A stretch of DNA of 60,950 bases, the filler included, from Platydemus manokwari (taxonomy: Eukaryota), in NCBI GenBank assembly GCA_037951405.1. It is 5 parts of 5 records of this genome, joined end to end, with 100 filler letters (N's around TTAATTAATTAA, not from the genome) between each part and the next. Parts side by side here need not be neighbours in the genome. Positions count along the whole stretch, not along the records: positions 37,119 to 49,764 come from JBBMOY010034458.1; 4 more parts are not named here. One strand, written 5' to 3'. The position numbers and the translations under genes were made by a program. The notes under the pieces were generated by a model. That model saw nothing but the letters and a program-made list of their open reading frames with translations, ran no database searches and was not told the DNA's origin. Shown piece by piece: positions 1 to 60,950 of the stretch. Every line of letters starts with the position of its first letter. Position 1 is the stretch's first letter.

Positions 1-293
1 TCAATTACTTCATAATTTATTATGTACGTATGGTAAGGTACAATTGCATTTAAAAATTTAGATTTATAATTTACATTTATTAAATAGTTTAAAAACAATG
101 TTATCTTCTTTGTCATAAATGTATGAAATTAAATTTTCAGCCTTATTAAATATTTATTATTTAGTTGCTTTTCAATAATAAGCATAAACATAACTGTAAT
201 ATCTTGAATACAAATGGTGTTTTATTAACACTAAATATAAATAAAGTTTAATTCTTATTTTTTCGATTTTTAAATGCTTTCATTTATTTCTAG

Positions 294-858
294 GTACGGC
301 CTTAGTTATCCAGATCATCTTTATTGTAAACATCACCGGTTTTATAATTGGCATAGTAGTGTCTCTGGAGATTCAATTTCTCCAGATATGACAAATTGCA
401 AAAGTGAACAAAATCTCAAATTATCAGACAAAGAAGGTGAAATTCTTTCCCATTCAAGACTCCGATCTCCTTCCCTTGAACAGCAATTATCCCCCGGAAA
501 TTTTATGGTGCTTGATCGGTCAGTTAAGCAACCTCAGATTTCCTCTAGTGGAATGCGTCATAAATCTCAGAATAAAAATAGTAACTCAATTACAAATGAC
601 CGTCATGACGTTTCTGAATCCTTTGTAACCCTTTATACAGAATCAAATCAAAATTATCCTATAATTGATCTCAATCAACAGATTGCATCTGGAATTCCTC
701 TGAACTCGTCAGCCCAAATTTCAATTGAATCCAATCCTCATTCCACCTCAGTATTCACAAAAGTCTCCATGGCTAACGTTCATCGCCAAGAATTTTATAC
801 CATTAATGATGAAGATGACTTAGAAATCAATTGGCCTAAAGAGACTGTTAATGTTTAA
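294..858 (+). CDS. 3'-terminal coding exon of an unidentified gene; Ser/Asn-rich, probably disordered tail ending ...KETVNV*
   Basis: Long open frame in AT-rich DNA. A pyrimidine-rich acceptor TTTATTTCTAG ends at 293, so the ORF-track Met at 274 is probably intronic. AATAAA at 1016-1021. Upstream exons not resolved. Confidence 0.65.
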
Positions 859-1107
859 ATTATATTCTGAAATCTCTGTAACTGCACTGTTATTGTAATA
901 GCTTTATTAATGTTATGTCATTGTTACCATTCATAAGATGCTAGTTGTTTTGTACATAAAAAGTATGTATGAGTAGATTATCAGTTTATTTACTATAATC
1001 TTTGTATTGTATAAAAATAAAGCATTTAACTAAAGTCTATTTTGAAATAAAATTAAATTTTTAAATAATATTGGAATTTCTGATATTGCAGAAAACAAGT
1101 ACTATAT

Positions 1108-1716
1108 TCATTGTACTGAGTTCAGGTTATCGATTTCTGCATTGTCATTGCGCAAACCTTGGTACTTATTGATAGATTTGCTTCGAACAACCATCTTCCT
1201 AAATGACATCCTCAGTTGCTTGGTAAGAGATGGCTTTTGAGGCTTGTTATCTGTTGGATTTTCTGAAAAATCCAATTTGATATGATCAATACTTGATTCA
1301 CTGTGGCTTATTTTTCGATTTACATTGAAATATTCATCCTTCAGGTCATCATCGAATTCTTGTGTAATATCTTCGACTAATTCATCTTGTGAAAAACTCC
1401 TATCTTTGTCTACCAGCTTAAACTTTTTCTTTTTAAGGTATTTCCTTTTTAAAAAAATTTTCTTCACCAATTCTGAATCTATTCGAAATTTTTTCAATTC
1501 TAATTTGAGCTTTTGAAAAGATCCATGCTTCTTTGGGGATTGATGTCCAGAATCTACTTTAGGTATTGACGACTTACTTACATCTCCATCAGATATTTTA
1601 CGATAATCACTTGGCTGTTCGACATTTAGATATAATGGTTCTTTAATAGAATTATCCATAGATCGCGATCTTTTGTGATTTTTGAAGCTGGCTCTGAGTC
1701 TTGCGATCTGATTCAT
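1108..1716 (-). CDS. Intronless 202-aa basic/charged hypothetical protein
   Basis: Uninterrupted ATG-to-TGA ORF with protein-like composition. Related LRxSF[K/R]..RS[R/K]S motif at both ends. Minus-strand AATAAA at 985-990 and 903-908. Confidence 0.7.
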   Translation of the reverse strand: MNQIARLRASFKNHKRSRSMDNSIKEPLYLNVEQPSDYRKISDGDVSKSSIPKVDSGHQSPKKHGSFQKLKLELKKFRIDSELVKKIFLKRKYLKKKKFKLVDKDRSFSQDELVEDITQEFDDDLKDEYFNVNRKISHSESSIDHIKLDFSENPTDNKPQKPSLTKQLRMSFRKMVVRSKSINKYQGLRNDNAEIDNLNSVQ

Positions 1717-4700
1717 AGTTACAGAGATAGTAACTCATTACCAAACGAACAAATTAACTTATAGAATTATTTGTTTATTAGTGTGTGCGAGTTGTATGGC
1801 ATTAATTGTTCTTAACACAACATACCACTTAAAATTTCACACTATTGATGGGTAATTGAAATTAGATCATCACTTACATAATTCGTTAGCCAAAACATAC
1901 TAATTTGCAATATAATTCACAAATGTATATATGTTTCGATCCTTAATTGTTTATGAATTGTTAGATTTCATATTAGTTAATTAATTTTAGAAATTAACTC
2001 AATTTGTTTAGTTTTGCTTTAAAATATTACTTTTGGATGTATAAAACATGAAATTATTCACATTGATATTTTTTAAAATAGTATTTTGTTTAAACTGTTT
2101 AAATACAATGTTAATTTTTAAAAATTTGAATATATTTCGAAGTTTCCAATTCAAAGTTATAAAAAAATTAAAAACTATTCAACATCATTCCCAACTTAGA
2201 AATCTTAAAATGAGTTGCAATCCTTTCCATTTATTAAATTGAATATTAAATACTGCCGATTATTTAAATAACAATCCCATTTGTCATCTTCATTAGTTTA
2301 AATCTTGCATGATTCATACTGAATTGTTATACTGTTCTCAATTCACCAAACTGAAACAATCCGCTCTTAGCATGTATCCTTCATCCAAATGTAGCCTTTA
2401 AATAGCACAACTCAACATTGCGATACACTAGAGTCTCATACAAACAATGTTTTATTACATAAATTATCTTTAGTGTTCAAATGTGCAAAAATAAAGCTTG
2501 ACAACTGGCTCCATAAACAAGAAACACAAAATGGCTCTCAAAAATATATTATATATGGAAAAAGATTATGGTAATGACATTCGTTATTCGATCAAGTCAA
2601 TGCATAATCTATGTGATATTCCATCTCCTTTAGCTTTCTCCTTTCATGTCAACTGTTTTGTTTTATTTTTGGTTTATAAAAATAAGAATAATATATATCT
2701 ACTTAAATTTGGTTTAAAACAGATGGCAAGCGAATACTGGATTGTTATATATCCTGAATTTGTTTTTATCGGAATGTATCTCTATGATGGTAAAAAATTT
2801 CAAGTTAATTTTTTTGTTCATAGTCGATTTAAATTTAAGTGGTCAAAACAGTAATAATGACTAAAATGCTGAATTGATAATTATTATTACTTGAAACTTA
2901 AGATCGGATGTCGAAAAAATTGTATAGATTTTTGAGTGATTTTAATAATTGAAATGTTTCTCGTCAATTGTTTCTCATCATAGTATTTTTAAAACAAATT
3001 ACACCATTTTTGTACACATTCTATGGGTTATTTTCTATATATATATAATTTAGATAAGAAATAATTAATCAAGCAATAATATTTTTAAAAGAATCATTTT
3101 TATCGTATAATAATAAATTTCTTTTTGTTCACAACTTCTCATGAAATTTAAATTAGTTCGTACTGTAACAAGAATTTGAAATGAAAATGCTGGACCTCAC
3201 ATGTTTAATGTTATATTATTGTTTTTTTAATAGTCAACTGACTCCCATAAAAGAGAAATTTTAAACGTAGGAAAATGAACAATAATCCTTTGAATATAAA
3301 ATATATCCAAAAACAAAAGATCTCGGTCAATAGGTGTCTAAAGTTGAACTAAAGTTAAATTCAGCACCATATCCCGGGAAATATTACAAAATCATGCTAT
3401 GATCAAATTAATGAAATAAAAATCGATAAATTTTTTCTATGAATTTATCGAAGTCTACCAGGTTTAAAAAATTGCATTATCACAAGCTATGCCATTGATG
3501 TCAAAAATACTTTGACTACATCATTATCTATAATTAATAAAATTTAACACGCGCACCATAGTAAAACAGAATGTATGTGATGAAAACATCAATTTGTTAT
3601 ATGAACTTCCACAGATAATTTTATAGATCTTATTATTTAGTTTATTATTCAATCCAAAAAATAGGTTAATAATGATTATTGTCGAAATATTGAATCAACG
3701 TTTAATCCAGATAATGAAGTCGTAATTAATTCTTATGGAACCAATGTCGATGCATTCCATTAACGATTTGCTGATCAATTTATATGACACACTTTACAAA
3801 CACATTGAAGGAAAACAAACAATCGATGAATTGCATACAAATCAAAGAATGATAATAATTTGTTGAATTTTTGTTTTGATTTTGGAATTTGCTGTTGTTT
3901 TCTTTGTAGATTTCGGTATCGTGATAGCTGATAAAGTAATAATCTTTCACAAATAGCTTTCTCCGTTAAAAGATCAGATAAATTGAAAATTGATTCTTGT
4001 ATTTTATTAAGTATTTATATTATTTGTAAGCAAAATGTAGATATTGATTTTATTAAATTATTGATTATAAGAATTAGAAAATATTAATGTGATCATTACA
4101 TATAAGAAAACTAATTTGATGAATATTCTTTAGTTCCGTGGATTTCAAATATTAATAATTACATTATAATTTTTTAAATGAGTTCTATTTAATTTCTATA
4201 TAATTTCGCAATAAACAAATTCAATAATTATTAATTTTTTGAAAATTGATATTATAAATTTATAAATAATGGCAATAGAATTTGATTCTAACAATCAAGT
4301 ATTATTTTTATAAATAAACTTTTTGTTTTTCCTGATAATTCTCAATATTTTAAAATTTATTTACGATTTGTAAATAAATTTACGAGCATTGCCAAGAAAA
4401 CGATTATGAACAAATTATGCAATATAATATAAATTTACATAAAATTCTTAAACGTGGATCAAATGACATTATTGACATTTTTTATTTGATGTTTTAAACT
4501 GTTGACAAGATAATTATCAATTTATGTAAGGAAGTTTCATACTTAAAATTCAAAAGATGTGGATTGATGTTTTATATTTTTTGGATGTAGATTCTATTTA
4601 ATTTTTACTCACTAATTTTAATTTAGGAGTTATAGTAATTTTGTTTACTTGTAGAATACTTGTTATCTCAATAAAATTTTAGGATTATAGGCACTTAAAA

Positions 4701-4734
4701 ACAAATACAACAAGTAGCAATTCTTAACTTGTAC

Positions 4735-5960
4735 CCTTTCCTGTGTGCTCAGCATCTCTATTAATCTGTTATGTAAAGAAAGAATTCATATTTCATATCA
4801 TTGTATTACAAATGAAAATTATTTCTGTTCTTAACCAGACACAAATCTAATTGTGTTAAAATGGGCATTTCGGTAAAGTCCATTTATCAACACTAATTTA
4901 GATCACGGCTTTCCCTGGTATTTTCACAGTGTTACTGATAACCAGTAATCGAATAATAAATGCTTTTATTTTACAATCGATATAAGCAATTTTTTGTTAC
5001 AACTAAAGTCTGCTACAGATAGATTTGGAAAGATTTTAATCAGATAGACAATTATATTTAGAAAATGTAATTTTAAAACTAATGACTTCTTTTTGACTAA
5101 AATTTATCAAAATTTTGAAAACTATATATATATATATATTCTTGGAATAGGTGAAATTCTATAACAAAAAGTTTTTCAATTCGTCATTAAAGTTATAATA
5201 ATTGAAATATTAAATTTAAAATACCGTTTTACCGATTACTCTACAAATACACATTTTAATTTTGAAATGAGAGATTTTATTAATAAACCTAAAAAATTGC
5301 AAATTTAAAACTAATAAATATTGATCAATATTTTGTTTATTTCGATTTTTATAAAAAATATTTGTAGTCGATAAAAATGTTAAACACAGCAATTAAAATG
5401 AACTCGAAAATTGTAAATATAAAATAGTAATCAAACTTAAATGCTTTTCATGTCTATAAAAATGAAAAGTTATCTCTAAAATGTGCCAAAATAAAGCCCT
5501 GGAAATGAAATAAAAACAAATTATAACACCGCATTAATTCAACTTTCGTTTCGTTTCTTAATATAACCATGTTTGTATCATTTATGTTTAAAAGTTATTA
5601 TTTTTTATTTATTTTAGAGGTATTTGGTTGTTAAACGAGTAAAATGTTACATTTGCCTAAACCCAATAAATCCAAATCCACACTCAAATAAAAATAATGT
5701 TACACTATTACAAAAAATTTCACAATTGAAAGGAGATAAAAATAAGATACAAAGTTCACTGGCCATTTCTGCCAAGAACCAACTAGTTTCATTTGTGTGT
5801 TATTAAATGTCTAGAGCATCAATTTTTATTCATTAAAACATTCTAAACTTTAATTTTAGAATTTTAGTTGGAAATTTACCTTATTTGTCGTTATCATCGA
5901 GCCCATCTGAACGTTTATTCCTTTTCATTGGTATGCATCAATTGACAATGACTGTTCAAT
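4735..5960 (+). mobile_element. Scattered, highly decayed hAT transposase fragments
   Basis: ~4740-4780 translates like the hAT CxxH-INLLCKE motif. ~5890-5920 gives LSSSPSERLF, like the hAT dimerisation motif (SSAxxERxFS). No intact frame. Confidence 0.3.
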
Positions 5961-7447
5961 CAAAGATCGCTTATTTTAGATATTCTGATTGTATGTCAGC
6001 ACGTATGCTTGCTGAGATTATGTATAGTCTTAATATCTTATTATGGAGGATTTAAAAAAGCTTCTTGATCAATTTATTCCAAAATTTACACCATGTTTAA
6101 AAATTAAGCTAGCTATTAGTTATAATTTTTCTCAATTATGATTTGATAGTTATTAGATCATTTTTAGTAAATATTACTTTTAGTTTGGGTATGCATTCAT
6201 TAATATTTACTTTTTGATAATTCTATTGAGCATTGGTTTGTTCTTCTTACTAATCTTTTTTGTTTGAAGGCCCTAATTAATTAACTTAATTTTTCTTTAT
6301 TTCATGCCAACGCTTAAATATACAAACAAGTGATAACTATCAGTGTTATTGTAATCGAAAGTCCTGCTTAATTTCCTTAAAGTACTGTTAAAAGATCTAA
6401 AACAAACTAATAAAAACAATGGAATAATAAACAATTTTATAAATAGCAAAGTCAATATAGAAACACGTCAACTAATTAGTAAAGGTTAGACAAAAAGATT
6501 TTTTAATTTCTCAAGGGATAAATCTAAGTAGACAAAAATTAAAAAAAAATCATCAACATTAAAATAATAATGTAAAACAATAATGCTTAATTATAATAAA
6601 ATTCATTACTAAACAAAAAAATAACATTGAACACATTTGTGTTGGTTTCTGCACTAAATTGTAGAACAACACCTTTACGGGAAAAATAAAGAATTCTGCA
6701 GCTGAATTAAAATGTTTAAGCAAATCAACTACTCGAGTGGGTTCCAGAAAATAAACAACACAAATTAAAACTGGATAATAAGCGAATAAAATTTCTGCAA
6801 TAATTTACAACGACGATTGAATAGAATATTCCAAGCTGGGAGTGATAAATATAATCTAAACAATTGTTGTTTTCCAAAAGATTTTCTGTTCAGAATCATT
6901 GACTAAACAAACAAGTAATTGTAGAATAAGACAAGGAAAAATAAGAGGTTACAAAGTGCAAAACTCATTTTATTATTTGTACGTGGAATAAATTTAACTG
7001 AGTTAGATTATATTTTAAAATGTAAAACTTTAAACAACTATAAATGAAGAAAAATGGACTAACATCACTTGCTTATCATATTTAAAATTATAATATTAAA
7101 AAAACATCATGGAAATCATCAAACACGTGGACAACATAAAAGGAAAGTTTATAGCTTCTACTGATGTTGGTTAAATGCATAAATTTATATTGATCATTAG
7201 ACAAATATTTTCTATGTAAAGGAAAACTATTCACTGAAAAGAAAACCCATTAATAGATATTTAGTAGAATCAACTATAAAATAAAACAGTAAATATTATA
7301 TTGATGTAAAACAAACCGTCCCGGTACCGTGTAAAAAATTCATTAAATATATTAAATAAATGCCAAGATAAAGAAAACAACCGTATTACAGAGCAAGATA
7401 ATGGTGGGAATGATAAATATGTTTTGTTAACATGCATTATTCTCCTA

Positions 7448-8372
7448 TCACCACAGACTCCATGGTGTTAATCGTTGCATATAAATGGGAATTCCACTGA
7501 TATTGAAAGGAAGCCAAACTGGTATCTGTGAAAGATTACGTGTAGCCATAACAGATGACACTGATTTCCTATTGGAAATGAGAAACAAAAATTAAAAGTA
7601 GAAATTTGAAAATTATTAGTAAAAATGTGAGGCGGAAAGATGTTTCTGTTTTATCAAATGCTTATCGTAAATTTCATGTTCATAATGATCATTCTAAAAA
7701 GGAAATGTTTCGACTACAATTCATTCTTTTAGAATAAGATTACATTTCTAAATAATTAACATTTATCGGTTTAAAATTCTGGGGTCCTTAGAATAAAGGA
7801 TATTTTGCAGAAAATACGGAAAACTATTTAGCCTCATTAAGATGTAACAAGCAAGAACTAACTATTAAGTAGTGTAAGGAATTTCGTTAAAATATATTAT
7901 ACAGATTTGGAATTTTACAAATATTGGTATTATTGTCTCAATAATTATGACGTAATACAGATTTATAAGATCATCCACGTTACGTCGGTGATAATTTTCT
8001 ACCTAATTATTTCAATAAAGCCCAATAATCATTTCTGCTATTTCGAAACACCAAATAATCAATATTGGTCATTTATTATCTAAGATTTCTTCGAAAGAAA
8101 AATTAAGAAATCTTCAAAAGGTTACAAAAAAGCCGACGTCTTTTGAAAAACATTGTCAAAGCGGGAGCCAAAATAAAATTATCAATAGATATAAAAATTC
8201 CAGATATCCTTACCCATCTTCAAAAGACATAAACATCGATGGTATATTCACAGTACGATTGGTCTCATCGTGAGCCATAGTTATCACCATATTTTGCATA
8301 TTATCATAAACAATCATAGACATAGCTCCAGCATTCTGACTCTTAATGGCTTTAGTAACAAAAGTACATCCT
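7448..8372 (-). CDS. PRADC1: Protease-associated domain-containing protein 1, last two exons (5' exons not found)
   Basis: Exon 8372-8214 (AG/GTAAG) encodes GCTFVTKAIKSQNAGAMSMIVYDNMQNMVITMAHDETNRTVNIPSMFMSFEDG, a PA domain. Exon 7568-7448 encodes KSVSSVMATRNLSQIPVWLPFNISGIPIYMQRLTPWSLW*, matching the PRADC1 C-terminus (..IPVNVTSIP...PPWTFW*). Intron phases are compatible (2/2). Confidence 0.88.
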
Positions 8373-11300
8373 CTAAATGAAAATCAATTTATTATGTACA
8401 AAATTTAGAAATATAAGTTTATAAATAAATATATATTCACAGGCTTAATTCCATTGGTAATATAATTTAGTTTTTTCCCCTCTTTAAATTAAATTTCAAG
8501 TCTGTTAAGTCGGTTCTCACGTGACAAACTTTTTACCAGATAAGTAGCTGAGTAGTAATAAAAATTCGCTTAAAGCCAAAGTTAATTTAAATTTCAACAA
8601 TAATTTGAATTATAATTTAAAGTTAAACTATGTCTTTCTACATGTAGAAGAGTGTCTAGAACAATAACTAAATGCATTGTATGGAGTGGTTGCAAACGTA
8701 TCTCGATGGTTAAGTGATTCAATTGAATTCGTATATGTCGAATCCATTAATAACGCAGAAGTTGTTCAATGAAAGAAAACTGAATAAAGTTGATATTTAT
8801 TTTCCATATAATTTTTGTTTATTTTATTGTGTGTATTTCTTATCACTGTGAAGTCAATTTGTAAGACCAGCATAAATTGAGTTATTGTTATCAAAACATA
8901 TAGTCATAAAACATGAATTTAGCATAAGGATGTAATAATTATGAGGGTATATTTGATTGACAATCCAAACAACTCGTGTCTTTATAAACCTTTATCACTA
9001 CATCTTGCATTCAATATTAATATTCCATCTTATTCAATCAATAATCCTTATAAAATATACAATAAATTAAACCCACTTAACTATTGCAAGCGTATTTTAT
9101 TTCTATGACAGTACCCATTTCATAACGATATTTTACAAAGATAAGAAAAGTAGTTTTCTAGTTGAATTCAATTTATCTAGATCAAATTACTTTTAGTTTT
9201 CTATTTAAGCTACCATTGCAGACTACTGTGTTTCATAGAGTTAATAATTTTTGTCAATTTAATTTTTGTTAACATTGTCAGATATTTTGAAAGAGTCAAC
9301 ATTGGAAAGATTTCATTATCGACAGAACTTTACACCGATTTAATTATCCATTATAAACAACTTATTGCAAACCAAATGTTAATAAATATACATTAGTAAT
9401 AGTTCAAACGTATGATAATATATTATGATTATATAACTATTCCGTTAATGTTATAAGGAATGTTTTAATGAATTTTATTTTCCACGATAGTTTTTTTTCT
9501 GATTTACCTTAAGAATGCATTTTAATTCAGAAACGTGTTTGTCTTCACCAAATATTAAAATCTATTTCAATCATTGCCACTCACAATCACAATGGTTTGA
9601 AATGTAACTCATGAAATGAAGCTAGAAAGCTATTAAGAGCCATTTAAACTAATCTAACATATTCATTTTCCTTACATCCAAGCAATGAATCAAGATGCTG
9701 TAACCAGTTACAAATATGAAAATCCTGCAATTGTTACATTAAGATGAACTTAATTAATTGATTCGGTAAAAATTTAATTGTTTCATTAAGCCGCAAATTT
9801 TGTGTGAACATTTTTCAGAAAGCATTGTTTGTTATAATATTATTCATTTTCAATAAAACAGAATTAGAGACTAATTCATAAATAATTAAACATTCCATAA
9901 TTATTCACATAAGACAATACTTATACTTGGTTTTCGAGTTCCTGTTCTACGAAAAAACTACGAATTTAAATACTCAATGATATTAAAATTAAGATTAGTA
10001 ATTGAATTCAATCAAAACATTAATTTATAATTATATTACACTTCTTAACTGTTTACAACGATCATACTAGTTGTATAACGAAACGATAGTCTTTGCATAA
10101 TCTAACCGGGGAAACATATTATTTACAAATCGGATGCGTGGAAGCTGTGTGAAAAGTCACAAATAATGATATTTTATTGGAATTGCGATTTATATTCTTT
10201 AATTAAACGAAATTTCTAAAGAGGATTAAAACAACCATCTAGCAAATCGAATAGAAATATAATTAAAAATGTATACTGAAAGATAAAATGAGTTATTGAT
10301 AATAAAAAAATAAATAAATAGAAATTATGATTGAAAATTCCAAAATAAAATATTCTAATAACAATACACAATTTTAAGGCAAAAAGCTTTCGAGTTTAAT
10401 AATCTTTATTCAATAAATTTAATCAAAATGAACTTATTTGATAATATTATGATGAATTCCGATTGATTTGCAAGCATCATTTCTTACATAATCAATTTTG
10501 TTTAATATTTCATCACTCACAGAAAAAATAGTGTCATTATATATATTAGCTAGCATAAAATTCAAAACAATAATGTTTGTAAGCTGCTGCTTTTTTAAAA
10601 AAAACGCATCGAAAACGAACTGAAAAGACACGACATTCAATTCTATTCAAAGACAATTATTTAAACAAATAAATGAAATTTAATACCAAACTCAATTCAA
10701 TGTAAATTAAATTCTATACTAATTAAAATTAAATTTGATATTCTCACAATGTTAACACGGGTTATACACTTGGACAAGTTCGATTATATTTCGCAGCATC
10801 TTAGTAAACATAAAATAATCTATTCTCAGTCACAGTTATCATTTATTTTCTTATGACAACAACAATGACATCGAATAAGCAATTATTTCTTTAAATTCCA
10901 ATCCATTACATAAACAAACAAAAATTAATAATGAGAATATTATTATTATATAACTCATTCCAGACACAAAAATGAAACAATTATTTATTCAAATAATATT
11001 CCAAGTAAAAACATATCATTAATATGGCTCGCATTTCTACAAATGAAATATTGACTTATTTATTCATATCACGTCTTGTTTTGTCATACAAATATTATAA
11101 TAAGAATTATTCATTATTAAGTAATCTAACATAATGACATTATATTTGCAATTAATATGTAATAATTTGTATCAATATAATACATTTATTTACAACATTA
11201 TTTTCATGAATCAATATTTTTTGGCTATAATTTTGGACAATAATTTCACATCAACCATAAAAAAGCCACTTTATCCAGCAACTATACCGAAAACCAGCAT

Positions 11301-12407
11301 TTAAAAATGTTTTCTGATGAGCGATGGGATCGGAGTGACAAAAACACCAAATGAACAATAACATGTGAAACATAGAAGAGAAAGATTTATTTTATTAATA
11401 AATTTAAATTGTTTTAAAAAGTATCCGTTTTATGATTGGCCTATTCTGAAACGTTTATGATTGGGTGACGGAATTATTGAAAATATTGATAATTATCAAA
11501 TTGTAATTTCACGCATAATAAAATTAAAAATTCTCATTTCAAATGTAATGAAATTTTGTAACAACAAAAATAATACGATATATAATAATGGAATCAACTG
11601 TAATACACTCGTGATATTACTATAAGAGGGGCAGGAATATTTAAAATAAAATATTTTATATCGAGTATTATTATTTTTAAAATTTTTAGAAGTTAAAATA
11701 GATAAAAACTAATAAATATTCTGAGAAATATGTTGAAGTTGAATCAAAATGAAATTAAAAATTCCCACCACTGAGATGTGAGAAATTGTGAAAATGAGTA
11801 AAACATCTTGGAGTTCTAATCCACAAGCAAATTAATTATTACATAGCGGGTTGGAGATATTATCCGATAATGAAAGGACAACGAATTCATTTTATATATG
11901 GAATATAAGTTAGAGACTATAATGGCAGAATCACCAAACCCTAACAACCTTTACAAGTACTAAGAATTTCAATTTTAATATTAATTTCTAAATATAAATA
12001 AAACGTATTGTAGAAGTAAAAATCGATGAAATGTTAATTTTCACTTAATAGACTAGTCTTTAAATTAAATATTATTTTTTCTTTTGACTAATTCTTCATA
12101 ATAATGATTGTAACCAGATGTAAATCTACATTAATCTTGATAATAATAATTAATAATAATTATCGAACCCATTTAAAGCCACTTCGTTAATTATTATCAA
12201 TACACTATTAATATAATTCTAATAAAAACACATTTGAGTTTTACTAATGATCTTTAGTAATTCTTTTCATTTGATATCAAAATACATTTTAAAAAATTCA
12301 ATTCACTTTAAGAAATGAGATTAAATATCGCTGGCCAGAATTGACGGAAATAGATGTCATGTAAGGATATTATAAAACAAATTTCATTTCAATTTACTAT
12401 ATATATT

Positions 12408-12466
12408 GAGAGAGAAAGAGGGAGAGAGAGAGGGGAAGAGGGAGAGAGAGGGGGGAAGAGGGAGAG
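12408..12466. repeat. Purine-only GA/GGGGAAGA simple repeat running into a gap
   Basis: GAGAGAGAAAGAGGGAGAGAGAGAGGGGAAGAGGGAGAGAGAGGGGGGAAGAGGGAGAG. Confidence 0.9.
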
Positions 12467-12566
12467 NNNNNNNNNNNNNNNNNNNNNNNNNNNNNNNNNN
12501 NNNNNNNNNNTTAATTAATTAANNNNNNNNNNNNNNNNNNNNNNNNNNNNNNNNNNNNNNNNNNNN
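12467..12566. other. Assembly gap with artificial TTAATTAATTAA linker
   Basis: 44 N + TTAATTAATTAA + 44 N; identical structure at all four gaps. Confidence 0.97.
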
Positions 12567-12669
12567 TGAAAAAATGCCTTGGGACACATATGTCCCTGCA
12601 GTAGTTTAATGCGAATATTTTTGAACATTCTCTGGGACTTATAAATTCCCGCAGTATTGAAAGGGTTAA
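12567..12669. mobile_element. piggyBac-type (TTAA) element terminus
   Basis: Ends ...GCAGTATTGAAAGGG-TTAA (CCCT-type TIR plus TTAA). Two subterminal near-palindromes, GGGACACATATGTCCC and GGGACTTATAAATTCCC, each closely followed by GCAGTA. The other end is lost in the gap. Confidence 0.6.
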
Positions 12670-12699
12670 ACTGATGAAAGGCTACAAATTACGAAGAAC

Positions 12700-13900
12700 T
12701 TTGCTACATTTAATCAGAATAAGCGACATTTTCCCCTTCAATATGCTATTAAAAAGACATGCGTGCCTATTGTGATAAGAGTATCAAAGATAAGGTTGCA
12801 ATAGTTAATAATGGCATAGGATACTGATTCACTTAGACTTTCTAGAATACAAAATCTGTCTATGGCAAGATCTAACATTTAGCAGCAGAAACAGAAGCTA
12901 GATGAAACTAGTATCAGAAAATTTCAGTAGAATTACAGAAGTTTCATAACTCTTTATTTTACGTGAAATAGCATTAAGTTTAGGAAATTCATCTCTTTAG
13001 ACTCTTATATGATGGACGATAGTTAAACAAAATTGACGAGAAATTTAAAAAAACTGGTCCCCAATCATTAGGCCAATAATATTAAGAAATAATATTCGGA
13101 AGATGTTAGAGAATATCAATACACCGAAACCCAGATACCAGGAGAAATAAACCCCAGGCAACCAGAAATGACACGGTTTTAATGGACTAAACCAATGCTT
13201 AAACCCATGAACTGTATTCAGCAAACCTTATTAAAAATAGTTAAATGAAGATTTTATAATCAAAGTAGAGACGAATATCTCAAACTAGGAGCATGTTTTT
13301 TCCATTGAAATCAAAAGTACGAGTGTCGAATTCCCCGTTGATGCCTTATCTAAGAAAAAGAAAACCACATTAATCGACCTTCTACATTGAACAAGAGATT
13401 CTGAAAAAAATAATTCAGATGAGTATTGTTATTCGTTATATAGAAAATTCGCAATCGAAGATTAAAAGTTACTACTGAAGTCATCCAGACAAAAAAGAAG
13501 AAATAGAACCCCAAATTTGTTACTGAAATTGAGGCAATGAGCCAGTTGAGTAAGAAAGATAGAATAATTAAATGAGTGAAGATGGCGGAAAACACACAGA
13601 TGATTCGGAAGGCGGATGGTAAGTGGTGGAGTTAGATAACATGTAATGATACAGCGATCGAAATTTTATTGAACCCTGAAGTTTCGATAATTATAAAAAG
13701 TAAAGAAAATTGTAAGTGGATCGGAAAACCTCCAATAAGGAAGTCGAACGTGACACTAACAAAGGTGTTTTCTGACAAGCATAAAGCATGTATAATAAAG
13801 ATAAGAGTACGCATCTGGTGGAACAGAAAGAAACCGCATAATCATATAGTCATGGTGAAAAACATTTGTCCCTGATTCATTAAAAGAATATACATGATGA
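12700..13900 (+). mobile_element. Decayed LTR-retrotransposon (Gypsy-like) gag/protease relic
   Basis: A-rich coding-like strand. ~13270-13310 gives EYLKLGACFFH, like a broken gag zinc-knuckle start. ~13655 gives DRNFIEP, like the retropepsin DSGAxxNFI. Many stops. Confidence 0.35.
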
Positions 13901-14599
13901 GTGCAATCATGATTTTTAGACAGAAATGTAGGTGATTGATACTACATATTTGAGAATAAGCTACAACGATAACGACATATTCATACAAGCAAAAAGTATC
14001 GCCAGGTAACATGGCTTCATCTTTAGAATGTTCATTTATCTTAAATTATCTACAAGCCAACATAGAAATGATTAATATATTTTTTCTTTATGGATTCATT
14101 AAATAGATAGCCAATTCACAATTATCTCTTTGTTGAGGATACACCCCATACATCTATCCACCCATCCTTCTGTATACCCATATCTCTAGACAACATTAAT
14201 CTCTAAAATCTTAAACCAAAGAGTACCAATCCAGTCTCGATCAACCATATTTCTATCATAACATTTCTACCTTATCATCCCCAACAACAGTATAACAATT
14301 GACCTCACCCAATCGATTTCCAATCAACAATCTCTAATTCTCTTTCATCCAGAACCAGTATCAAAATTCCAACAAAAATCCCATCCAACAATTCTAACAA
14401 TTACCCAATACTTTCAATAATCAATGATTTAATCATCCTTATGAATGTGAAATGTATTATTACGTAGAATAATTATTTTGTGTTAAAATGTTTGCGTATT
14501 CTTTCTTTAAATTGTTAACAGGAAGGGGTGATTGCGAAGAGCGACATGGAAATAAGTAATGTTATTAAAAAAGACAAAATTATATAGTAAATATGTGAA

Positions 14600-14760
14600 C
14601 AAAATAACAATATCAATAATAAAATGAAAGTGAACAATAATAAATAAATGGTAACAATAAAAATAACAACAGCAGTATTGATAATAATATAAGAGTAAAA
14701 TTTAAAAATGATAATAACAGCAATAACAATAATAATGATAATAATAACCGCAATAATAAT
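14600..14760. repeat. Degenerate (AAT/AAC)n simple repeat
   Basis: Runs of AATAAC, AATAAT and GATAAT. Confidence 0.7.
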
Positions 14761-15713
14761 TGTACAATTTATGAGTTTAAAATTAAATATCTGAGTTAAT
14801 CTGATCGGAAAAAAAATAGAAGGTCAAAACAACACTAGAAAATAAAAATAGTAACGGCCACTATGACATCATCAATATAGGCAGATTAGTGCTGTATTCA
14901 GAAGAAAAAGTACCCATCACTGTTAGCTCATTAGATGCATGTAAAAATAAAAATACCAACACGGAAATTACAAGATATCAAGCGACATCAATGAAGTATG
15001 GTCTAATGAATAGAGTCAAGAAATTAAATTAAGACCTTTAACTTTTTGCAGGAGGAGCCCATTATGAAAAATGGCTCGCAATGGAAGGAAAATAGAAATG
15101 AATTTGGGCAAGAACAATTCAATCAAATCTTCGAATTCCTTCAGAGATGTACATAATTTATTAAATTCATACTGATTTAACGATCCTTCCTTGACTTAAT
15201 CTTTTATGGACATTGTTTTTATCGTTTATGAGTTTTGATTGTACAAAATAATAGCATTTTATCTGATTTATAATTTTATTTTGCTTATAGAATAATTATT
15301 TTATTAATGATTTGTAAAAAATAATGTATATCGACTGATGTATTTTCATCGCAAATAATTTGCAAAATTGGTAAAAGAATATTCTATATTTTCTACGATT
15401 AAAATTTCAAATATAACATTGTTTGTCTCAAAATTATTTTGATTTTTATTTAATATTAATTAATTTTATATTACGTCGAGGAATTTCGTGTTGTAATTTA
15501 GTAATCAATTATGATTTATGAATGCTTCGTTAGGTAATTACATTAACAAATATAATAAAATAATTACTTTGAAACTTAGGTTGCACATAGCCATGCATTC
15601 ATGTTAATATTTATAAACCACATAGGATATCTATATTGTTTAAATATTGATAAAAATATTTTATCTAATTTGAATTATTACAACTACAAATTTCAATTTA
15701 AATAATATTTCAC

Positions 15714-18700
15714 ATGCCTAAGAAAAAATTTGTACCTATATCTAATAAAAATGATTCGAAGACATTTATTATGCCAGGTTAATGATTAACAATAGTTAAA
15801 TATTAATAATTATTTAGGCCGGCAAAAATGTGAATGTGCAGCCACAAAGCATGAATTAATTAATAATTGCACTGGCTGCGGTCGTATCGTTTGTGGACAG
15901 GAAGGTTCAGGACCTTGTTGGTTTTGTGGTGAATTAGTTTGTACGAATGAAGATTTTCAAAAGATTATGAGTAAATCAAATAAATCTCAAAATCTCGTGA
16001 AACAATTAATGATCAATAGTTGGCCTCATCATAACATCAAAGAAAGCGTTGGCGAATCTTCACTAAAAATTGATTATGAAAATTCTGATAGTAATTTTAT
16101 ATACATATTTTAAACATACGGAAAATAATTAAGTATTATTTTAATAAATCTTGAGCTGATTTCATAAAAAATGCAATATTAATATTCAATGAAGAATTTT
16201 TATGTATCTTAAATTTAAAGTGGCAGACGAAAGGAAACAACGTCTTCTGGAATTTGATAGAACCAGTGCTCGGCGTACGAAAGTCATCGACGATCAAATG
16301 GATTATTACAAATCCGAAGGACAAACTTGGATTGATCCGAAAACTCGAGAGATTTTGAAAAAAAAAGAACAACAGTTACGAGTCAAACGATTTGCACCAA
16401 AATATTCACAGCCATTGAAATATAGAATCGAAGGTGGTAAATTAATGGAAGAGGAACGCTCGAATGATGCTGCCTATGAGTTGTATGAAGAACCTGAATT
16501 AGAAGTTGGTAATCAATCACAATTCGTTATTCGAACGGAATCCAATTTAAATACCGATTTTCTTAACGTAAACAAAATCATCAATAAACAAGACAATAAT
16601 GTTTACCCAATTGTTTTCTAGTTTATTTCTGATGATCAGAAACACCAAGGGAATAAAAAGACAGTCGAATCAAAGTCGAATTCGAAAACCATCAGTCGAT
16701 TGCAAGACAAAGAATTACAAGAAATACGAGATCAAGGCATGTGCTTGAGTATGCACCAGCCTTGGGCATCGCTTTTGGTAATGGGCATTAAAATGTGAGG
16801 AGATTTTAGTAGTTTTATTATATGTTATTGGCGATTATCAACTAGACATGAGGGTCGATCTTGGTTCACGAATCATCGAGGACGACTTTGGATTGCTGCA
16901 ACGGCCAAAGTTCCTTCGCCAGAAACCATTCGAGAAGTGAAGAAATTTTATTTAGATCGAGGTTTACAAGCTATTATTGTTCATTTATTCTTATTATTGG
17001 CTGATGTTATCTTTATTGATTATTATAATTACTAATTATTATTATTTATTATTATAATTATTAATTATTATAATTACTAATTATTTTATTATCGTTATTA
17101 TTATAATTATTATTATTAATTATTATAATTACTAATTATTATATTATCGTTATAATAATAATAATAATAATTTATTACTATTAATAATAATAATGTGATT
17201 ATTATTGTTGTTTTATTATTATTATTATTATTGGGTTGTTGCATAAGTTCCCACCGTTTTTAAACATTTATTTTCAAAGAAATCATAGAATTTTAACAAC
17301 AAAAATAATAACACTTCAATCAATTATGTACACTCCTTCATTGTTCACTACTTCTTCTCATCTTTCCACCAGTTTGTTGATTCCATTTCGCCAGAAATCC
17401 TTATATCGAGTCTCAAAGAAGTTGTCGAGCCAATTCTAAAGATGATCCTGATTTTCGAAGCTAAGACCCCTCAATTCATTGGCATCGGAAAAGATGTCTG
17501 GGGAATAAGGAGGATATTGAAGGACTTTCCAATCGGGCTCTTGGAGTGCCATCTTGACAGATTTTGTGTATATATGAAGGAGGATCATCTAGCATTATCG
17601 ATCCGGTCTTTTTGTTGAATTGTCTCATTCGGTCGATGCAATTGGGCTTTATAGAAATTCTTTTCTACTGTCATGTTCTTTCCAAGCATTTTCCAGTGGA
17701 TTAGACCTTCCCAATTCCGCAATACACAAATCATTGTCTTCGTCGGGTGGAGGTCTTTCTTGATCTTAGACTTAAGTTTCTCTCCAGGAATCACATACTC
17801 CTTTGCTTTGTATTCACTCAGAGACACCGGTTCTCGTCTCCAGTGACGATTCTGTATAAGAAACGTTGCAAGCTGCCATGGTGTCGATCGAGATTTCGAG
17901 CAGCAACGGAAAGCCGCTTATCCTTCTGTTTTTGGATGAGTTCGTACGAGTCCCAAACCCAAGCTATAGAGTGAAACCCATTGAATAAAGGTGGCCTGAA
18001 ATTGTTGCAAAATCACAATTCATTATTATTATTATTACTATTTTTATTACTTTTATTTTATTATTTATATTATTACTTTATTATTATCATAATTATTACC
18101 ATTTTATTATTATTATTTATTACTATTGTTAATTATTATTTTATTTATTGTTAATATTACTTAATAATTATTAAAAAATCAATTATTAATTATCCTAATA
18201 TAATGCGAGATGTACTGATATTGAACCAAAATAAATGCATTCAATGTAACGGTATGTGATAGGATAGACGATTAAAGTGACAGAGGAGTAGATTAGACCA
18301 ATGAAGACGTATTATGGAGTCTTGATTTCGAATTGTTATTCATACCTATTTGGAGTTGTCAATATCAAAATTGGCAATCATTGTTATAATTATTTATAAT
18401 AATCACGTGTTAATTATAATTAAAACAAACATTCTCTCACAGGAATCGATAGCGATTTGTTCCCAGAATCATACCCGGTAGGATGTATTTTGGGGTGTGT
18501 TGATGTTGTTGATTGCTTGCCGGAAGATGAATATGTGGAGAGGGTAAATATTGGAAACAATTTATTGATCATTATCGAGATATTGTTATTATTATTATTA
18601 TTATTTCAGTTTCCCAATGGTGAATCGGGATCGCCTTTTATTTTCATTTGTGAAAATGCTCGCGAATTGAATTTAAAATTCCCCATTAAGGGAAAACATA

Positions 18701-18819
18701 AAATATGTAAACATATTTCCATGATAATAATTTGTTCATTAATTATTGATTTTTACTAAGATAAACTGGAGGCCCATGTACATATGGCAGCTAAATGTGG
18801 CATTGAAAGGGAAGAATAA
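15714..18819 (+). CDS. TRIP4: Activating signal cointegrator 1 (ASC-1): C2HC5 zinc finger plus ASCH domain, 8 exons, ~409 aa
   Basis: Exons 15714-15777, 15818-16090, 16221-16567, 16622-16794, 16846-16961, 18443-18543, 18610-18706, 18761-18819; all GT-AG and phase-compatible (1230 nt). Motifs GRQKCECAATKHELINNCTGCGRIVCGQEGSGPCWFCG, LLEFDRTSARRTKVIDDQMDY, CLSMHQPWASLLVMGIKIHEGRSW..HRGRLWIAA, YPVGCILGCVD, FPIKGKHKI. AATAAA at 18841. Confidence 0.95.
17020..17230. repeat. (ATT/TAA)n microsatellite in TRIP4 intron 5
   Basis: Long degenerate ATT/TAA array; a second tract lies at ~18020-18180. Confidence 0.85.
17231..18020 (-). mobile_element. Tc1/mariner (mariner-type) transposon relic, 3' part with one TIR
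   Basis: Minus-strand translations give RFLYRIVTGDE, LHPTKTMICV..WEGLIHW, DNAR and WKVLQYPPYSPDI (mariner DDD-domain motifs). TA followed by TTGGGTTGTTGCATAAGTTCCCACCGTTTT is a mariner-like TIR at 17231-17260. Stops and frameshifts present. Confidence 0.88.
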
Positions 18820-21790
18820 TTATTTTCATTGTTTTATTGGAATAAAAACGAGAACATATGAACATATTAGATAGAAAACATATAAAATCTGTCTTTCTTG
18901 CTTTCTTGTACTTTATTTAGAGAGGAGATATGTTTTGAATTTTTATAAAAAACCCATACTTGATATGATAAAATATTTTGAGATATTTTCTAAACATTTT
19001 ATTATCACATTATGTTTAAGATTTTGATTTTCTTTCAATGTTTTTCACTGTCTTGAGATAGAGGTGTTATAAACGAGGAAAATCGCTTGACCAATGAAAT
19101 TTCTTTGAAGCACATCAAGAATGTGTGTAAGGATTTCCTTTACAATATGATGAAAGAAAAGGTTAAAATCGAATTAATAGTGAAATTGATGAAGTAAAAA
19201 TATCATGGAGAATATAATGGATAATTCTGTGGAGAATATTTGATGGAATTTCAGTTTTAAATCAATGTAATTCGTACATTTCATTTATAATGGGAGCAAT
19301 AATGTTATTCGAAAATCACCGAAATTTTATACTGTGATGTGTAACCGGTGCTATGTCACAAAAATCTTTTCCATTAATATCTCTAAAGTCACTTAAAAGT
19401 ATTGTTTTGGTGGTTCAAATTGGTGTTTTAAATTGATAAATGAATTATGTAGATATTACTGTGTGATGTGCAAACTTATTGAAAAATACTCTGATCAATT
19501 GAAACATATCACTTTTAATAACGAATGAGTTCCAATTTATTGGAATTTAACATAGCGTTTACTACATGAAAATGAAGAGTAAAGATGATAGAGCATTTAA
19601 AGTCAATGATTTATGTTCGTTGCCAGTTTATTAAAGGTAATAAAGTCTTTTTCTAAAAATTTAAAATAAAATTAAAAGTATTTTGAACTTATTAGGTATG
19701 TTAGACTGTTTTTATTAAATAACCCGATAAATTAAAATCCAATGCAATAATTTATAATAAAAATCAAATCACAATCGTAGAATAACCCACAAGCAAAAGT
19801 CAAATCACGAATCAGGTCAATACAAGAAAGTATAATACGTAAAAGATTATCAACATTGAAAAACTTCAAATTTCTGCAAAAGGCCGACTTAGTCTTAATT
19901 TGTGTGTTTCAATCAATGACTCGTAGAAGAAATATCAGTTTTTAATAATCGATAAGTGTCCATTGCAATTTAGCACTCAAATTTTGTTTTCATTTTTATA
20001 TTTCAAAATACAAATTTTGGCAGCAATTTTGCTTTCAATTAATTGAGTTGTTTGTACTGGTGCTAAAAATCGTTGCCAAGAATCGGTGTAATACATAGAA
20101 TTTAATCAATCACTAATTAAGTAGTGTTTACTATTCGTGTATTGTAGATGGATACATACGCGCTTCCAAAAATTTATAAAGACCAGAAAGATGAAAAACC
20201 AGGTCACAAAGGTACGCTTGCTTACAATAACAAGGAGTCTACGCAAAGCACAACCCATAGTTTAGTAACAAAGAATTAAGGCTTTGATAACAAATCCTAA
20301 AATTTTAAATAAAGAAATTAAGACAGCCAACTAACCAGAGTTGACAAAGAAAAAAACAAAAATCTTGCTGTTTCGGTTTAAAATGCAGGACATTTTATAC
20401 TTAACTTAAGCAATTATCGTTATTCTGGATTCATTATTATTGCAATAAAATATCATTGCAATTTGTTGATTCGTTGTTTTTAAATCGATTCAATGCGCAA
20501 ACAAGTAAACTTAATTTTTATAAAATCAATTTTGCCAACGGATTTGAGGATTCTTAAAAATTTCATTTCAATCAAACCATCATCTTCCTAGTTGTAAAGG
20601 TTGAGTGATAAGCAACTATATTAAAGTGAAATAATTATTTTCATTATCTTGCATATATAACATTTTATTTGTTTAACGGTATGTTGGGAAACCATGGACC
20701 GGCTGGCACTTTACTCATGCTGTTGAGTTGCTAATAATAACTATTAAAAATATCCATCACAACCCAACAAATATAATTTATTATCTGCTATTGTGTTCAT
20801 TTTAATTTTTTTATTTGGATTACAATTACACATTTACTACCGCAAAGGAGTCAGATAAGTTGGAATAATTTCACAATGATAGTAAATTGATCTTTTGAGT
20901 CAAGTCATTTCTCTTAATGAATTGTATTCAAATTGTCAGGAAAATCTTTAAGTGATTTCTCATTAATAACTCTAATAGTATCGTTAAAGATTTTGAGAAT
21001 ATTTGACGACATTGAGTGATTTGAAGAGATTTATGATATTTTTAATAATTCTGGACTTCAACAGAAAAGGTTGTTGCTGCAGATAAATTCTATGTTGATA
21101 ATAATCAAAAATAATATTTAAAATATAAATACTAAATGTTGGGAAAGCATCGAGCGAATGATGCTTTACTCAGATAGTGAGAAGAGCGAAGAAGATAAAA
21201 CTCCCACTACCATCAGCTTTTATGGTGAATAGAAGAGCACAATAGCCTGTGAAAAACACGAACAGCACCAAAGAATACCATCTAAATCATACAAATCAGA
21301 TGAATTTAAAAAGCCGACTGCGTCGCCCATAAAACCAAACAAACCGACCACAACAGTTAAGCCAAACCAAATTAAGCCAAACCCAAAATGGGAAACATAG
21401 AGTATGAGAAACTGGAGTATGGATTTGGACGTCTGATAGTCAACAAGAATTCCACGGGTACTACTTCGCCTTCATTCATTCGATTCAACAATCTACAGTA
21501 TATTTTCTTTACAATTAATTTGTGATATTGTGATCTGATAATTCCGACATTGAATTTTTGACAATTTTTATCATTGAATTTATTGTGGCAATGGATGACA
21601 ATTTTTTATGATTTCGATAATAATTTTTATTCGTAAATGTCTGATTATTTTTTATGAAATTAAATCTGTAAATGCATGATTATTTATGTAGTAAAAATAA
21701 ATTATATATTATTATTATTTATAAATCAAATAATTAGAATCAAAAATAGGTAAGAGAATAAAAAGAAATTTCATTTATATAATATAAAAT

Positions 21791-21890
21791 NNNNNNNNNN
21801 NNNNNNNNNNNNNNNNNNNNNNNNNNNNNNNNNNTTAATTAATTAANNNNNNNNNNNNNNNNNNNNNNNNNNNNNNNNNNNNNNNNNNNN
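21791..21890. other. Assembly gap with TTAATTAATTAA linker
   Basis: 44 N + linker + 44 N. Confidence 0.97.
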
Positions 21891-23744
21891 AATTGATGTT
21901 AATTTTCTTATATTTTTTTAATAATAATTCATAAAACATTAATTATTATTTAATTATTAATTTCATTGTTTATTGTTAATTTCACCACTGATAAAATTAA
22001 AAAATAATATAAATATAATTTTATTAATAGATTTAATTTAATATATTAAGAAACGACTGGAAAAAGAGTGATAAAGTATTGGTATTACAAGTATTGATAA
22101 ATATTTATTTATAATATTAAATCAATTCATAATCATTTATTCAATTGGCAAATGAATATTTACAATTAAAGAGCAGACAAATAGATGGAGTAATTAATTA
22201 TAAGATTCTTTATAGAATTCTGACCGGTATTTTCAGACAATATTACCAGTTTCACCAAAAATAACTACATGGCAATTTATTTTGCTTCAAATGTCAGATT
22301 TAAGAACACTCTAAGCAATGTCGATATCATTTAAAATTAGAATAAGTGAAACCATCATTATCGAATTTCCGACATGAAATTCTTATTATTAAGAACATTT
22401 TCATCATCAACTGAGGAAGGACTTTATCAACTGTTACAATAATTTGGAATTATAATGGAAAATTTATCATTTTGAATAGTTTTATGAAATAATTATCAAT
22501 CTTAATTATATCAAAAACATCACATCTCTTTGTCATTATCTCAACAAATAAAATAAAAAATATTTATATTAAAATAAACAATTTTTTCTTATTTGTATGT
22601 CTTAGAAATTATACGACAAATTAATGAACAACTATTTTTGTAAATTATCTTTGTAAACAAGAATAATTCATTAATACCAATTACAAGTTGATTATTACTA
22701 AATATGTAATCAGAATGGAAATGACTTAGACTGAACTGTATACTGAGATTTGTTCAGAAATATAACCCATCTTCAAAGATTCAAACCAAATAACATGATA
22801 TTAAATAGATTCAAACAAATATTTCTAATCTCCGTCTTGAGTCACATCGATGTTGGTATTTAAATGAAATTATTAAAACAAAATCCCTCAATAAATCAAT
22901 GAAATATACCGGTGCTTTGCAATTTATAGTTAATAATAATTTATTAATTAATCTCATTAAAATTGTAATTCCTGGAATCCACTAGTGGAAGTTTTATTAC
23001 AATACAATATTGATCAAATTATTTATGTTGAAATATTCTTAAAAACTGCTTGTTTTACATTGCTCTTGCACATGTTGAATAAAATTTTAATTTTTTCAAA
23101 GCACATTTAGATAATTCATTAATATTCCACCTATTAAATAAAAAATATACTCATAATAATATAACCGATATTATAGCCGATAATATTTGTCAGCTTCATA
23201 TCTATATTGATAACTCTTAGTCATATACATTAATGAGCAATTTAGATAAAATTAGATCGACTAAGTAATGTGACATGATTTTTATTTTTATCAATTAATA
23301 AAAAAAAACTATCGAGCTATGATTGTTCGTTAATATCTTTTAAAAAAATAATTTTATGTTTTAAAATCACATTTTATTAAATATAATTATTTTGATAAAA
23401 ACTAACTCATTATTTAAGATTTTGTTTTTCAAAATCAATTTTTAATATAAATTAACAATGCGAATTTTTTTTTGAAATAATTTTTTGTCTTTGAAACATG
23501 TCATTATTTGGAAAAAATTGGAACAAAATGAGGCTAGATAAAAAGATTTGGATTCGACAAATTGCTTTATTGGAATCAAATTGGTTACAAAAATATTTGA
23601 TATTAGTTTGTTTATTATAACACTTCCCAAACTGTTAATTAACTAACTATTGGGATTGATATATAAAATCATAGTCAGAAATTTATTTTTATACTTAAAT
23701 GATTCGGTTGTTAATAAATATTCTTTAATGTATTCCATCTATTA

Positions 23745-25890
23745 CAAGGGTAGGCAAGCATTTTAGGCTATTAGGCCGTTTCGCAGAGTTCAGAAGGTGC
23801 ACTAGACCAGAGAAAACAAATTGTTCAATGTACCCTATCAACACAAGATTAATTTATTAATAGCACATATGATCAATAGGAAACGTGCTGCTTTTTCGCG
23901 ATACTGGCAATATCTGATTCTATATTGTTGAATTTATCAACAGAATGTCATTTTGATAATCGTCCGTAAGCTGAGAGCGCAACTTGTTCTTGCAAAATTT
24001 AATTTTGGAGAAGTGCTACCAAACATTATTATGACACACTTGGCACCAGCCAACAATGTTTGGAACTTGGAACGTGGCAGATGATGATAGAAATCAGTGA
24101 GAGTGTTGCAAGAAAACTTTGACGAGAGAACATCAGAAGCTTGAAGCTCAATTAACTCCATTTGCACATCAAAGGGAGCGTCTTCGCATGGAAAACCAAA
24201 AAGAGTGGTGATAATCTTAAACTTTTGTGAATGGAATGTACGTCAATAAGGCTAGAAGAGAATTCATTTCTTAGTGTTGAGAGCACGCTCGTGCATTCAA
24301 CAGAGTTACCAAAGGCTACTTAACACTGTGCAAGGTGAGGGAAATGAACATGGAGCTTCCATTTTAGGGATGAGTTCGTCACGTCTTTGCAGTTTCAATC
24401 TGAGTTCATTAAAGTGAGAACAGATATCTTTGATTTGGCAAGCCAACAGAGCCCAATCTCGTCAGCGAATTCTTCAAACCCTTTGTGACGAAGGAGAGAA
24501 TCTCGTGGCGTAGGGCAAAAATACGCTTCAAGATGTTGGGACAACTGAACCAGCAAGTAAATCATTATAATCAGCTTCTGCAGCTTCGCATATTTACTTA
24601 AAGATGCGGTAATTGAGAGGACGAGCAAGCACTGCGTTCACTACAACAGATAATATTCTTCATGTCTACCGTTTTGGCATATAATAACTCCTAGTGAATA
24701 AGGCAGTGTATGTTGTGTATCTCCTTAGTACATCCCTGAGAGCAGCAATGATCGATGAGTGGCTGCGAAAGTTTCTTATTAGATCCGACCATGTTGGGTG
24801 CACCCTCAGTTTTGAAAAATCGAACTCATTCAAAGTAGATAAAAGGGTGTTCAGAATATCTTTGCCAGTCATTGTTGTCTTCGTTGGTATGACACTGAGA
24901 AACTCTTCGTGACACCACGCACAAAGACGCCCAACTGCGTAGTATCTTTGATATCACAGGTCTCGTCCAAGGCGATTCGTTAACATTGAAAACCGGACAT
25001 CAAAGCTAACTTTTTCACGCATCGAGGCCACTTAGCGTTGAAAACTCGTCGTTTAAAGTCAACTTTACGAAAACTGGTGGTTGTGTGTAACTTCTGCTCT
25101 TTAGGCATGTGTAATTATGAAGTGCATTAATAAAGAGGTACCAATTTTTCAGAATAATAGGTTTGCTTGTTATAATTAAGATAATAAAATAACGATAGAG
25201 CAAACAAATAAGGTAATAATAATACTTTTATTATAATACAAAATTAACAAATGTTTAATGTGAGAATTTTAAAAGATATTACTGTTGTGCCTTGAAGAAA
25301 TGAACAAACGACTTAGGGAACTAGGTGCTGCCCTACTTCGGAGAATAAGCTAAAGAAATTAATTTAGATATTGCAAATCCTTCTGGTTTTGAAAGTTAAT
25401 TTTTAGGCCCTACAAATCTCACCGACCTTTGCAGATGATCGATTTACAATTAATATAATTTACTACGGTCATCATAATATCGGGGAGTATTGAAAATGAA
25501 TTGAATATGATTCGAATTGTCTGAATGGAATGAATTAATTCCAATTTTATTCAGTCAATTTGGTGATGAGATCCCAAGTTTTGGTGAGTGAAGATTATTC
25601 CAATAATTGATGAAGATAATCAAAGAATTTTCCGCGTACTGAGCGTTGGTAGTGAAATTTGTGCCAAAATTTTTTGTGCATTTGTTTAATTTTTGACTGG
25701 GTTTATATCCAGAACTTTGTGGGAGTGATTACTAATTTTCTCTTAGATTATTTTTCTTCCATAGCGATTTATAAATTTTCCATGATGATTTAACATTAGC
25801 AATATATTATATCACCATGGTGACGCGAATTAAATTTTTATTATTATGTCGAGCTGGAGGGTCACCTAGGTCGGAGTTTGCCGACCTCTG
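23745..25890 (-). mobile_element. hAT (Charlie/SPIN, GTF2IRD2-like) DNA transposon, internally deleted and pseudogenised
   Basis: Minus-strand fragments KVDFKRRVFNAKW, IALDETCDIKDTTQLGVFVRGV, EEFLSVIPTKTTMTGKDI, QMELIELQAS, IIMFGST. Left end CAAGGGTAGGCAAGC vs reverse complement of right end CAGAGGTCGGCAAAC (11/15). Flanks ATCTATTA and ATCCATTA form an 8-bp TSD with 1 mismatch. Confidence 0.85.
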
Positions 25891-27489
25891 ATCCATTATA
25901 TCATCAGAAAAAGTTCGAATAATATTAAAATTTTATTTATCAACATGTTTATAATCTAAATTTGTTTTTTGTTTGGCCTAAGCAGGTTTCTGATTGATTT
26001 TCAGCTGGTTTTCGGTAGTTAACTAGCTAGTTAACGGTAGTTAATACGTTTCATAGTCCTTTAATTTCGGAGAGGATCACGAATATAACATTTTAATAAT
26101 TCGCGCATAGGATGATTAAACCCATTTTTGTTTTTCCGTGGTCACTGTCCAATTGACTTTGTAATTAAGTTCTGGTTATATACCAACATATCACTAACTC
26201 AATATATTTCTTTTCATCACTTTTAAGAATGGAAGAAATTGTTTTTGTTGGAATGGATGGAATATTGGTATCAATGGATCCGCAGACTATGAGCCCACAG
26301 AAAACCCTTTATAAATAAATTTTAGTGAAAACACACTACATTTATGAAAATATAATAGAAAATTGTATTTACATTCAACACATAAACATGCATTAGCAAT
26401 GCATTATACAAGATATTACATATATAGCACTCTGGTGTCCACACTGATCAAACTAGATTCAGGCCGCATTTGAGGCCAAACACGGGTCTATATTGGCCGA
26501 CGAATTCTTTAGAGATCTATAAAGATATCCTGATATTAATCAAGGAATAAAAAAGTTAACTAACTGGCTGCGTCATTATAAACTTGTATATTTTTAATAA
26601 TTAAAATGACTGATTCTGGAATTTTCTTTATTACAATAAAAATCCTCAAACATTGATGATCAATCAAATATTTTCACTTTAAAATAATAATTTTAAATGA
26701 TAATTTTGCTAATAATGATTTGTATATAATAGCTGTCCTAGGTGGCACGCCATTTATTGTTCTCTTGATGTTAGTTTACCTCTACAATAGAGTCGTTATT
26801 TATATGCTAGTTATCTGAAATTTTATCTGTATAAATCAAATATATATTATGGATTTGTCTCAATTGCTATTGTCTGTAATATAATTAGTATTTATATTTT
26901 AAATATTCTTTCTTTTTATTATACGGGTATAATTTAGCAGTAATAACTATATCTGTTGAAGTTCATATTATTAAGTTAAAGATCCTAAAATCTTCTGATC
27001 AATTTCATATAATTTTATCAAACTTTTAGCAATAGCCTTCAATTTACGGAAATTTATTTAAAGTTTTAATTTTATTCAAAGATATTCAAATAGCTTTATC
27101 CAAATTGATGTATTTTTTAAATTTAACGATTTTTATATTTGAATAAATCATGGATAGAGCTGAACCAAAAATATTGTCGGCTACTACTACGGTTGCTGTA
27201 ATTGTCAGCTCCAACAGAAATTTTTACCGAAATAACTCGCACTCGATCTTTGATTATTCAAAAAACAATTATACTCATGCTTTCAATGAAGTAAACCTGC
27301 ATTATTAAAGCCAATCTGAGGTCCTAAATATAACGGTATATGTGTAAGATGAACTTTTTATAGTTTATGTGCTCCTGTTTGTAATAATCACGATTTCGCA
27401 ACAACTAATATTTATTTATAAACATTGCTCATCTAGATAACTAGGTAAACCTGACATACTAATAAATATTTTCTCGTGATCAACTCTAA

Positions 27490-28760
27490 ACATCACAGAT
27501 CCTCTCTTGATTTGTTATTAGCATACTCGTAGAATCTCATTCGTTCATTAACAATAGCGGTATATGTATCGGGATCGTAGTCGTAGTCTCTGGAACTTTC
27601 GTCATCCTCCTCGTTATCATCAGAGTCATAGTCATAGGGAGGGTAGAAATCGTTGTTTTTTAGCACAAAACCAATTGCTCATTATAAGTTGCCCCGTCTC
27701 TATTTTCTCGCATTCCATTTTTGAGTTGGAATTGTCATCGAGTTTCACCGATTTTATCTTTGAGCTGCTCTTTGACTGAGAAGATTTATCGCTATCAGAG
27801 ATTCGCTAAGTTTCCTGTTGAGTCCCAGTCTTCCTTTTGATCTCAGATAGAATCGTTTGTGATATTTTTCGATGGTCCAAAGTAGAACCGCAATTTTGTT
27901 TCGATTTCTTGGTCAAATCGTTTGAAGTTGTTGGCACGTTGAACGATAATGCTGCCAGTGGACAATAGTCGCAGCGTTGGGTTAACCGGAGATTTCAGTT
28001 TTGTACTGTTCTTGCGGGTCATTTTGGTAGGCGCATCTACGTAAATATTGTTTGGGATCGGTTTACTATTATCTTTGATCTTTGTCGGGAGTTTGAATTC
28101 TGGGGATTCAACTTTGATATACTTTTGTAGTGACAGGTTTTGACTTTCATCCAGTGGGTTCGTCTCGTTTGAATTGTTTTGAGAGTCAGTTATTGATAGA
28201 CATCGATTTGTCTGAGCTCATGACTAAATTGGGATATTAGATCCTTTTGCTTTTGTTTTTCGGGGAGAACTGTCTATGCTCCGGGCGGAATCATTACATT
28301 TGATTTCGGTATGTTTGGTTCTGACCGTAGGGGATGGTCTCGGATGATCAATACTATCGGTTTTGCTCTTTGTGATTTTATTGATAACTTCGGCGTTTAA
28401 GCCCAGATTGTTTAGCGTTCGGTAACCATGTCCTGTGATTTGCCAGTTGCTGATTCATGTGATTGAGCATATTCCTGGAGGATATTAAGTATTTGGTTCA
28501 GTAACCATTTTTCAGACTGATAGCTCGATTTGATGAACTTGGAAGGGTTATTATTGATGGAATTACCTTCCTAATATTATTATCCTTGCAGACGTACTCA
28601 GATTTACTATTAAGGCAAAATTTATGCATCCCATGTCGAGTAAGTTTAAGCCTACACTATGAAGTAAGTTTAAAATTCCGACTTGTTCTTAACATTTTTT
28701 TGCTCGAGTTTCGTTTGGGACTGGGAGCTTGATTAAGTTCGTCATCCTTTGTAGAAGTGC
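27490..28760 (-). pseudogene. Decayed gag/ORF1-like sequence with a frameshifted CCHC zinc knuckle and acidic tail
   Basis: Higher-GC island. ~27975-27933 reads CDYC..(frameshift)..HYRSTC. The 3' part reads NDFYPPYDYDSDDNEEDDESSRDYDYDPDTY...REDL*. Multiple stops and frameshifts. Confidence 0.45.
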
Positions 28761-29447
28761 TCTTTAGACAATTTTAAATCAAAATTAAATATACCAGAAA
28801 ATATTAGAAATTATGAATCAAATATAGAGCATAATTTTACTGAATTTTATAAAATTACACAATCCTCAGTAGTGTGAAATATTCCAAAGTTTTTTTCATT
28901 ATGTTAGATATTATGATATGTCATTTTGATTTATAAATGTACTCTCACATTCTTACTCTCAAGATCTTATTGAGTCTATTGATAGAAGTTATCACAGTAT
29001 TTTAATATATCGATTATAATATTTCTTTTTTTATTATATTTTAAATAATATTCATGCACAAAATGAATTATTGTGATTAAATTATAATTAAATGGAACAT
29101 GCTTGTGTATGGATAAGTATCAGAAAACCATTCACCATGAAACCAACATTAACTTCTTGATTTTATCCGTTAGATAACAGAAATTTTCCCGAGTTTATTT
29201 TGAGTTATGAATACCCTAACTATGCATAATAATCTTCATTTAATGTTGTTCCGTTGCGTTAAATAAATTTTAGATAGGTGAATTTTTTAGGTGAAAATTG
29301 TATCATCATATTTACAATTTTAAATTCAATAATTAGAATCAAGATTCTTTTCGAAAAATAATTAATTATTCGTTTTCAATATTTATAAATATTCTAAATG
29401 CATCATTCAGTTTTATTCGAATTCTTAACAATTTATTTATATATTTG

Positions 29448-32400
29448 TTACCGTTCAAAATTAATTTCATTTTTCAAACTTTCTTCGTATAATAATTCGT
29501 TCACGGCATCTTGTAAATTATAAAGCTTATTACCACGATTTAATTCACTTCGCATTCTATCTTTCAGTGTTCCTTTGGAAAATTCAGGTTTCACTGGTAA
29601 TGGTCTTCGTTGATTTACCGGCAGCTTTTCGTTCCATTTTAACCATTTTTCTTTGCACGATTGCTCATGAATTCCAATGGAATATTTGGTAAAATACCGA
29701 CCACAAATATAGCAAATAGTTCCTGGCATTGATGAAATCGGTCGTTCCTTTGCTTGTTGAATTGCTTCCTCGTTCTTCTCATGAGCTTCTATTATTAATT
29801 TCTTTTGAGTTTGATTGCACCACTGTGCATGCTCTTCAACATTTTGACGGGGAATCCATTTCTGGCACATATTACAACAAAAATTGATGAAATCTTCTTT
29901 GAATTCAGAATTCTGAATCAAATTTCTCATTATGTCTTGAATCGGAATACAGTCACAATTAGAATATTTCACAATTTGCGGAATAAATGGTTTATATTTT
30001 ATATGATAGCAATTCAAAAGGACATCTACAAGTTGAATGAATAAAGGATCCAGTACTGCTAATGTTATCAAATAAAATGATCTATTATTTAACATAAAAT
30101 CCAAATTTTCCTGCGTGGTTGGAATGAGAGGAATGTCTCCGTCACAAATATTTTTAATTCGATCTATTTGAACAGAAGCTTCATTACATTGTACACTTTC
30201 ATTACAAGGCATAATTTTGATTTTTCCTTGATCAACTTCCGGTTCGCATTTTACAGCTCTGGCTACTGATTTGCTCCTTTCAGATTCTTCACTTGGTTTA
30301 CATTTTTCCGATTTCGGTTCTTCAATAGACCTCTTCGAAACCAAACCTTGATCACCTTTATTGATCATTTGTACTCCAGTACTACTGACTTCTCTATCCG
30401 TACTAAGTTCACCCTTATTTTTTAAAAGATCTGCTTCGGATAGACGAAATTTATAAGTATCATCTTCATTGCTACTTTTTCTGTATGGCAAATCAATTGA
30501 TTTTTTCTTGATCTCTCCGTCTTCACTGGATAAATTTGGATTGGAATACCATTTTTTCCCCATATCATAATCAGATTGCTTTTTCGAACTTTTGGATGGC
30601 ACTGTTTTACTATCCGATTTGCGTCTCTTCATAAATTCGGTATCGGGAACAATTTTATCAAAGAAACCTTTCTTTGATGATATTGAACTCCCAGAGTCAT
30701 ATTTGTCTTTTAATTCAGCTGTTGATTTTTTAATTGGTTTCATTGAACTTTTAGGCAACTTTGGACTTTTAGATTTCTTTTGACCTTTATCAAGTGCTTT
30801 AGTATTAAATAAATACCCTTTATCTAAATGATCCTCGTGATCTGGCATTTCATAAGGATGACGTCCTTCAAATATATGTGAAATACCCGGTCTATATTCT
30901 TGATAATATTCTCCTCTAATTTTGTTCTTTTCTTTTGGCTTTTCAAATTTCGATCTATCAGGAATAGTTTTCTGTTTTGGAGATTTTTGTTTCGGAGATT
31001 TTTGCTTTGGAGACTTCTGTTTTTGTGGCTTTTGCTTTGGAGATTTTTGTTTCGTGGGTTCTTGTGTTGGGGATTTTTGTTTGTCCAGTCCGCCTTGTGG
31101 TTTGTCACAAATTCTTTTACATGCAAATGGAAGACATGTAGGCTTTTGTTTGTCACCTGCACGATCGCATTGTGCTGCGGTGCTTTTGGTTATAGCAGGT
31201 TTTAGTGTTTTGGTTTTTTGAAAATCCACTTGATAGGTGGAATCTTCTTTAATAATGAATTTATCAGGCTTTGGTTCTTTATGATCAGAACCTGATCTAT
31301 CTGGTGATTGATAAAGTTTACGTTCCGGCATTATCACTGGTACTTTTCTTTCTATTTCAGCAGGTATGGGAGGTGATTCTACTCTTTTGCTTGGTGGCGG
31401 TTGTTGTGATTTTGATTTTCTATGGCATTTATAGGGTAAACAAATGCAAGATGCTTTGCTTGGTTTAACTTCCTTAATTGGTTTCTGTAAAATCTGCTTT
31501 TCATTATAAGTTTGATGTAAATTAGATTTGATTACTGGCTTTGGAATTTTTTCGGTAGTAACCAAGCTTGGTCTGGTCGGTTCTAAACTAGGTCTAGTTG
31601 GCTGCAAACTAGTTTTACTAGGCTGTAAAAGTAGTTCATTGGGTCGAGATTTCTCAGATCTTCTCGATTTTAATTCTTGTAATGATGATTTTTTGTGTTT
31701 GACGACCTCCTTTGAAGGTCGAGTAATTACAGCTGTGGATGATTTAGATTTTATGGGTTGTAAAGTCGGTTCACTGCTTCTAACGTCATCTTTGTGAAAT
31801 TTTTCCGACTTGGTTGACTTAGATCTTGGAGGTCCAAATAATGGTTCGTAGTCTGCAATTTGATCAGAATAATATTTTCCATTTCCAAATGATTCAGTAA
31901 TGTATCTGCCTGTACTAGTATCTCCTCTGAATACTCTTGAATGAGCTGGTGATTTTTTTAATGGTTTGTTTACAAAACAGTTAAATAAACATCCCGCCTT
32001 GAGACAATCATCTGTTCCCTTATTTTCCTCTTTTGGTTTTACATTTTTATTTAATTCCTTTTTCTTCAAAGTCGATCTTCTACGAAGCGCATCCTGACTT
32101 TCCTTGTGGAGCAGCTTATCTTTATCCCGTTTATGTTTCATATGCACCTTTTCACTCTTATCAGTTTCAAAGTACAATTCGGGTTCAAATTGAACAGTAT
32201 CTTGTTTCATTTCAGGTAATATTGCTTCATGTAAAACAATGTTTTTTGGTTTTGGATCACTTAGACTTTCCAAAGTAACCAAGTGCGTATTAGAAACGGT
32301 ATTTACGTCTTTACTTTTCACTGATTCTTCACTTTTCAATGGTTTTTCCTTTTTTACTTTTTCCTTCGTTGATTTACTTTCAGATTTCGGAACACTTATT

Positions 32401-35165
32401 TCCCATTTATCTTTTTTTCTATCAATATCGTTTATCAGATTTTCCTCGAAGCTATGCTTAGGCTGGATGATATCATTGGTTAAAACGTTATCCTTGTTCT
32501 TAAATGGAAAATTTGTTGGAGTTAATTCAATATCTTTATTACCTGCTGCATATCTTGCTTCCTCTTCTGTTAACTTTATTGAATCTGGAATGTTATCGAC
32601 CGGTGGTATCACAATATTATCATCCTCTGATGCAACAACTTCTCTTTCTACTGATATTTCATCCTCTAATCGAAGAATTTTCTCATTTTTATTTGGAGAT
32701 TTTCTGATTTCTATTTTGGTTGTGATTTCGATTTTTCTGACTTTATCAGATTTCTTTTCCAGATTATCCCATTTTTGATCTTCGATTTCAACAAGTTCCG
32801 TTAAGTCTGAACTTTTTTTGACAATTTGACTTTCAACTTTTGGTTCAAAATTGTCTAAAATTATTTTTCGTTCAATATAGCGGGGCTTTTCAGGATCCAG
32901 CTGGAGTGTTGCACTTTTATTTAAATCTGTTGATGGAGTTTGATCATTATTTTGTTTGACATTGAATTGCACTGTAACGCTCTTATCCGAGTAGTTGTCC
33001 ATTGATGTAACTTCTGTGTTTTCTAAAAAAGCTACAGATTTCGAAGTCTGGAAATTATCTTTTGGCAATGTTTCAATGTATTCGTAAGGTTTTTTATTTT
33101 TCTGCATATCCAAATAATCGTCAATACTTTTATATCCGTGCAATGTGTCTTGAAAAGACTCCTTCACTTCCGATTTTTCTTGATTATCATGCTTTTCAAT
33201 ATCATTATCTTTTTTCACTTTATCAACTTGCATTTCAATTGATCTTTGATTTGATTTAACTTCTTCCTCTTCTAGTAATTTTTTATCCCTATCACTTAAA
33301 TATTCCAAAGTTTTTGCGATCGTTGTTCTGACTGAATCCCTCGGGGTTGTCTGTTTCTTAACTGTCCTTATTTTGACATCTTTTTGCACATCGTATACAG
33401 GTTGAACTTCATTTTCTTTGTCGATATCTGTCAACATATCTTTGTTGTAATCTTTAGTATGTTCAAGGCTTGCTTCTTCCATTTTAATGTCTTCATGTTG
33501 AATTACAGCCTTTTCACATTTTTCTGGGTCTGTTGTCACTTTCATTTCCTTTTGAAATCCTTTGATCAACTCTTTATCACTTTCTTTTTTCCATTTTTCA
33601 TAAGTCTGCTTGTTAATATTAGTTTTCTCATCAACTGGCATACAATCTTTGTTGGGTATATTTTGAGACTTACTCTTGTCTTCAGACGAAATCACATCCC
33701 AATTTTTCTGATAGTCTTTGTCAAATGTTTCGACATTCGACAATCGCAGATTTTCATGCACTGCGTGTTTCAATTCGACTGATTTTCTGTTGAATAAAGT
33801 GGTGAAAAATTTCTCTTCAATTTTTTTCATTATCACTCTATGAAATGGAAGAGCTTTAGCGATATCTTCCTTTCGTCTTTCAGTAGTGGCGAAATTTTCA
33901 CATCGAACATCGACTTTGGGTTCATAATAATTTGGTGATTTGGGATCATAGACTTTGGTTGTAGTAACATATTGTTCTTCAACTTTTGTTACAACATCAC
34001 GAACTTTTCTTTGTTCCAATGCTCCTGATTCCACTTTTGGTCGATTGTCAGAAATATCGGACATATAAACGGTTTCTTCGCCTTGAACCGCCTGTGAATC
34101 GTAGATCGGTGAAGAATAGCTTCGTTGTCGAAGTTTACCTAATCTGATTTCATAAGTGATGACTTCTTTATTATCTAAAGCTTTCTGCAAATTATCGCTA
34201 AAATCAGAATCGAAACTGCTTTGTGATTTAGCATTTTTTAAAGTGTTCTGATCTTCATATTGATGGGTTTCTCGAATAATTTTCTTTTTCGTTGAAGGTT
34301 TGTCATCATTTTCCAAATAATTAAAGAAATCAGATGATCTGTCAGTTTTTATTACAATTTCATTGTTTTTCTCAGGATTTATATCAATACTAACAGTTAC
34401 TTTTGGATCCTTTTGAATTGAAGAATTTTTTGGGATTCTCCTTACATTATCATTATCATTCAAATTGAATTTTACATGGCCTTGATTTTCAACCTCATAT
34501 GAAGAGCTCCTCACTATTGTTTCCGTTTTTTCTTTTGCAGAAGGCTGGACATTACTTGAATTGAACTTTCGTCTCATTTGATAACCTGAATCAATTTCGT
34601 CAAATGATGTGAAATGTTTATCAGCCATTGTGCCTCTATCAATCCGTTTAATACATATTTCATTGTAATATGGAAAGTTTTTTAAATCATCAGTCTTTGA
34701 ATTCTTTTCCCATCCTTTATTAACAGATTTATCTGATGTTAATTGATTATCTCTTGGTTCCTTCTTATTTTCATCGCAATTATCCAGAATTCGCTTGTTG
34801 AACAAAATCGAATCGTAAGTTGTCTTATTGTTATTTAGTTTATTCATTTCTTTTACATTCGAATTAGAAGTGGCATATTTGTAAATACATTGACTCGGAT
34901 TTGTCGAGATGAATTTTTTATTATCTGTTAAAGCTTTTGATTTACTTTCGATATAGTAATTGAATTCGCGATCAATTTTATCCATGATTTCAAGCATTTT
35001 TCTGTTGTTTTCTGGTTCGTTTGGTGATTCATGAAGTTGATTTTCATATTTTGCATAGAGTGAATGTTTCCAATTGACCATTTGACGAAGAAATCGTTTT
35101 CGACTACAGTGATACTTATAAGAATTGTTGTTGAAGTTATGCAGCTTCTTTTTGGTGAAAGTCAT
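29448..35165 (-). CDS. Intronless 1905-aa Lys/Glu/Ser-rich protein with C-terminal C2HC zinc fingers (ZNF474/zf-C2HC_2-like)
   Basis: 5.7-kb open frame with AAAATG start context. C-terminal TICYICGRYFTKYSIGIHEQSCKEKW...LPVNQRRPLPVKP matches the ZNF474-type finger (CxxCGRxF....+.IHExxC..KW...LP...RRP.P.KP). A second finger, CNMCQKWIPRQNVEEHAQWC, lies just upstream. Confidence 0.88.
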   Translation of the reverse strand: MTFTKKKLHNFNNNSYKYHCSRKRFLRQMVNWKHSLYAKYENQLHESPNEPENNRKMLEIMDKIDREFNYYIESKSKALTDNKKFISTNPSQCIYKYATSNSNVKEMNKLNNNKTTYDSILFNKRILDNCDENKKEPRDNQLTSDKSVNKGWEKNSKTDDLKNFPYYNEICIKRIDRGTMADKHFTSFDEIDSGYQMRRKFNSSNVQPSAKEKTETIVRSSSYEVENQGHVKFNLNDNDNVRRIPKNSSIQKDPKVTVSIDINPEKNNEIVIKTDRSSDFFNYLENDDKPSTKKKIIRETHQYEDQNTLKNAKSQSSFDSDFSDNLQKALDNKEVITYEIRLGKLRQRSYSSPIYDSQAVQGEETVYMSDISDNRPKVESGALEQRKVRDVVTKVEEQYVTTTKVYDPKSPNYYEPKVDVRCENFATTERRKEDIAKALPFHRVIMKKIEEKFFTTLFNRKSVELKHAVHENLRLSNVETFDKDYQKNWDVISSEDKSKSQNIPNKDCMPVDEKTNINKQTYEKWKKESDKELIKGFQKEMKVTTDPEKCEKAVIQHEDIKMEEASLEHTKDYNKDMLTDIDKENEVQPVYDVQKDVKIRTVKKQTTPRDSVRTTIAKTLEYLSDRDKKLLEEEEVKSNQRSIEMQVDKVKKDNDIEKHDNQEKSEVKESFQDTLHGYKSIDDYLDMQKNKKPYEYIETLPKDNFQTSKSVAFLENTEVTSMDNYSDKSVTVQFNVKQNNDQTPSTDLNKSATLQLDPEKPRYIERKIILDNFEPKVESQIVKKSSDLTELVEIEDQKWDNLEKKSDKVRKIEITTKIEIRKSPNKNEKILRLEDEISVEREVVASEDDNIVIPPVDNIPDSIKLTEEEARYAAGNKDIELTPTNFPFKNKDNVLTNDIIQPKHSFEENLINDIDRKKDKWEISVPKSESKSTKEKVKKEKPLKSEESVKSKDVNTVSNTHLVTLESLSDPKPKNIVLHEAILPEMKQDTVQFEPELYFETDKSEKVHMKHKRDKDKLLHKESQDALRRRSTLKKKELNKNVKPKEENKGTDDCLKAGCLFNCFVNKPLKKSPAHSRVFRGDTSTGRYITESFGNGKYYSDQIADYEPLFGPPRSKSTKSEKFHKDDVRSSEPTLQPIKSKSSTAVITRPSKEVVKHKKSSLQELKSRRSEKSRPNELLLQPSKTSLQPTRPSLEPTRPSLVTTEKIPKPVIKSNLHQTYNEKQILQKPIKEVKPSKASCICLPYKCHRKSKSQQPPPSKRVESPPIPAEIERKVPVIMPERKLYQSPDRSGSDHKEPKPDKFIIKEDSTYQVDFQKTKTLKPAITKSTAAQCDRAGDKQKPTCLPFACKRICDKPQGGLDKQKSPTQEPTKQKSPKQKPQKQKSPKQKSPKQKSPKQKTIPDRSKFEKPKEKNKIRGEYYQEYRPGISHIFEGRHPYEMPDHEDHLDKGYLFNTKALDKGQKKSKSPKLPKSSMKPIKKSTAELKDKYDSGSSISSKKGFFDKIVPDTEFMKRRKSDSKTVPSKSSKKQSDYDMGKKWYSNPNLSSEDGEIKKKSIDLPYRKSSNEDDTYKFRLSEADLLKNKGELSTDREVSSTGVQMINKGDQGLVSKRSIEEPKSEKCKPSEESERSKSVARAVKCEPEVDQGKIKIMPCNESVQCNEASVQIDRIKNICDGDIPLIPTTQENLDFMLNNRSFYLITLAVLDPLFIQLVDVLLNCYHIKYKPFIPQIVKYSNCDCIPIQDIMRNLIQNSEFKEDFINFCCNMCQKWIPRQNVEEHAQWCNQTQKKLIIEAHEKNEEAIQQAKERPISSMPGTICYICGRYFTKYSIGIHEQSCKEKWLKWNEKLPVNQRRPLPVKPEFSKGTLKDRMRSELNRGNKLYNLQDAVNELLYEESLKNEINFER
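30970..31085 (-). repeat. Coding 15-nt tandem repeat encoding (KQKSP)n
   Basis: KQKSPTQEPTKQKSPKQKPQKQKSPKQKSPKQKSPKQKT. Confidence 0.9.
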
Positions 35166-37018
35166 TTTTATTTTTATGAATTCTTTGAATAATATTATTC
35201 CGTTTATCGAATCATTTAATCAAATAAAAAATCGATTAATTTGTTTATTATTATTTTAAATGGGTTTTAGTTAGCTTTTTTTATTTCGAATTATAATTTA
35301 GTAAATTCCTGGATTGATATAATTATATTTTAATTGAGTGTTCGTCGATCCAATACACAATAATCTTTTCCGTTGATAATAATTATTTCAAGAAATTTTA
35401 AAATCTTTATCCAGAGTATATCCATTTCCAATTTGAAGTTGAATATTTGTTAATTTCAATCCATTTACAAACGGTTTAGTATGTCAATACCGTTTAATTT
35501 GCTTGGAAACTTTTTTTCAGATAAATCCAAAAAAATGAAGTTAAATGATGATTTTTAGATTTCATAAAATAATAAATGTTGGCAAACTTTTGTTTTTGGA
35601 TAAATTTTTGTATTTCTTTTCTCGAATTTGAAGACAGAATTGTTTTCAACTACCAATAGCTATTATTTATCTATATCAATGTTCGTATTTTGTGTTACAT
35701 ATAATTATTTAGTAATATGATCTTGAATTATTATAATTCATTTAATTAATGTTAAAGTATGACATATGAGAGCATTCTGGTCAATTAATTATATTAAATT
35801 TAAAAAATCGCTTAGATCAGTGTTATTCAAAAGGAATGAAAAAATTTTTGAGGTCGCGAGAAATTTCATTTTTGATACTGACTTATATTAAGACAAAATA
35901 TCGATCGAATTTGAATGATCTGGAATTAGTACTGAGACCAGCAATCATCAAAATAGAGTTAAGATTTAATGTTTTATGTCAGAATATGCAAAATCGTTGT
36001 TATTAGTAAATATATTTTAATTTTTTGGTGTTAAAGAATCTTTTCTATTAAAAAATTTTCTTTATTATTTTTATTTTAGTCCCTAGGGATAGCGAAAAAC
36101 TCGTAAAGTGGGTTGCAACACAGAAATGTGAAGACCTCTAATTTAGATAATATCATATTTGGTTATATAATTACACTGTCATCTTTAACTTTATTAGACA
36201 ATTTTTAACATCTAGTTAGATTATTTTTTTCTTATTATTCATCATTATTCCTTCATTTTGGTTCTTTTTGTTGTCTGACTTAATTTTAGTTCTTTTGTTT
36301 CTTCTTATCATTTGTAGCATGGATTAGTTGGGAGTTGTTTTGGAGCAATTTAATGCATGTTTACCCTTCAATAGAGCCTTGTCAACATTTTTATATGAGA
36401 TATCGTCTGAAAAATTATTTCATTCCATAGATAAATATTCTCTTTAAATTTATTAAAAATTTGAATTTTTTTTTGAATTTATATTTTTTTAATTTTTATC
36501 ATTGAATCGAAATTCTATCGATAATTATTTATAAAAAAATAGAATTTGTTAACAAAAAGCAATAGCATTGTCAAAAGTTGATTTGTGATACTCTATTCAG
36601 CTTATAAACTCTATGGTTGGACAATAATTTGATATATTCTATCAACACCCATTTTTCATTATAGGTATTTCGAGAACAATAGATAATTTCTTTTATTAAT
36701 TCATCTACGTGAGTTGTTTTTATGTGCTTAGGAATGTCGATAATTGTTTTGTAATATAATCATTGTTTCCAGATTCAGAGAATATTTTTCATATTATCAA
36801 GCTTTCAACCTTAATTTCTGATAGATTTAATAAAATTCAATATTAAAATTCTATTAAGTAGAGATTTTTATTTATTGTTAATTTAAAAATTTAAGCAAAA
36901 ATTACAAGTTCATCGAATGAATTAATTTTCTTTAATAATTTTATTTGAGCCCTTGATTATGAAAGTGGTATAAGTCATTTCAACCTTTCAAAACCAAATT
37001 TCCATTTAAAAATGGTAA

Positions 37019-37118
37019 NNNNNNNNNNNNNNNNNNNNNNNNNNNNNNNNNNNNNNNNNNNNTTAATTAATTAANNNNNNNNNNNNNNNNNNNNNNNNNN
37101 NNNNNNNNNNNNNNNNNN
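37019..37118. other. Assembly gap with TTAATTAATTAA linker
   Basis: 44 N + linker + 44 N. Confidence 0.97.
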
Positions 37119-38102
37119 TAAGGTTAATCTTTTTTTATTATATTTTAGAATGAAGTATTAATAATATAATCAATAATTCTTATGTATTATTATTATGATT
37201 TATAATTTAAATGTCGATTCTTCTTTAATACATTTTAGAATGAATAAATTTCTAAAAGTGGTGCTAAACCATGGAATTGTGTTGTTCTAATTAGTTGGTA
37301 ACACGTGCAATACGAGTATGTCCTACTATTTTCATTGACAAAAACAATGTACTAATAACTTTTCAACAATTTATCCGACACTATGGAAGTTACATTTCGC
37401 GCGGAATCAAGGATCAAACAATTAAAACAACTCTATATGAATACACACACATATGTGTGTGCAAGACTTTTTTGTCCATTAATTTTTCCTTTGTAGTGCT
37501 TCTTAAGTTCGTACAATTAATTTTCAATGATGACAACTGTAATCAACGAAAGTTATGCAAAATTTACCGAATAATTATTAATACTAAAATAATTTTTGAA
37601 TCCATGTTACCAATATACTCTAGATTATACAAAAATTGCAGTTCCCTTTTAATGGTATCATGTGTTAAAAAGTTTAGGGTTTCAATTAAAATAGACTTTA
37701 ATTATACTGAAGAGCTGGAGTTATAAAAATTGAAAGATTGAAACGACTCTCATCTAACATTAAAATGTTTTTAATGAGGACGCTGTTTAACTCCAACAAA
37801 AGGCTATGGTAAAAGAATTTCCGAAAATAGAAACAGATTTTAAGGATTACGAACTTTAAAAGAATACCAAGGGCTCTAAAATTAGTACACCAACAAAAGT
37901 ACAAACATTATCGATGTAACTTTTATTTTGAAATACATAATTTATTTAATTAATTTAATTAAATTTGTGCTATTATGTTATCAAATTGGAGTATGACTTA
38001 CAGGAGCCGAGCTTATGCTCCACTGGTTTTCAAGTCTACTTTTAAGTACTGTTTTTATTACTAGTTTGTTTGAATTTGCCATTTTTGCTCATTGATAACC
38101 CT

Positions 38103-41100
38103 TCATTTACTTCCAAAGAAATCATTTAACAATTCTAATATCAAATAAAAATGAAAATAAAATAGGATTTAAATGTGTTAAGGTTTTCGTTGACGTTCTC
38201 TTTTAATATTTCTATAGCTTATTTTATAAATTTTCATTTAAAAGAATATTTACTATAAAAATTTGTCGATATAAAATTGGATTTATATTTTATTATAAAA
38301 ATTTATAAATTCACTTACGGCAATTTCGTTTTTTCTGACGAATTCTTGTTTTGCACGAACACGTTTTATTGTGTTTATATTTCTTCACTAGTTTTTCATT
38401 ATAAAATTTACCATTGCATTTCGATTTGTAAATTCGAATACCATATTTACAATCTATATGAAATACGATAAGAATTTATCATCACCATTTAAATGTACTT
38501 ACAAATTGGTTTTGATTTCCTTTTAACTACTTTAATGCATTTGTTGGCAACTTCATTCCATTTGTTATACAATACCATGGTAATAAAATGGCCTTTAACA
38601 GAATCACAGAATCGTTTTATTTGTGGTTTAGTTTTTGGACAACCACATCGTTTAAGAATAACTTTTTTTCTTTTAATACACTGACAGTTTTTTCGGATGA
38701 AAAATGTTCTGATAATTTTCCTTTTGTTTATGACAAGATTACACGGGTTCCACTTCGTTGATGGTTTATGACAATCTTAAGAATATGACAGAAATATACT
38801 TTATTAGATTAACCAATAAATTTATTTGGATTAGTTCAATATTTATATATTATTGATATCGGAAATTAATAAAACATACTAAAATAATCTATATTTTATT
38901 ATAATAAAATATTGATTTTTTATCAATGAAGAACATTTTTTTGATTATTATATATTTAGTTTGAATATATGTTGCACATCACCGGACAAGCTACTAACAA
39001 TGATTGACCAAATGGAAAATCATATTGTAGCAATTACTCCATATAAAAATGATAAATAATCGAGTACATTAGCAGTTTGTTAAGTTTGTCAAATGTTCTC
39101 ACTTCGATTTTTACTGTAAAGCACTCAGTAATATTTTATTGTCAATAATAATAATAATAACAGTTCTTTCGGAAACAAGTGATATACATTATTTTATCTT
39201 TGATAAATAGTATAATATCCACTTACAAACTGGTCTCTTTCTCAAGATTCGATTTTTTTCGCACTTTTTGCTGTTTCTGTTCAAAAAATATCCCTCACTG
39301 ATATGGAGCCATTGATTTAGAATTGCATTGCATTTCACGGATTTCTTTGGCATTTTGTGTTTGCAGTCTTAAAATTGTTTTATTAATTTATAAATGAAAA
39401 TAAAATTATCGATTTGTCTTACGGCAATCTCCTTGTTGAACGATTTTTTTTATTGGTACGCATTTACATTTTTGCAAAATATGAAAGATCTTATATTTTA
39501 TAAATCTTCCGGAATTTCGGAAACATTTCTGTCCAATTTTTACTCTTTTCGAACATTTTATTGGCGATATTATCAGTTTTGATTTTTTAACGCATTTATG
39601 TTTCCTCAATCGAAAATAGAATTTTCTCTTCACAAATGATCTTCCTTTACAAATTGGCTTCGTTATCCACGTTTTAGGACATTCTGAAATGAATTTTTTA
39701 AATAATTTTTCGAACGTGAAATTGATTTTCATACTGCATATGATTGATTTTGGTATTTTGTCTTTTTTGCACACACATCCGATTTGATAGGACTTTTCAA
39801 ATATTATCTTGCCTTTGTAACCATTTTTCGAACAGTATTTCTTTACTTGTCTGATGTATTTTGGGCAAACTGTTCGGTGATTATTAATTTTGTTAAGAAA
39901 ATTTCCATTGATACTTACAAACTTTTCTTTTGTGGACTTCTATTCTTTTAATGCATTTGCAACCTCTCAGGACTTCATAATGAACTTTTTTGATGATTGA
40001 TGAAATCGATTTGTCGCAGTACGTTTTTACAACCGATTTTTTACATTCTTTTTGAAAAAAAGACAATGTTAAATATATTCTGATATCATGTTTAATAACT
40101 TGTCGATAATTTATGAAAACGATTTGAAGTAATACGTTTAGAATTTTCGTTAGGAATTGCCGTTTTGAGAAAATAAATAAATAATAACTCTAATATTTTT
40201 TTATTAAATAAAGTAATTACTTATTGTTTCATAAATTAAATTAATTATATCGAAGTTTTAAATTAAAAATGTTATAATAATTTTTCAAAAAATTTATCAT
40301 ATATTAACTAATTCAGTATAAAATCTTCGTTTTTTGTTACAGAATTTAAAGTAACTTGATGAAAAACTCACTCCATGGACAGAATTTTTGCCTTTTTAGT
40401 GTTTTGCATTTGCATTTTGATACATATCCATGAATATTGGTTATCTCTTGTTTTCTGCCTTTAAGTTTGGGACCGAATATTTCTCTCATAAAACCAATTG
40501 GACAATTTACTTTTATATGAATCTCTTTATGCTCCAGTGAACATTTCCCATGAACGAGAACCTTTTTAGAAATAGTTGTTTCGATGTATTTTTCTCTGAT
40601 ACATTTTTGTGATTTTCTTATCGACTTTTTACAACCTTAATCAATCAATTGAAATTTATTTTAATAAAATATAAACAGAAAAAATTACAGCATTTCCTCC
40701 TTTCAGTTTTGTAAAGATTTTGTATACATTTTTTCAATTTCCCGTTCTGTTGAAATCGATAGACGAACCATTTTTTTATTTCATGACAATCGTTTGAGCA
40801 GTGCTGAGAATTCTTACATTTTTTGGGGCATGGAATGATATGGTGACGCTTATGGTGCTTACAATCACAAGGCTCCAAATGGATTTTTGTTCGTTCCACA
40901 CAACGACAACCTTTTCTAACAAGAGTAGTGAATATTATTTTTCTAAATTTGTTTTTGCTGTTTATAACGAAAAATGCACATGCTGTCACCCGTTTTACGT
41001 GAACTTTGCGGCATACTTGAAAAATAATTTTGAATAATTGTTTTGTAAATCAATATCACTAACAAATCGGGAATGCTCGTTTTAGCGTTTCTTTCTTGCA

Positions 41101-44100
41101 AGTGTGTTGTTTGGTTAAAGAGTATCTGATATACATTCGGACCAAGTGTCCTTTTCTTCTGTCGCAATATTTGACAACTCTTTGGTTTGGACATCCTTCA
41201 AATAAAATATTTATAACATTATCCAATGGTTAAGTAATTTTAAGACAATATTTATTAAATATTAATATCAACAATAATTGTTATTATTATTATTATTAAA
41301 ATCTAACTGCAACGTAATTTCTTTTGGAATATCTTTGTGATACATTTCCCATTAATTAATAAATGGGATAACTTCTTTTTGATTATGTAATCACCTATGC
41401 AGATAGATGTTGAAATTTGATCTTTGGGACAACCTAATTAAAATTTTAAAAAATCTCAATTTATTTTAATAAAAATCAATAATAATAAAAAATTTAAAAT
41501 ATAATAAAATTAATTACAGCATTTTCCTTCCGACGATTTCTTTACTGTTAGACGGCATTGGCATTGTTCCGGTTTCCATGTTTCCAGATATTTTGTACGT
41601 TTACAGGTAAGTCGATCGCATCGATAAATCAATTTATGTACTTTATTACAAACAACCGGTTTTACACTCTTTGTTACCACTTTCTTACACTTTTTTCTTC
41701 CTTTCATAATGTAACCGATTTGATAAAAAGCCCAATAATTATTTTCACAAACAGGTTTCTTTATTTGGATGTTTGGACATTCTGTAAAAAAAATTTTATA
41801 TCAAAACGGAAAAGTTGTGAAAATTAATTGTTTACTGCATAAGATTTCAACTTTTCTGGAAGAATAAGTGCATTTGCAATTGGAAGCAATCGATTTATGA
41901 AATGTGACAAATCGTGTTCTTGTTCTTTTATTGCACCGGGTTTTAGTTATCCAACTCCCTCGACACTCTGAAGTACAATCATATTTTTAATAGATTTTTT
42001 TATATTTTTAAAAATTTGTATTATATTTCAAATTTTTGTCATTATTATTACTATTATCTGAAATTCCTGATTTTATAATGAATTCACAAAAATAATTTGA
42101 TTCCTGAAAATCAATATTTTGAATGTAAATTTCCTTTGACATGCAAATTCGTCTGCAGACCGGAGATGAATATATTTAAAATAAGCGATAAAATATTAGA
42201 AATTCTATCACTTTCTAAGAATTTGATAATCAAATTCAGGTATATGGAATGGTTCAGTTATAATTACAAATATCACCCATCGGATATCGTGTTTTTAGTT
42301 AGAAAGTTGGTAAGAAATTGAATCGAATTGAAAATTATGAAAATTATTTATATATTAACTTTTCAATTTACCAAAATGATATGTTAGTTAATGGGCTTCT
42401 AATTGTAATTTTTGGGAATTTTAATAATATTATAATATCATATCATATTGACTTGTCTCACCGGCTTTACGTATCACTTTAGTGGAAGTCGTTTTCACGC
42501 ATTTAACACATTTGGAATGTCCGTATCGGTATGATGTTTTGGTTAACTTTGTTTCATCTACACATTTTGTGAATGAACCTCTTTCAGTTCTGCATTCTGT
42601 AAAATTGAAATCATTTATTTTTCTCATCTTAATTATCAAACATACGACATGGCTCTTTTATTTTGGTTGATGTACTTTTACATTTTTTTCGTTGACTTTT
42701 ATCTCTGAAATACGTTGTACTGATCGACCACCGGTAGCCTTTGCAAAAATTGCATTTCGTACGAGTTTTCAAAATATTTTTTGGACAAACTATCATTAAG
42801 TTATACAGTAGTTTTTAGATTTATAAATTAATGATATATACTTCCGCATTCTTTGTACGTTCTATCAACTAGTGCCATACATGATCCGTGTCTATTGAGC
42901 TTGTAACATGTTTTCTTGATTACCTTGTATTTAAATATTGGATGACAATCACTTTCAGAAGTCTGGCAGTCTGGGCATTCTTAATAAAATTATTTTAGAA
43001 AAAATAGTTGAAAATCGTTAATATCTGAGAATTGATTATTTTATAAAAAATCTCCTCACTACAAGATTCAGGATAACAAGTGAGTCTACACATTTGTTTG
43101 TAAAAGTCCAGCCCACATTTTCCTTTAGCTTTTACTTTGTGACAAACTCTACTGCTAACTTGATCCTCACATGTTGCAGAACAAAATTTGCAAGTCACTC
43201 GACAAAATTCTTGCATCAGTTTTGGGAACTTTTTGCATCTTCCATCGTTTAACCATCTCAGACATCTTGTTTTCGAGAATCGATCAATGCACACTAAATG
43301 ATTATAGAATTATTTATGATCTAAATGACTATTTTAGTTTTCACTTTTTTCTAAACATTTGCAATCTTTCGGTGCAACACATCGGTTACCGTCGAGAACG
43401 AATCCACGTTTGCAATCACAACCATTACGATGAGGAAGTTTGAAGCACTTTTTACTTGTCTCGAAGAAGTGGTTCTCGCAGGTTTTTGGGCAAGGATTCA
43501 TTGTTGAGACAAATTGTTTGTTTTTGCCACATTTCATAGCTAAAATTAATCATAATTAATTCTCTGAAAATAACTTACACCGTTCCATTTCTGTTTCTAT
43601 ATTTAGATAATTTCTAGCTGAAATGTTTTTTTTTAATAATTTTGTCTTCAAAATCAATAATGAATAAAATATAACTAAATAATCTTATTATTTTGAAACT
43701 AAATTTCACTATTGATGATATTTGTTTAAATATTCCACAATCAGAAGTTTTCAAATTAAAGAACGAACATAAAATAATTAAAATTACAAATACCATAGTT
43801 GGCTAAAACTATCCAATACAGTACTTTGTTTAGCATTTTATTTTTTGTTTTCGTTGTAAATTGTTATTTTAATTTTAATAAACTAGTAATAATTAGAAAG
43901 TATTTTAAAGCTTAATTTTGTTTTTCGAATTATTTGTAAAATCTGAAATTCAAATCACAGTGGGATAATTACTTTTCAATTATGAATCTTCTATATAAAT
44001 GAATTTTCTCGAGTATTTTATAAAACGTTTCTGAAAAATCAACTTTAAAACGTCTTGATGTTTTTATGAAAAATTTTATTTGGAATTTTTAAAGCAAAAC

Positions 44101-46001
44101 GAGAGTTCAGAATTTTTGAGTCTTTTGATAATGTGATATAAATATATTTTTGATATTTTCATTGCTATTTCAGTTTCTTTTAAATGTAATTTTATTTAAA
44201 TGCTGTTTTAAATAAAAATATTAGAGTTATTTTGTCTTTCATTGAATTTAAGCATGTTGGTTATTAAATTGCATTTGATTTATTAAAATTAAGCAAAAAT
44301 ATTATAAAAATATTTAATATTTATAATAACATGAGTTTACAAACACGATGTCTATCGTTATTATTATACTAATATTTAGTATTGGTATATAAAAACCATC
44401 ATTTTTGATTAGCAAAAAATTTTCAAATTTCTATTATATCTTATTAAAATATTTAATAAATTTAGTATTTCCGAACAAAAATATTATACTAGTTTTTAAC
44501 TTACGACAAAAATTAGCTGTCCTCCAATGAATGAAAATTTCTTTTTCTGAACAAGCTTCACCCGCCATTGAATGAACTTTACACGCAGCTTGTTGCATCT
44601 TCTTTCGGTTTGGCCATTCCGTACACACATCCTTAATACATCCTCTGTAGAAATGAAAAGCCATTGTTTCACATTTGAGAAAGCCACTATGGATAGAACC
44701 GGCTAATCGACCGCAGTAAGTTTCACCAATTTTTCTCGAATATTGTCTTAAACACGTGTTTCTATTTTTATATCCCGATAAAGTTTGGCATCGTTTTCCA
44801 CCAGTGTATGCTTTGTTTAATTTATCATCGATTGGATTCCCATTACAATTTCCACACAGACCCTTAAATTTATGACCTTTGAACACTCCAGCGCTTACAT
44901 AACCTCCACCATGACCATTGTAAGCTATAGCTAAATTGCATTTTGGTATTACGATTTGTAGATATTCTCCGCTATAGAATACTCGCAAGTGTTTTTCTGA
45001 ATGTGGAACGAGTGCAGATTTGCCATTAATCTGCGAAAATAAATCTATAAATCATTATCACTACGTTTATAATAATTTACGTATAATTGTTTCCCATAAG
45101 ACAGTAAGTAACGATTTTCTTTGAAATAAAGCATTTGTCCGTTAAATTTTCCGTGTTCGGTGATTGCAAACAATTTGAATGAGCATTCTGATTTACTGTT
45201 GACCCATTTGGATAATAACATACTGCATTTTCCTTCACTACTAGCTAATAGACGTCTACGATCATATGTGAGTATATTGCCTACTCCATAATGATAACAT
45301 TGACAAGCTGCAATATATACATCAAAATTTAACAATAAAAAATTATCATTTGTCTTTACCATATTTTGGTGTCCATTTCGCAGGTTTTTCACAGATTTCT
45401 TCATGTATCTTTCGTTTCGATTTGCATTGTTTTCCTATTCTTACGAAGAATATAGTGGTTACCTTTCTTTCTCCTTTTTTGCATTTGTGACGATTTGTTT
45501 GACTTTTGGGACAAGCTAAAACATTACAGAATTAATTATCAATGTTGTAAAAGTTTAATATTATTACGGCATTTCAAAGTTTGAACCATTTGTTTGTGAA
45601 TACATTCACATTTTCTAATGATAAATTTTGTTGTGATTTTTTTCGATAATCCCTTGACACATTTTGTTATTTTCGACAATGTTCTTGGACAGACTGAAAT
45701 AAAAAGTGAAATATTTAATTGAAATATACATTGATTAAATTTACTTATTTTGATCGGAATTTTCTTGATAATCTTGTGACATTTTCCATTATCGTGTCTG
45801 AATTCAATAATGATTTTCAATTTTGCAAAATCTTTGCAGATCAGTTTAGTTGTTGGCTTTGGACATTTGTTTCTAAATCATTATAATCAGCAATTTAAGT
45901 AAAAAATTCCTTCATTACCTCAGTTCAGCTTCATGAATGCACGCTATTAATATGAATGTACATAACATTACCCAGCTCCATCCTGGGTTGCTTTTGAACA
46001 T
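38103..46001 (-). CDS. Secreted cationic Cys-rich protein, 24 exons, ~1480 aa: signal peptide, 3 Cys modules, VWD, C8, TIL, 2 ShK, ~20 Cys modules
   Basis: Exons (minus): 46001-45919, 45872-45745, 45693-45568, 45515-45360, 45307-45081, 45030-44505, 43539-43345, 43293-43060, 42979-42842, 42789-42646, 42596-42462, 41967-41836, 41781-41518, 41433-41308, 41195-41064, 41015-40689, 40635-40372, 40047-39919, 39869-39735, 39683-39423, 39367-39227, 38775-38503, 38453-38319, 38134-38103. All GT-AG and frame-consistent (4443 nt). Signal peptide MFKSNPGWSWVMLCTFILIACIHEAEL; VWD end GLCGNCNGNPIDD; C8 ..CIKDVC..HWRTANFC; TIL CPKTC..GCDCKRGFVLDGNRCV; ShK CIDRF..FCRVTCKFC and CEDQV..MCRLTC..C. The short last exon is the least certain. 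Confidence 0.9.
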
Positions 46002-46034
46002 TTTGAAATTATTCTTTTGTCTCTGTATGGACTA

Positions 46035-46040
46035 TTTATA
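46035..46040 (-). promoter_or_regulatory. Candidate TATA box of the VWD-ShK gene
   Basis: CCATATAAATAG on the minus strand, ~35 nt upstream of the ATG at 46001. The AT-rich background lowers specificity. Confidence 0.4.
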
Positions 46041-47989
46041 TGGTTTATAGAGTCTCCAGGACAATTAATCATTCGAGAATATGAAAATGAGGGTCAAAAT
46101 TGTAATTAATTGCTGTTATTATTTACAATTCATGTATTCAGTTTCTAGATTTCGGTTCGAATATTATTTATGGGTTTCAAATAATATTAAAAATTTTTAC
46201 TTGAATTGTATTGTTATTGTTAAATTCATGATGAAAAAGAAATTTATTTTAATAAAAATTAGATTGTTACTTTGTAAGGTAGCCACATACTAATTAATGG
46301 AAAGTACAAAAGTATTGCACTAAATGTTACCTATTATTTATTGTTTTATCCACATGTTATTTGATTTTATTTTAGATTTGTAATTGTCATACAAAAAGTT
46401 CTTAGCATTTATTTCTAAGAAAAATATTTACGATTAACTGGATATCTGTAATAGAAAGTATTATATATTCGACTAGAACACTGTAAATTATCGGTCTCCT
46501 TATCTGCTTATTTTCTATTAGTACTTGGAGTTCACAGTTCCAAAGATCTCGTGAAAGGAGTCGCTTAATTGATATTTTGAACCATCGTCTTAATTAATAA
46601 GCCTATTAAATTCAGTTTCAAATAGCTACTTTGAAATTTTTTAAATAAAATTGTATGTGTAAAAATTTTAAAGGTTATATAAAAAATCATAAAATAGTTT
46701 GAAATCCACTGCTCTTGTACACACGAACAATTACCTGCTGTAACAATCTCGGTCTGGTGTTTATATTATAATATTCTGGGTGATGATAGTTTTAATTGTG
46801 TGATGTATTTAATTATTTAAATATATGGGGAACATAAAGAATAATTTATATTTGAAATATCTATAATCTTAATGATATTAAAACCTATTTTACCAAGTTT
46901 TAAAATTATCTAATTTTTAAGGTGATTTCATTGTTTATATTAATCAATGTTTATATATTAAGAATCAAAAAATCATATATTTAACTTCCAAAGATATCAT
47001 TACAAAGTACACTGTTATTAAAGAATTCTTTAATATAAATATGGTAATTTTCTGAGTTTAATGGGGAGAGTTCATTCGTTGTTTATCTTTAAAATAATTT
47101 TAAAGATAATTAATGTATAAAAATTAAGTTTATTAAAAATTAATGTTCATCAACATTATTTTCTCGGCTGATAATGTTTGTGATTATTATCCTGCCTAAA
47201 TTTTACAATGCAATAGTTAATTTTCGAAAAAATTTAACAAAAATTTATGAGACCCATTTAATTCGTGGAGATTGTTATCTGTAGACACTGATGTATGAAT
47301 AGCATCAGGAATCGTAATGAAATAATGATAAAAATTTATTAAAAATCTTTTTGAAATCATTAAATATAATTATGAACTTTCGACAAAGAAATACTAACTA
47401 TCTCTCGTTTTTAATTGGTTTTTTTCGAATGACTTGTCTGACTTCAATAAAGAACAAAGACTTTTGTGCAGAGAAACAAACAAAATGTTTGAAGCAATTG
47501 AGCGCACAGTTCTAAAGTAAAACCAAAATAAAGACAATTTAGTTATAAATTATGATTATTTTACTAGAGTTGAACGAAAACTACAAGCCAAATTTATGAA
47601 GCCAAAGCGAAATAAGATTAGAATTGGTGCTATTTTATTTCAGATACTGTTTTATATTTATCAATATTGACATTACCATGCCCCTATTAAAATCCAAATT
47701 AAATACAATTTATAAAGAAAAATTACATTCATTTCGTATGATGCAAAGCAAATTTTTATTAATAGTTATAATCAATGAACCAAGTGCCATAGTAGATACA
47801 TACTAAAGAATTTTCGAAAAATTTATAATACTTTATCATTATGTATGTACTTATGTTATTGCTGATTTTATTTTTATGAAATTATTGGTACTAAATTCGG
47901 GATAACCAAATAATTACTGACACCAAAAGTCGAAGATTATATGCCGTTATTTCTATTACGTGTCCTAATCTGTACGACTCTAAAATTCA

Positions 47990-48450
47990 ATACAATGTCT
48001 CAAAAAAGCAACCAAAACTTGACTTCCAACTGGCAGTCGGTCATCTTTACATCCGTATTTGTACCCGAGATCTATGCGCATGTTTGTATTATGTTTATAT
48101 CATATTTTGATTTGATCTTTAATTTTCATGTTTATATTGGACTTGACGGTTTTTATATATGCGGGATTGGTCAATCCTTACATGTGCGTTGTTGTGTGGC
48201 TATGTCTATTTTTCAAAGGATCGTTTTTTTAATAAACCAGCTGTGATTGATTGATTGCCATGGCTCTATGGTTGTGTAGGTATGAAAGTGCTCAAAGTGC
48301 TAAACATGGATTCCAAGGTGCAAATTCGATTTTTCTTTTGCAAGATTTCTTCTCTACTCAACGATATGTTACATCGATCAAAATTGAAGTTCTGTTTTCA
48401 ATCTGCTTTGGATTGTATTAATTGAATTTTAATCGAACTTTTGAGCTCTA
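47990..48450 (-). mobile_element. Possible decayed LTR-retrotransposon integrase fragment
   Basis: Minus-strand fragments FHTYTTIEPWQSI (like LxPxPxxPWxxI) and DRLPVGSQVLV (like FxVGDxVLV). Heavily interrupted. Confidence 0.25.
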
Positions 48451-48589
48451 GTCTGACAGCAATGATGCTTTAAAATTTATTTTGTATTTATGGATTATTT
48501 TTGGGCTTATTGATAATTTTAGGCATAGTATATTAATTTCAGATTTTGGGTTATTTGATATATATTGTCAGTTAATTTGTTTTCAGCAG

Positions 48590-49285
48590 CTATATTAAAA
48601 TATAGCTATTCTCAAAGATCTCTTCAGTCTGTGCTTAGACACAAACAATGCCTATGAATGGCCGAAATCTAATTGTCGACAATATTTTTGCAGCGCAGTG
48701 TATTTCTACATCAATCAAAAGAGTTACAGGAACCAAGTAAATAACCCAAAAAAGTGTCAACACACATAGATTCAATAAGCACATGTGCCCTCATCCAATC
48801 AGATTTGTTTTAATATTAATCTATATTTAGAGGCTAAATATCGACATGCACATACCTATAGATGGCAGCAAGCTCAAATGAGAGATGCGAGAAAAATTTC
48901 AAGTAGACCGATCTACGAACTGATTCAGCAAATGAAAGATGAAGATCCGTGACAGTCGATAGGTCTATCAAAGAAGTTGAGTTCAATGAATAACTCCCAG
49001 TCTTTTGGACTGTAACTCGCATGCTAAACTTATATTTGTGTGATTTTTAGTAATTAGTCTTTTTGATTACCTTCTATTCTGTTTTTGACTTTCTGGTGCT
49101 TATTCCGTCTTGTGTAATTAACCATTGTGAGCTGTAAAGAGGTTTGCTTGTAGCTGTTGAGATTACTATTGTAATATTTTGGGTAATATAGTTTTCAGAT
49201 ATAATTGTTGATTGATAAGCCTAACAAGATTATAGAAGACAATAATCTATTTTATGAATTTTATTATTGGAATTTAAAGGGTTAA
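48590..49285 (+). mobile_element. piggyBac deletion derivative
   Basis: NGRNLIVDNIF (~48657-48690; piggyBac GRNxxxDNxF catalytic motif), a Cys-rich tail remnant NKHMCPH, and a right end AAAGGG-TTAA at ~49276-49285. Confidence 0.5.
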
Positions 49286-49764
49286 TGCTGACTGTGAAAT
49301 TTATTAATTTTTCATTTTCTTTCACTCAAGTTTATTGCTATAAGGGAATAATTGTATTTGATATTTTAACACAGTTGCTGTGTGAGTATCTATAGGGATT
49401 TCTAAAATATATGCTATATTTCTGTTAATTATTTGGATTAATTTATTAAATGATATTTATTCCGAATTTTTATTATTATTTATATTTAATATAAATATCA
49501 CAAATATAATATTTATCGACCATCTTGCTGAAAAGATCATTGTGTGTTATTTTTCTCAATGCGCATTGAATAATATTTTGAATTCATCTACCAAGTTTTA
49601 CATTTCTTCCAATATAAAAGTTCTAGTCTGAATCCCATTCACCTAGAGGTTAATTCAAAACTAAAATCTTAAAATCGAAAGCAATATATTTACCAGGAAG
49701 TGGTTTTAGAAGACGTAGTAATCCCCTGGAAGAACAACAATCCGGATACTATCTTTCAACAAGA

Positions 49765-49864
49765 NNNNNNNNNNNNNNNNNNNNNNNNNNNNNNNNNNNN
49801 NNNNNNNNTTAATTAATTAANNNNNNNNNNNNNNNNNNNNNNNNNNNNNNNNNNNNNNNNNNNN
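49765..49864. other. Assembly gap with TTAATTAATTAA linker
   Basis: 44 N + linker + 44 N. Confidence 0.97.
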
Positions 49865-52800
49865 TTTTTAATTTTTTAAAAATTTTTAATATTACTTTAT
49901 ATATACTACTGATTAAATAAAAGACCAGATATACTTTTTAATAACTTATATTAGCTATATTATTGACTACAATTTATTACAATATTCCTATAATTTTCTT
50001 TTGTTGTTGAGAGGTTCGATTGATTTGGTTTTGATAATTTATTTAACTATAAAATTGATTTTTTTTGCCGAAGAATTAGAATTGATTGTCAGATTGGTAA
50101 TTAACTTGTAATCATATTTCTTTGGTTATATTTAATGAGAAAATAAATCAATAAAACATACTGCTTTCATAATTTTATTAAAAACCGTTAATGATTTTTA
50201 AAATGATTTCAGTAGTGTGCTGAAAATATTTCTAATGAGTTTCATTTTGCCAATATATAATATAGGAAAGAATTCTAAACAATTGACAATGCTTATATTA
50301 ATCGTTCGATTATTTCACTATTCTAAATTGCTCTTTGGTCATTTTAGTCGATTTGAATAACATAAGACCGATCGGCTGGATTATAGTAATGATTTAATTA
50401 ATAATTCTAAGATAGATTAACTATGTTAAGATTTAAAAATCATTTCATATTTACATTATCATTTTAAACAGAAAATAAATCAATATTAAAAATATAAACG
50501 ATCAATTATATTTGTTTGAATATTTTAATTGAATGTACTTTTTGTGAACTAGTTAATTTTGATATAACTTGAATTAAAAAAAGGAATCTTTCATCTACTA
50601 AAAGTAATAATGAATTTTCGCCATGAGATAATTTTATGGCATAATTTTATATATAATTGCCATGTTTAATTTATTCGTAAAATTCAGTTAATATTTCACT
50701 TATAGGATGTCTAATAGGGATAAAGCATAGTTTTAGAACCAAATTCCTATTCTAATCACAACACTTCTATATGATTATTTGAGTTATTAAATTTAAATTT
50801 TTATAATTATAAATCGATTTAGTTAATTACAGACATGTTTAATAATATCATTGCTTATTTTTGTAAAATAAAGTTTAAAAATTGAGAGCATCTCTCAGCT
50901 TGTTTCTAATGTTAAAAAGGGGTTCTGGCTAATTTTCAATAAATTGCAATTCGACCTATTTTGATCTCTTTTTCAAATAATCATATTTTAAGAGACTTTG
51001 AAAGTCTAGTCCATTTGATATTTGATTTCAAACAACTAAAATTCTTCTTAAGTACTTAAATAAAAAAATCCGAGAAGTTTTTAAAAAATATAATTAAATA
51101 AGCCATATAGAATTTTGCAATACACTCTATAAATTATTTAAAGACCCCTTTTCTAATCTTTAACCATTAAATGAATTACTGATAGTATTTTATGAGCATT
51201 ATTATAATCCAACATTAATTTAGTTGATATGCTTTTCAGTGAAATGGTTTATTTAATAAGATAATTTATTGTGACTTTATTTGATGGCACAAAACAATTG
51301 TGTTATGCCTACTAAACATTTATAATAACTAACAAAATTTATCATTCTCTAATGAGTCAAAGTCAAATAGTTAAGCATGACTATTCTCAAATTGGTCAAT
51401 TCAATGTCAAGTACACCTTCTAAAAATAGATGAGACGTTTTATGGTTTCTAGAAAGTGTGTGATCATATGTATCGTAAAAGACATTGTCATTTCAGTGTT
51501 GACAAGTTATTTGCAGCCATATTTTAATAATTGGTAGATGAGTTGAATAATAGTGTTTTTTTATATCCGAAAATTAAATTACATCGATAATTTTGAATGG
51601 ATTTCGTATCCACATGCTAGAGTTTCTTAAGTTTTTTTTAACTCAAAGGAAGAACATTAATATTAGTATTTAAGATTTTGAACACAGTTTTATTCGACTT
51701 CCTCGTCCAGAATAAATATCTATTTATAAAATTTGATAGTTTATTATTAATTTTTCGATAATTCACTGTGATCAGGCAACCGTACCTTCACTTGATGATC
51801 ATATCCTTCATTGTTTACTACGGATTTGTCTGTTTTGAAAGACTGAGATGTATTATGTTTAAAAAATATATCCTTAATTTATTATTTTTATCCTTGAGTT
51901 AAAGCAATTCGAATAATGACTCCCAATTTTTTGAGAGTCAATATAACCGGTTTTCTTTTAAAAAAAGAATTTTTATTGATAAATCACAAAACAATCTCAT
52001 ATTTATAAAATACAAGTTCTCTCAAAATCAAACTTTATTGATCTATTTTGTTGAAAGTCGTTTTTTGTAAATTTTTTTCCTCTCCACTATAATGGGATGT
52101 AATCATGATATATTTTTAAACAACTTATATACCTAATTTGCTAACCAATACGTATCAGTTCTTCGGATAGAATTATATCTTTTTATTATATTATTTTATG
52201 GATTGTGAATATATCGATTATTTTGATAAATATATACAAAGTAGCATTTTTTTAAAATGCCTGATTATGATCCGCTAACATTTTTAAAATTCTGTCATGC
52301 CACTTGAAAATTTTTAAACTTTGCCATCATTCGATCAATTCATACGAATGATTTTTTATTCTTAAGGCATTTACCAACGATATTGTTGTGCGAAATTTAA
52401 ATTGAACCAAATTTTTTAAGATTTAATTTTATATAAAATCGCATTTTATATAAAACTATATTATTTTTTAAAAATAATTGTATTTAATACATCGTTTGGT
52501 ATCGTGATTTTTCTGTTCGTTTTTAATGTGTGGTTTTTAAAAACAGTAGCGCCTTATAACTATAAATCACTAATATAGGCTCCAAATCAAGTATTTTTCT
52601 CAATCATATAAGCTGTGCCATTTGCATTTATCTATAATTAAAAACAAATGATATATTTGTTTAAATTTCTGAAAAATTGAACTATTTATTTCGAGCTCTT
52701 AGTGTACAGATAATTTTACGAAACAAGGCAACCGAAAATTACATAGAATTTAGAAAATTCAAATGGCCACGTTTAGAAACATCGCCATTAATTTATTGAA

Positions 52801-53429
52801 GGATATTCTAGATAATTCAATTTGAAGTTGACCATTAAAATGTGTTTTGAATAAAATATAAACAAAATATTAAGTGTTAGAATAATAAATGATTATTATA
52901 ATTTTCCATGATTATATTTTAAGTGGTATTTCATCGTCATTACTTGACATTATAAATGAGTATTGATAATAAATATAATTTTATAATAAATTAAAAATTT
53001 TCGATTTATTAACGGAGTAAATGTAGCATCAATCATTATTGCGTTCATCCGTTCACGTGATATGAGTCGCGGGTGTGTCCGCATTGTTTGACTACCATTG
53101 ACCTTGAAAGATTTGTCTCAGAAAAACAGTATTAATTAATATATACATTGATGTTAAATATTGGTAATTTGGGAGTTATATCGGATAAATATTGATTACT
53201 ATTATACTATTATACACAACAGCACCATTCACAGATCTATCACATATTCAATATTTCTAAAGAAGTAAATATTTATAATCATATTTTGTTATTTGGTATG
53301 TCTATTAATTGGATTATTGTTTCTCAGTCATTTTTATTAGCGATTCCCTTTCGAAAATATTTTATTTTTGCTCTCCATTTCAATAAATTCAAAATAGTAC
53401 ATTTTCACGAACAAGCTATTTTAAGTATA

Positions 53430-53560
53430 TTTCTTCACGTGAACCACAGCTTTTAATTCCGCTGTAAGACTATTTCTGTCATCTCTGTTTTATTTAACAA
53501 GCTTCAGTGCAGACCATTGTTGGATTGTAGGCTTCTTGTTTTGAAAAGTTCTTTATTCGT
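53430..53560 (-). mobile_element. hAT dimerisation-domain relic
   Basis: Reads LKLVK*NRDDRNSLTAELKAVVHVKK, resembling the hAT C-terminal ..KTxxRNSL...L.A++.+K. Confidence 0.3.
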
Positions 53561-53800
53561 TGTTAATGTTTGAAAACTAGAGCTTAAAGGTTTGTGTAAA
53601 GGTTGTCAGTACAAGAAGCATTTCCTCTACTAATAATTTGATTTCATTTATTAATTCAAATCAAAGTTCACGTTTATTATCAATATCTATATTAAAATTA
53701 CATTTCCTTTTGGCTCTAGACATCGTGTATACATCTCTGTCTAAAATTCTTTCAATGAGTAAATCAATCAGCATACCAATTTCTATTGATTATTTTAAAG

Positions 53801-54353
53801 GCTGTAGCCGGTCATGGGTTAACGTCGAGGAAGGATTTTTTCACGGTATACGATATACATTCTAGTAATTAGTATATTACTTTAAAAAGATTCTATCAGT
53901 AGTACGATTCTAACAACTTGAGATACACTTATTCATTTAATATGAAATCGTGTTTAAAGATCTTGTTATAAATGTAAGACATGGAAATAAACTTGTCCTC
54001 GATTGAAGGATTTCATTAAAACTGAATTTTCCACAAATTTGGCCTTATATGGAAAGGGCATTTATAGTTCTTTGACGCCTTCATTGAAAATATTTTCATC
54101 TTTTTTTGATATCAATGCATTGTGCTTGATTTTTTATTAATTTTTCTGTCATTCAGACGAATGTTCATCAAATCAATCATCAAACAACAATGTTCAAGTT
54201 CCCAGTATCATTCCCGAAACTCTTGAAAGTTATAAGGAGAATGAAGCAATAGTGGATTGTATGGAAAAGAAAAGAGATTCAAAAAATGGAGTGTTTCCTC
54301 TAATGTTTACAAAACGAAGAGAACATAACATGTTGGCCCCGATTTCATTTTAA
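53801..54353 (+). CDS. Two candidate 3' exons of an unidentified gene
   Basis: 53801-53845 (AG/GT, 45 nt) and 54157-54353 (after TTTTTCTGTCATTCAG) splice in phase 1 to give CSRSWVNVEEGFFHDECSSNQ...REHNMLAPISF*. No recognisable family; upstream exons not found. Confidence 0.35.
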
Positions 54354-55829
54354 ATTTCTGAACTATTATTTAAGATTTTCTTTTTATAAATGATTTATTA
54401 TCGTGTTTTTTCTCTCAAAATAGACTGTCTGATGATCTCGAATCAATTAACATCAATATCGTTGTAGAATCATTTATTTTTGTTAACGAAAACACCACTT
54501 GATCTGATAAAAATCCTTTTCAGTTTCTACACGTGTATCATGAAAACAATAAGTCGATATTGTTGTTATTATTGTTTAGATTTTGAAATTTCCAGAAACA
54601 GTTTACTATGATATTTTATATGGCCCTCTTATTTTTTACTTTTGAAGTTATTATAAATAATGTTACCGAATATTTTTAGATAATTTTAATTGTGGAATAC
54701 ATAATCAATAATAAAACCTGAAAAATAAATCATATAAGAAGAAAAATAATATCGAAATCATTGTTGTCTAAGATTAGATCACATATTAAAGGCTACTGAA
54801 TATGCCACATATGTACGATTTTTTAAGTATTTTATTAGTTATTATATATATTGCACTGGATCAAACATTATTATTATTTATTGTAATTATGCACACACAA
54901 ACACACATATACAAAGCGCATTTTAAATTTATAGACCTTATTTTAGATCTGTTAATCAAAACGAATTAGCGGCATCAATGTTCGAATTTTTACACTTTAC
55001 AACTTCCACAATGAATGAGGAGATTTTCCATTGGAATATTTCAAAATTATTTATTCATTTATAATATATTTGACGACCATCGATTTAAGTGTTATATCGA
55101 TAAATCAAACATATAAATCAATTCAATTTAATAATGAAATTAACTAAAAATATTATTAATAATTTAAGATGGTTATAAATATTTAAAATTCATTGGTTCG
55201 TTGTTTATATCAAAGTGATTTTAATTATTAAATAAAATACTTCACTTCATCCTGTGTTATGATAAACTTCTAATGTTTCACCAAAATGTGATTTGGTTTA
55301 TTCAAATTAAAATAAATCCATTCAAAATATTTGCTTTCAAATTCTATTGTTTTGCGAAAAATTATTTTCATTAAATTAATTCCATTTTGTACAACTTTAT
55401 CGATACAAGAATTATTCTTATTGGATATTGAGGTTTTTAAACCATGTCATAAAAATAGGCCTCAATTTCCATCAATTATAATTTGAATTAAATAAATAAA
55501 TTTATTAAATTTCTTGTATTTTTATTGAATTTTTTTAATTTTCATTATGAGAGAAAAATAATTGGTTTTGGCTAGATTTCTTCGTGTTGATTTCTGATTC
55601 TGTGAGGACTTCAGTAACAAGTATTGAAGATTATACTACTGGAATTTACCTAAAGGATTTTTAGTTTATTTTCAAGTGCGACTAAGTGTAAATAGGAGTG
55701 AATATTATTTTGTTATTCGATTGTGAGAGCTAAACACAATTTAGTTAATAATCAAAGCTAGTAACTCGGCTTAAAATATTATTTAACCGAAATTATTGTA
55801 GATGTATTATTTAATGTTTAATTACAACA

Positions 55830-55972
55830 ATTAATTATGAGTTAATTAATTATTTAATTATGATTTAAGTAATTATTTAATTAATTCTTTAATTATGATT
55901 TCATTGTGATTTAATTATTTATTTATTTTATGATTTAATTATGATTTAATTATGATTTAATTATGATTTAAA
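55830..55972. repeat. 11-bp minisatellite (TTATGATTTAA)n, degenerate at the 5' side
   Basis: Four near-perfect copies at ~55928-55971 plus decayed copies upstream. Confidence 0.85.
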
Positions 55973-56869
55973 TAAGGTGTATTTTAGAAATAAAAATAAC
56001 ATTTGAAAGTAATTCACAACACCCGATACAACTCGACAGGGGATTACCGGCAATCCAAGCGGGAAAAAAAGATGAAAGGAACAAAATTAATTTATTCAAT
56101 ATACAATTGTAATTATCAATTGTAAAATATTATGAAATTATTAATATAAGCTATTAATTTTATCAATTAAAACAAAATAAAATCATGATCATTTGGTAGT
56201 TTCCGCCCAAATAAGTGTCCAATCCATAATCAATTTCTAATAGTCGAATTCAAAAGTCCAAATATTCCTCTGATCTTCGAAAAAAACAAAACTGAGTTTT
56301 CCGAAAAATGGTGTCTCGAAAAAATTCGCCAGAAAAATTACTTTCTACAGAAGTGGCTTCTTGAAAAGTGATGTTCTTCAACCATGTGGCTTGGTATATA
56401 AAGTCCTATTCTGCTATGTGAATTTTTCTCAAATATTATTTACTTATTGTAGGTACATTTCGGTCTAACTTTGACCTAAGCATCATTCTTGCACTTTTTA
56501 TTACCATTTAAGCCTTTAAACTATTATTTGAATTCTCTTATCTCACATCTTATAATTCTATTACTTAACATTCATTCATTATTATTTTCTCATGGTCTAA
56601 CTATAAATAATTCCATTATTTAATATTTATATTTTCTATCATCTTCTTGTTACTTTATTATAATGTGTTTCTTCTATCGCTTGCGTCATTATTACTTTTA
56701 ACATCATTTTGGTTTACATTTCAAAAACAAATATCGAAAGATAAAACACTCAGTAATCAATGGACATTATCATTCATAGGACATTGAAAAAGTACATAAA
56801 AATAAAATTTTTCATTGTTTCTCCAAATAGCTAAGCATTAAAACACAAAAATCAATTTAAAATCAATTT

Positions 56870-57245
56870 TCGTCATCCATGGTTTGTTTGGTTTGTAGTT
56901 TGGCTTTGAGCAGGAGTTGGAATTAATAACGGGTTTGTTTTTCATAAATATATACCGGTTTTTGCAGCAGAATAGAAAGATTAGCGAATTGAGAATGGGT
57001 TTATTTATAAATTAGATGATTTCGATTTTTGGATGAGAATTGAGATGAAAATGAGTTGACATAAAAAATTACAGATGTTTTCAAGAAGTTTTCCAGCTGT
57101 TTCGTGGTCAAACAGAGAAAAAGATATCAAAACTATAAATTTCATAGATATATTTAAATTTCTTAGTTAATGATAAAAACTGGTCAATTTCGAATCGGTT
57201 AAAGAGCGGTCAAGTCAAAGTGCATCTTGGATTCACATTAGTCAA
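56870..57245 (-). mobile_element. Possible LINE (CR1/L2-like) ORF2 relic
   Basis: Minus strand ends ..KPNYKPNKPWMTK, like the KPW[I/M]T linker between endonuclease and RT. The coding strand is C/A-rich and interrupted. Confidence 0.3.
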
Positions 57246-59169
57246 AAAGTAAAATAAATATGATCATTGTCACAATATGTACAAAATTCAAATACAAGGA
57301 GTAAGTATAAGTTCCATTAATTGTTTGAAAATGGTTTATTTAAACAAAAAAATTTGACCGTATTTGAGAGAAGAAGATTTTAAATGCCATATAAAAGGTG
57401 TTGATAAAACTGACGGTGTTTCTTTTTCAAATGTGTGTCGTACCTATATCGCAATTATCTATAAACCATATTTATATTTTTATTTTGATAAAATAACGAA
57501 AAAACTTTAACAAGTGAGAAACACTATGGATTATATTTGCCAGTTCAATTGTAAAAGTAATTATTTCCTTTCTCTTTAATATGCAATTGTCATTTTGTTA
57601 TTTCTTAATTTTTTAATGCATTTTATTGAAGAGATTGAAAAACAAGGCGAATCCCTTATTTATTTGAAAAGGATGAATAAATGACTGGAAAAAGTAAAAT
57701 GTTAAAGGATCGAATAGTTTTCTGTTAACAATAAAATGTTGGTCAAATTTTCTGCCAAATGAGTTTGTTAGACTTAATAATATTGATAGGAAGGTATTTT
57801 AAGTAGTAATTAATATGTTTAACGTCAACTATTTAAAGTCATATTAGATCCTATTGGCCCAAAACTCGATCTAATATAAAAATTACATATAAATTATAAA
57901 CTTTTGAAAAATTTGATTAATAAATCATAAACTATGAATTTTTATCAATCATTTAAATATTATATTTATTTGAGCATTCATATATTGTTAAATGATTATT
58001 TTATTTTTTCCATTTATTTGAAAAACAAAAATAAATTTGATTTTTATATGTTTAATTAATTTATTCTGTTAATTATAATTAATATTTTAGATTTTTTAAA
58101 CTATTTTTGTCCTTTTAATTGTTGTTTATTTATTTTTATTCGCTGCATGGAAAACAGAATCGGTGGGGCCTGCAGCGGGAAAAAGTACACAAAATGGAAT
58201 TGATTGTTCAATCGACAAAATATATAGAAAGAAGTGTAGATAAAACTAAGATTTTGAATAAATTAAGAAAAGTTCGAACGGGTTTACCCCGCGATAATAT
58301 TTTACTCAAAAATAAAAATTTTACTTGAGAGAGTGATTAACAATGTTGCACGATCTGCAATAAAATGGTTGAGTGAAGTCAAAATCCTGAAAAAGAAAAA
58401 CGATTTCGTACCTTGAAACACTTGTTTTAGCAATTTAAGCATTGACACACCTACATAATCATACAAGCGTGACAACCAACGAATCACAGATGACTTAAAC
58501 AGAAAAATCATAATTTTACGAGAAACATAACTACACGAGGAGACACGCATAGGGATTGACTAATCCCCACATCTTATGATTAACGGATCCAATGAATATA
58601 CAATAAATAAAACAATCAATTAAAAGTGAAACACACAAAACACGAATATAAAAACTGAGACCGAGATGGTCAAATACCATTGTATTGGAGGTCAGCAGAG
58701 TGAGCTGTCAAAGTGTTAGATGTTATTTTGCGTTTATGTTGAACATTTTATTAGATTGTTTGGAGGTAAATTTGTATTATTGTGATCAATAAATCGTTTA
58801 CAATTGTTTATCATTTATATCCAACATTTATTTTATTTCTTTATTGTTTTTAACACTCTTGGACAATATATGAGTCTTATTTCAGGAGGTCTATCACAGG
58901 TAATCACAAAACCTAATATTATACTGTCCCTTCACTTCAATCAACTATATTTCACGTATCAAGACAGAACGAGTGGTTTTAGATAATTCTTAATTAAAGA
59001 TTTATTATAGATTTATTTATGAAATAATACATCGATGCTTGGAGATCGACCAGTTAAGAGACTTAACGAGATTCAGGTTGGTCCAATCAAAAGGTATAAA
59101 CCTGGAAATTAAGAAGTACACTAATCTCAGACTACCCGATATAAGGAAAAAAACATCACTATAAAAAGA

Positions 59170-59950
59170 ACAGACATGTCGACCCGCTTCTTAAAGGTTG
59201 GATTGGTTAAATTTGCCGAATCTGAGTTGTTGAAAGTAAGTTTCATCGGCTCTGTTTTTTGCCTGGCGGCTCCGAACTGATATTTCCAAATTTTTCAGGA
59301 ATTCTTGTAAAAATACTCTGATCTGCCCACGGGCCTGAGTACGGTATTTCTCATAGATCATCATTCGAGGCACTGAGGCAGACTGACCTGAGTCATCAAA
59401 GCGAGTTTTGAATTGGAACTCTCGTGGCATCTGATTAGTGTGTAATAAGAATCCCTTTTGAGCGAATAAATGGAATAAGTTCATCAGCTCTACATCAATA
59501 TCTTCTGGTTTGCTGGGGCTTGAAGGCAGTGATGATCTGAACAATTATCAATCCCTGATTTCCCTTGATTCTCAGAACTAACAATGTCAGATTCTTCAGG
59601 AATTCTTATAACTGTACTCTGTTTTTCCCAAGACGCTCGAGTTCAGTTTTTCAAACAGATCACCATCTAAGGCCCTAAGGCAGGCTGATCCCGAACCTTC
59701 CTGTACCGGTAGTTCACAAGCTTATCAGTTCTGTCCCCCGACAAGATCGAAAAATCTTGATTATTAAAACCAGTATTCAGGTTCAGGAGATAATTCACCC
59801 AGCACGAAAGTTTAATGATCACAGGACCACTTGATGGTTAGGTGAAAGCACTAGGCAGAAGATTACATTCACTGACCGAATCTTGGGTTTATCCAGATGC
59901 TCGGACAAGAAATGACAGCTACCACCCATCAGAGCTCTAATTGTATATAG
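59170..59950 (-). mobile_element. Decayed gag-like retroelement sequence in two diverged tandem copies
   Basis: Higher-GC island containing the 117-aa ORF 59544-59191. Segment ~59290-59395 aligns with ~59591-59697. The gag assignment rests only on weak similarity (QVSLPQCLE..IYEKYR..LQEFLKNL). Confidence 0.35.
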
Positions 59951-60950
59951 ATCAATGAGCATCACACTTTTATCGAAATTCAGCGAGGAAGAGAATTTAA
60001 TTATCTCTTTGTATGAGAACTTTCTAGTGACGTGACTGAGAACGTTTTTATCCTTGTTACGATTTGTGTAGCAAAATCAACTGTACAAAGTTCCACTAAT
60101 TTGGAACACTAATTTCAGTGATCACCACAGAAACGCATTCTATGGTTTTCCTCACAAGTATCATCATGTCAGTAGTTATAAAAGACCATTGTTTAGAATT
60201 GTTACGTTCGGCTTTATAGATTTATTTGTTTTACTAAGCTTAATCCTATTTGATAACACTACTGTCTTAATCACTCTCTAAGAGTTCTTCATTAAGGCCA
60301 CAGGCGTAATTTACCTTATACTGTTGTTCTTTCACCTCGCTTAGCCTTATTGTATGATGACAATAGGTGTGGCAGCAGCAATATATTTTACTAATACTAA
60401 TTATCAGTCTCAAACTACAAAATCCTATGTTAAACTGTAAACTATGTTGATTACCTCAATTACAAATAATGATTTATGATTCTTATATGAATGAGAACTG
60501 AAATTTGTTGTTACAAATATTTATTAATAAGACACCAATACACAAAACTTGTTTAAACAATAAAATAAAATTACAAATAGGTTTGGAACTACAATATACA
60601 TCAAATTACACTAACAAGAATATCCTACAACTTCTAGAATTAAGACGGTTAATAAACTGCACGCTCTTGCAGCAAAAACGGTTACCATCAAGATCTTTGA
60701 GCAACAAACTCTATCATATGAGATACAAGATACAGTATATAATATAGATCAGTAGTTTAACTGCACGGTCTTACTTCGATTCTTCCAGCAAGTGCCGGGC
60801 ATATACTAGGGAATTGATCTTCAGCAACTGATGGTCTTCTTCAGTGCGTTGAATGGGTACTTGAATGATGGATCTTCTCCACTTGATGTAACGTCGTCTA
60901 TGGAATTGTGGCAGCGAAAATAATAGCAGCGTAGTGCTGTCGAAAAACTA

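Follow-up and report, generated by a model that had tools for sequence, protein, structure and literature searches.

A predicted secreted polycationic protein of Platydemus manokwari joins a VWD-C8-TIL core to arrays of an unannotated disulfide module

Does a stretch of flatworm DNA in which open reading frames appear only as fragments hold one gene, and if so, what might its protein do? The window analysed here comprises 60,950 nucleotides of Platydemus manokwari DNA (assembly GCA_037951405.1; genome GC ~25%) in five parts joined with filler, and the region in question, in the part from JBBMOY010034458.1, had been delimited in an earlier note as 38103-46001, with 24 GT-AG exons spliced into one uninterrupted frame of ~1480 aa. 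In our curated model, a single frame and GT-AG junctions were recovered and the proposed length was nearly matched, at 1475 codons, but the exons number 23 (46001..38311, minus strand, as are all features below), and the coding sequence, which runs from an ATG at 46001 to a TGA at 38313-38311, ends at 38311 and not at 38103. The introns are mostly 46-55 nt long, with four longer ones of 324-965 nt, and the layout from N- to C-terminus is a predicted signal peptide, three Cys/Lys modules, VWD, C8, TIL, two ShK domains and 20 further modules.

Comparative support for exons 1-6 comes from an orthologue on a 1.9-kb metagenome contig of a related species (L001), which keeps these exons with 10 of 10 splice sites and no gaps inside exons. 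Exon 1 (45919..46001, 83 nt) encodes the initiator Met and a signal-peptide-like segment (aa 1-26, 46001..45924), its ATG and donor both aligned in the contig; a possible TATA box, TATAAATA (46033..46040), lies 32 nt upstream of the ATG, a tentative call in so AT-rich a genome. Exon 2 (45745..45872, 128 nt), which encodes module 1 of type A, retains its splice sites and frame in the contig at 77% nucleotide identity without gaps, and exons 3 (45568..45693, 126 nt, phase 1-1; module 2, type B, with CxC) and 4 (45360..45515, 156 nt, phase 1-1; module 3) are likewise conserved. The same holds for the hand-curated exon 5 (45081..45307, 227 nt), which encodes the N-terminal half of the VWD domain, while exon 6 (44505..45030, 526 nt; 79% identity to the orthologue P0001) supplies the C-terminal half, to ~44818 with GLCGNCNGNPIDD, and the C8 domain (44715..44506). 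The contig and the window protein share 70% identity with every Cys retained, and pN is 0.18 against a pS of 0.72 (dN/dS ~0.09-0.14). Because the contig keeps the splice sites, at this identity and with dN/dS ~0.1, we conclude from the sequence comparison that the gene is real and under constraint. We read the locus as one intact protein-coding gene of an animal.

The core that had been proposed, VWD-C8-TIL with two ShK domains, was recovered in every part by Pfam. The VWD match (PF00094, 2.1e-6, 28.6 bits against a cut-off of 22.9) falls in exon 6, which MUC2 chain 7qcn_A also matches at E 0.001, and the start of exon 5 aligns with the VWD start of the Macrostomum lignano protein P0007; where a VWD domain usually has GDPH, exon 5 encodes GVGN. 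C8 follows directly (PF08742, 1.9e-6, 28.5 bits against a cut-off of 23.7; 3e-7 in P0001), and directly after it, across a phase 1 junction, exon 7 (43345..43539, 195 nt, phase 1-1) carries a full-length TIL domain (43531..43361; PF01826, 6.1e-9, 1-55/55). Exon 8 (43060..43293, 234 nt, phase 1-1) encodes both ShK domains (43291..43181 and ~43171..43061), identified by Pfam (PF01549, 3.2e-8, two stretches) and by Cys pattern, with six Cys in each copy. Two such canonical domains might suggest the precursor of a venom or toxin, with potassium channels as the target that ShK blocks, a reading to which we give almost no credence: ShK accounts for just 5% of a structural-looking protein of 1475 aa, no dibasic processing sites were found around these domains, and ShK is widespread in secreted enzymes and matrix proteins that are not toxic (PMC6453901).

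The modules on either side of this core number 23 when aligned on their conserved Cys, as the earlier note had it, and their lengths range over 40-59 aa (~43-47 aa in that note). Two types, A with three Cys and B with five, alternate in an 86-residue unit with eight conserved Cys. Downstream of the ShK exon, module 4, a six-Cys variant, is encoded by exon 9 (42842..42979, 138 nt); module 5, type B by its score with the M. lignano model, by exon 10 (42646..42789, 144 nt); module 6 by exon 11 (42453..42596, 144 nt); and module 7, of type B, by exon 12 (41836..41967, 132 nt). Full A-B units are found within exon 13 (41518..41781, 264 nt; modules 8-9), exon 17 (40372..40635, 264 nt; modules 14-15) and exon 20 (39423..39683, 261 nt; modules 18-19). 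Module 10 occupies exon 14 (41308..41433, 126 nt), and module 11, of type A, exon 15 (41064..41195, 132 nt; donor T/GTTAGT), which was curated by hand to replace the automatic model; exon 16 (40689..41015, 327 nt) joins module 12 (type B) to the irregular, His/Cys-rich module 13. Exons 18 (39919..40047, 129 nt) and 19 (39735..39869, 135 nt) encode modules 16 and 17, both of type B; because the 51-nt intron between exons 19 and 20 is in frame and stop-free, the split between exons 19 and 20 is based on splice consensus and module boundaries. The array closes with exon 21 (39227..39367, 141 nt; module 20, type A), exon 22 (38503..38775, 273 nt; modules 21, type B, and 22, type A) and exon 23 (38311..38453, 143 nt; module 23, type B, ending ...RNCRK).

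The TGA (38313..38311) falls within a donor site of consensus sequence, C/GTAAGTGA, and since the final codons overlap this C/GTAAGT site, an additional exon may follow exon 23 and the 3′ end is uncertain. A possible polyadenylation signal, AATAAA (38289..38294), 17 nt past the stop, is again a tentative call in AT-rich DNA. Exons 7-23 were placed solely by frame, splice consensus, domain matches and module periodicity; together with the four long introns and the weak donor of exon 11 (GTCAAT, the weakest in the model), this could point to two neighbouring genes fused in the model (exons 1-8 and exons 9-23, for instance) or to a 3′ array that is in part a decaying pseudogene. We regard either case as very improbable, given that phase 1 is used at 20 of the 22 introns, that the frame stays open for 1475 codons where composition makes stops frequent, that no second signal-peptide start codon was found upstream of exon 9, and that modules lie on both sides of the core, with M. 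lignano likewise joining arrays to VWD.

The predicted protein of ~173 kDa contains 17.8% Lys and 6.9% Arg (Lys+Arg 25%), 5.6% Asp+Glu and 9.6% Cys, with a computed pI of 9.96 and a net charge of ~+280, which bears out the polycationic, disulfide-rich character that the earlier note gave it. The mucin tract and membrane segment that the note did not see were not found here either: Ser+Thr+Pro amount to 14% overall and peak at 34% in any 50 aa, and whole-protein hydropathy gave no membrane segment, the sole hydrophobic 19-residue window being the N-terminal signal-like segment. That segment has a hydrophobic core at residues 11-22 and, by eye and hydropathy, a best cleavage site whose His at -3 counts against a signal peptide; it is hydrophobic in L001 too, though merely 33% of its residues are identical. 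With the Pfam domains, the predicted signal peptide agrees with the proposal of one secreted protein around VWD-C8-TIL. The whole protein holds one N-glycosylation sequon, and a whole-protein scan found no furin-type RX[KR]R sites. Zonadhesin is a VWD-C8-TIL protein, flatworms possess cement and shell glands, and flatworm eggshell precursors are quinone-tanned and rich in Tyr and Gly. A reproductive secretion, whether material of the egg capsule, cement or a zonadhesin-type protein of semen or gamete adhesion, would accord with the core, the cationic and Cys-rich composition and the predicted secretion, but Tyr (3.8%) and Gly (4.8% of the whole protein) are unlike those of eggshell precursors, and we hold this origin to be unlikely.

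What, then, are the modules? The A-B unit follows the pattern C-x9-C-x18-C-x12 and then C-x9-C-x18-CxC-x10-C over ~86 aa. In an alignment (A4) of 13 A-B units from both species, the window and M. lignano, C1, C11, C43, C72, C74 and C86 are invariant, and C30 and C53 are present in at least 90%. Lys or Arg make up ~28% of module residues, and the modules are not low complexity. The unit formed by modules 18-19, which is included in A4, was predicted by AlphaFold with a pLDDT of 93.5 and six strands; in this confident model the A-B unit forms two antiparallel beta-sheets, each of three strands and stapled by disulfides. No Pfam family matched the modules, and even at E 10 none of the 23 hit VWC, PTN_MK, TSP_1 or CTCK; a PDB sequence search with module profiles A1 and A4 gave no match, and Foldseek found no significant match to the A-B unit model among solved folds. 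The combined architecture, which the earlier note did not recognise, likewise matched nothing named in Pfam, PDB or the papers searched.

By shape, one pleiotrophin domain (2n6f) comes nearest, a weak match at Foldseek rank 2 (E 0.49), and one module superimposes on pleiotrophin residues 15-56 with a VIA Z of 3.7 and an rmsd of 1.8 A over 39 residues, a score that ties with unrelated three-stranded beta-meanders. Pleiotrophin and midkine have two TSR-like heparin-binding domains and resemble the modules in that these domains are small, strongly basic and arranged in tandem, and are built of antiparallel beta-sheet stapled by disulfides, whereas each domain pair has 8 Cys in the window and 10 in pleiotrophin, with no sequence or Pfam match. 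In pleiotrophin, it is to such basic beta-sheet domains with disulfide staples that glycosaminoglycans bind (PMC9363672). By analogy, the likeness suggests a way in which a module could bind glycosaminoglycans.

A Cys-rich repeat array with one VWD-C8-TIL unit is also the architecture of BMPER/crossveinless-2 and kielin/chordin-like protein, and crossveinless-2 uses a GDPH cleavage motif. An extracellular-matrix signalling regulator of this kind, or a glycosaminoglycan-bound, multivalent factor resembling midkine, would fit the module array with its single D assembly, the weak pleiotrophin match and the automatic UniRef name of one M. lignano relative, 'VWFC domain-containing'. It nevertheless seems quite improbable: the known proteins have VWC repeats and are not polycationic, the window modules match neither VWC nor PTN_MK nor TSP_1, neither module profile matches any solved sequence, the pleiotrophin match is level with unrelated beta-meanders, and the GDPH motif is replaced by GVGN. 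ShK and TIL folds are present in defence-related secreted proteins. These folds, the charge of ~+280 at a pI of ~10 and the fact that the nearest shapes, pleiotrophin and midkine, are heparin binders with bactericidal activity (PMC9363672) would suit an antimicrobial or defensive polycation of gland granules or mucus, whose beads would bind to microbial surfaces and disrupt or agglutinate them while the D assembly would anchor the protein to the mucus gel; we consider this rather unlikely, however, as known cationic antimicrobials are small, a multimerising 173-kDa chain looks structural, and furin-type sites for peptide release are absent.

A module profile search of 1.84e9 proteins (HMMER) returned a sole relative, M. 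lignano A0A1I8HCF7 (E 1e-6, nine matched stretches; 10 in a local re-scan), and M. lignano proteins are the sole detectable relatives of the modules, which upholds the flatworm link that had been suggested. Five accessions (A0A1I8HCF7, A0A1I8IWZ4, A0A1I8HBH7, A0A1I8JCT9 and A0A1I8JP74) are auto-named VWFA, VWFC or VWFD domain-containing, have no recorded function and are not mentioned in the literature searched. Among the paralogues, P0005 and P0006 carry a signal peptide and long A-B arrays, and P0007 carries modules followed by the start of a VWD domain. Alignment of the window and M. lignano module profiles (hhalign) gave 89.5% probability and E 2e-6 over 81 columns; all eight Cys of the A-B unit are conserved, and for 17 of 20 window modules the highest score came from the M. 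lignano modules of the matching type. Judged by these alignments, the M. lignano A-B proteins are true homologues of the window modules, and the modules of the two species form an unannotated domain family. The M. lignano proteins share with the window protein the A-B unit, a 'C-x-C-P' junction between units, high Lys/Arg, a signal peptide and the link to VWD, but identity is ~23% and they are Arg-rich where the window protein is Lys-rich. Their array lies N-terminal to VWD, and GDPH is kept in that VWD; their gene models are fragments, so the comparison covers the signal peptide, the array and VWD.

Mlig-ap1, the cohesive protein of the M. lignano duo-gland adhesive, for which charge-based cohesion and release have been proposed (PMC6410801), has a core of C-type lectin, VWD-C8-TIL and 17-19 EGF domains and cationic flanks of Gly-Arg-Lys low complexity (PMC6410801, PMC9229212, PMC8621496, PMC6745481). 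Aquatic adhesive proteins repeatedly contain VWD-C8-TIL, and in flatworm glue the cationic regions confer cohesion and charge-based release (PMC6410801, PMC8621496, PMC9229212). Like Mlig-ap1 and the related Mile-ap1/ap3 and Tmed-ap1/ap3, the window protein is a predicted secreted flatworm protein with a VWD-C8-TIL core and very cationic flanks; it differs from the Mlig-ap1 type in its two ShK domains, its Gly content of 4.8% and its cationic parts, which are folded 8-Cys units of 40-59-aa modules and include no Gly-Arg-Lys low-complexity tract. Since Pfam matched no lectin or EGF domain in the exons scanned and GRK low-complexity regions are absent from the window protein, orthology with Mlig-ap1 was rejected, and the comparison with Mlig-ap1/ap2 made in the earlier note stands as analogy, not as kinship. 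With gel-forming mucins and VWF (MUC2, PDB 7qcn) the window protein shares the canonical order VWD, C8, TIL and the GLCGN.NG..DD motif; unlike them, it has just one D assembly, lacks a Pro/Thr/Ser mucin domain, VWC and a C-terminal cystine knot, and has GVGN for GDPH and an additional Cys that gives CGNC.

On balance, we lean towards one secreted ~173-kDa protein acting as a putative electrostatic cross-linker of an extracellular gland secretion. Going by what is known of the family, the single VWD-C8-TIL unit would join chains through disulfides into dimers or multimers within the secretory pathway, as happens in VWF and gel-forming mucins, and since the mature chain has an odd number of Cys (139), at least one would be free for an intermolecular bond. 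Judging by charge alone, the string of rigid cationic beads could bind polyanions multivalently; the candidates are mucus or glycocalyx glycans that bear sulfate or carboxyl groups, a partner secretion of negative charge, and charged surfaces. Such a cross-linker would be a cohesive component of a gland secretion, be it adhesive, mucus or coat. The presence of one D assembly only and the lack of a C-terminal cystine knot count against polymerisation. A further proposal is more speculative, and we offer it tentatively: the A-B unit might be a folded, polycationic disulfide domain not described before, perhaps distantly related to glycan-binding domains of the TSR or midkine type. It would then define, in the flatworm lineage, a class of secreted 'charged bead-chain' proteins that make glue or mucus cohesive through multivalent polyanion binding, the folded equivalent of the disordered Gly-Arg-Lys regions in the known flatworm adhesive Mlig-ap1.

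VWD-C8-TIL proteins with cationic regions are central to flatworm glue, the best-understood reversible animal glue, and are met again in the adhesives of sea stars, sea urchins and limpets. In all these systems, the cationic parts are disordered low-complexity tracts that are difficult to assemble, express and study. In the window protein, charge is carried by a small, confidently modelled 86-residue disulfide unit, conserved across two distant species and tractable for recombinant production, structure solution and polyanion-binding assays. The adhesive proteins of M. lignano have been characterised with in situ hybridisation and RNAi (PMC6410801), and with homologues in that species the function is directly testable. 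Even if the protein proves merely an ordinary matrix or mucus component, an unannotated domain family is gained; if it is a cross-linker, charge-based cohesion under water would gain a defined building block in the A-B unit.

Within the piece 37119-49764, which has a GC content of about 25%, open-frame fragments rich in both cysteine and lysine occur on the minus strand only. These were combined into a gene model by splice-aware script chaining of the fragments followed by hand curation against the sequence; the automatic splice-chained models were dropped, as they left out stretches of true exons (within the VWD domain and at the exon 15/16 junction) or placed spurious micro-exons in long introns. 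The curated model comprises 23 exons on the minus strand, from an ATG at 46001 to a TGA at 38313-38311, and its spliced frame is stop-free over 1475 codons. All introns are GT-AG, with lengths of 46-112 nt in 18 and 324-965 nt in four, and 20 of the 22 are in phase 1, so that most exons are symmetric 1-1 cassettes. The curated model, Pfam and the orthologous metagenome contig described below (L001) confirm the observation of an earlier note that one large spliced gene carries these domains and modules; the 24 exons and about 1480 residues proposed there correspond to the same structure within by-eye error, although the exact counts differ.

A rival explanation is that the model mis-joins separate genes. 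L001 covers exons 1-6 only, and exons 7-23 are based on one continuous frame, phase-1 junctions, good splice consensus (the exon 11 donor, GTCAAT, being the exception), Pfam matches and module periodicity. We have moderate confidence that the chain ends at the TGA at 38313-38311; the last residues before it are RNCRK. This stop codon sits within a perfect donor consensus (C/GTAAGT, at 38319/38318), and an AATAAA lies 17 nt further 3′. An additional 3′ exon candidate (38087..37981) was discarded, having no cysteine and no resemblance to the modules. A search for sequencing runs containing the locus recovered one DNA-like run and no RNA run.

Several introns have features of their own. Intron 19 (39684-39734, 51 nt) is in frame and stop-free, such that its retention would add 17 residues and leave the protein unbroken; exons 19-20 can also be read as a single 177-aa ORF. 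Intron 6 (43540-44504), located exactly between C8 and TIL, is the longest at 965 nt; no other stretch is as rich in AT (20-22% GC), and the intron showed no exon-like frame. Intron 11 contains a 21-nt AT-rich tandem repeat (41981-42045, TRF). Outside the gene, flanking ORFs had no Pfam match, Rfam had no match over the whole piece, and the upstream flank (46050-49764) held no notable repeats; a patch at 48100-49100 has a GC content of 31-36%, compared with 21-28% in its surroundings, and is likewise without Pfam match, Rfam match or notable repeats.

Sequence searches, for which the queries were single exons or exon parts, recovered the VWD-C8-TIL assembly and the two ShK domains proposed in the earlier note, all on the minus strand. 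Pfam matched VWD in exon 6 (2.1e-6), C8 in the second half of the same exon once the VWD part was cut off (1.9e-6), full-length TIL in exon 7 (6.1e-9), and two ShK domains in exon 8 (3.2e-8), and exon 6 also matched MUC2 chain 7qcn_A over VWD and C8 (E 0.001). The N-terminal half of VWD is exon 5, the start of which aligns with the VWD start of P0007, a Macrostomum lignano protein. At this start, the site of the GDPH autocleavage motif reads GVGN in the window and GAGN in the L001 orthologue, compared with GDPH in P0007. The VWD motif GLCGN.NG is present in exon 6 as GLCGNCNG (44840-44860), giving a CxxC (CGNC) that is kept in L001.

The encoded protein is probably secreted, judging from its sequence. 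It has a mass of about 173 kDa, a pI of 9.96 and a net charge of about +280, with 17.8% Lys, 6.9% Arg, 5.6% Asp+Glu and 9.6% Cys, the mature chain containing an odd number of cysteines (139). An antimicrobial polycation is one rival explanation of the protein. The only hydrophobic 19-residue window is the signal-like segment (residues 4-28), and Ser/Thr/Pro reaches at most 34% per 50 aa; thus, as previously noted, there is neither a membrane anchor nor a mucin tract. There is one N-glycosylation sequon. Furin-type sites are absent. A toxin precursor is another rival explanation.

The remainder of the protein consists of 23 modules of 40-59 aa, three preceding VWD and 20 following the ShK pair, in agreement with the earlier count of roughly 23 Cys/Lys modules flanking the core. 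The modules share three near-invariant cysteines and a CP start, and their mean identity is about 22%; no DNA-level tandem repeats were found within exons, which argues that the module duplications are old. Two types can be distinguished, A (C-x9-C-x18..22-C-x12) and B (C-x9-C-x16..18-C-x-C-x10-C), and because these mostly alternate they define an A-B unit of 86-90 residues with 8 Cys. Exons 13, 17 and 20 each encode exactly one such unit, and units are linked by C-x-C-P, with the phase-1 intron falling in the x codon. Module 13 (exon 16, 40780-40866) is irregular, with a His-rich HHKRHH stretch and additional cysteines (CPKKCKNSQHCSNDC). Neither type A nor type B scores against it; a metal-binding insert and a module in decay are both conceivable. 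Neither Pfam scans of the module parts of exons and of each of the 23 modules nor PDB sequence searches with module profiles A1 and A4 (the latter built from 13 A-B units) returned a match.

When the 23-module profile was searched against 1.84 billion representative proteins (E <= 0.001), the single match was UniRef A0A1I8HCF7 from the flatworm M. lignano, in 9 stretches (10 in a local re-scan), and a word search seeded with this protein found further M. lignano proteins only. In two of these (P0005 and P0006) a signal peptide is followed by a long A-B array, and in P0007 the modules run into the VWD start with GDPH. All 8 Cys are conserved in an alignment of 13 A-B units from both species, and unit profiles built separately from the window and from Macrostomum matched each other over 81 columns (89.5% probability, E 2e-6). 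Of 20 typed window modules, 17 were placed in the matching type by models built separately from Macrostomum A and B halves, among them every B module (11/11), which indicates that the A/B split predates the split of the two species. On this sequence evidence, the Macrostomum proteins are homologues of the window modules. No Pfam family matched their module part, and a literature search for these accessions found no mention of them. The M. lignano gene models (P0002-P0007) are fragments with out-of-frame tails, auto-named VWFA, VWFC or VWFD domain-containing, yet their module arrays have no Pfam match; a few large genes, or a single one, probably underlie these entries and need re-annotation.

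A closer relative was found by an exon 6 word search, which returned one protein (P0001, 79% identical) encoded on L001, a 1869-bp ENA metagenome contig with 29% GC. Aligned to the window, L001 contains exons 1-6, with GT/AG at all ten homologous splice sites and no gaps inside exons; nucleotide identity is 67-77% in exons 2-6 compared with 52-64%, with indels, in introns. The signal-peptide exon 1 is poorly conserved (54%), on par with introns. Spliced as in the window, L001 yields an open frame whose protein is 70% identical and retains every cysteine. With pN at 0.18 and pS at 0.72 (saturated), dN/dS comes to about 0.09 overall and to 0.14 in the three N-terminal modules. By sequence comparison, the gene is under constraint in two or more species. 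Two JGI metagenome contig scans and an exon 22 word search gave no further orthologue, and the M. lignano module proteins were not found in the contig collection.

AlphaFold gave a pLDDT of 75.8 from three window sequences only, and of 93.5 (pTM 0.59) from the 13-row two-species alignment. In the modelled A-B unit each module forms three long antiparallel strands, six in all; the modelling shows a predicted folded cationic unit. Fold searches returned nothing better than E 0.4 (Foldseek) or above Z 4.6 (VIA): no Foldseek match in the PDB reached E <= 0.001, with pleiotrophin (2n6f) at rank 2 (E 0.49) and midkine-b at rank 15, and the highest VIA-align score over 48,161 chains was Z 4.6, for generic three-stranded meanders. 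In the ESM Atlas, no match was usable by features or meaningful by shape. One module superposes on pleiotrophin residues 15-56 (rmsd 1.8 Å, 39 residues, Z 3.7). Pleiotrophin is a bactericidal protein whose two basic TSR-like beta-sheet domains, stapled by disulfides, bind heparin and chondroitin sulfate (PMC9363672); its resemblance to the module pictures how a module might work, and no sequence, PDB or Pfam search placed the module with it. A matrix signalling regulator is a further rival explanation.

The earlier note's interpretation, a polymer-forming cationic gland secretion comparable to Macrostomum adhesives, is supported in part, namely by VWD-C8-TIL combined with high positive charge and by the flatworm homologues. 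The core of the adhesive protein Mlig-ap1 comprises a C-type lectin, VWD-C8-TIL and 17 EGF domains, flanked by >3600 Lys/Arg-rich residues (PMC6410801) that later papers term Gly-Arg-Lys (GRK) low complexity (PMC9229212, PMC8621496, PMC6745481). In contrast, the window protein lacks the lectin, EGF domains and GRK tract and adds ShK domains, and on this architecture it is not an ap1 orthologue. What the two have in common is a design principle, a polymerising D assembly together with large positive charge, and VWD-C8-TIL recurs among aquatic adhesives (PMC8621496). By analogy with its family, the D assembly would form disulfide multimers, and the charge and shape of the bead chain suggest that it may bind polyanions multivalently, providing cohesion or cross-linking in a secretion. 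We consider the odds slightly in favour of this general mechanism, in which a multimerising cationic bead chain would bind polyanions and give cohesion to a glue, a mucus or a coat; a reproductive secretion is the remaining rival. The secreted VWD-C8-TIL protein type is itself known, and what is new here is an unannotated, conserved, cationic module with a predicted fold.
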